Shown in pieces: positions 1-43,525 of a DNA stretch of 43,525 nucleotides (within the stretch, counting starts at the first letter, position 1; every line of letters begins with the position of its first letter). The position numbers and the translations under genes are program-made. Below the pieces are notes generated by a model. That model worked only from the letters and a program-made list of their open reading frames with translations, ran no database searches and had not been told where the DNA came from. Origin of the DNA: Candidatus Oleincola secundus. Its GTDB lineage: Bacteria > Atribacterota > Phoenicimicrobiia > Phoenicimicrobiales > Stramentimicrobiaceae. The DNA lies in the NCBI GenBank assembly GCA_018400815.1, contig JAGYLS010000009.1, positions 1-43,525 on the forward strand. The letters are read 5' to 3'.

Positions 1-1
1 T

Positions 2-772
2 GATGATTTAACACAGCATGCCCGTTCTTATCGTGAATTATCCTTATTAATGAGAAGACCGCCGGCAAGGGAGGCATTCCCGGGTGATATTTTTTATATT
101 CACTCCCGTCTTTTGGAAAGGGCTACTCATTTGAAAAAAGAATACGGGGGAGGATCTTTAACAGCCTTACCGATTATTGAAACAGAAGCTCAGAATTTAT
201 CAGCATATATACCAACTAATATAATATCGATTACTGATGGGCAGATATACCTTTCACCCCAATTGTTCCAGGGCGGTATTCTACCGGCAGTTGATGTAGG
301 CAAATCGGTTTCCCGCGTTGGAGGAAAAACCCAACTGGCAGCATACCGCCAGGTGGTGGGTGATTTACGGTTAAGTTATTCTCAGTTCCAGGAACTGGAG
401 ATTTTTTCACGTTTTGGAACCCAATTGGATGAAAATACCAAAAAAACTTTAACCCGGGGCAGAAGGATAAGGGAAATATTAAAACAGAATCAATATGAAC
501 CCTATTCAGTTTTAGAGCAAATTATCCTTCTTTTAGCTGTTTCCCGTGGTTTGCTGGATGAAGTTCCCATTAATAAAATTAGTGCATTTAAAAAGAGGAT
601 TAAAGAGGATATTAAAGATAATTTTTCTGGAATTACCGAGAAAATTAATAATAATAAAACTTTATCTTCTGATGATAAAGAGAGATTGAGCTATTTTATT
701 CAGGAGATAACTGATTCAATTGTGAAGGATACTGATTATGCAGATGCTGGAGACAATTCGCAGGAAAATTGA
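2..772 (+). CDS. atpA: F1F0 ATP synthase alpha subunit, N-type (alternate) ATPase; 5'-truncated by window edge
   Basis: Frame is open from position 2 ([40 protein letters not shown]). Contains [10 protein letters not shown] and SVSRVGG. atpG follows with no atpD after it, as in N-ATPase operons. Confidence 0.93.
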
Positions 773-1622
773 GAGTGCAAAAGATATGCACTCAGTGGTA
801 AAGACAATGAAAGCCCTGGCTGCAGTAAATATTCATGCCTATGAGAAGGCAGTTAGTGCTATAAATTATTACCATCAGAATATTGAAGCTGGTTTGCAGA
901 TAGTTTTAAAAGAAAATCCTGAGATTTTAAAGGCACCCGCTGCTGATGATATTGAATCAATCGGTATCATTGTTTTTGGTGCACAAAGAGGAATGGCCGG
1001 TAATTTTAATTTACCAGTCGTTAATAAGCTGGATTCCTGGATGAAAGAAAAGGGCTTAAAACAGCAATCGTCAGTGACTGCCTGTGTGGTTGGAGACAGG
1101 ATTTTAGAGCCTTTGAAGGATATTGGAATTTCGCCAAATTATAAGCTTGATTTTCCTAATTTTCGCTATAATCTGGATAGTACTATTCAAGACGTACTCT
1201 TAATAGTAGAAAAATGGCGTTTCCAGAAAAGGGTATCTCATATCCATCTTTTTTATAACCGTCCAACAAGCGGTTCTTCTTTTAAACCAGGTCATTTTCA
1301 GTTATATCCTTTAAACCCTGATTGGCTCAGAGAGTTGGCAGCTAAGCAATGGCCTTCCCGTTCCATACCATTGTATACTATCCCAGCTGACACCTTGTTT
1401 AACCTGGTTATCCGCCAATATTTCTATATTTCGCTCTATAAAGCGTTCATTGAATCAATGGCCAGTGAAAATGCCAGCAGACTTATTGCCATGCGCAAGG
1501 CAGAGCAGAATATTGAAGAACAGTTAGAAGAACTGGATGCCCAGTTTAACAAACAAAGACAGGATTCAATTACCGAAGAACTGCTGGACATTGTTGCCGG
1601 GTTTGAAGCACTTACCAAATAA
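738..1622 (+). CDS. atpG: F1F0 ATP synthase gamma subunit (N-ATPase type)
   Basis: KTMKALAA near the N-terminus, [11 protein letters not shown] and [15 protein letters not shown] at the C-terminus. Overlaps the atpA end. Confidence 0.93.
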
Positions 1623-1678
1623 GATATAAAGTATTTTTTGGCAGATCATCATATACCTTTACCTTTAAATTATGGAGA

Positions 1679-3853
1679 ATGCCAATGAATAATCAAATGA
1701 ATTTCAAAAAATACAGGAAGAATATTCGGATTATAGGAATGACCTGTGTGAACTGTGCTCGTCGTGTTGAACAAAATCTGCAGAAAATTGACGGTGTAAA
1801 GTTTGCCTCAGTTAATTTAGCAACAGAGTCTGCCTATTTGATTAGTCAGCGGGAAATACCATTTCATGAAATAAAGGAAGCCGTTGAAAATGTCGGATAT
1901 GGCGTTTCAGAGAGGATGGATGAAGAATTAGGACAAAAACGATACCTGAAGTCAAAAGAAAACTTAATTCTAGCCTGGATTATAACCCTTCCCTTATCAA
2001 TAATGATGATTTTTCATATGCTTGGCTACCATATTCCGGGATTTGTCTGGATTGAAGTAATTGCTGTTGCTTTCGTAATTTTTTATTGCGGGAAAGCAAC
2101 AATTAAAAGCGCCTGGATAGCTTTTAGACATTTTCATTCTAATATGGATAGCCTTATTACAATCGGTTCCATTACTTCCTGGGTTACTGCAATATTAAAC
2201 CGGACAGGATTGCCCATCATATCATTCGGGACGCTTGGGGCTATGATTATTGCCATTCACCTAACCGGTCGTTTCATTGAATCACGCTTAAGGGATAAGG
2301 CTGCCAAGGAAATCAAGTCATTAATTTCTCTGCAGTCAAAAGAAGCGACAATCATTTTAGATAATAATGAAGTAAAATTGCCTATTTCCATGATTAAAAA
2401 AGACAATTTGGTTAAGGTTAAGCCAGGAGAGCGTATACCTGTTGACGGCATTGTTGCCGAAGGAAGCTCAGCAGTGGATGAATCTTTTATTTCCGGAGAA
2501 CCTATTCCCAAGAAAAAAGGTGAAGAAGATGAAGTGGTAGGAGGATCAATTAATCTTTCCGGTCCCTTAATCATTAAAGTTACCAAAGTAGGAGAAAATT
2601 CTTTTCTCTCTCAAATGATTCAATTAATAAAAGAAGCCCAGGGAACAAAAGTGCCGATACAGGCATTAGCGGATAAGATAACTAACTACTTTGTTCCTGC
2701 TATAATGACTCTTGCAATTATCAGTGCAGTATTCTGGTATTTTAATTTGCAGGGATATCAGTCTTTTTTATTAAGAGCAAAAGAATTACTACCCTGGGTA
2801 TTAATAACTGAAAACAACTTGTCTTTTGCTGTATTTGTCTTTATTTCTACCATAGTAATTGCCTGTCCCTGTGCATTGGGATTGGCTACCCCTATGGCAT
2901 TGGTAGTTGGAAGCGGATTGGCAGCCAGGAGAGGGTTGATTATCAGGAATGCAGAAGCGATTCAGACTTCAAAAGATGTAGCATATGTACTTATGGATAA
3001 AACTGGCACCATCACTCATGGGCAGCCTTCTATAATTAATCATGACCTTTCTCAGGAAGAAATGAATATTGTTGCCTCAATTGAAAGTAACTCGCATCAT
3101 CCTTTAGCCCAGGCTATTGCCGGAAATATAAAAGATAAGATTAATATAAATAATATAAATAATATAAAAGAAATTCCGGGCAAAGGTGTTTCCGGGGATT
3201 ATGAGGGAAGTAATTACTTTGTCGGCAAACCTGAAAGCCAGAAGGATTATGTTCTTTATCTAAAAAAAGGACAAACAGTGGTCGAGGTCCTGAAAGATAA
3301 TGAGAAGATTGGCTTTATTGTTTTGGCTGACCGCATCAGGGAAGACTCAAAAGAATCAATATCCCGGCTTAGAGAATTAAATATTGTTCCGGTAATGGTA
3401 ACCGGAGATAACAAGATAACTGCTCAGGTAGTAGCAGATGAAATGGGCATTGAAACAGTATATGCCGGAGTCAGGCCGGATGAAAAGTTGGAAATTGTCA
3501 GAAAGTACCAGGGTGAGGGCAAAAAGGTATTAATGATAGGTGATGGGATAAATGATGCGGCTTCACTGAAAGGTGCAGACATTGGTGTGGCAATGGGGGT
3601 TGGTGCTGACCTGGCTATTGATAGTGCTGATATTGTGATTATAAAAGAAGGAATCTCCGGACTTATTTATAGTATTATCATTTCCACTAAAATCTTTAAA
3701 ATCATTCGCCAGAATTTGTTCTGGGCTTTTTTGTATAATACTCTGGCAATACCTATGGCTATGCTGGGTCTTTTACACCCGGCTATTGCTGAAGCTGCCA
3801 TGGTTTTCAGCTCGATAACCGTAATATTAAATTCTTTGAGAATTCAAAAATGA
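1679..3853 (+). CDS. copA: Cu(I)-translocating P1B-type ATPase
   Basis: GMTCVNC metal-binding domain, SGE, CPC in TM, DKTGT, HP, GDGIND, YN and MVFSS motifs. Confidence 0.92.
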   Translation: MPMNNQMNFKKYRKNIRIIGMTCVNCARRVEQNLQKIDGVKFASVNLATESAYLISQREIPFHEIKEAVENVGYGVSERMDEELGQKRYLKSKENLILAWIITLPLSIMMIFHMLGYHIPGFVWIEVIAVAFVIFYCGKATIKSAWIAFRHFHSNMDSLITIGSITSWVTAILNRTGLPIISFGTLGAMIIAIHLTGRFIESRLRDKAAKEIKSLISLQSKEATIILDNNEVKLPISMIKKDNLVKVKPGERIPVDGIVAEGSSAVDESFISGEPIPKKKGEEDEVVGGSINLSGPLIIKVTKVGENSFLSQMIQLIKEAQGTKVPIQALADKITNYFVPAIMTLAIISAVFWYFNLQGYQSFLLRAKELLPWVLITENNLSFAVFVFISTIVIACPCALGLATPMALVVGSGLAARRGLIIRNAEAIQTSKDVAYVLMDKTGTITHGQPSIINHDLSQEEMNIVASIESNSHHPLAQAIAGNIKDKININNINNIKEIPGKGVSGDYEGSNYFVGKPESQKDYVLYLKKGQTVVEVLKDNEKIGFIVLADRIREDSKESISRLRELNIVPVMVTGDNKITAQVVADEMGIETVYAGVRPDEKLEIVRKYQGEGKKVLMIGDGINDAASLKGADIGVAMGVGADLAIDSADIVIIKEGISGLIYSIIISTKIFKIIRQNLFWAFLYNTLAIPMAMLGLLHPAIAEAAMVFSSITVILNSLRIQK

Positions 3854-3912
3854 TACTTAAATAATAGTAAGTAAATAAGTATAAAATTTTATAAAATGAA
3901 AGGAATATAAAA

Positions 3913-6900
3913 ATGAAACATAAAATGGTTACTTTAGATGGAAATACGGCAGCTGCCCATACTGCCTATCATCTTAGTGAAAATATAACAATTTATCCCA
4001 TTACGCCTTCTTCTCCTATGGGAGAATTAGCTGATTTATGGGCTTTTCAAGGTACAAAGAATATTTGGGGGGTTGTCCCTCATGTTGCCGAAATGCAAAG
4101 CGAGGCAGGTGCGGCCGGAGCAGTACACGGTTCACTGCAGAGAGGCTCATTAACTACTACTTTTACTGCTTCCCAGGGATTATTGCTGATGATTCCAAAT
4201 ATGTTTAAGATTGCCGGTGAACTTACAGCTGCTGTATTTCATGTAGCTGCCCGGACCGTTGCTACACATGCACTCTCTATTTTTTGTGATCATTCTGATG
4301 TAATGGCTGTACGCTCTACGGGATTTGCAATTCTTTCGGCAGCATCTGTCCAGGAGGCAATGGATTTTCCGTTAATTGCCCAGGCCGCTTCTCTGAAATC
4401 CAGGATTCCCTTTTTGCATTTCTTTGATGGTTTCCGTACCTCTCATGAAATATCCAAGGTTGAGCTATTGGAAGTTGAAGAAATGAAGAAAATGATCGAT
4501 GACAAATTAGTATATGAACATAGAACCCGCGCACTTTCCCCGGAACATCCATTTATACGCGGAACAGCCCAAAATCCTGATGTTTTCTTTCAGGCAAGAG
4601 AAGGCTGTAATCCTTTTTATGATGCCTGTGCTGACATTACTGAAAAAACCATGGAACAATTTAAAGAGGTAACCGGCCGGGAATATCATTTGTTTCAGTA
4701 TGAGGGAAATCCTAAAGCCGAATCAGTCATAGTATTGATGGGTTCGGGGTGTGAAACAGCTCAGGAAACCGTAGAATACCTTAACAAAAAAGGAGAAAAA
4801 GTTGGTCTTATTAAAGTAAGATTATACCGGCCTTTTTCTATTAAACACTTGTGGAAGGCACTCCCGGAAACTGTAAAAAGGATTTGTGTTTTGGATAGGA
4901 CGAAAGAGCCTGGCAGTCCAGGGGAACCTCTGTACATGGAAATTTTAGCAACACTCAACGAATATATTAATGAAAATAATATAAACAGGAAGATAAAAGT
5001 AACCGGAGGCCGCTATGGGTTATCGTCTAAGGAATTCACCCCTGCCATGGTTGCAGGTGTTTTTAATGAGCTAAAAAAAGATACGCCCTCAAACAATTTT
5101 ACTGTCGGAATTAATGACGATGTAAGTAAAAAAAGCATAGAATACCCCAAACATTTTCATACCGAGCCATCCGAGAGGGTGAGAGCAGTTTTCTATGGAT
5201 TGGGTTCAGACGGGACTGTAAGCGCTAACAAGAGTTCTATCAAAATTATCGGTGAGGAAACTGATAACTTTGCCCAGGGTTATTTTGTCTATGATTCCAG
5301 AAAAGCAGGGTCCCTTACTATTTCACATTTACGTTTTGGCAAAGAACCTATTCACTCACCATACCTCATTGAAAAGGCAAATTTTGTAGGATGCCATCAG
5401 TTTTCTTTCCTGGAAAAATATGATGTCTTAAAGTATGCTGATGACAATGCTGTATTTCTATTAAACAGCCCTCATTCATCTAAAGAAGTCTGGGATAAAA
5501 TACCTATGGAAATACAGAAAATAATTATTGAAAAGAAGATTAAGTTTTATGTCATCAATGCCTATCAGATTGCCAGAGATACCGGTCTTGGAGCCAGAAT
5601 TAATACAGTGATGCAGACAGCTTTTTTCCTTCTAAGTAAAATATTGCCGGAAGATGCTGCCATTGACAAAATTAAGAAATTTATTAAGAAAAGCTATGGT
5701 AAAAAAGGAGAAACAATAATAGAAAAAAATAACAAGGCAGTTGATCAGGCCAGCAAGGCAATTGAAGAGGTTGTTGTACCGACAAAAGCAGATAGCTCAA
5801 TCAAGCAGAAAGAACCAGTTCCTGCCGAAGCTCCCACATTTGTACGTGAAGTAACAGCGAAGATGATAGCCCAGGAAGGGGATGAGATTCCGGTAAGTGC
5901 CTTTGAACCTGACGGAACCTTCCCTTCCGGAACTACCAAATGGGAAAAAAGAAATATTGCCCAGGAAATTCCGGTTTGGGATCCGGGAACATGCATCCAA
6001 TGTGGAAACTGTGTTTTTATCTGTCCCCATGCAGTTATCAGGAGTAAAGTTTACTCACCGGAATTGCTTCCTAAAGCACCGGAAAGTTTTAAATCCGTTG
6101 ACAGTAAAATTAAATCATTCCAGGGAGAAAAGTTTACCATTCAGGTTTCTCCGGAAGATTGTACCGGCTGTGGTTTATGTGTAGAAATATGTCCGGCAAA
6201 GAACAAGAAACAGCCGGATAAAAAAGCAGTTAATATGATGCCCGTTGATCTAATCAGGGAACAGGAAAAGAAAAATTGGTCATTTTTCCAAAACTTACCA
6301 CTGGTTGACCGTTCAAAATTACAACTCAATCGTATCAGAGACCTGCAATTTACAATGCCGTTATTTGAATTTTCGGGAGCTTGTGCCGGATGTGGGGAGA
6401 CACCTTATTTAAAGGTTTTAAGTCAATTATTTGGTGACCACATGGTGATTGCCAATGCTACCGGATGCTCTTCTATATATGGCGGTAATCTTCCTGCTAC
6501 TCCATGGACTTTTAACGGGGAAGGATATGGACCTGCCTGGTCTAATTCTCTTTTTGAAGATAATGCCGAATTTGGATTTGGAATGCGCCTGGCTATTGAC
6601 CAGCAAAAGAAGTATGCTATTTCCCTGTTAGAACAATTAAAGAAAGAAATAGGGGAAGATTTTGTAGACGAATTAATAGAAATGGCGAAATCTAAAGATA
6701 TAGAGATTAATAAACAGAGAGAATCTGTTAAACAATTACATGAAATTTTAGGGAAGATTGATAAAGAAGAAGCAAGGCAATTAGAGAGTGTGGCTGAATC
6801 TTTAATAAAAAAGAGTGTCTGGATTATTGGAGGAGACGGTTGGGCTTATGATATAGGTTATGGCGGACTGGACCATGTTATTGCCCAACCTGATAATGTC

Positions 6901-7479
6901 AATATTCTGGTATTGGATACCGAAGTTTACTCTAATACGGGAGGGCAGATGTCTAAGGCAACTCCCTTAGGGGCGGTTGCCAAATTTGCTGCCGGCGGGA
7001 AGTCAATGGCTAAAAAAGATCTTGCCATGATGGCAGTGAATTATGGTCACGTTTATGTTGCCCGAATTGCCATAGGGGCAAATATGAACCATGCTATTAA
7101 AGTTTTCCAGGAGGCAGAAGCTTATCAGGGACCTTCTTTAATCGTTGCTTACTGTCCCTGTATTGGACATGGTTATGATTTAAGAAATGGCCTGCAACAG
7201 CAAAAGGCTGCAGTTTCGTCCGGATATTGGCCGTTAATGCGATATTCTCCTGACTTGAAAAAACAAAATAAGAATCCTTTCCAATTAGATTCCAAGTCTC
7301 CAAGCATACCCTTGGAAGAGTATATTTACGCAGAGAATCGATACAGAATGCTAACTTACAGCAATCCTGAAATTGCCGAACAATTTAGCAAGAAAGCCCA
7401 ACAGGAAGTTTTGAACCGATGGAAAATATATGAGAAATGGGCAGAAAAGGAAATTTCTCAAGAAGAGGGGGAAAAGTAA
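3913..7479 (+). CDS. nifJ: Single-chain pyruvate:ferredoxin/flavodoxin oxidoreductase
   Basis: YPITPSS, EMQSEAGAAG, two CxxCxxCxxxCP motifs, FSGACAGCGE and the GGDGWAYDIG TPP motif; 1188 aa. Confidence 0.96.
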   Translation: MKHKMVTLDGNTAAAHTAYHLSENITIYPITPSSPMGELADLWAFQGTKNIWGVVPHVAEMQSEAGAAGAVHGSLQRGSLTTTFTASQGLLLMIPNMFKIAGELTAAVFHVAARTVATHALSIFCDHSDVMAVRSTGFAILSAASVQEAMDFPLIAQAASLKSRIPFLHFFDGFRTSHEISKVELLEVEEMKKMIDDKLVYEHRTRALSPEHPFIRGTAQNPDVFFQAREGCNPFYDACADITEKTMEQFKEVTGREYHLFQYEGNPKAESVIVLMGSGCETAQETVEYLNKKGEKVGLIKVRLYRPFSIKHLWKALPETVKRICVLDRTKEPGSPGEPLYMEILATLNEYINENNINRKIKVTGGRYGLSSKEFTPAMVAGVFNELKKDTPSNNFTVGINDDVSKKSIEYPKHFHTEPSERVRAVFYGLGSDGTVSANKSSIKIIGEETDNFAQGYFVYDSRKAGSLTISHLRFGKEPIHSPYLIEKANFVGCHQFSFLEKYDVLKYADDNAVFLLNSPHSSKEVWDKIPMEIQKIIIEKKIKFYVINAYQIARDTGLGARINTVMQTAFFLLSKILPEDAAIDKIKKFIKKSYGKKGETIIEKNNKAVDQASKAIEEVVVPTKADSSIKQKEPVPAEAPTFVREVTAKMIAQEGDEIPVSAFEPDGTFPSGTTKWEKRNIAQEIPVWDPGTCIQCGNCVFICPHAVIRSKVYSPELLPKAPESFKSVDSKIKSFQGEKFTIQVSPEDCTGCGLCVEICPAKNKKQPDKKAVNMMPVDLIREQEKKNWSFFQNLPLVDRSKLQLNRIRDLQFTMPLFEFSGACAGCGETPYLKVLSQLFGDHMVIANATGCSSIYGGNLPATPWTFNGEGYGPAWSNSLFEDNAEFGFGMRLAIDQQKKYAISLLEQLKKEIGEDFVDELIEMAKSKDIEINKQRESVKQLHEILGKIDKEEARQLESVAESLIKKSVWIIGGDGWAYDIGYGGLDHVIAQPDNVNILVLDTEVYSNTGGQMSKATPLGAVAKFAAGGKSMAKKDLAMMAVNYGHVYVARIAIGANMNHAIKVFQEAEAYQGPSLIVAYCPCIGHGYDLRNGLQQQKAAVSSGYWPLMRYSPDLKKQNKNPFQLDSKSPSIPLEEYIYAENRYRMLTYSNPEIAEQFSKKAQQEVLNRWKIYEKWAEKEISQEEGEK

Positions 7480-8476
7480 ATGATTGATTTGAGTACAGAA
7501 TATATGGGGATTAAGTTAAAAAATCCATTAGTAGCATCTGCTTCACCATTATCCGAGGATATTGAAAAAATTAAACAAATGGAAGAAAAAGGGATTTCAG
7601 CTGTCGTACTGCATTCACTATTTGAAGAGCAAATTAAATTGCAGGAAAGGGAATTAAATCAATCCCTATCTCAGGGAACCGAAAGCTATGCAGAGGCACT
7701 GAGTTATTTTCCTGACCTGAACAATTATCGTTTTGCTCCGGATGAATATATAGACTATATTTCCAGAGTTAAAGATGAAGTAAAAATCCCAATTATCGGT
7801 AGTCTGAACGGGGTATCTCAAGGTGGATGGGTTCGTTACGCTAAAAAGATTGAAGAGGCAGGAGCAGATGCTCTGGAGTTAAACATCTATTATTTGCCGA
7901 CAGAAAAAAATAATTCATGTCAGGAAATTGAGCAAATTTACCTTGACTTGATAAAGAGTTTGCGACAAAATATAACAATACCGATTGCAGTAAAATTAAG
8001 CCCTTATTTTAATTCCATTCCCGGTATAACTAATAAGTTGGCTGAAGAAGGAGCGGATGGTCTGGTTTTATTCAATCGGTTTTATCAGCCGGATATTGAC
8101 TTAGCTAAAATGTCGGTTGTCCCTAATTTGGAATTAAGCCGTTCTTCGGAATTACGGTTAAGGCTAAGATGGGTCGCTATACTCTATCAAAAGTAAAGGC
8201 TGATATGGCAATTACCGGCGGAATCCATACTGCTGAAGACATAATAAAGGTATTTTAGCAGGAGCAAATGTAACAATGACGACATCAGCTCTGCTGGAAA
8301 AAGGAATCCCATACATCGATAAATTGATTAAAGGAACAGAAGAGTGGCTCAGAAGACATCAATATAATTCCATTAATGAAATCAGGGGCCTGGTAAGTCA
8401 ACAAAATGTCAAAGAGACAGATGCTTTTGAAAGAGCAAATTATATGAAAGTATTAAAGTCTTATCATTATGAATAA
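7480..8476 (+). pseudogene. Dihydroorotate dehydrogenase-like flavoprotein (nifJ-associated type) interrupted by two apparent 1-nt deletions; real pseudogene or sequencing error
   Basis: LKNPLVASASP, ALELNIY, VKLSP, LFNRFY. Restoring one A at ~8189-8192 and one base at ~8249-8251 joins ...ILYQKVKADMAITGGIHTAEDIIKxILAGANVTMTTSALL... into ORF 8276-8476 (FERANYMK). Confidence 0.85.
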
Positions 8477-8607
8477 TTTTAAGATAAAATGAGTTAGGTT
8501 ACTAATACATCTAAATTAACTGTATAGAATAGAAAATATAGAGTTTTTAAAAGAATTGTTTTCTAGCTAATAATTAACTGAAGATAATCGTATAGAAAGG
8601 TTGTTTT

Positions 8608-9480
8608 ATGGAGCAAATACTTACTTTTGATTGGGCACATATTCCGGAGTATATTAATCCTGTTTTGCTATCTTTCGGGCAAATTAAAATTTACTGGTAT
8701 GGCCTTATGTATCCGGTGGCTTTTCTGACTGCATTTTTTCTGGTCATTTATCGCATCCGTTCAGAAAAACTTATTTTTGAAGAGTCCACAGTATTAGATT
8801 TTCTCCTCTGGGCTATTATCATGTTGATAATAGGAGCCAGGATAGGTCATGTTGTTTCTTCTGACCTGGGATATTATTTATCCAATCCCTGGAAAATAAT
8901 ATCACCCTTTGATTTTTCCGGAGGGCTGCATTACACCGGTATTCTGGGTATGTCATATCATGGTGGCATGATTGGTATTGTTTTGGCTTATATTGTGTTT
9001 TGCTATAAGAGAAAGATTAACCATTGGCAGTTTGCAGATATGGGTGTTCCGGCCATTCCTGCAGGTTATACTTTCGGAAGACTTGGTAATTTTATTAATG
9101 GCGAGCTATACGGAAAGGTTACCGACTTGCCCTGGGGAATGTACTTTCCCACAGATCCTACCAATCAATTAAGGCATCCCACCCAGCTCTATGAGGCTTT
9201 GTTTGAAGGGGTTATTCTGTTTGTCATTTTGTGGTATTTAAGAAAAAAGAAATGGTTTAACGGATTAACATTAAGTGTCTATTTTATCGGCTATGGAATT
9301 ATCCGGTTTTTTATCGAAAATATAAGACAACCATCACCTATTTCGGAAGCAGAATATTTAGGTTTCATGAATTTAGCCCAGGTGATGTCTGTACTGATGA
9401 TTATTGCCGGGCTAATAATGATTATGATTAGAAAGGACAAACCTTATTTACCAATTAGCAGGGAGGAGAATCATGGATAG
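8608..9480 (+). CDS. lgt: Prolipoprotein diacylglyceryl transferase
   Basis: WYGLMY, GARIGHV, GMSYHGG, GRLGNFINGELYG, RHPTQLYE. Confidence 0.96.
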   Translation: MEQILTFDWAHIPEYINPVLLSFGQIKIYWYGLMYPVAFLTAFFLVIYRIRSEKLIFEESTVLDFLLWAIIMLIIGARIGHVVSSDLGYYLSNPWKIISPFDFSGGLHYTGILGMSYHGGMIGIVLAYIVFCYKRKINHWQFADMGVPAIPAGYTFGRLGNFINGELYGKVTDLPWGMYFPTDPTNQLRHPTQLYEALFEGVILFVILWYLRKKKWFNGLTLSVYFIGYGIIRFFIENIRQPSPISEAEYLGFMNLAQVMSVLMIIAGLIMIMIRKDKPYLPISREENHG

Positions 9481-9553
9481 TCAATTTCTAATATATTTAG
9501 CTATTATTGCGTTGGTGGCATTCTTATTTAAGGATGGATATTTAAACCTATAA
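9473..9553 (+). CDS. 26-aa single-TM small protein MDSQFLIYLAIIALVAFLFKDGYLNL
   Basis: GGAGGAG just upstream of ATG 9473; start overlaps the lgt 3' end; ~15-residue hydrophobic core. Confidence 0.55.
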   Translation: MDSQFLIYLAIIALVAFLFKDGYLNL

Positions 9554-9631
9554 TTTATTCCTTATCAAAAATGGTAGAATTGATATAAAAAATAATGATA
9601 ATAAAGAAATATCAAAAAAAGGTGTAAAATT

Positions 9632-10201
9632 ATGTTAAAGGATTTAATATTAAAAAACAGAAGTCATCGTAGGTTTGATGAAAGTAAACAAATAACCAGG
9701 GATCAGTTGTTGGAATTGGTTGATTTAGCAAGATTATCACCTTCTGCAGCTAATCGACAGCCGCTTAAGTATTATTTATCCAATGAAAAAGCTAAAAACG
9801 AACTTATTTTCAGCACACTCGCCTGGGCTGCCGCTCTAAAAGATTGGAATGGACCGGATGAAGGTGAAAGACCTTCTGCATACATTGTTATTCTGGGTGA
9901 TAAGAATGTTTATGAAAAGTTTGGCATTGATCCCGGGATTGTAGCACAGAGTATTTTGCTTGGAGCTACTGAAAAAGGATTTGGTGGCTGCATGTTTGGT
10001 TCAGTTTCCCGGGGGAAATTAAGAGAGCTCCTAGATATAGCCTCACAATATGAGATATTATATGTATTAGCTCTGGGTTATCCTGTGGAGAAAGTTCAAA
10101 TTGATGATTTAGACGAGAGCGGAAGTACCAACTATTGGCGTGATGAAAATCAGGTTCATCATGTTCCGAAGAGAAGCCTGTCAGAGATTATTGTTTCTTG
10201 A
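9632..10201 (+). CDS. Nitroreductase family protein
   Basis: RSHRRF, ARLSPSAANRQP, ALGYP, HHVPKR. Confidence 0.92.
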   Translation: MLKDLILKNRSHRRFDESKQITRDQLLELVDLARLSPSAANRQPLKYYLSNEKAKNELIFSTLAWAAALKDWNGPDEGERPSAYIVILGDKNVYEKFGIDPGIVAQSILLGATEKGFGGCMFGSVSRGKLRELLDIASQYEILYVLALGYPVEKVQIDDLDESGSTNYWRDENQVHHVPKRSLSEIIVS

Positions 10202-10251
10202 GTGATTATTTCAATTTTTTAATTTGTAAAGAATAATATAAGGGGAAATAT

Positions 10252-10953
10252 TTGAAAATAATACGCATTTTATTGTGGTGGATTTTTATTATCTCAATTC
10301 CCGTTTTATTAATTTCTACGGTTGTAAGAGTAGAAGTTCAATGTCTGCCATTTTACGAGTACGAATATGAGAAATATAATATCAGCGAAGTGACCGGATT
10401 TGACAGCCGGCAATTAGGAGTAATTACCCGTCATTTAATCCAGTTTTTTAACGGAAAAGTTGAAAGCGCTCAGCTTGTTGTGGAAAAAGACAATAATCCA
10501 ATGTATTTGTTTCATGACCATGAAATAGTTCATTTAGAAGATGTAAAAGAAATATTTAAGTATGTTTATTGGATACAGCTAATTTCCCTGGGTTATTTTT
10601 TATTCTATTTACTGATCAATATAATTTTCAGAAAGAGGAAAAAACTTATTTATTTCTGGAAAGGATTAAAAAATGGCAGTATCCTGACTATTGGATTACT
10701 GGTTACCCTGGGAGTGGGTGCTTTTTTTGGGTTTCATCAACTTTTTATCCAATTTCATTACCTGGTTTTCGGTGACCCGCAAAGTTCCCCCTGGATACTG
10801 GACCCCAGAACCGATCACCTGGTTATGATGTATCCTCTTAATTTCTGGCAGGATGCCTTAATGCTAGGAATTATAGCAATTCTTGCAACATCAGTTATAT
10901 TTATCGGATTGAGCTGGTTATTTTTAAGAAGATATCGCCGTAGCAGAAGATAG
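10252..10953 (+). CDS. TIGR01906/DUF1461-like membrane protein, probable lipoprotein intramolecular transacylase (Lit)
   Basis: N-terminal TM, periplasmic loop ending EIVHLEDVK, FIQFH, W..DP.TD.LV.MYP..FW. TTG start with GGGGA RBS. Confidence 0.75.
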   Translation: MKIIRILLWWIFIISIPVLLISTVVRVEVQCLPFYEYEYEKYNISEVTGFDSRQLGVITRHLIQFFNGKVESAQLVVEKDNNPMYLFHDHEIVHLEDVKEIFKYVYWIQLISLGYFLFYLLINIIFRKRKKLIYFWKGLKNGSILTIGLLVTLGVGAFFGFHQLFIQFHYLVFGDPQSSPWILDPRTDHLVMMYPLNFWQDALMLGIIAILATSVIFIGLSWLFLRRYRRSRR

Positions 10954-10985
10954 ACAAATAATTTTATACTTGAAAGACATAAGAG

Positions 10986-11345
10986 ATGTTAACTATTCCT
11001 TTCTTGATTTCCATTTTTATAAATGCAATAATAGGAACATTACCTGTATTGGGGCCCTTAATATCCGGATTTTTAATAGGAGCGATAGTCCGCAAGAAAA
11101 ATCTGGCCATGGTAGTCGGATTTATAGGGGCAATTATGGGAGGCGTATTTTGCCGGATATTTTTATTATACCCGGATAATGAATGGCATAAGTATTTATT
11201 GAATATTTTAGGAAGCCAGGTTGGACAATATGCCGGGATTATTATCAGGGGTAATATTTTTTTCTTTGCACTTTATTTTGGTCTGCTGGGTATACTGGGT
11301 GGATTTACAGGTGCTCTTGTTACTAATAGAATAAGAAAATCATAA
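10986..11345 (+). CDS. Small Gly-rich multi-TM membrane protein (DUF5518-like)
   Basis: LPVLGPLISGFLIG and repeated GxxxG helices. Confidence 0.65.
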   Translation: MLTIPFLISIFINAIIGTLPVLGPLISGFLIGAIVRKKNLAMVVGFIGAIMGGVFCRIFLLYPDNEWHKYLLNILGSQVGQYAGIIIRGNIFFFALYFGLLGILGGFTGALVTNRIRKS

Positions 11346-11390
11346 AAAAAATATAATGAATGTAAAAAACAAAAACTATAGGAGGCGAAA

Positions 11391-12338
11391 ATGTCTTTAG
11401 CAATTAATACTACCATTCCCGAGGGAATTGTGTTGGCAGCAGATAGCCGCCAATCCTACAGAAACCGAAAGGGGATGGCTAGAATAGGCAGTGATAATGC
11501 ATCAAAACTTTTCCAACTAAATCAAAGAATGGGTATAGCAGTAACCGGTCTGGCTTTTCTGCCTGACAATGGTGTTTTAAAAAGTATAAGTAGTTATATC
11601 AAGGAATTTATTAAAAGTAACCAGTTAGAGAAATATTCTGTGGAAAAGACAGCTGATAAAATAATTCGTTTATTTGATGCAAAATACGAATGGCAAAAGC
11701 AATTAGACCAGGCAAAAGAGCGGATTGAGAGAGATCTGGTTATAAAGAAATGCGAGATATTGGAAATAACAAAAAAAGAATCTTATATTGATTTTCGTTA
11801 CAAAGACCCACATGGGGTTACCAGAAACGGAATAGGCAGAGTTGACCCTATAAGTTTTATTATTGCCGGAGTGAATCAGGATGGTTCTCACCAGGTATTT
11901 ACCTGTCATATTCCCGGAGATAAAAAGAAAAACAGAGACAGTAAGGAAAGGGGACGCGAATACGGAGCAAGCTGGATTGGCCAGACAGATGTTGTTTCCC
12001 GGATAGTGCTGGGCTTTGACGGAAGGATTGGTAATTTGCCTTTTGTGGAACAAGCAAGCAAACAAACAGATAAGGATATAATTGGAAAGCAGCTGCGAAG
12101 CTTGGAATATGTTATCCAATGGGGAACGATGACTCTTCAGGATGCCATTGATTTCTGCACTTTAATGATTGAAACAACCTCAGCCATTCAGAGATTTTCA
12201 GATGGAATAAAGGCTAATCCCGGTGATCTGCCAGGGGTAGGAGGACCGGTAGAAATACTAACAATTACACCGGAAGAAGGATTTAAATGGGTACGCAAGA
12301 AGAAAATTATTGTTCATGACCATCTTAACATTGATTAA
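11391..12338 (+). CDS. Proteasome-beta/HslV-like Ntn-hydrolase homologue with N-terminal Ser
   Basis: After Met removal: S1...GIVLAAD17-S-R19...K38LF, GIAVTG, C-terminal VGGPVEILTIT. AGGAGG RBS. Confidence 0.7.
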   Translation: MSLAINTTIPEGIVLAADSRQSYRNRKGMARIGSDNASKLFQLNQRMGIAVTGLAFLPDNGVLKSISSYIKEFIKSNQLEKYSVEKTADKIIRLFDAKYEWQKQLDQAKERIERDLVIKKCEILEITKKESYIDFRYKDPHGVTRNGIGRVDPISFIIAGVNQDGSHQVFTCHIPGDKKKNRDSKERGREYGASWIGQTDVVSRIVLGFDGRIGNLPFVEQASKQTDKDIIGKQLRSLEYVIQWGTMTLQDAIDFCTLMIETTSAIQRFSDGIKANPGDLPGVGGPVEILTITPEEGFKWVRKKKIIVHDHLNID

Positions 12339-12383
12339 AAAAATTGTTTATGATATAAAAACATTTTTTATGTTAACTATTGG

Positions 12384-13802
12384 TTAGATAATATCAGGCA
12401 GTTCTTTAACTGCCTGCCGGAATGAATTGCCTCTGTCAAATTCATTTTGAAACATACCAAAACTGGTGGCAGAAGGGGATAGTAGGATATTAGTTCCAGG
12501 GACCGCTTTTTGATAAGTTATCCGGACCGCATCAGACAAGGAATTACAGGTCCGTATTTTATTTGCTAAACCAAGTTCATGCAGGTCTTTTAATATCATT
12601 TCCGATGCATCATACCGGGGATGTTTCAGAATAACCAGATATGAAATATTATCACTGTTTTTGATAGCTTGACACAGATGACTATATTTTAATTTTTTGT
12701 CTTTTCCGCCCAGAATCAGAATAATCGGTTTACTCGGGAAAGACTGGATTGCTGCTATTGTGGCCTCCGGAGTCGTTGCACAGGTATCATTATAAAAATT
12801 AATATTATTCAATGTCCTGATTTTCTCCAACCGGTCAGGAACACCGGTAAATGTTTGGATTCCCTCATTAATCTTATCTAAGGGAATATTCATGATATAA
12901 GAAACATTAGCAGCGGCCAGGGTATTGCTGATATTATGTTCTCCCGGAATAGGAATATCATTGATTCTACCAAATTCCACCGGCTTGTTTCTAAACTGAA
13001 AGAATAATTTGCCATCTTTCAGATAACTCCCCGGTGAAACCATTTTCTTTGTACTGAACCATAAAATCTCAGCAGATGTTTCATGAATAAGATTTTCTGT
13101 AACAGGGTTATCAAGGTTGGTAACCAGATAATCTGCTTTATCCAGATTTCTGCAGATTAATTTTTCCGAACAGGCATAATCATCAAAGCTGTCATACCGG
13201 TCCAGATGGTCAGGTAAGATATTGGTTAAAATTGCCACCTTCGGCTTACATTTTATTTGTTGAATGCCTTCCAACTGCCAGCTGGATATTTCCAGCAATA
13301 CCAGTGTTTCCGGTTTAATTTCAGGCAAGACATCAAAAACGGAGATACCAATATTCCCGGCATGGACAATATCTTTTCCCGCATGACAAAAAATGTGGTA
13401 AATTAAATCCGTTACAGTACTTTTACCCTTTGTCCCTCCAACAGCGATAAGGTTTTGGGAAGGACAAATCCTTAAAAACAGAGATAAGTCAGTTTCAATA
13501 GGGATACCATTCTCCCGGGCAATTTGCAGATATTTGGAATGATGAGGAACACCTGGATTCTGAATAATCATATCCCGGCCAATAAAATCTTCTATCCGAT
13601 GTCCGCCTAAAACATACTTAATATTATGATATTCCTTTAGTTCATCCAGGGACTTTTGCAGTTCTCTTTCTGTTTTCAGGTCGGTTACCAGCACCTCTGC
13701 TCCAGCTTCAGTCAAAAACCGGGCAACACCCAATCCTCCCCGATTCAAGCCCAGTCCCATTACAGTAATTTTTTTATTCTTTAAGTTTACTAATTCGTTC
13801 AT
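12384..13802 (-). CDS. murD: UDP-N-acetylmuramoyl-L-alanine--D-glutamate ligase
   Basis: MGLG, NPGVP, GTKGKST, GNIG, LEISSWQL, DHLDRY, ND..AT, LLSPSATSFGMF. Confidence 0.95.
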   Translation of the reverse strand: MNELVNLKNKKITVMGLGLNRGGLGVARFLTEAGAEVLVTDLKTERELQKSLDELKEYHNIKYVLGGHRIEDFIGRDMIIQNPGVPHHSKYLQIARENGIPIETDLSLFLRICPSQNLIAVGGTKGKSTVTDLIYHIFCHAGKDIVHAGNIGISVFDVLPEIKPETLVLLEISSWQLEGIQQIKCKPKVAILTNILPDHLDRYDSFDDYACSEKLICRNLDKADYLVTNLDNPVTENLIHETSAEILWFSTKKMVSPGSYLKDGKLFFQFRNKPVEFGRINDIPIPGEHNISNTLAAANVSYIMNIPLDKINEGIQTFTGVPDRLEKIRTLNNINFYNDTCATTPEATIAAIQSFPSKPIILILGGKDKKLKYSHLCQAIKNSDNISYLVILKHPRYDASEMILKDLHELGLANKIRTCNSLSDAVRITYQKAVPGTNILLSPSATSFGMFQNEFDRGNSFRQAVKELPDII

Positions 13803-13885
13803 ACTTATTATTATAAAGGAAAATCATGGTTATAGAAATACTAACGCTGAAAAGAAATTATACTAAAAATATAAGTTTATCGTTT

Positions 13886-14042
13886 TTAGTTTTTTGTTTT
13901 TAGAAAAAATCAAGAACTCAGGATGTTTGGATTATTGGAATATTGCAATTTTGGCTCTTTATTAGGTTTTAGTGTTATACGATGTACCATATATGAATTT
14001 TTCACCCAATACGCACGACGCAATACTTATTTGTCATTGCGA
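13886..14042 (+). repeat. ~160-bp direct repeat, copy 1 (left of AAA ATPase gene)
   Basis: Matches 15457-15619 except for one T in a T-run and a 7-nt CAATACG unit that is extra in copy 2. Confidence 0.95.
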
Positions 14043-14066
14043 GGAGCGCAGCGACGAAGCAATCTC
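14033..14066 (+). repeat. REP/RPE-like palindromic unit GTCATTGCGAG...CGAAGCAATCTC
   Basis: gtcattgcgaggagcgcagcgacgaagcaatctc; ATTGC/GCAAT arms; variant at 15733-15769. Confidence 0.7.
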
Positions 14067-14141
14067 ATCCAATTATACTTGCATATTATAACTATGATTA
14101 TAAACAATTTTGACTATTTTCTAGTCTATTCGAAAAAAGTC

Positions 14142-14170
14142 TTGACTATTTTCGACTACAGTAATAATAT
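14142..14170 (+). promoter_or_regulatory. sigma70-type promoter, probably giving a leaderless mRNA
   Basis: TTGACT-17 nt-TAATAT, ATG 14178 follows after 7 nt, no SD. TTGACTATTTTC is repeated at 14110 and 14142. Confidence 0.55.
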
Positions 14171-14177
14171 GGTTATT

Positions 14178-15395
14178 ATGAAAGAAAGATTTATTTATCA
14201 GAAAATATGGGAAAAATTATCCTCTTATAAAAATTTAGTACTCTTGTCTGGTCCCAGGCAGAGCGGGAAAACAACCCTGGCAAAAATTATTTCCCGCAAT
14301 TACACCAATAAAATATATTACAATTGGGATGACATTCCAAGTAAAAGAAAATTAATTCAGGACCCTTATTTTTTTGAAAAAATAGATAGAGTAGATAATT
14401 CTATTCCCCTGGTAATTCTTGATGAGATACATAAATACAGCAACTGGAAAAATTATCTCAAAGGTGTTTATGACCGATTTGCAAAGGAATATCAATTCTT
14501 GGTAACTGGTAGCGGTAGGTTAGATTTATACCAAAAAGGCGTAGATTCTTTAGCCGGCAGATATTTAAAATTTCAGCTTTTGCCCTTTACTTATTCAGAA
14601 GCAACAAATAAAAAGAAACAGTTTGAAGATTTTTATAATAACCCATTTCTTTTTCAGGACGATGATAAAACTGATTATGATTTGTGGGAAAGTTTTTTTG
14701 AGCTCAGTGGATTTCCGGAACCTTTATTAAAGGGGGAGAAAGATTTTTATCGATTATGGTCAAAAAACTATCAGCAGCAATTAATTCGGGAAGATATCAG
14801 GGATCTCACCCAAATAAAAAAATTAGATTCCTTAGAGATTCTTTATTCTCTATTGCCAACGAAAATTGGAAGCCCACTTTCTTTAAGCTCATTGCATAGA
14901 GAGGTTCAGGTTACCGTTGATAGCGTTAAAACCTGGATAGAAGTATTTGAAAATTATTATCTTGTATTTAGAATATCACCATGGACACATAAAATTTCTC
15001 GTGCGATTAAAAAGGATAAAAAATTATATCTTTTTGATTATGTGCAAATAAATAACCCCGGTGCCCGTTTTGAGAATATGATTGCTTTAGAATTGTTCCG
15101 AGCAATATTAAACTGGAATAATTTAGGATTAGGAGATTTTTCCTTAAACTATATAAGAAATAAAGAGAAAGAAGAAGTAGATTTTCTTATCTGTGAAAAG
15201 AACAAGCCATTATTGCTAATTGAATGCAAATTGTCAGATGAAAATATTACAAATAGTTTAATAAAATTTCAAAATAGGCTTAATATTCCGGCCATCCAAC
15301 TGATAAATAAAAAACATATTGGAAGAATTATTACTAATCAAAAAAATAAAATACTAATTATTTCAGCTCCAAGATGGTTGTCTTTCTTACCATAG
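14178..15395 (+). CDS. AAA_14 ATPase with DUF4143-type C-terminal domain; start revised from 13923
   Basis: GPRQSGKTT, LDEIHK, VTGS, SGFPE, KKLYLFD, EVDFL...IECK (PD-(D/E)xK-like). Confidence 0.88.
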   Translation: MKERFIYQKIWEKLSSYKNLVLLSGPRQSGKTTLAKIISRNYTNKIYYNWDDIPSKRKLIQDPYFFEKIDRVDNSIPLVILDEIHKYSNWKNYLKGVYDRFAKEYQFLVTGSGRLDLYQKGVDSLAGRYLKFQLLPFTYSEATNKKKQFEDFYNNPFLFQDDDKTDYDLWESFFELSGFPEPLLKGEKDFYRLWSKNYQQQLIREDIRDLTQIKKLDSLEILYSLLPTKIGSPLSLSSLHREVQVTVDSVKTWIEVFENYYLVFRISPWTHKISRAIKKDKKLYLFDYVQINNPGARFENMIALELFRAILNWNNLGLGDFSLNYIRNKEKEEVDFLICEKNKPLLLIECKLSDENITNSLIKFQNRLNIPAIQLINKKHIGRIITNQKNKILIISAPRWLSFLP

Positions 15396-15456
15396 AAATT
15401 TTTTAAATAATTCCTGCCATACAGTAGTCATAATCAAATGTTATTATAAATAGTTA

Positions 15457-15619
15457 TTAGTTTTTGTTTTTAGAAAAAATCAAGAACTCAGGATGTTTGG
15501 ATTATTGGAATATTGCAATTTTGGCTCTTTATTAGGTTTTAGTGTTATACGATGTACCATATATGAATTTTTCACCCAATACGCAATACGCACGACGCAA
15601 TACTTATTTGTCATTGCGA
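15457..15619 (+). repeat. ~160-bp direct repeat, copy 2 (right of AAA ATPase gene)
   Basis: See copy 1. Followed by degenerate ~20-26-nt units ending CTCCC and a second REP-like unit at 15733-15769. Confidence 0.95.
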
Positions 15620-16540
15620 TAAGTTCTTTTCTCCCTACCGTTGCACAGATACTTCTCTCCCGTAATTACGATTATTCTCCCTGCCTTTGCACGGACATTC
15701 CCCTCCCGTCATTGCTAGGTTTTATTTTTTTTGTTATTGCGAGCCAATTTTAATTGGCGAAGCAATCTCATCCACTTATAAAATAGTATCGAGTATGTAG
15801 TAAAAGAAATTTAAAAATAGCAATCATTATCAGTTTTCTTTATTCACAAGCTATCTTCTCATCTTTTAACTGCTTCTTAATTCTCCTGATCCACTTTAAT
15901 GATTCCTGCCTGGTCAGGGCATTTGTTTTTATCTTTTGATAGTAAAAACAAAAGGTGTCTATAATTGAAAAATAACACCCCGCTAAATTGATAATAGAAT
16001 GATCTGATTAACCAGGATAATCAAATCACTTTCTTTATGCCAGAATAATCACCTATGGCCGAAGGAGTATTTGTGGCTTTAGGGGTTTGTTCAGGACAAT
16101 AATTTTATCCGGGTTACTTACCATGAGCTGTTTTAGCAAAAAATAAAGTTGTCAATAATAAAGATTTGACCCCCTATTCCTTCTTATCCGGAATTATTAA
16201 ATTTTTGGTCTTTTTATTGGATATATTTTGCTTTTTATTCATAATTGTTGAAATATGAATATTTATAAACTTTTTTATTTTAACATTAAAAATAAGTCCT
16301 CTCAAGTTTTAGTTTTTTCATGGTAATTGGCCTCACCTGTCAAGGCCTAACCCCAATCCCTCTATAGGAGGAAGAAATTCACCTACCAGGAATTATCTTA
16401 TCTCAGTTGACAAAAGCTGCTAAAGGAGGCAAATGATTGAAAATTATTGTTTTACATAAAATTTACAGAAAATTGATTGTTGTTTTACTTTTCTTTGTTA
16501 TTGTTTAACCAGTAGAAAATTAAAAAAGGAGGAATATTTT

Positions 16541-16921
16541 ATGAAAATGAACAAAAAACATTCAGTTGGAATGGTGTCGGTGTTGTTAATTGCTTCCTTG
16601 TTCTTGCTCGCTTCCTGTGGAGGTGGGGGATTATCCCAGGAGGAAGCAGATCAAATTAAGTCAAGCATCCAGAATATCAGGGATAGAGTTTCTGAAATGG
16701 AAGGTAAATTAGAGGCACTCAAAGAAACAGATGAAGAAGAAATCCGAGAAACTGCTGAAACAACAGCTAGTGATGTTTTAGAGGAAATATCAGAAATATC
16801 TTCGAGATTAGCTGAAATCGAAGAACGTCTTGAAGAAGCCGAACCAGAAGAAATGCCGCAGGAAGGTGCTCCACCAGCTCAACCAGGACAGCCAGGACAA
16901 CCAGCTATGCCACCAGGATAG
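16541..16921 (+). CDS. Acidic coiled-coil lipoprotein with Pro/Gln-rich tail
   Basis: Lipobox LAS|C, poly-Gly linker, heptad-like E-rich helices, PGQPGQP tail. AGGAGG RBS. Confidence 0.8.
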   Translation: MKMNKKHSVGMVSVLLIASLFLLASCGGGGLSQEEADQIKSSIQNIRDRVSEMEGKLEALKETDEEEIRETAETTASDVLEEISEISSRLAEIEERLEEAEPEEMPQEGAPPAQPGQPGQPAMPPG

Positions 16922-16930
16922 TAAAAAATA

Positions 16931-16970
16931 TGAAGTTCGGAGGTCTGAGCTTTCAGGCCTCCGAACTTCA
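16931..16970 (+). terminator. Strong stem-loop after the lipoprotein gene (terminator or mRNA stabiliser)
   Basis: tgaagttcggagg...cctccgaacttca perfect arms; no T-tract on the + strand. Confidence 0.65.
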
Positions 16971-17046
16971 TCCATTAAATACTACTCTATAATAATTATA
17001 TACAAAGCGAAAATATAAAAAATCAGAAGGAGGACATTTTATTTTT

Positions 17047-17811
17047 ATGATGTGTAAAAAATTGATACCTATTATGTGTGTATTGCTATTATTTGCCTCA
17101 CCGATATGGGCTCAGGAAGTTTCTGAGGAAGAGGCAGCTCAGGAAGGACTTTCCTTTCAGGAATCCGCTCAACAGTCGGAGGAACAGATTGTTGCTGAAG
17201 TAAATGGTGAAAATATACATAGAGAAGAATTACAACAAAAAAGCAATCTTCAATTGATAAACCAGCAATTATTTCAAATAGATCAAAAATTTGCTCAATT
17301 CCTTAATTACTCAGAAGAGGGACAGGAATTCCTCGAAGCGTACAATAGGCATGTGCTAGATGATCTGATTAATGAGGTTCTGCTTAAACAGGAGGCCGAG
17401 AGAAGAGGGATAGAGGTTACTGAAGAAGATGAAGATTATTATTTTGAGCAACATATAAATTCCATAAAAGAGCAGCAGGGGCTTAGTGAAGAAGAGATAT
17501 TGGAAGCACTGCAACGACAGCAGGTGGAATCACTAGATGAATACCAGGAGATCTTTGTGGAAAATAGTAATCTACTGGTTCAGAAACTAACTGAGGAAGT
17601 AGCTGCTGATATAGAGATAACTGATGAAATGGCTAGAGAAGTTTATGAGCAGAACAAAGGGCAATTTACCGATCAGGAAGGTAATGTTGCTTCGTTTGAA
17701 GATATCAAAGAACAGCTCAAAGCCCAGATTGTACAGCAGGAAGAAGCCAATTTATTAAATGATTTTACAAAAGAGTTAAGAGAAAAAGCTGAGATAGAAA
17801 TATTATTCTGA
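17047..17811 (+). CDS. SurA N-terminal/PrsA-like exported chaperone without an evident parvulin domain
   Basis: Signal peptide, VAEVNGENI, LDDLINEVLLKQEAERRGI, C-terminal LREKAEIEI. Confidence 0.8.
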   Translation: MMCKKLIPIMCVLLLFASPIWAQEVSEEEAAQEGLSFQESAQQSEEQIVAEVNGENIHREELQQKSNLQLINQQLFQIDQKFAQFLNYSEEGQEFLEAYNRHVLDDLINEVLLKQEAERRGIEVTEEDEDYYFEQHINSIKEQQGLSEEEILEALQRQQVESLDEYQEIFVENSNLLVQKLTEEVAADIEITDEMAREVYEQNKGQFTDQEGNVASFEDIKEQLKAQIVQQEEANLLNDFTKELREKAEIEILF

Positions 17812-17853
17812 AAATAAAATAGAAAAATAATAAAATAATGAGACAAAAAAATA

Positions 17854-17928
17854 TTATGAGATACTGTCAATAGGTGTGAGCAGGAAAAAATCATATATTT
17901 TAGAAGATTAATTAACAGTATCTCATAA
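17854..17928. repeat. 18-bp inverted repeat (17/18 match) around a 39-nt spacer
   Basis: ttatgagatactgtcaat ... attaacagtatctcataa. Confidence 0.75.
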
Positions 17929-18058
17929 AAATACTTTGAGGCAACAATATAGTTTTCGACCTCATTAAATAATCAAATTTGACACATCAAAAAATATATG
18001 AAAAAATTTTGATTACGGTGTTCAAAATGCACAAATAAAACAATAAAATTCTCAGGAG

Positions 18059-18757
18059 GTGTTGAAAATTAGATTAAGAGAAAATTTAACGTTAATCAGT
18101 TTACTGGTATTATTGCTGATAATAGGGGCAGCTCCACTTAATGCTCAGGACAGTTTTAGTGATCTTCCCCTCGAAAACCTGGAGAACCCCACTGAAGTAT
18201 CAGAACTACTAGCTAATTTCTCCAGACTGGAATTCAGATTTAGGGAATTTGAAAACGGAGACTTAACCCAAGAGACAGAGATAAAGTATCAATTTGTGGG
18301 AAAAGAAGAAGTTCAGGGTACCCAGGCCGATAAGGTTATCCTGAGAGGAAAAGGAATCGACTCTATAGACATTTGGCTTGACCAGGGCAAAATCGTACAG
18401 ATAGAAGTAGACGGTGAGCGTATTCCGGCTCAGATGGCTGATATGATAAAAGAGGAAATGTTTCAAGCCATGTTTTTCCCCTTTTATTATGTAGATCACC
18501 TTAATCTGAAAACTTTGGAAGAAAAAGGAGTAACCCAGGTCAGTAAAAGCCGGGAAATGATAGGAGATACGGAAGTCGATATTATTAGGATAGAATTAGA
18601 AAAATTATACAATATCGAGATAGAGGAATTTGAACTTGAATCAGGAATCTTGAGGATTGCCGAATTTGAAAATTTTCTAATGATAGCCGGGTATGAAATA
18701 AAGACTATCGATAATGAGGAATTCAATTTTGAAGTTGAAATGGTAGAATTGCGCTAA
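18059..18757 (+). CDS. Exported acidic hypothetical protein
   Basis: AGGAGG RBS, signal peptide ending LNA|Q, beta-rich E-rich body. Hairpin 18735-18771 overlaps the stop. Confidence 0.7.
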   Translation: MLKIRLRENLTLISLLVLLLIIGAAPLNAQDSFSDLPLENLENPTEVSELLANFSRLEFRFREFENGDLTQETEIKYQFVGKEEVQGTQADKVILRGKGIDSIDIWLDQGKIVQIEVDGERIPAQMADMIKEEMFQAMFFPFYYVDHLNLKTLEEKGVTQVSKSREMIGDTEVDIIRIELEKLYNIEIEEFELESGILRIAEFENFLMIAGYEIKTIDNEEFNFEVEMVELR

Positions 18758-18939
18758 TTTCACCATTTCAATATTGATTATAAAGGGGAAAAAAATAGTA
18801 ATATAAAATTAAATTCTATTATATAGAAAGATAAACTAATAAATAGGCTGGTATGTTATGTATAAAATTGCCAAAATAAGAACAATCAGAAAGTAATTTA
18901 CGGTATTTTTTTAAAAAAACGGCATTAAGGAGGTAAAAC

Positions 18940-19524
18940 ATGAAAAAAATAAAATGTTTGTTTTGGTTTATTCTTATAATGATCTTAACAACTGCAATAA
19001 CCATTACAGTAACAGCATCACCAAAAAAACTAATTGAACAGTCATTACAACATTTAGAACAACAGGATTACAATATGGCCACTGACTCACTGGAAGAAGC
19101 CTTGCTGTTAATCCACGAAAAGGCACAATTAGAGTTAGTGAATGTTCAATTCACCGAAGAGAAAGCAACAGGATTTGGCATGTACCAGAAACGCAAAGAT
19201 GCAAAGTTTGCTCAGGGAGAAACATTTTATATTTATGCGGAACCTAAAAATTATTCTATAAAAGAAGATGAGCAAGGACTATTTGAAATTCATTTTAAGC
19301 AAGATCTTTATATTATGGATATGGAAGGGGATATTCTTTGGGGTCAGAAAGATTATCTGGACTTTCATGTTCTCTCTCACAACCCTAACCGTGAATTGCA
19401 TATTACTAATACCACTACCCAAGAGAGTCCTTTTCCTAAAGGGGAATACCAATTTCGAATGGTTCTAACTGATGTTCTTAGCCAAAAAACAGTTGAAAAA
19501 ACTATTGACTTTATTATTGAATAG
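18940..19524 (+). CDS. Exported hypothetical protein (helical hairpin plus beta-sandwich-like domain)
   Basis: AAGGAGG RBS, signal peptide, PKGEYQFRMVLTD C-terminal strands. Confidence 0.7.
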   Translation: MKKIKCLFWFILIMILTTAITITVTASPKKLIEQSLQHLEQQDYNMATDSLEEALLLIHEKAQLELVNVQFTEEKATGFGMYQKRKDAKFAQGETFYIYAEPKNYSIKEDEQGLFEIHFKQDLYIMDMEGDILWGQKDYLDFHVLSHNPNRELHITNTTTQESPFPKGEYQFRMVLTDVLSQKTVEKTIDFIIE

Positions 19525-19590
19525 ATAAAAACTGATTAATAGTTTAAGAAAAACAGATCGGGATGGCTAATTTGGGGAATAATCATAACC

Positions 19591-19636
19591 AACGAAATAG
19601 GGGAGAGTAAAAAAACTCTCCCCTATTTCGTTTTTC
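19591..19636 (+). terminator. Rho-independent terminator
   Basis: aacgaaataggggagagt/actctcccctatttcgtt 18-bp stem ending in a T-run. Confidence 0.85.
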
Positions 19637-20006
19637 AGAGAAATCGGTCAGTGGACGATCCTTTTTATACAAACCAGGGGACGGTCCTTTGACACGCTAT
19701 TGATCAATTTTTTAGATGTAAAGGAAATAAGTTAAAAGATAATCATCAATTTTAAGGTAATCTAAAGAATTAAGCCTGTTGAAATATAAGCTTCACTCCT
19801 TCTTGCAAGTTATTTTTTCATCCTTCATATTTTTTTAAATCCCACAAATCCTCTATTTGAGTTAAATAGGAAATAAATTTAATTTTAAATATAAGATAAA
19901 AAAATTTTAGTTTTTTTGAAAGAAAATGATTCTTTATTGCGTATATATAAGTGAAGGTAGGAATACCAGATAAATATCAAAAAAAATAGAAGGAGATTAA
20001 TAAATT

Positions 20007-20567
20007 ATGAGAAAGAGAATTGTTCTTTTAACTTTAATTGTAGCCGTAACATTGCTATTTTCAAGCGTTGCATCCTTTGCTGCTGCACCAGCCCGGGGAA
20101 ACTTTACCGGCAAATCGGATAATTATTTCGGCGGACAGGGACAAGGGAAAGGTCCTTCTGGACAAGCTTATGATCGCTCATTCCAGGGTGACGAATTCAG
20201 GGGAATGATGAACATAGACCTCTCCGAAGAACAGATTGCTGAAATCAGACAAATGATGTTGGATTTTCAAAAAGAATCTCTTGAGCTGAGAAATCAGATT
20301 CAAATGAAACAATTGGAAATGAGAGAGTTGATGCTGGAAGATTCTATAGATATGGACCAAGTTAGAGCAAAATTAGAAGAGATTTCCCAATTACAGGTAG
20401 AGGTAAGAGTAAAGGCTATTGAAAGACAAACAAAAATACAAGACTTGCTCACTCCGGAACAACTGGAAAATTGTGGCTTAGGTTTATCAATGCAGAGATT
20501 TAACATGGGAAATATGGGAAATAACAATTTTAGCCAGGGGTTTAATCAGGGATTTAAAGGAAACTAA
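20007..20567 (+). CDS. Spy/CpxP/ZraP-family periplasmic chaperone
   Basis: Signal peptide, Gly-rich linker, two LTxxQ-like motifs (LSEEQ, LTPEQ). Confidence 0.85.
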   Translation: MRKRIVLLTLIVAVTLLFSSVASFAAAPARGNFTGKSDNYFGGQGQGKGPSGQAYDRSFQGDEFRGMMNIDLSEEQIAEIRQMMLDFQKESLELRNQIQMKQLEMRELMLEDSIDMDQVRAKLEEISQLQVEVRVKAIERQTKIQDLLTPEQLENCGLGLSMQRFNMGNMGNNNFSQGFNQGFKGN

Positions 20568-20609
20568 GGGAACCGCTGGTAAATTAAACTAAATAATTAA
20601 ATACAAACA

Positions 20610-20645
20610 AATAAAGAGGGGGGATTTAAATTCCCCCTCTTTATT
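20610..20645 (+). terminator. Rho-independent terminator
   Basis: aataaagagggggga...ttccccctctttatt. Confidence 0.8.
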
Positions 20646-20840
20646 GTGTCAGGTTTTGGAGGAAACCATCGGAGTCATCTCTTGTATTATAAGTTTTAAG
20701 GTACTATATTTATTTCTAACTAAATAAAGAAATAAACTAACGAAATTCATTAGCTTATATTTTGCGGGTATAAGGGGATGAGATTGTTTAGTCACTTAGT
20801 TCTTTGTAATGGCGTAGGGGGGTGGCAAGAAAACAAATGT

Positions 20841-20868
20841 TTGACAATTCCCCCAAATAGTGTATAAT
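20841..20868 (+). promoter_or_regulatory. Consensus sigma70 promoter for the RRM gene
   Basis: TTGACA-16 nt-TATAAT, implying a ~175-nt 5' UTR. Confidence 0.75.
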
Positions 20869-21049
20869 TATACATAACAAAATAATAAATAATAATGTTA
20901 TAAATAAAAAATTATAACTTAAAAATATCAGTCTTCTCTTAGAAGTCTGATGTGCAGTAATAAATGAAATAGAGAATTATTTTCTTCTAGAACTATTTAC
21001 CTCTAAATTAAATGTTACTGGAAAAATATTTTAAAAGGAGGTAAAAAAG

Positions 21050-21322
21050 ATGCAAGGTAGCAAACTGTACGTAGGAAATTTAAACTATTCTGTAACTAAC
21101 GAGCAATTAGAGGAACTTTTCGCTAATCATGGCACTGTCAAAAGTGTTAATATCATCCAAGGCAAAGGCTTTGGTTTTGTAGAAATGTCTTCTTCAGATG
21201 AAGCCAGCAAAGCAAAAGATGCTTTACATGATACCGATTTTAATGATCGGCCATTGAAGATTGATGAAGCCAAACCACAGCAACCCAGAAGAGATTATAG
21301 CGATAATCGAAGACGCTATTAA
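21050..21322 (+). CDS. RRM (RNP-1) RNA-binding protein
   Basis: RNP2 LYVGNL, RNP1 KGFGFVEM. AGGAGG RBS. Confidence 0.95.
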   Translation: MQGSKLYVGNLNYSVTNEQLEELFANHGTVKSVNIIQGKGFGFVEMSSSDEASKAKDALHDTDFNDRPLKIDEAKPQQPRRDYSDNRRRY

Positions 21323-21340
21323 TTATATAGTTTAAAAAAT

Positions 21341-21382
21341 ACAAAAAACCCCTTTAGTGGTAATGCTAAAGGGGTTTTTTGT
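21341..21382. terminator. Bidirectional Rho-independent terminator
   Basis: acaaaaaacccctttag...ctaaaggggttttttgt. Confidence 0.85.
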
Positions 21383-21383
21383 T

Positions 21384-21777
21384 TTTAACCATTACTACCA
21401 GCTTTTTTGAAGGTGGTAATGGTTAAATAAAATGGTTTTACCAGAAAGACAATAGATATACTACCTGAAATATTTTACCCGAGGTCCTAAAAAGAGACAA
21501 TATCATAGTGCTTAATAGGTTCGGAATATCAAATAAAGCGATACGATGAAGCACTATGATCTCTTAATTAAGACCCAAATATATACGAAGTTAGATTTTA
21601 AGATTAAGCATAGTATCCCAGGGGGTTCTTAATGGGAAGGATTCTCTTTGAATATCCTGGAAATAATCGTTTAGAAGATGGATAAGAGACAAAAGCAGAG
21701 AAAAAACTGTCTAATAAAAACTTAAGCCCTTTTTAGAGGCTTCTTAAGGCCAGCCGCTTTGCGGGTGCGGTATTTAG
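21384..21777 (+). mobile_element. Non-autonomous/decayed IS200/IS605-like element, copy A
   Basis: Left hairpin ttaaccattac...gtaatggttaa shared with copy D. Right double hairpin 21724-21777 shared with B, C and D. Interior blocks shared with B. Confidence 0.7.
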
Positions 21778-21980
21778 TTGGGATAGTCAGTCAAAGAAAA
21801 AAATATAAAAGCAAAAAAGTATTTATTTCCAGGAAGATTCTTTGCCTATCGACAGGGAAATGAAACTAGGTTATAAGAATACTAGAAACCCTATGGAAGA
21901 AATGTAAGCAGGTAGTGATTTGTATTAAGTTGCTTAAAATTATTAAGGTGTTGAAATTACAAACTTATATATTATTTCAT

Positions 21981-22009
21981 TTGACGAAGATTTTAAATTA
22001 TAATACAAT
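21981..22009 (+). promoter_or_regulatory. sigma70 promoter for tRNA-Arg-tadA
   Basis: TTGACG-17 nt-TACAAT. Confidence 0.65.
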
Positions 22010-22054
22010 CTAATTTAGCTTTAAACTAAGAGTAGGTTGTATTCCTTCATAAAT

Positions 22055-22131
22055 GCGCCCGTGGCTCAATTGGACAAAGCAACTGACTACGGATCAGTAG
22101 ATTGGGGGTTCGAGTCCCTCCGGGCGCACCA
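22055..22131 (+). tRNA. tRNA-Arg(ACG)
   Basis: Acceptor GCGCCCG/CGGGCGC, anticodon ACG at 22089-22091, GTTCGAGTC, encoded CCA; 77 nt. Confidence 0.96.
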
Positions 22132-22194
22132 TATAACTAACAAAAAATCCTTAAGAATTAATGTGTATTACGAAATAGCAAAAGAGCAAAAGTA

Positions 22195-22659
22195 ATGGTA
22201 GAAGATATTAATCAGATAATGATGAAAACAGCACTTCAGTTAGCTTGGGAAGCTTATGACCAGGGAGAAGTGCCCGTTGGAGCGATAATTGTATTGGAAG
22301 GTAAAATTATTGCCCGTGCTTTTAATAAGAAAGAAACATTACAGGACCCTACTGCCCATGCTGAAATTCTAGCTATACAGGAAGCATGCAGATATTTAAA
22401 CAGCTGGCATCTGGATAATGCGACTATCTATGTTACTTTAGAGCCTTGCCCCATGTGTTCTTATGCCATTATTCAAGCCAGGTTAAGAAGAATTGTTTTC
22501 GGTGCTTATGATCCTAAAGCCGGTGCTGCCGGGAGTGTTGTCAACTTATTTAAAAAAAAGCTGTTTAATCATGATATGGAAGTAATTGGTGGTATTTTAG
22601 AAGAGGAATGCGGAGCCATATTAAAAAAGTTTTTTCAAAATAGAAGAAGATTAAGATAA
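22195..22659 (+). CDS. tadA: tRNA adenosine(34) deaminase
   Basis: GEVPVGA, DPTAHAE, TLEPCPMC, DPKAGAAGS, FF..RR C-terminus. Confidence 0.95.
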   Translation: MVEDINQIMMKTALQLAWEAYDQGEVPVGAIIVLEGKIIARAFNKKETLQDPTAHAEILAIQEACRYLNSWHLDNATIYVTLEPCPMCSYAIIQARLRRIVFGAYDPKAGAAGSVVNLFKKKLFNHDMEVIGGILEEECGAILKKFFQNRRRLR

Positions 22660-22689
22660 CCTTAATAATAATTTATTTTTAAACCTGCA

Positions 22690-22784
22690 GGAGAGGTGGC
22701 CGAGTCCGGTTGAAGGCGCTCGACTCGAAATCGAGTAGGCAGCTAATCCCTGCCTCGCGGGTTCGAATCCCGCCCTCTCCGCCA
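22690..22784 (+). tRNA. tRNA-Ser(CGA)
   Basis: GGAGAGG/CCTCTCC acceptor, CTCGA-CT CGA AA-TCGAG anticodon arm, long variable arm, GCCA end. Confidence 0.96.
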
Positions 22785-22873
22785 TTTTGAGTATCAAAAC
22801 ATCCCCCTCAAATTGATTCACTATTTTAAGAGATACATAGAAATATTATTTTTAAATAAAAGGGAGAAAAAAC

Positions 22874-22975
22874 ATGGATTATGTTGTTTATCTTGATGCA
22901 AAAGCAGGAGAGTTGGATAATTTATTATCTGGCAAGAAAACAATGATTATCCGTGGAGCTGCAGGTAGGAACTAA
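22874..22975 (+). pseudogene. 33-aa probable gene fragment (MDYVVYLDAKAGELDNLLSGKKTMIIRGAAGRN), ASCH/PUA-like N-terminus
   Basis: AGGGAG RBS; GKKTMIIR resembles the ASCH GxKxxExR motif; stops early. Confidence 0.55.
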
Positions 22976-23029
22976 TTTTTATTCAATAATTTATTCATGA
23001 TGTTTTTTTAATAAATCAGGAGATTTATC

Positions 23030-23683
23030 ATGTTTTTTGAAGATAAAAATATTAACAGTCGGTGCCCATTATGTAATGGGGAAAAACATGTTTATCATAG
23101 AGAGGGTAAGCGGACTTATTACCAATGTAAAAAATGTGACAGTATTTTTCTGGATGAGAATTATCGTCTTTCTCCAGAGGCAGAAAAAAAACGATATTTA
23201 GAACACAATAATGATGTTAATGATGGCAGATATCAAAATTTTGTGAAACCGATTACTTCAGCAATTTTAAGTGACTTTAGAAGTCATCATGCAGGGCTTG
23301 ATTATGGTGCCGGCACCGGACCGGTTATCACTAAAATCCTAGCGGATTATTCTTATAATATGAAAACTTATGATCCCTATTTTCATAATTATCCTGATTA
23401 TTTAAAAGAGAAATATGACTATATTGCTTGTTGCGAGGTTATAGAGCATTTTTATCATCCTTACAATGAATTCAAAAAGTTAAGAAATATGCTAAAAGAG
23501 AATGGAGCTTTATATTGCCAGACAAACATTTATAAAGATAATATTAATTTTAAAGATTGGTATTATAAGAACGACCCAACCCATGTCTTTTTTTATACTA
23601 AGAAATCAATTAATTGGATTAAAGAGAGCTTTGCTTTCAGTGATATAACTATCAAAGATAGACTAATAATTTTTTGGAATTAA
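23030..23683 (+). CDS. Class I SAM-dependent methyltransferase with N-terminal Zn ribbon
   Basis: CPLC...CKKC, LDYGAGTG, EVIEH, WYYKNDPTHV. Confidence 0.88.
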   Translation: MFFEDKNINSRCPLCNGEKHVYHREGKRTYYQCKKCDSIFLDENYRLSPEAEKKRYLEHNNDVNDGRYQNFVKPITSAILSDFRSHHAGLDYGAGTGPVITKILADYSYNMKTYDPYFHNYPDYLKEKYDYIACCEVIEHFYHPYNEFKKLRNMLKENGALYCQTNIYKDNINFKDWYYKNDPTHVFFYTKKSINWIKESFAFSDITIKDRLIIFWN

Positions 23684-23705
23684 GTGAACATTAAACTACA
23701 AAAAA

Positions 23706-23887
23706 TATATTTTTCCTGCTAAAATATTTTATCTGAGGTTCCAAACAGAGATAATATTGCTTGGAAATAATTGGAAAGCACCGTTTGGAAACTAGATAAG
23801 AGAAAAGAACAGGAAAATGGCTAAATTAAAGATAAGCCTCTTTTAGAGGCTTCTTAAAGCCACCCGCTTTGCGGGTGCGATATTTAC
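23706..23887 (+). mobile_element. IS200/IS605-like remnant, copy B (interior fragment plus intact right end; left boundary approximate)
   Basis: aaatattttatctgaggttccaaacagagataatat resembles copy A ~21468-21503. End reads AAAG-CCACCCGC-TTT-GCGGGTG-CGATAT-TTAC. Confidence 0.7.
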
Positions 23888-24056
23888 TACTGTTATTTAG
23901 CAACTGATTATATACGATATTTATTCGGTCAGGAAAATGTCTATTTTTTTGACATCAGGCAGTTAAGAATATATATTAAAGGCAATTAATCATTTTGATT
24001 GATGTGTTAAATAGCATGTTAAATATAAATTAAAAGAAAAGAGAGGAAGTATTTTT

Positions 24057-24416
24057 ATGCCCTGGGTAAAAAAAGAAGATTGTGTTGGCTGTGGAATATG
24101 TGTCGATAAGTGTCCTGTTGGATCAATTGCTTTAAGGGATGGAGTAGCATCTATTGATATGACCAGTTGCATCCATTGTGGAGTTTGTCACTCTGCATGC
24201 CCTAGAGGAGCAGTTGAGCATGACAGTGAGAAAATACCGGAAGAAGTAAGGGCGAATGTGGCCAAAACAAAAGGTTTTATGGAAGATTGCGCTAAATATC
24301 TTGGTGAGGAAAAAGAAAAACAGAAATGTCTTAATAGGATGATAAAACATTTTAATAAAGAAAAAATCGTTGTCGAAAAAACATTAGAAAAATTAAAGCT
24401 GCTTACAAATAATTAA
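24057..24416 (+). CDS. 2x[4Fe-4S] ferredoxin-domain protein with C-terminal helical extension
   Basis: CVGCGICVDKCP and CIHCGVCHSACP. Confidence 0.9.
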   Translation: MPWVKKEDCVGCGICVDKCPVGSIALRDGVASIDMTSCIHCGVCHSACPRGAVEHDSEKIPEEVRANVAKTKGFMEDCAKYLGEEKEKQKCLNRMIKHFNKEKIVVEKTLEKLKLLTNN

Positions 24417-24463
24417 GATGACTAGTCTGCCGTAAAAATTTTAAAGATAAAATTGAGCGTTTT

Positions 24464-24808
24464 ATGATTATTAGAAAATTATCAGAAATGCCTATCATGA
24501 AAAATGCACACAATGTAGATGCAAGGAGTATCTATAATTCAGAAAATGCAGTAATTTCTGTAATCACTTTAAAACAGGGACAATCTTTAAAAAAACATAT
24601 TACGCCGGTGGATGTAGCTTTTTATGTTTTAAGAGGCAAAGGTGTAGTGGAGATAGGAAATGAAAAACAGGCTGTTGAAGCCCAAACTTTAATTGAGAGT
24701 CCTAAAGATATTGTGCATTGCTGGTACAATAAAAACGAAGAAGAACTGGCTTTTATGGTTATCAAGGTACCCAGGCCCAGTAGAGAAACTAAGTTTATTT
24801 CACAGTAA
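24464..24808 (+). CDS. Cupin-2 domain protein
   Basis: LKKHITP...FYVLRGKG...IESPKDIVH. Confidence 0.88.
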   Translation: MIIRKLSEMPIMKNAHNVDARSIYNSENAVISVITLKQGQSLKKHITPVDVAFYVLRGKGVVEIGNEKQAVEAQTLIESPKDIVHCWYNKNEEELAFMVIKVPRPSRETKFISQ

Positions 24809-24955
24809 ATATCGTACCCGCAAAGCAGGTGGCTTTAAGAACCCCTAAGAGGGGTTAATTCTCTGTTTACTTTTAGTTAACCTTTTTTCTACTATTTTAA
24901 CTGAATATTTACAAGTAATATAACTCTTTTAGATTTCAGATGAAAAATGATCATA
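24805..24955 (-). mobile_element. IS200/IS605-like remnant, copy C (inverted; outer boundary approximate)
   Basis: Reverse complement reads aacccctcttaggggttcttaaagccacctgctttgcgggtacgatatttac. The terminal TTAC overlaps the cupin stop codon. Confidence 0.7.
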
Positions 24956-25085
24956 TGGATTATCTTGATATTTTTATGGTTAAATAAATAAAAGATATTA
25001 TTTACATGACTATTGTAAATAATAATATTATAAATATTATTATATTTTAAGGCTATTGACAAACAATATAAAAAAGGGATTAAGC

Positions 25086-25619
25086 ATGAAATCTTTAGTG
25101 ATATATAAATCTAAAACAGGTTTTACAAAAAAATATGCCGAGTGGATAGCTGAAAAGCTGTCTGCAGACCTTTATGATTATAATCAAATAAACAAAGAAT
25201 TATTTAAAGGTTATGATGTTGTAATCTATGGTGGAAGTTTGCATGCTGTTGGCATTGAAGGGATTAAGCTAATTAAAGATAATCTGGATATTTTAAAGGG
25301 TAAAAAAGTTGTTGTATTTGCGGTAGGCGCAAGCCCTTTCCGGGAAGAAACTGTAGAGGAAGTTAAAAACAATAATTTTAACAAAGAACAATTGGAGCAG
25401 ATTCGGTTTTATTATCTTCGTGGGGGTTTTAATTACAACAAACTGCCTTTTTTTGATAAGCTGTTAATGAAATTACTGCAATGGAAATTAAAGCGCAAGA
25501 AAGTTCTGACAGCTGATGAAAAAGGAATGCTGAATGCCTACCAGAAACCGGCAGATTTTAGTCGTAAGGAAAACATTGATAGTATTGTTGCCTATGCTAG
25601 TTCATCTGAAAATAAGTGA
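25086..25619 (+). CDS. Flavodoxin-domain protein (HemG/Flavodoxin_5-like)
   Basis: VIYKSKTGFTKKYAEWIA, YGGSLHA, FAVGASP, YLRGG. ATG 25086 preferred over TTG 25056. Confidence 0.85.
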   Translation: MKSLVIYKSKTGFTKKYAEWIAEKLSADLYDYNQINKELFKGYDVVIYGGSLHAVGIEGIKLIKDNLDILKGKKVVVFAVGASPFREETVEEVKNNNFNKEQLEQIRFYYLRGGFNYNKLPFFDKLLMKLLQWKLKRKKVLTADEKGMLNAYQKPADFSRKENIDSIVAYASSSENK

Positions 25620-25708
25620 TGACTGATTTAATGAATAGGCTTATATGTATCAAATAAAGCGAAAACCTACCGGTAATTGATTACCAATTATCTTTCAGGA
25701 GTAAATTT

Positions 25709-26383
25709 ATGATTATGCCTTATGCCAGGTCAATTCAATATGATGGTCTGATGGAAGAATTGTCCCGTGAGATTGAATCTCACGGGCATTTTCCGTTAAT
25801 GAATCAGATGAAGAGAGAAGGGGAATATCCATATCGCATATTAATCAGTACTGTTATGTCATCCCGAACCAAAGATGAAGTAACTGCCAGGGCATCAGAA
25901 AGATTATTTTCAAAAGCACCTGACCCGGAAAGACTATCCCTGATGTCAGAAGAGGAGATTGCCAATTTAATTTACCCTGTAGGTTTTTATCGGGTAAAGT
26001 CAAAAAATATCAAAAAAATTGCCGAACTGATTTTAAAAAAATACAGGGGAAAAGTGCCGAATACGCTGAGTGATCTAATCCAACTTCCCGGTGTAGGTAG
26101 AAAGACAGCAAATTTAGTATTAGGTATCGCTTTTAACATAGACAGCATAACTGTAGATACTCATGTTCACCGAATTTCGAATCGCATTGGCCTTATCAAA
26201 ACAAAAATACCCCAGGAGACTGAGCAGGATTTACAGATAGTATTGCCGAAAAAATATTGGATTTATTTTAATACACTTTTAGTTGCCCATGGTCAGATTA
26301 TTTGCAAGCCGATATCCCCATTATGCTCTCAATGTAAGATTGTTAGTTATTGCCAACGAATCGGAGTTAACAGAAGCAGATAA
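25709..26383 (+). CDS. nth: Endonuclease III
   Basis: HhH LPGVGRKTA, VDTHVHR, C-x6-C-x2-C-x5-C Fe-S motif. Confidence 0.93.
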   Translation: MIMPYARSIQYDGLMEELSREIESHGHFPLMNQMKREGEYPYRILISTVMSSRTKDEVTARASERLFSKAPDPERLSLMSEEEIANLIYPVGFYRVKSKNIKKIAELILKKYRGKVPNTLSDLIQLPGVGRKTANLVLGIAFNIDSITVDTHVHRISNRIGLIKTKIPQETEQDLQIVLPKKYWIYFNTLLVAHGQIICKPISPLCSQCKIVSYCQRIGVNRSR

Positions 26384-26558
26384 TCGAAAAAAAACAAAAT
26401 TATTCTTCAACATTTACTGATTGTTTATATAATTTGATAATGTTTAATCTAAATATAATTTATTTTGCTAGTAGCTTTTTTATCAAAAATGTATTACAAT
26501 ATTAAACTGTCTTTTGTTACTATTTTTAAAGAAATATAAAGGGAAAAAATTGCTTCAG

Positions 26559-26587
26559 TTGACAGGATGATTTGTCTTGTCTATCAT
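26559..26587 (+). promoter_or_regulatory. sigma70 promoter for tRNA-Ser(GGA), probably also for SRP RNA
   Basis: TTGACA-17 nt-TATCAT. Confidence 0.7.
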
Positions 26588-26600
26588 AAATAAAGGAGTA

Positions 26601-26694
26601 GGAGAGGTACCGAAGTGGTCATAACGGGATCGCCTGGAGAGCGATTGGGCGGCCAAAAGCTGCCTCGCGGGTTCGAATCCCGCCCTCTCCGCCA
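26601..26694 (+). tRNA. tRNA-Ser(GGA)
   Basis: ATCGC-CT GGA GA-GCGAT anticodon arm, long variable arm, GTTCGAATC, GCCA end. Confidence 0.95.
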
Positions 26695-26703
26695 TAATTC
26701 GTA

Positions 26704-26946
26704 ATTTATTTAACCATAAAAACCCACCTTCTAAGAAGATGGTAATGGTTAAATAAATGGGTTGTACATAAAAAAGTTAAGAGTAGCTAGATGACAATTT
26801 TTCACCTGAAGTACAAAGTTGGAAGTACTATTGCTTAAGAAATATTATAGCTAAAGGTTAAATAAAAAATTGAAAGAAAAAGAGCTAAAAAGTTAAACCT
26901 CTTTAGAGGTTCTTAAAGCCACCCGCTATGCGGGTGCGATATTTAT
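26704..26946 (+). mobile_element. Non-autonomous IS200/IS605-like mini-element, copy D (~240 bp)
   Basis: Left 14-bp IR atttatttaaccat...atggttaaataaat. Right end aacctctttagaggttcttaaagccacccgctatgcgggtgcgatatttat. Confidence 0.7.
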
Positions 26947-26954
26947 TTGAAAAG

Positions 26955-27226
26955 ATGATCGTGCTAGACGGGGAGTTAGCGGTGCCCTGAACCTGCAATC
27001 CGCTACAGCAGGGTCGAATGCCTACCTGAGGTCGTATTTTTTCAAGGTCTGACTGAAATAAGTGGCGATGAAAGCCGGGTCCTATGCAGCAAAGAATTGC
27101 GAATCCCGTCAGGTCCGGAAGGAAGCAGCGGTAAGCAAATCTCTTTGGGTGCCGTAGGTAAACCTGGTTGGAGTTAACTGTTTCAATATCGCTTGGGAGA
27201 ATAGATCGAAGGTAGGGCACGATCAT
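26955..27226 (+). ncRNA. ffs: Large bacterial SRP RNA with Alu domain
   Basis: Terminal helix atgatcgtgc/gcacgatcat, Alu-like gtgctagacggggag..agcggtgccctg, helix-8 tcaggtccggaaggaagcagc; lies upstream of dnaX. Confidence 0.95.
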
Positions 27227-27273
27227 ACTTAGAAAACTCTTTATAACTACAAAACTATAAATAGGAATTACTA

Positions 27274-28974
27274 ATGACTCAATACCAATCAATATATAGA
27301 AAATGGAGACCAGGGTTTTTTGAAGATATCGTTGGACAAAAGCACATTACCCGGACCCTAATGAATGCTATTAAGCTTAACCGAATTGCGCATGCATACA
27401 TTTTTTCAGGGCCAAGGGGTGTTGGAAAGACAACCACTGCTAGAATTCTGGCAAAAGCATTGAATTGCCAGGAAGGGCCAACCGATCATCCATGCAATAA
27501 ATGCAATCAATGCATTCGAATTAATAATGGACAGTCCATGGATGTAGTGGAAATTGACGGTGCTTCAAATCGTGGCATTGATGAAATAAGAGAATTGAGA
27601 AGCAAAATTGGCTTTGCTCCGGCTGAAGGAAAATATAAGGTATACATTATTGATGAAGTGCATATGCTTACCAATGAAGCCTTTAACGCCTTGTTAAAGA
27701 CATTGGAAGAACCTCCCAGTCAAGTATTGTTTATATTTGCTACCACTGCACCTCATAAGGTTCCAAATACAATCTTATCACGTTGTCAATGTTTTAATTT
27801 CCGAAGAATATCCATAGATGAAATTGTGGAAAAATTAAAAAAGATAATTGAAGAAGATAAATTAAATATTGATTTACCCTCTCTTCGCTTGATTGCCGAA
27901 AGCGCTACTGGTTCGATGCGAGATGCAGAGAGTATTCTTGACCAGGTTATTAGTTTTAGTGAGAATAAGGTAACCTATGAAGATGTAAAAGAGCTTTTGG
28001 GGATTATCCCACAAAAATTGTTTTTACAGTTAACCAGAGCTATTGCTAATCAGGATACCAAAGAAGGCCTTGAATTAATTGATAAATTGGTCAAAGAAGG
28101 CGTTGATTTGCATCAATTTGTCCAGGATATGATTGTTTATATCCACAAACTATCACTGATTAAAATTTTAGGAAATAATAGTAATTATAGCTCTATGCCG
28201 GAAGAAGAAAACTCAGATCAGTTATTAGAATTAGCTGCGGCAATTGATAAGAAAATTATGATAGATACGATTGAAGAATTGAATAAAATTGAGGATAAAA
28301 TAAAATACCATCATTATCCATGGATTTTATTAGAACTATTGGTTGTAAAAATGACTCAAAATAAAAATGAAAATCAAAAAAAGGAAAGTGCCGACAAGCC
28401 AATAGTTAATAAAAAGGAGACTGCTGAAAAAAAGAGAGAAGAATCTTTTCATAAGGGAAACAAAAAAAAGGAAGCACAATCTTCTAAGAAGGCAAGTAAA
28501 TCTAATAATAATGACCAGGGGAAATGTCAATTTAATGAAATTTGGCCCAAGGTACTTTCCAGAGTAAAAAGTGAAAGAATTTCGCTTCATGCTTTCCTGA
28601 CGGCCAATAGTGAGGTTTATATTGAAGGTAATCAGTTGATGATTGGTTTTCACCATGATTGCCTTTTTCACAAAGAAAGCTTGGAAAAAAGAGAGAATAG
28701 AGAAAAAGTTGAAGCAATTCTTAGCGAAGAGGCTAATTTTAAGATAAAAATAAATTGTTTTATTACTGAAAATAACAACAATACAGGCTTTACTCATTTT
28801 GATTTAGACGAAAATAAAGGTAAAATAGAAAATAAAGATGCCATGAATCATGAGTCTATTAATTCGGGTGCACAAAATGAATCTTCGAAGCAGATTAAAA
28901 AAGATAATTTATCTGATAATGGGATTCTAAAGGAAGCTCGTGATTTATTTGGAGGAAAAATTATTGAAGATTAG
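27274..28974 (+). CDS. dnaX: DNA polymerase III subunit tau/gamma
   Basis: YRKWRP, GPRGVGKTT, Zn motif, IIDEVHML, SRC, GSMRDA. Confidence 0.97.
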   Translation: MTQYQSIYRKWRPGFFEDIVGQKHITRTLMNAIKLNRIAHAYIFSGPRGVGKTTTARILAKALNCQEGPTDHPCNKCNQCIRINNGQSMDVVEIDGASNRGIDEIRELRSKIGFAPAEGKYKVYIIDEVHMLTNEAFNALLKTLEEPPSQVLFIFATTAPHKVPNTILSRCQCFNFRRISIDEIVEKLKKIIEEDKLNIDLPSLRLIAESATGSMRDAESILDQVISFSENKVTYEDVKELLGIIPQKLFLQLTRAIANQDTKEGLELIDKLVKEGVDLHQFVQDMIVYIHKLSLIKILGNNSNYSSMPEEENSDQLLELAAAIDKKIMIDTIEELNKIEDKIKYHHYPWILLELLVVKMTQNKNENQKKESADKPIVNKKETAEKKREESFHKGNKKKEAQSSKKASKSNNNDQGKCQFNEIWPKVLSRVKSERISLHAFLTANSEVYIEGNQLMIGFHHDCLFHKESLEKRENREKVEAILSEEANFKIKINCFITENNNNTGFTHFDLDENKGKIENKDAMNHESINSGAQNESSKQIKKDNLSDNGILKEARDLFGGKIIED

Positions 28975-28994
28975 AAAAAACGAGGTTAGTTAAA

Positions 28995-29303
28995 ATGGAT
29001 ATGAAATTTTTAATGAAGCAAGCTCAGGATATGCAAAAGAAAATGGAGGCAATCAAAGGAGAGCTGGCACAGAAGGAAATCAAGGTTACTTCCGGTGGAG
29101 GGATGGTTGAATTGGTAATTAATGGCCAGCAGGAAATCAAGGAAATACATATTGAACCCGATATTATTGACCCGGAAGACAAAGAAATGCTGGAAGACTT
29201 GGTATTGGCAGCAGTGAATGAAGGAATTAGACAATCCAAGGAAATGGTAAATGAAGAGATGAGCAAATTAACCGGTGGAATCAATTTACCGGGTATGTTT
29301 TAA
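28995..29303 (+). CDS. ybaB: YbaB/EbfC nucleoid-associated protein
   Basis: SGGGMV, EMLEDLVLAAVNE; between dnaX and recR. Confidence 0.95.
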   Translation: MDMKFLMKQAQDMQKKMEAIKGELAQKEIKVTSGGGMVELVINGQQEIKEIHIEPDIIDPEDKEMLEDLVLAAVNEGIRQSKEMVNEEMSKLTGGINLPGMF

Positions 29304-29314
29304 GGGATATTGAT

Positions 29315-29929
29315 ATGGCCTATAGATTTACCAGACCTTTAGCCAGACTTATTGATGAATTATCAAAGCTGCCTGGTATCGGTCCAAAAACTGCACAAAG
29401 GTTAGCATTATATATTTTAAATACCCCTAAAGAAGAAGCCGGCATATTAGCACAATCTATAATTAACGCTAAAGAACAAGTAAAGCGATGTCAAATTTGT
29501 CATAACCTTACCGATCAGAAGATATGTGAGATATGTCAGGACCCGAGCAGAGAGAAAGACACAATATGTATAGTGGAGACGGCCAGAGACCTGATGGCGA
29601 TAGAAAAAACAGGGGGATTCAGGGGACTGTATCATGTCTTGCAGGGAGCAATTTCTCCCTTAGATGGTGTAGAGCCGGACCATCTGACTATTGACCATCT
29701 TATGTCCCGACTGAAAAAAGAAAAAATTAAAGAGGTCATTCTAGCTACTAACCCCAATATTGAAGGAGAGGTAACCGGTTCATATATTGCAAAGTTGATT
29801 AAGCCTTTAGGTATCAAGATTACCAGGATTGCCTATGGAGTACCGATAGGCGGAGACTTGGAATATGCGGATGAGGTAACATTGTCCCAGGCTTTAATGG
29901 GTAGACAGATTTTTAAGAATGAAAATTAG
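29315..29929 (+). CDS. recR: Recombination mediator RecR
   Basis: LPGIGPKTAQRLA, C4 Zn finger, TOPRIM ATNPNIEGE, EYADEVTL. Confidence 0.97.
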   Translation: MAYRFTRPLARLIDELSKLPGIGPKTAQRLALYILNTPKEEAGILAQSIINAKEQVKRCQICHNLTDQKICEICQDPSREKDTICIVETARDLMAIEKTGGFRGLYHVLQGAISPLDGVEPDHLTIDHLMSRLKKEKIKEVILATNPNIEGEVTGSYIAKLIKPLGIKITRIAYGVPIGGDLEYADEVTLSQALMGRQIFKNEN

Positions 29930-29954
29930 TTTAACGAGAATGGAGGATGTTTTT

Positions 29955-30527
29955 ATGAAAAAAATTACTGAAGTACGATGGCATGGTCGAGGTGGACAGG
30001 GAGCTGTAACTGCTTCCAAGTTACTGGCAACTTCGGCTCTTGCTGAAGATAAATATATTCAGGCATTTCCTGAATATGGCCCTGAAAGGATGGGAGCACC
30101 CATTCAATCCTTTACCAGAATAAGTGACACGCCAATAAGGATTCACTGTCATGTGACTAATCCGAACATGGTAGCTGTGCTGGACCCAACTTTGATTGGA
30201 CCGGTAGATATTACCGAGGGATTAACAGATGACGGTATAATTGTTATTAATACCAGTGAAAGCCCTGCACAGATCAGAAATAAGCTTCAGCTAAAGGGCA
30301 GAAAAGTGTTTACCGTTGATGCAAGCAAGATTGCTTTAGAAGAATTAGGAAGGCCAATGCCCAATACGCCAATGATTGGAGCACTCATCAAGGCTACAGA
30401 ATTACTGAAATTAGATAATGTAATTGATGATATTAAGAAAAAATTTGCCGGCAAATTTAGTCAAAAAATTATTGATGGAAATGTTAATGCCATAAAGAGA
30501 GCATATCAGGAGGTGGAAAGCGAATGA
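29955..30527 (+). CDS. porC: Pyruvate/2-oxoacid:ferredoxin oxidoreductase gamma subunit
   Basis: WHGRGGQGAVT, FPEYGPERMGAP. GGAGG RBS precedes ATG 29955. Confidence 0.9.
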   Translation: MKKITEVRWHGRGGQGAVTASKLLATSALAEDKYIQAFPEYGPERMGAPIQSFTRISDTPIRIHCHVTNPNMVAVLDPTLIGPVDITEGLTDDGIIVINTSESPAQIRNKLQLKGRKVFTVDASKIALEELGRPMPNTPMIGALIKATELLKLDNVIDDIKKKFAGKFSQKIIDGNVNAIKRAYQEVESE

Positions 30528-30850
30528 CTACCAATAAACAAAAAGGATGGAAGGAAATACCAAAAGGAGGACTCATATTAGAGGCAGGTAATTCTGAAAA
30601 ATATGAGACGGGTTCATGGCGTTCCCTGAGACCGGTCAGAGATGAAAATAAATGCACTAATTGCTTAATCTGTTGGGTCTACTGTCCGGATTCCTCAATT
30701 ATTGTCAAGGATGGAAAGATTAAAAAAATTGATTATGATCATTGTAAGGGTTGTGGTATTTGCGCTGCTGAATGCCCAGTTAATGCTATTACAATGGTGG
30801 ATGAAAGTGAATTCAGAAATGAGAAAACCGAGAAAGGAGGAAAGAAATGA
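30524..30850 (+). CDS. porD: Pyruvate/2-oxoacid:ferredoxin oxidoreductase delta subunit
   Basis: TGSWR, CTNCLICWVYCPD, CKGCGICAAECP. Confidence 0.92.
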   Translation: MTTNKQKGWKEIPKGGLILEAGNSEKYETGSWRSLRPVRDENKCTNCLICWVYCPDSSIIVKDGKIKKIDYDHCKGCGICAAECPVNAITMVDESEFRNEKTEKGGKK

Positions 30851-32031
30851 GTAAAAATACGGTAGCGATTACTGGGAATGATGCTGCTGCATATGCCATT
30901 AAGCAGATAAACCCTGATGTTATGGCTGCTTATCCAATTACCCCGCAAACAGCATTAGTACAGAAATTTTCGGAATATGTTGCAGATGGATTAGTTAAAA
31001 CTGAATTTGTAACCGTAGAAAGTGAACATAGTGCTATGAGTGCCTGTGTAGGCGCAGCTGCTGCAGGAGGAAGGGTAATGACTGCCACTGCAGCTAACGG
31101 ATTGGCACTAATGTTTGAAATTGTTTATATTGCAGCTTCCAGCAAATTGCCAATTGTTATGCCGGTTGTTAACCGGGCATTATCAGGTCCAATTAATATT
31201 CATTGTGACCACAGTGATTCTATGGCTGCCAGGGATTCGGGATGGCTACAACTTTATTCTGAAAATGCTCAGGAAGCATATGATAATACAATCCAGGCAA
31301 TTCGAATTGCTGAAAATATGAAAGTTAGACTTCCGGTCATGGTAATGTATGATGGATTTATTACCAGTCATGGGATTGAAATGGTAGATTTTTTAGATGA
31401 TGAGGTTGTTCATAATTTTGTCGGCGATTATCAGCCAAATAATCCTCTTTTAGATCCGGAAAAACCATTGACTTACGGTCCCCTTGATCTTTACGATTAT
31501 TACTTTGAACATAAACGCCAGCAAGCTGAAGATATCAAGAATTCAAAACCAATTATATTGGATGTGGCTAAGGAATTTGAGAAGATTTCCGGAAGGCCTT
31601 ATGGTTTGTTTGAAAGTTATCAATTAGAAGATGCAGAAACAGCTATTGTTGTCTTGTCTTCGACTGCAGGTACTACAAAGGAAGTTGTGGATGAAATGAG
31701 AGCAAAAGGGAAAAAGGTTGGATTGTTAAAACCCAGAGTTTTCAGACCATTCCCTTACCAGGAAATTGCAAAGGCTTTGTCTCATCTTAAGGCAGTTGCT
31801 ATTCTTGATAGATCTGATTCATTTGGTGCTTTTGGCGGACCTCTTTTCACTGAAATCAGGTCAGCGATGATGGAGTTTGGTAAGATACCGGAAAATATAG
31901 ATATTATATACGGATTAGGTGGACGGGATATTAATGAGCAGGACATCGAAGGTGTATATAATCAATTGGATGCTATTGCAAAGTCCGGTAAAGTAAAAGA
32001 ACGAATTCAATATCTTGGAGTAAGGGAGTAG
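30847..32031 (+). CDS. porA: Pyruvate/2-oxoacid:ferredoxin oxidoreductase alpha subunit
   Basis: AYPITPQT, ESEHSAMSA, NIHCDHSD, GLGGRD. Confidence 0.93.
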   Translation: MSKNTVAITGNDAAAYAIKQINPDVMAAYPITPQTALVQKFSEYVADGLVKTEFVTVESEHSAMSACVGAAAAGGRVMTATAANGLALMFEIVYIAASSKLPIVMPVVNRALSGPINIHCDHSDSMAARDSGWLQLYSENAQEAYDNTIQAIRIAENMKVRLPVMVMYDGFITSHGIEMVDFLDDEVVHNFVGDYQPNNPLLDPEKPLTYGPLDLYDYYFEHKRQQAEDIKNSKPIILDVAKEFEKISGRPYGLFESYQLEDAETAIVVLSSTAGTTKEVVDEMRAKGKKVGLLKPRVFRPFPYQEIAKALSHLKAVAILDRSDSFGAFGGPLFTEIRSAMMEFGKIPENIDIIYGLGGRDINEQDIEGVYNQLDAIAKSGKVKERIQYLGVRE

Positions 32032-32044
32032 GGGGTGAAACAAG

Positions 32045-32968
32045 ATGGCAAAATTAAAAGAAGTATCTAAAAAACAAGATATCTTAAGTTCGGGACATCG
32101 CTTGTGTGCCGGATGTGGTGCATCTATTGCTGTAAGGCAGATATTATCTGCTTGTGATGATCCTGTGGTAGTAGCCAGTGCCACCGGTTGTTTGGAAGTG
32201 GCGACAACCATTTATCCTTATACCAGTTGGCGCTCATCTTTTATCCACAATGCATTTGAAAATGCAGCAGCTACGATTAGTGGAGTAGAAGCAATGTACC
32301 AGTCCCTTAAAAAACAGGGAAAGATAGATAAAGAGATGAAATTTATTGCTTTTGGCGGTGATGGCGGTACTTACGATATCGGTTTACAGTCATTATCAGG
32401 CGCATTAGAGCGTGGACATGATTTTGTGTATGTTTGTTATGATAATGAAGCATATATGAATACCGGTATTCAACGTTCCAGTGCCACACCTCGCGGTGTT
32501 TGGACAACTACATCACCATGCGGGGAAGTTATTCCGGGTAAAACCCAGTATAGAAAAGATTTAACAGGAATTATCGCAGCTCATAAAATACCTTATGTTG
32601 CGCAGGCATCTATCTGGCGTTGGAGTGACTTGATTGATAAAGCACATAAGGCATTTTACACCAAAGGGCCTGCTTTTTTGAATGTCTTATCTCCCTGTCC
32701 AAGGGGTTGGCGTTTTCCGTCAGAGGAAACTATAAAAATGGCAAAATTATCTGTTCAGACTAATTTTTGGCCATTGTATGAGGTAGAGAACGGTAAATGG
32801 AAATTAAACTATAAACCCAAAGAAAGAAAACCAGTAACCGAATGGATGGAACCACAGGGAAGATATAAGAATGCTTTAAGACCTGAGAATAAGCAACTTG
32901 TTGAAGAGATTCAAAAGGATATTGATGATAATTGGGAGAGATTGCTTATATTATGTGGGGAAAAATAA
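32045..32968 (+). CDS. porB: Pyruvate/2-oxoacid:ferredoxin oxidoreductase beta subunit
   Basis: GHRLCAGCG, GGDGGTYDIG, YDNEAYMNTG, PCPRGW. Confidence 0.93.
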   Translation: MAKLKEVSKKQDILSSGHRLCAGCGASIAVRQILSACDDPVVVASATGCLEVATTIYPYTSWRSSFIHNAFENAAATISGVEAMYQSLKKQGKIDKEMKFIAFGGDGGTYDIGLQSLSGALERGHDFVYVCYDNEAYMNTGIQRSSATPRGVWTTTSPCGEVIPGKTQYRKDLTGIIAAHKIPYVAQASIWRWSDLIDKAHKAFYTKGPAFLNVLSPCPRGWRFPSEETIKMAKLSVQTNFWPLYEVENGKWKLNYKPKERKPVTEWMEPQGRYKNALRPENKQLVEEIQKDIDDNWERLLILCGEK

Positions 32969-33044
32969 AAAAGTAAAACAAATTATATAACGGAGGCTTC
33001 TTAAAAGATTTACTATAAGAGCACCTCCCTTCAGTATATTTGTC

Positions 33045-33086
33045 AAGACTGCTATAGGTAGATTTTTACCAATGGCAGTCTTTTTT
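33045..33086 (+). terminator. Rho-independent terminator of the por operon
   Basis: aagactgc...gcagtctt stem with T-run. Confidence 0.7.
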
Positions 33087-33181
33087 CTATCTTTTTAGGA
33101 TTTTACAGATATAATATAATGATAAAAGAGGATAGGATAAAATTTGTTGAATTATTACTTATTAAAAAGGAGGAATATAAT

Positions 33182-34066
33182 ATGATAGAAAAATCTACTG
33201 ATAAGACAAAAAGAGGTTTAGCTCAAATGCTTAAGGGTGGAGTGATAATGGATGTGGTAAATGCCGAACAGGCAAAAATTGCGGAAGATGCTGGAGCGGT
33301 AGCTGTTATGGCATTAGAAAGGGTTCCCGCTGATATTCGGGCTGCCGGTGGTGTTGCCAGGATGGCAGATCCCAAGAAGATAAAAGAGATTATGAAAGCA
33401 GTTACTATTCCGGTGATGGCAAAAGCAAGAATTGGTCATTTTGTAGAAGCGCAAATACTGGAAGCATTAGAGGTAGACTATATTGACGAAAGTGAAGTTC
33501 TTACCCCGGCAGATGAAAAATACCATATTAATAAAAGTAATTTCAAGGTACCTTTTGTTTGTGGTGCCAGAAACCTTGGTGAAGCCTTAAGGAGAATAGC
33601 AGAGGGTGCAGATATGATAAGAACAAAGGGAGAAGCCGGGACCGGAAACATAATTGAAGCAGTCAAACATATGCGCTGTGTAAATGAAGAGATACGTGCT
33701 TTAAAGGGTCTGGGCAAAGAAGAGTTGATTGTTAAAGCAAAAGAATATGGTGCTCCATTTGAATTAATTCAGGAAACTGCTGCGCTGGGTAGGCTACCAG
33801 TGGTAAATTTTGCTGCAGGTGGTATTGCTACTCCGGCTGATGCAGCTTTGATGATGCAATTGGGTTGTGATGGTGTATTTGTTGGGTCAGGGATATTTAA
33901 GTCAGACAACCCCGAACAGAGGGCAAAATCAATTGTAGAAGCTACAACACACTATAATGACCCCAAGGTGCTTGCCAGTGTATCTGAAGGATTAGGAGAA
34001 GCAATGAAGGGTATTGCGATAGATGAAATACCTGAGTCAGAAAAGATGCAAGTAAGAGGATGGTAA
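33182..34066 (+). CDS. pdxS: PLP synthase lyase subunit
   Basis: [50 protein letters not shown] precedes ATG 33182. Confidence 0.97.
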
Positions 34067-34132
34067 TATTACAATAATCTGGTCAATAATAGCGAGTTTA
34101 GTAGCAAAGACACTAGTTAAGGAGCAGAAAGA

Positions 34133-34702
34133 ATGAAAGTAGGGGTTTTGGCTTTACAGGGAGCTGTCCAGGAGCATTTAAAGATGATAGAAAAATGCGG
34201 TCATCAACCAATACCAGTGAAAACCATAGCACATCTAAACCAGGTTAAGCGGTTAATTATACCTGGCGGAGAAAGCACAACTATTAGCAAATTACTTGTA
34301 AAATACCACTTAAATGAAAAAATTGCTGAACTCTATAATCGTTACGGTCTTCCGATTTTTGGTACCTGTGCCGGGATGATTCTACTTGCAAAACAGATTG
34401 AAGGACAAAAACAAGACATTTTAGGTTTAATTGATATCACGGTTAGAAGAAATGCCTTTGGCAGACAGATTAACAGTTTTGAAGCAGAATTAGAAATCAA
34501 TGGCATCACACCCCCTTTATTTAGAGGAATATTTATTAGAGCACCTTATATTTCTAAAGCAGGGAAGGAAGTAAGAATATTAGCCAGTTTTAGAGAAAAT
34601 ATCGTATTAGCTCAACAGAAAAATATTTTAGTCTCATCATTCCATCCTGAGTTAGGGGATGATTTAAGAATCCATAGGTTTTTCATAGAAAAAATAAATT
34701 AA
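34133..34702 (+). CDS. pdxT: PLP synthase glutaminase subunit
   Basis: LALQG, PGGEST, GTCAG, RNAFGRQ, FHPEL. Confidence 0.96.
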   Translation: MKVGVLALQGAVQEHLKMIEKCGHQPIPVKTIAHLNQVKRLIIPGGESTTISKLLVKYHLNEKIAELYNRYGLPIFGTCAGMILLAKQIEGQKQDILGLIDITVRRNAFGRQINSFEAELEINGITPPLFRGIFIRAPYISKAGKEVRILASFRENIVLAQQKNILVSSFHPELGDDLRIHRFFIEKIN

Positions 34703-35150
34703 GATTTTCTTCTTTTCAAGTCATTTTTTTATTTGAATAAGATAAGGTTTTGTAATATAATGAAAAAAGTTAGCTATTGTGGATTAAGTTAATAAGTCCC
34801 TTGACAATTCCAGAAGGCAAAAAAACAAAGCTAGTCGTTAATGAATTGGAGTGAATATACATTTGAAGAATGTTTCGGCATTGAAATTCAAATGTATATA
34901 AATAGAATGGTAATCTTAGCATAATATTTAGAATACCTCGGGAAGGAAGTGAAATAGTTCAATAATAAGAGGTAAACTATTTAGAACAAGCTAAATTTGA
35001 TAAGATAAAATGAGAAGAACAGTAGGACAGTAGGATAGTAGAAAAGAGAATTGATTATATATTAACGGCTACGATAAAATAGTATATATAGATGCCTTTG
35101 ATTAGAATCTTAATAAGAAAAAATACAAAAAAGGAAAAGGAGAAAATACA

Positions 35151-36182
35151 ATGAAAAAAATAAGTTTGTTTTTAGTAGTACTTGTATTGTTATGTGCCTT
35201 TAGCGTGAATGGTTTAGCACAGAAAGGAACCATTGCTATTGCTGGATGGGGACAGAACAATCCATTCTTTGTCCTTCTTCATGATTCTGCAAAAGGAGTA
35301 TTTGAAGATGCAGGTTATGAAGTAATTATTTCTGATGGTGAAACAAAAGTTGACAAACAGTCAGCAGATATTGACAATTTTATTGCTATAGGTGTTAAGG
35401 GAATGTTGTTAACTCCTGTTGATAGTTTTGCTTTGGCCTCAGCAGTTACCAGAGTAAGAGATGCAGGCATACCGGTTGTAACTGGCGACATGACTGTATT
35501 TAATGCACCTGTTAGTGCTACCGTAGAATCAGATAATTATTATGCTGGTTATGTTGTTGGTGACTGGATGAATAAGTATTACACACAACTTGAACAAACC
35601 ACTGATCAAGAAAGACCATTTAAAATAATATGTGGTCTTTTCAGCCAGGCAAATTCCTGCAGAGATCGTCAAGAAGGATTTGAAAAGGCTATTTCGGAAG
35701 GACCTGAAGGTTTGATCGAAATCGTTGGCACACAAGAACAAAAAGGCGTAGCAGTTGATGAAGGTTATCAGTTTGCTCAAAATTTACTTACTGCTAATGA
35801 AGATTTAGACGGAATGTTTTTCGGTTGTAATGATAACTTTGCTATGGGTGCCTTAAAAGCCGTTCAAGAAGCTGGAAAAGAAGATGAAGTTATCGTAACA
35901 GGCGTAGACGGCCAGGTTGAAGCAGTAAATGCGATAAATGCAGGTACTGCTTTTAAATGTACCGGTGCACAACATCCACAGGTTATTGGTTATGTTGCTG
36001 CTTTAAGATTGCTTGATTTATTAGAAGGCAAAGAAGTTCCTACTTACACAAAAATTACCTGTACCCCAACCCATTTACCTTTCCAACCTTTCTATATTGA
36101 TGCAGCAGAGATGGTTGAATCAGGTGAGGCAATTTCCAGAACAGTCGATATTGAATTCCCGATAAGCGAACCTGTAAAATAG
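35151..36182 (+). CDS. Sugar ABC transporter substrate-binding protein (RbsB-like)
   Basis: Signal peptide, NPFF, SDNY.AG, DR..GF, ND.FAMGA, GVDG. Confidence 0.9.
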   Translation: MKKISLFLVVLVLLCAFSVNGLAQKGTIAIAGWGQNNPFFVLLHDSAKGVFEDAGYEVIISDGETKVDKQSADIDNFIAIGVKGMLLTPVDSFALASAVTRVRDAGIPVVTGDMTVFNAPVSATVESDNYYAGYVVGDWMNKYYTQLEQTTDQERPFKIICGLFSQANSCRDRQEGFEKAISEGPEGLIEIVGTQEQKGVAVDEGYQFAQNLLTANEDLDGMFFGCNDNFAMGALKAVQEAGKEDEVIVTGVDGQVEAVNAINAGTAFKCTGAQHPQVIGYVAALRLLDLLEGKEVPTYTKITCTPTHLPFQPFYIDAAEMVESGEAISRTVDIEFPISEPVK

Positions 36183-36195
36183 TAGATAAATAAAT

Positions 36196-36239
36196 TCATA
36201 AAGAGTAGAACTGCATAAACGTGGTTCTGCTCTTTATGA
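36196..36239 (+). terminator. Stem-loop after the SBP gene (partial terminator or stabiliser)
   Basis: tcataaagagtagaac...gttctgctctttatga. Confidence 0.65.
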
Positions 36240-36509
36240 GTATTAGCACAATAAATATTATAGTAAATTCAATGTTTTAATATTATATATTTTCTAAGTT
36301 TTGAGATTTAATTAGTGAAGCTTTAGAAAGAGGCCTATCTAAATTTTGAAATATTACTTAAAAAAATCTTTAACATTATAAATTAAGATATTAGCCATAT
36401 AAAGCTACCAATAAGACTGATACCCAAAATTATAGATATTGTTTTTATTTAATTTTATGATAATGAAAATGTTAGATTATTGGTAAACTATACAAACGAG
36501 GTATTTGGA

Positions 36510-38030
36510 ATGGCAAATAACAATCAAGATATCCTTGAATTTAAAAATATAACAAAATATTATCCGGGCACCATTGCCGTAAATGATGTTTCTTTTAGTA
36601 TCCGAAAGGGAGAAATATTTGGATTGATGGGAGAAAATGGTGCTGGTAAATCTACATTATTGAATATACTTTCCGGAGCTGTACCTGAAACCAGCGGTGA
36701 AATTATATTTAATGGAGAAAAATTAACCGGCAATCCTTATGAAAGAAGATTAAAAGGCATTAGCATGGTGTATCAGGGCTTAGGATTGGCTTTAGAATTA
36801 ACAGCAGAAGAGAATATTTTATTGGGAAATGAAACAAGCAGAGGGTTTGGCCTAATTGATCATAAAGCACAGCTTAAAAAAGCCAAATCAGTAATGGATA
36901 AAGTAGGAGTTGATTTTAAACTCAAAGTGCCAGTTTATAATTTGAGCGCTGATGAAAAACAATTAGTAGCTATTGTCAGGGCAATTTCACTTAATGCCAA
37001 GGTTATTGCACTTGACGAACCAACTTCATCTTTATCAAGAAATGAAGCAGAGAAATTGTTTGATATTATTCGTAAATTAAGTGAGGAAGAGAACCTTTCA
37101 TTTATATTTGTATCACATCATCTTGATGAAGTTTTTAAAATTACTAACAGAATTGCGGTTTTGAAAGATGGAAAATTACAACAAGTGGTTAATACTAAGG
37201 ATACTAATCCACAGAAACTAACAGAGACAATGGTTGGCAGCAAAATAGCTGAAAACCAGCAGGCTAAGAAATTTTCTAAAGATAACCCCTTAAATGAAGA
37301 AAAACAAGTAATTCTTGAGGTAAAGAATTTAACTCGCAAAGGTTATTTTAAGAATGTCTCATTTAAAGTTAGAGAGGGAGAAATACTTGGTTTTGCCGGG
37401 CTGTTAGGTTCCGGGAGGACTCATTTGATTAAATCGATCTTTGGAGCGGAAATATATGATAGTGGTGAAATTATTTTTAGGGGTAAAAAGGTAAAATTTT
37501 TTAGTCCCAAACAAGCAATTCAAAATGGTATAGCTTATTTGACTGATGACCGTCTAAATGAAGGAATTTTACAGACAATGACGGTAGGGGAAAATATTGC
37601 TATTGAGAATATGGAAAAAGTATCATCCAAAAATGGTATTATTAACCGCAAAAAAAATTACAATGTTCAAAAAGAATTTATTGAACGTTTCAGCATTAAA
37701 ACAACCGGAGTAAATCAATCTATGCCATCATTAAGTGGAGGCAATCAACAGAAAGCTTTATTTGCAAGGCTGGTAAATACTGATTCTGATTTTCTTCTTT
37801 TAAATGAACCTTCACGGGGAATAGACATAAAGATAAAAGAGGAGATGCATGACTTGATGCGCACTTTTGTTACCTCAAAAGATGGAAGGGCAATTATTAT
37901 GGCTTCCAGCGAATTACCGGAACTTGTTGCTACCAGTTCCAGGGTTGTGGTAATGAAACAGGGCCATATTGCGGATATTTTGACCGGAGATGATATTAAA
38001 GAATCAAAAATTATTGAAAAGATGGCATGA
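36510..38030 (+). CDS. Sugar ABC transporter ATP-binding protein (RbsA-like, two NBDs)
   Basis: GENGAGKST, LDEPT, LSGGNQQK, SSELPEL. GAGG RBS precedes ATG 36510. Confidence 0.92.
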   Translation: MANNNQDILEFKNITKYYPGTIAVNDVSFSIRKGEIFGLMGENGAGKSTLLNILSGAVPETSGEIIFNGEKLTGNPYERRLKGISMVYQGLGLALELTAEENILLGNETSRGFGLIDHKAQLKKAKSVMDKVGVDFKLKVPVYNLSADEKQLVAIVRAISLNAKVIALDEPTSSLSRNEAEKLFDIIRKLSEEENLSFIFVSHHLDEVFKITNRIAVLKDGKLQQVVNTKDTNPQKLTETMVGSKIAENQQAKKFSKDNPLNEEKQVILEVKNLTRKGYFKNVSFKVREGEILGFAGLLGSGRTHLIKSIFGAEIYDSGEIIFRGKKVKFFSPKQAIQNGIAYLTDDRLNEGILQTMTVGENIAIENMEKVSSKNGIINRKKNYNVQKEFIERFSIKTTGVNQSMPSLSGGNQQKALFARLVNTDSDFLLLNEPSRGIDIKIKEEMHDLMRTFVTSKDGRAIIMASSELPELVATSSRVVVMKQGHIADILTGDDIKESKIIEKMA

Positions 38031-38130
38031 TTTATTCTAAATTACAAACAAAGATAAAGAGTAGCAAGTTAACGATATTAGAAGATAATAAAAGGCATTT
38101 GAATATTGAAAGGAGAAACAACATATTGCT

Positions 38131-39120
38131 ATGTTATCAAAAAAGGATATGAATAACCAGAAGAATAGTGATAGTAAAGGAAAATCAAAGAAATCAATAA
38201 TATATTTTATATTAAATAACCCTGCTTTTAGTGCATTAATATTTTTACTCATCTTTTTTGCTATTATTAGCAGTCGATTTTTTAGTCTCTATAATATGAT
38301 CAACATCTTAACCCAGGTTTCCATTACGGCAATTATTGCTTTTGGCATGACATTTGTTATCACCTCTGCCAATATTGATTTATCCGTAGGTTCAGTCTTG
38401 GCTTTATCTGGAATGATCTTCATGGCTCTCTCAGTAGCGGGGGTTAATGTCTTATTGGGCTTTCTTATTACAATTGCTATAGGCGCACTTATCGGCTTAT
38501 TTGACGGTTTTATGGTTACTTTTTTTAAATTACCCTCTTTTATTGCGACTTTGGCAATGATGACCATTGCAAGAGGTCTGGCTTTATTGATGAGAGGTGG
38601 AACTACGATTAGCCAGGGAATACAGCCTTCATACTACTGGCTTGGTCAGGCAAAGATTGGAATTATCCCAGTGCCGGTTATTGCCCTTCTTGTTATCTTT
38701 TTAGTGATGGAATTTTTAATGAGCCGAACAACTTTTGGTACCTACACAAGGGCAATCGGAAGCAATCCGGAGGCAGCAAGGCTAGCCGGTATTTCGAATA
38801 ACCGAATTCTATTGATAATTTTTGCTATTATTGGTATTTGTTCTGCTATTGCAGGAATTATAACTGCTTCCAGGCTCGGTGTTGGTAGCCCCATTACCGG
38901 TCAGATGAAAGAATTGGATGCAATTACGGCTGTTATCCTGGGTGGTACAGCAATGACTGGTGGTATAGGAACAATAAAGGGGACATTCGTTGGTGCACTT
39001 GTGGTTACCATTTTAAATAATGGATTGACAATTATGGGCGTATCTTCTTATTGGCAACAAATAATGCTTGGTCTGGTGTTGATTGGTGCTTTGGCTATTA
39101 AGAGGTTCCAGCGCCAATAA
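38131..39120 (+). CDS. Sugar ABC transporter permease (RbsC-like)
   Basis: IDLSVGS, PSFIATL, GSNPEAARLAGI, ELDAITAVILGG. Confidence 0.93.
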   Translation: MLSKKDMNNQKNSDSKGKSKKSIIYFILNNPAFSALIFLLIFFAIISSRFFSLYNMINILTQVSITAIIAFGMTFVITSANIDLSVGSVLALSGMIFMALSVAGVNVLLGFLITIAIGALIGLFDGFMVTFFKLPSFIATLAMMTIARGLALLMRGGTTISQGIQPSYYWLGQAKIGIIPVPVIALLVIFLVMEFLMSRTTFGTYTRAIGSNPEAARLAGISNNRILLIIFAIIGICSAIAGIITASRLGVGSPITGQMKELDAITAVILGGTAMTGGIGTIKGTFVGALVVTILNNGLTIMGVSSYWQQIMLGLVLIGALAIKRFQRQ

Positions 39121-39223
39121 TAGATGAATTAATACATAAAAATAAAGAGGGGGTATGAAAATATACCCATATATGTAGATTTTATTTAGGTATTTACAGG
39201 GTTTATCAGAAGGTTGAAGGATA

Positions 39224-40753
39224 ATGAAAATAATTGGCATCGACATTGGTACTTCTGGACTAAAGATGTCTGTTTATAATGAAAAAGCGGATATTTTAAA
39301 GAGTGACAGTGCAACTTATACAGTTCAGAGTCCTTTTTCTGGTGTGGTTGAGCTTGACCCAACACTTATTTGGGAATCATTTAAGAAAATATTAAATCGT
39401 CTATTGAATAATCTTAATCAGGAATATACAGAATATGTAATGAGTTTTTCAGTCTTAGGAGACGCACTCATTATTACAGATGAGGCCTTTAATCCAATAG
39501 TTCCTTCGATATTATCTTCAGATACCAGGAGTTCAGGGTATTCTAGAAAAATATCAAAACAACTAAATCTAAAAGAGCTATATTTGAAGACCGGGCGCAT
39601 GCCGCATTCCATGTCAATTTTAAACCGGTTGCTCTGGTTACAGGATTATAATAATAATCTATATGAAAATTCGAGTTGGTTTTTAGATTATCAAAGTTGG
39701 ATTCTAGTAAAATTGGGTTTTAACCCTACGACAGATTATTCATCTGCCTCAGGAACACTTTTCTTTGACATCAATAAAAAATGTTATGATGATGACATTT
39801 TAGATTGGTCAAATATACCTAAGCAGAAGCTGCCTCGTTTAGTTCCTTCGGGAAGATATCTTGGTCAACTATCTGAAGAAATAAAACTGGAATTAGGTTT
39901 TTCTGGAAAAAGTAAAGTAGCTGTTGTTAGTGGTGGGATGGATCAGATATGCAATGCTTTGGGTACCGGAACAGTATCACCAAAAGAAATGGTCTGTTCG
40001 ATAGGAACAGTAGAGGCAACAACAACAATTTTGCCTGATGAAATAGATGACATTAAGTTATTTCCGGGAAATTATTATCGCTCAGTTTCCGCTATTCCCG
40101 AACAATATGTTACCTTTAGTTTCTTATGGGCAGGAGGTGGATCACTCAGGTGGTATAGGGACAATTTGGGAGATTATAATAGAAAAATCACTGAGCAAGC
40201 CAATAATAATTTATATAAAGAGTTAATCGGAGAAGAAATAAATCCGAGTAAAGAGTTATTTTTACCCTATCTTTCAGGAACCGGACCACCTTTCTGGGAT
40301 TCTATGGCTAGAGGAACATACTTAGGTTTAAATCTTTCTTCTGGTAAGCAGAATTTCGTTGATGCCATATTGGAAGGCGTTTCTTTTGATTTGAGATACA
40401 ATTTGGAACAATTGCAAAAGGCCGGTATAGAGGTTGAAAAAATATGTGTGGTGGGAGGCGGATCCAGATCTTCCAAATGGCTTCAAATAAAATCTGATAT
40501 TGTTAAAAAACCAATATTCAGATTAGAAAGGCAGGAAGGAGGCTCCTTGGGTGCTGCTTTATTGGCTGGTTATGGTAGAGGATTATATCAAGATTTAACT
40601 GAAATTGCCAAAAAGGTAAACAAAATAAATAAAGTATTCTACCCCTCTGACAGGTTTATAGAAATTTATGATAAGAAGTATGAAATATTTAAAGAAGCAT
40701 ATATTAAATTAAGGGGTATCAATAAAAAAATCAATTCAATTTTTAGAAGATAG
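39224..40753 (+). CDS. FGGY-family carbohydrate kinase (1)
   Basis: GIDIGTSGLK, GMDQ, LPYLSG, GGGSRS..W.QIKSD. Confidence 0.92.
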   Translation: MKIIGIDIGTSGLKMSVYNEKADILKSDSATYTVQSPFSGVVELDPTLIWESFKKILNRLLNNLNQEYTEYVMSFSVLGDALIITDEAFNPIVPSILSSDTRSSGYSRKISKQLNLKELYLKTGRMPHSMSILNRLLWLQDYNNNLYENSSWFLDYQSWILVKLGFNPTTDYSSASGTLFFDINKKCYDDDILDWSNIPKQKLPRLVPSGRYLGQLSEEIKLELGFSGKSKVAVVSGGMDQICNALGTGTVSPKEMVCSIGTVEATTTILPDEIDDIKLFPGNYYRSVSAIPEQYVTFSFLWAGGGSLRWYRDNLGDYNRKITEQANNNLYKELIGEEINPSKELFLPYLSGTGPPFWDSMARGTYLGLNLSSGKQNFVDAILEGVSFDLRYNLEQLQKAGIEVEKICVVGGGSRSSKWLQIKSDIVKKPIFRLERQEGGSLGAALLAGYGRGLYQDLTEIAKKVNKINKVFYPSDRFIEIYDKKYEIFKEAYIKLRGINKKINSIFRR

Positions 40754-40845
40754 TAAAAATAAAATATAGAGAAAGTATAATTTATTTTATTTCTAAAATT
40801 GACCAAATAAGTTATTTAGATTTTTTAAACTAAGGAGAATTCTGT

Positions 40846-42378
40846 ATGCAAATTTTAGGAATTGATTTAGGCACTACTGGTACAAAAGCGGTATTATACG
40901 ATATTAATGGAAAGATTGTTAGTGAGAGCTATACTGAATATTCTGTATCAACACCTCAATCTGGTTGGGTTGAATTGGACCCTCTCCTGATTTGGGATGC
41001 TCTCAAAGATAATATTTCAAAAAATGTAAACTATTCAAAAGAAAAGAATTTCGCTATGAGTTTTTCTGTTTTAGGTGATGCAGTTATTCCTATAGGAAAA
41101 GATAATGCAATATTGTATCCTGCAATGCTATCTGCTGATATACGCAGCTCTAAATATGTAAAACAAGTAGAGGAACGTTTTGGAGATAAGTACATTTTTG
41201 AATATTCCGGAAGATGGGCACATACAATGTGTCCGTTAACTAAAATTCTCTGGATTAGAGATAATATGCCCGATATTTATAAGAATGCTGCAAAATTTCT
41301 TGATGTATTATCCTGGATCAATTTAAAGCTGGGATTTAGTGCTATAATGGATGGTAGCTCAGCTTCTGCAACTTTATATTATGACATAAATAATAAGAAA
41401 ATAAACGATGAAGTGCTTGAATGGGCTAAAATCGATAAGAAAAAATTGCCTCTGGTAGGCGCAAGTGGTGAACATCTAGGGACTTTGTCCTCAGAAATAG
41501 CAACTGAATTAGGTTTTAAACCTGGTTCAAGGATAGATGTATCTTTGGGTGCTATGGACCAGTTGTGTAACGCACTGGGCACTGGGACGGTAGAGCCGGG
41601 AGATTCGTCCTGTTCTACCGGTACGGTGGAATGTTCAACAATTATATTACCGAAAACAATTAGTGATGATGAGCTATTCAATCATCATTTTATTAAGGTT
41701 CCCACAGCTATTAAAGATCAATTTGCTAATATGACCGTTTTGTGGACCGGGGGAGGTTCCTTGAAATGGTTTAGAAATAATTTTTGTCAGGAAGAGATAA
41801 AAGAAGCCCGGGAAAGAGGAATAAATGTATATGATTTAATTGAGCAAGGGGAAAGACCTATTTCAGATGTTTTTTTTCTTCCTCATTTAGCGGGAAGTGG
41901 TACTCCATGGTGGGACTCTCTTTCGAAAGGGGCATTTATTGGTTTAAGTTTGGCAAGCAATAAGAAGCAAATGATTGATGCTGTTATGGAAGGTGTTACT
42001 TTTAGTTTGGATATTAGTATGAAGGCATTAGAAAAATTAGGATTAGAGAAAAAGAGATTTGCGGTTATCGGTGGTGGCTCAAAATCAGAAAAATGGAATC
42101 AATTGAAAGCAGATATCCTAAATCGAAAAGTAATCAGCATGATATATAAAGAAGGAGGTGCCCTGGGGGCATCTATATTAGCAGGATATGGAATTAGCCT
42201 ATTTAAATCCATGGAATCGAAATCCAAGGAATTGGCTAAAGTTGAAAAGGACTATCTGCCAAATAAAAATAAAGTGAGCCTGTATAACCAAAAATTTGAT
42301 ATATTTAAGGAAATATATCCTGCATTAAAAGATATAAATCATAAGATTTCTGAACTCGATTATTCAAGTTCAGTTTAA
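40846..42378 (+). CDS. FGGY-family carbohydrate kinase (2)
   Basis: GIDLGTTGTK, AMDQ, LPHLAG, GGGSKS..W.QLKAD. Confidence 0.92.
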   Translation: MQILGIDLGTTGTKAVLYDINGKIVSESYTEYSVSTPQSGWVELDPLLIWDALKDNISKNVNYSKEKNFAMSFSVLGDAVIPIGKDNAILYPAMLSADIRSSKYVKQVEERFGDKYIFEYSGRWAHTMCPLTKILWIRDNMPDIYKNAAKFLDVLSWINLKLGFSAIMDGSSASATLYYDINNKKINDEVLEWAKIDKKKLPLVGASGEHLGTLSSEIATELGFKPGSRIDVSLGAMDQLCNALGTGTVEPGDSSCSTGTVECSTIILPKTISDDELFNHHFIKVPTAIKDQFANMTVLWTGGGSLKWFRNNFCQEEIKEARERGINVYDLIEQGERPISDVFFLPHLAGSGTPWWDSLSKGAFIGLSLASNKKQMIDAVMEGVTFSLDISMKALEKLGLEKKRFAVIGGGSKSEKWNQLKADILNRKVISMIYKEGGALGASILAGYGISLFKSMESKSKELAKVEKDYLPNKNKVSLYNQKFDIFKEIYPALKDINHKISELDYSSSV

Positions 42379-42398
42379 TAAAAAACAAGGAGGACTTT

Positions 42399-43235
42399 AT
42401 GTCAAATTTAAAAGAAAAAAGATTAAACAATTTGTTTAATCCCAAGAGTGGTAATTCTTTAATTACTCCAATTGATCATGGTTTTTACATGGGAGCAGTT
42501 AAAGGTCTGGAAGATCCTGTTGCAAAGATTGAAGAGCTAATCAAATATCAGGTTGATGGTACCTTAATGAGTTTTGGGCTAAATAAAATAGCAAGTAAAT
42601 ACTTTGGTACTCAGGACTATTTACCTAAGATCATGACAGCGGATTATGTGATATTTGGAGAAATTCCAGGAGAACCAAAAGGCGTCCTGGCAAATACTTA
42701 TTATTCTTCTGTTGAATTAGCTGCAAAGTATAATTTTGATGCCATAAAGGTTTTATTTTCCTGGGGAACTGATTTAGAACAACAGGTTGACGTAATAAAG
42801 TATATTGGTGCCCTGGTAGAAGAATGCGATGCCTACGAAATGCCTATAATGATTGAACCTGTTCAGATGGGCATGAATCTACCTAAAGAAAAAGGGAAAG
42901 ATCCAAAAGTAATTGTTGATGCCTGTCGTATTGCCCTCGAATTAGGTGCGGACATACTAAAAGCACCATATACCGGAGATAAAGAATCTTTTAGTCAGAT
43001 TACTAAATATTCTCATGTACCGGTAATTATTCTTGGTGGACCCAAGGTTGATTCAATGAAAGAAGTTCTTCAGATGGCTAAGGATTCTCTGGATGCCGGT
43101 GGTAAGGGAACTTGCTTTGGTAGAAACGTCTGGGGAGACCCTGATATGAAAAATATCATTGGTGCATTAAAAGAGATTACCCATGAAAATGCTGAAGTCG
43201 ACGAAGTTTGTAAGAAGTATAATATTAAAAGTTAA
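42399..43235 (+). CDS. DhnA/LsrF-type class I aldolase family protein
   Basis: PIDHG, ELGADILK (Schiff-base Lys), ILGGPK, FGRNVW. Confidence 0.88.
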   Translation: MSNLKEKRLNNLFNPKSGNSLITPIDHGFYMGAVKGLEDPVAKIEELIKYQVDGTLMSFGLNKIASKYFGTQDYLPKIMTADYVIFGEIPGEPKGVLANTYYSSVELAAKYNFDAIKVLFSWGTDLEQQVDVIKYIGALVEECDAYEMPIMIEPVQMGMNLPKEKGKDPKVIVDACRIALELGADILKAPYTGDKESFSQITKYSHVPVIILGGPKVDSMKEVLQMAKDSLDAGGKGTCFGRNVWGDPDMKNIIGALKEITHENAEVDEVCKKYNIKS

Positions 43236-43264
43236 TATATATTTAACTTTTTAATAATGCTATT

Positions 43265-43318
43265 CTAACAACGCAACCCTTTATTATTTTATTAATAACA
43301 AATGGGTTGCGTTGTTAG
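43265..43318. terminator. 15-bp perfect inverted repeat after the sugar operon
   Basis: ctaacaacgcaaccc...gggttgcgttgttag. Confidence 0.6.
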
Positions 43319-43417
43319 TTAAATGCATTAAATATTAAATTAAAACCACAAAAAAAGTACCTTTTATTATTTTAATTTCTAACCAAAAAAATATTTCAAA
43401 TATTTCCCAATATTTTC

Positions 43418-43446
43418 TTGACAACACCCCCCAACTCTGTTACTAT
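43418..43446 (+). promoter_or_regulatory. sigma70 promoter
   Basis: TTGACA-17 nt-TACTAT. Confidence 0.7.
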
Positions 43447-43525
43447 CTAACTTGCCCCTTCTCTCGGGCGACCCCTCAGGGTCTGCCAGATGGGGGTTTT
43501 TGATCCTTGATAAATAAATAGCACC

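What the first reader, a model, noticed from the sequence alone, without database searches (positions are those of the whole stretch)
21384..26946. Four copies of a structured IS200/IS605-like non-autonomous element in 5.5 kb: conserved ends, eroded bodies
Seen: a ~55-nt double hairpin at 21724-21777, 23834-23887, 24805-24858 (inverted) and 26895-26946. Hairpin 1 covaries: GCCTCT/AGAGGC (B), ACCTCT/AGAGGT (D), ACCCCT/AGGGGT (C). In B, hairpin 2 reads AAAG-CCACCCGC-TTT-GCGGGTG-CGATAT-TTAC. Copies A and D also share a left hairpin (ttaaccat...atggttaaataa). Interiors differ in length (A ~395 bp, D ~240 bp). Known: IS608 ends consist of a guide tetranucleotide, a hairpin and a cleavage tetranucleotide, and AAAG is the guide for TTAC; TnpB omega-RNAs derive from such right ends. 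Inference: a PATE/REP-like family mobilised in trans by a Y1 HUH transposase, or a domesticated structured DNA/RNA whose ends are under selection, each followed by a different 3' flank that could act as a guide.
Basis: partly seen in the sequence, partly recalled or inferred. Interest (0 to 1): 0.72.

Follow-up and report, generated by a model that had tools for sequence, protein, structure and literature searches.

The report
Gene-less copies of an IS200 transposon
The four repeats are stripped-down copies of a small jumping gene (an IS200 insertion sequence) with about 90 relatives between the genes of this Atribacterota genome; they were likely spread by a transposase made elsewhere and now appear to be decaying, a well-known kind of element and not a guide-RNA system.

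Summary
The four copies belong to a family with 91 right ends in this 2.0-Mb Atribacterota genome, none inside an ORF of 100 aa or more. Boundaries are TTTAT|TT...TTTAC|T. Empty alleles exist and keep the target once, with no duplication.

A gapped metagenome scan found the autonomous parent: 60 of 62 loci hold a Y1 transposase between the same ends. It is a ~570-bp, tnpA-only IS200 element, intact in sister-family genomes but not found in this assembly. 'Hairpin 1' is the parent's last codons (Gly-Leu-Phe-stop) plus 3' UTR.

The parent has no tnpB, so the omega-RNA idea lacks a basis. Ends are not conserved after insertion (20% versus 17% interior divergence in orthologous pairs). Copies lie mostly on the G-rich strand (68 of 80), as peel-and-paste insertion predicts.

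One oddity: the left end gained a 13-bp arm that pairs with the target site. Copies without the guide or hairpin appear only as scattered tips.

Verdict: PATEs, a new member of a known kind. The scan reached the same reading before on another genome (e1-4518158).

The parts
21385..21777 (+). Copy A, 393 bp, longest subfamily. Left end is a guide-less near-perfect palindrome; right end ends TTTAG; target relic TGTTT at 21380-21384, just behind a terminator of the RRM gene.
   Evidence: present in G001, absent at this site in G002, G007 and G013
23719..23887 (+). Copy B: right end with intact AAAG-hairpin-TTTAC plus part of an A-type body; no left end found. The left limit is approximate (first match to A).
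   Evidence: (D13, D16)
24805..24983 (-). Copy C, 179 bp. Left hairpin deleted between ACCATAAAAA repeats; its right end supplies the TAA stop of the convergent cupin gene (24464-24808). Target TTTAT at 24988-24984.
   Evidence: the G001 copy with the same left flank keeps the hairpin and guide
26710..26946 (+). Copy D, 237 bp, complete left end with AAA[AC] guide, right end ending TTTAT; inserted between tRNA-Ser(GGA) and the large SRP RNA gene.
   Evidence: empty in G001 and in one contig of run X1
26705..26709 (+). TTTAT target (left cleavage site) of copy D, retained outside the element
23834..23852 (+). 'Hairpin 1' (shown for B): relic of the parent's tnpA 3' end, GGC CTC TTT TAG = Gly-Leu-Phe-stop, plus 3' UTR
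23856..23887 (+). Right-end module (shown for B): guide AAAG, subterminal hairpin CACCCGC/GCGGGTG, terminal TTTAC
   Evidence: role inferred from IS608

Best explanation
These are gene-less deletion derivatives (PATEs) of a 570-bp tnpA-only IS200 insertion sequence of Atribacterota, likely mobilised in trans by its Y1 HUH transposase through single-strand peel-and-paste and now apparently mostly dead. Shown: same ends as the parent, fixed boundaries TTTAT|T and TTTAC|T, empty alleles without duplication, strand bias, intergenic location. Inferred from IS608/ISDra2: TnpA binds the left hairpin (CCACCTTC/GAAGGTGG) and the right hairpin (CACCCGC/GCGGGTG). The left guide AAAA pairs with TTAT and the right guide AAAG with TTAC. 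A single-stranded circle is excised and inserted 3' of TTTAT, preferring T at +1, on the lagging-strand template. After insertion, copies decay by point change, by microhomology deletion and, likely, by arm-to-arm copying in the left hairpin. Ends look conserved among paralogues because only copies with good ends were copied.
For: Parent: 60 of 62 loci of the gapped scan carry a Y1 tnpA between the ends. 57 have both ends, 49 distinct left flanks, 26 intact ORFs, and T after TTTAC in 53 of 57. TnpA scores NF033573 151.8 bits (cut-off 55) and PF01797. Full-length copies at 94-97% identity lie in 3 sister-family genomes, each 570 bp with these ends. Boundaries in G000: TTTA in 53-60 of 61 per column on the left, random beyond; T after TTTA[CT] in 76 of 83 on the right, random beyond. 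Empty sites: D in G001; a G001 copy with TTGAT left, TTTAA right and TTGAT in the empty allele rules out a duplication. Orientation: 68 of 80 on the G>C strand against 949 of 2139 for intergenic TTTATT; 0 of 91 inside ORFs of 100 aa or more. Decay: nearest-neighbour identity median 89.5%, maximum 94%; guide-less and hairpin-less left ends need 13 of 13 and 12 of 12 separate changes on the tree. IS608 also prefers the +1 base that matches its own first base (PMC5934647, passages).
Against: No cognate tnpA in G000 (86% complete; best hit 38%, an IS200 with other hairpins) or G001. In the PATE-rich family only broken pieces were found, in G003 and G007, so the enzyme that did the amplifying is not in hand. 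Interiors align to tnpA only weakly (z 1.8-3.6 for the two longest copies, about 0-2 for most short ones; best six-frame E 0.31), so derivation of the middle from tnpA is not shown. Several other sites lacking the element in G001 are too degraded to read as clean empty alleles. The strand bias follows local gene direction as well, so selection on transcription cannot be separated from replication. The tree is star-like with 11 of 48 branches well supported, so scattered labels are weak evidence.
Confidence: 0.9

Rival explanations
1. The copies were spread by a non-cognate resident Y1 enzyme, either the C133 IS200 TnpA or one of the RAYT-like 250-330-aa proteins, after the cognate gene was lost from this family.
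For: Cognate tnpA not found intact in any of 22 family genomes, while copies are abundant in several. The C133 IS200 sits directly behind a family right end, and its hairpins share CCACC/GGTGG. RAYT-like genes are common in the family.
Against: C133-type elements have their own hairpins and ends in five genomes. Family ends were found beside only 1 of the 32 Y1 loci held (L001). Broken cognate genes exist in G003 and G007. No copies closer than 94% remain, which fits amplification before the gene was lost. Repeated IS are often missing from MAGs.
Confidence: 0.15
2. Some or all copies are domesticated as cis-acting terminators or as small RNAs from the left end, like the 5'tnpA RNA of Salmonella IS200.
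For: All copies are intergenic, and the gene upstream points the same way in 60 of 79. Hairpins score as terminator-like. Family sequence occurs in contigs of RNA libraries, some joined to tRNA-Ser. Precedent: PMC12594629 (abstract). 11 of 22 testable sites are shared with G001.
Against: In orthologous pairs the right end differs at 69 of 345 positions, the left end at 44 of 328 and the interior at 143 of 825 (p 0.28 and 0.11), all above flanks (70 of 677). 17 of 68 copies have lost the left hairpin. The RNA data are contigs, which show neither ends nor strand.
Confidence: 0.1
3. Each copy encodes a TnpB omega-RNA scaffold whose guide is the 3' flank.
For: PATEs of tnpB-bearing elements often encode omega-RNAs (PMC10055086, passages). 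One tnpB fragment exists in G000.
Against: The parent has no room for tnpB (543-578 bp, tnpA only). PF01385 was found in 0 of 21 relatives. The G000 tnpB and IscB-like pieces lie on contigs C35 and C147, which hold no family right end. The sequence upstream of hairpin 2 is tnpA's stop region, and interiors range from 59 to 400 bp. No Rfam match at the four copies.
Confidence: 0.03

Closest known systems
PATEs (palindrome-associated transposable elements) of Haloquadratum walsbyi (PMC3119063, passages read)
   Same: No terminal inverted repeats, near-terminal palindromes shared with an IS200/IS605 parent, no target duplication, too short for a transposase, heterogeneous bodies, repeat-mediated core deletions giving terminal-only copies (here 59-81 bp), hit by other mobile elements.
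   Different: Parents there are IS605/IS1341-type (tnpB-bearing); here the parent is tnpA-only IS200, in a bacterium, and the left end has a 13-bp outer arm pairing with the target.
IS608 of Helicobacter pylori and ISDra2 (PMC5934647 and PMC6006769, passages read)
   Same: Y1 HUH TnpA (parent matches PDB 2a6m, ISHp608 transposase, E 1e-21), guide tetranucleotide 5' of each hairpin, same pairing code, preference at +1, lagging-strand bias, extra stem 3' of the left hairpin.
   Different: IS608 uses AAAG/TTAC on the left and GAAT/TCAA on the right and carries tnpB; here AAAA/TTAT left, AAAG/TTAC right, no tnpB.
SMN1 of Sulfolobus islandicus (PMC3718332, one passage read)
   Same: About 320-bp non-autonomous element dependent on a trans-acting transposase (ISC1733; its IS200/IS605 membership is recalled).
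   Different: SMN1 mobility was observed; here activity is inferred and looks past.
PATE-like omega-RNA elements of Geobacillus stearothermophilus (PMC10055086, passages read)
   Same: Gene-less elements with shared left and right ends, mobilisable in trans.
   Different: Those derive from tnpB/iscB elements and can encode omega-RNA; this family's parent has neither gene.
REP/REPIN-RAYT systems (PMC6006769 passages; PMC3333891 and PMC3337134 search listing)
   Same: High-copy intergenic palindromes with a guide tetranucleotide and an HUH Y1 enzyme.
   Different: The partner is a multi-site mobile IS200 TnpA (REP model 30.5 bits, cut-off 80), the two ends are distinct and direct, and there is a fixed target.

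Membership tests
PATE (non-autonomous IS200/IS605 derivative) | Near-terminal palindromes at both ends, no terminal inverted repeats | tested here: met
   A and D have both, C lost the left one after insertion, B has no left end
PATE (non-autonomous IS200/IS605 derivative) | Ends shared with an autonomous IS200/IS605 element | tested here: met
   60 of 62 loci with Y1 tnpA between the same ends; parent profile hits all four window copies, E 1e-12 to 3e-6
PATE (non-autonomous IS200/IS605 derivative) | No transposase gene | tested here: met
   59-400 bp; best six-frame hit to the parent TnpA profile E 0.31
PATE (non-autonomous IS200/IS605 derivative) | Insertion 3' of a fixed 4-5-nt target without duplication; empty alleles | tested here: met
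   two clean empty alleles, others degraded
PATE (non-autonomous IS200/IS605 derivative) | Mobilised in trans by TnpA | not testable with these tools
   needs a cleavage or excision assay; cognate gene not found in this assembly
IS200 group (parent element) | Single tnpA with HUH motif and catalytic Tyr, no tnpB | tested here: met
   147 aa with HIH and YV.YQ; NF033573, PF01797; 543-578 bp
IS200 group (parent element) | Guide tetranucleotides complementary to cleavage sites by the IS608 code | tested here: inconclusive
   AAAA/TTAT and AAAG/TTAC fit the code, but guide and site do not covary among G000 copies and a one-base-shifted register (TAAA/TA.T) also fits the sequence
OMEGA (TnpB omega-RNA) element | Parent or partner encodes TnpB | tested here: not met
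   parents with a spacing outside 470-530 nt were not searched
OMEGA (TnpB omega-RNA) element | Conserved covarying scaffold upstream of the right end | tested here: not met
   own pair counts, no R-scape or covariance model
OMEGA (TnpB omega-RNA) element | Discrete transcript ending 15-20 nt past the right end | not testable with these tools
   only assembled contigs were offered
REP/REPIN-RAYT | Repeats flank a REP-associated tyrosine transposase gene | tested here: not met
   no family end beside any RAYT-like locus held; parent TnpA below the REP cut-off

The most novel reading that the evidence does not exclude
The miniature out-multiplied its parent (about 90 copies against 1-2 per assembly) because its left end gained a 13-bp arm (ATGGTTAAATAAA) complementary to the target plus its own first 8 bases: 12-13 of 13 matches in 42 of 50 copies against 5-9 of 13 in all 57 parents. 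Such an arm would bury the bases 3' of the hairpin in the circle and fold over the cleavage site once inserted. That makes it a naturally evolved lock that allows insertion but hinders excision, standing in for the retention role of TnpB in an element that never had it.
Probability: 0.12. Interest if true: 0.55.

Novelty: new member of a known kind. Interest (0 to 1): 0.22.

Why it matters
As a class this is ordinary: PATEs are described. Its value is as a clean case in an uncultured-rich phylum, with parent and miniature paired, target and ends defined and decay routes visible. It also shows that compensatory changes in such hairpins can come from inheritance and, likely, arm-to-arm copying, not RNA selection. 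The target-pairing left arm gives a small testable question: how does a tnpB-less element persist and outnumber its parent? I found no paper on this family in one search that included Atribacter (no listed paper held the term); paywalled papers, ISfinder and supplements were not seen.

Tried and rejected
1. A register shifted by one base (TAAA guide with TA.T sites) was my first reading (note 1). I dropped it in favour of TTTAT|T and TTTAC|T after the empty sites, the parent and the IS608 +1 preference; sequence alone cannot exclude it.
2. A 5-bp target duplication was rejected: left TTTAT/TTGAT does not match right TTTAC/TTTAA.
3. The adjacent C133 IS200 as parent was rejected: different hairpins, 38% TnpA identity.
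4. IS91/Y2 partner: PF04986 in 3 of 22 family genomes, none in G000. IscB: only pieces on other contigs. TnpB.
5. Viral contigs: 0 matches to the right-end pattern.
6. The 26 genome-contig loci held no tnpA.
7. Hairpin-less type-C copies as an amplified subfamily was rejected: most G001/G007 type-C copies and C's own counterpart keep the hairpin.
8. Interior as eroded tnpA: weak, not established.
9. RNA runs share only 5-13% of words and are contigs: no evidence on transcript ends, strand or level.
10. A wide-gap pattern over the phylum could not be run, so longer (tnpB-bearing) parents remain unsearched.
11. Literature searches on IS200 terminators (0 papers) and template switching (nothing relevant) added nothing; template switching as a mechanism is from my own knowledge.
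12. No covariance model or R-scape test was run.
Full report
Observation. Limits: A 21385-21777, B right end to 23887, C 24805-24983 (minus), D 26710-26946. Neighbours are ordinary genes: an RRM protein, a deaminase, a methyltransferase, a 4Fe-4S protein, a cupin, a flavodoxin and an HhH-GPD protein, with three tRNAs and the large SRP RNA. Rfam matches nothing at the copies.

A genome-wide family. Iterated profiles find 91 right ends and 66 left ends in the 2.02-Mb assembly, and none in a locally shuffled copy. 68 of the 91 could be paired with a left start; they run from 59 to 400 bp, most 230-260 bp. None of the 91 lies inside an ORF of 100 aa or more. Copy D matches 25 of 41 genomes searched, G000 included: 15 of 21 in the family, 9 of 19 in the sister family. 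An exact right-end pattern gave 26 loci in the species-level genome collection, 24 titled Atribacterota or Atribacteria, and 0 in viral contigs.

Boundaries and target. On the left, conservation starts at TTTA (57, 60, 53 and 54 of 61) and is random beyond. On the right, 83 of 91 ends could be anchored; they end TTTA, then C 57 or T 20, then T 76, then random. D is absent in the same-genus genome G001, where the site reads TTAAT followed by D's right flank. One contig of run X1 skips the same 237 bases. A G001 copy has TTGAT on the left, TTTAA on the right and TTGAT in the empty G000 allele. So the target stays on the left once and the right terminus belongs to the element: no duplication. Other sites lacking the element are too degraded to read. 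The simplest register is TTTAT|TT...TTTAC|T, with guides AAAA and AAAG directly before the two hairpins. IS608 uses the same pairing code and also prefers the +1 target base (PMC5934647, passages). A register shifted by one base cannot be excluded from sequence.

The parent. Resident Y1 genes did not explain the family: family ends lay beside only 1 of 32 Y1 loci held, an IS200 with different hairpins inserted behind a right end. A pattern demanding the left hairpin arm and the right hairpin 470-530 bases apart gave 62 metagenome loci. 60 of them encode a Y1 transposase in between; 2 are chance matches. 57 have both ends, are 543-578 bp long, sit in 49 distinct left flanks, and 26 have an intact 147-aa ORF by a strict test. 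T follows TTTAC in 53 of 57. The protein is an IS200/IS605 TnpA (NF033573 151.8 bits, cut-off 55; REP model 30.5, cut-off 80) related to solved transposases including ISHp608. It is intact at 94-97% identity in 3 of 30 sister-family genomes. In the window's family only broken pieces were found, in G003 and G007; the best hit in G000 is 38% and G001 has none. The parent profile aligns about 90 bases of the right part of A and B. The middle of the copies aligns to tnpA only weakly. A separate 239-bp deletion derivative with parent-type ends occurs in G085.

No guide-RNA system. The parent carries no tnpB. PF01385 matched 1 of 22 family genomes, only G000 contig C35. That contig and C147, which hold the IscB-like pieces, carry no family right end. 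Hairpin 2 has 0 two-sided changes in 90 copies (585 unchanged, 23 G-T, 22 broken cells). Hairpin 1 has 15 in 71 copies, 11 of them the G-C state that 54 of 56 parents have; C's C-G pair is unique. Mirrored private changes occur in the left stem in 3 copies, including one that mirrors the target itself. This points to arm-to-arm copying (inference) and weakens covariation as a sign of selection. Of 25 sites compared with G001, 11 share the element, 11 lack it and 3 could not be placed. In the shared ones the right end differs at 20%, hairpin 1 at 16%, the left end at 13%, the interior at 17% and flanks at 10%. Caveat: some shared sites hold bodies of different subfamilies, as at B, so these pairs are not all simple orthologues; that would favour apparent end conservation, and none was seen. 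RNA-library contigs contain family sequence but cannot show ends or strand.

How it likely works. Shown: shared ends, target, empty alleles, strand bias. 68 of 80 copies on contigs over 8 kb lie on the G>C strand, against 44% of intergenic TTTATT sites, and 70 of 80 follow the majority gene direction. This fits insertion into the lagging-strand template (PMC6006769, passages), but it cannot be separated from selection on transcription. Inferred: TnpA in trans peels the top strand at TTTAT| and TTTAC|, circularises it and pastes it 3' of a new TTTAT. The family looks old in G000: nearest neighbours are 89.5% alike at the median and 94% at most. Of 68 left ends, 35 keep the guide, 15 have become guide-less palindromes, 17 lack the hairpin and 1 is unclassed. 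On a tree of 51 bodies the two damaged classes need 13 of 13 and 12 of 12 changes, as dead-end tips would, though the tree is poorly resolved. C's counterpart in G001 keeps the hairpin, so C lost it after insertion.

The one unusual trait. The copies' left end matches its downstream arm at 12-13 of 13 positions in 42 of 50 copies, target included, against 5-9 of 13 in all 57 parents. In IS608 a second stem buries the bases 3' of the left hairpin and limits extended target pairing. The arm here may be a neutral product of palindrome copying, or a lock that hinders excision; this is untested.

Comparison and verdict. The family meets every PATE feature I could test (PMC3119063, passages; PMC7290912, passages). 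It works like an IS608-type element without its gene, and it fails the tests for an omega-RNA element and a REP-RAYT system. Earlier notes of this scan reached the same reading on another genome and noted a group II intron in one copy here. I confirmed the intron's position and its reverse-transcriptase ORF. New member of a known kind; interest 0.22.

Noticed in passing
G000:C192:1876-3932 (minus): A group II intron-like insert (starts GTGTG, 474-aa frame with YADD) lies just 3' of the left hairpin of a family copy.
   Followed up: partly
L001:1389-1930 (G000:C133): An IS200 with its own hairpins and an open tnpA is inserted directly behind a family right end; related elements occur in G003, G015 and G019.
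   Followed up: partly
window 26694-26959: Copy D separates tRNA-Ser(GGA) from the SRP RNA gene, which lie about 25 bases apart in G001; its left hairpin could affect co-transcription.
   Followed up: no
window 23719-23887 and L074: G001 has an element with the same right flank as B but a D-type body, suggesting conversion between copies or a second insertion at the same target; similar at C137:13025 and C137:32322.
   Followed up: partly
window 24805 and L054: G001's counterpart of C shares the left flank but has another right flank; a rearrangement at the element end is possible.
   Followed up: no
genome-wide: In 6 of 68 copies a host gene's stop codon lies in the target/left end or in the right end, as for the cupin gene and copy C.
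   Followed up: partly
G000:C181:1970-2156: One left hairpin has been made symmetrical the other way, with the 3' arm carrying the complement of the A-run.
   Followed up: no
window 13891-14091, 15461-15780, 20755-20811: A second repeat family: a 132-nt direct repeat (98%) and palindromic GTCATTGCGAGG...GAAGCAATCTC-type copies (D1, D14, I2, I8).
   Followed up: no
G000:C1, C35, C147: Large contigs without the family, one of them 88 kb at 27% GC; C35 holds tnpB and IscB-like pieces. They may be co-binned viral DNA.
   Followed up: no
L002, L003, L028-L047: RAYT-like Y1 proteins of 230-345 aa are widespread in this family; most showed no strong flanking hairpin in my scan.
   Followed up: partly
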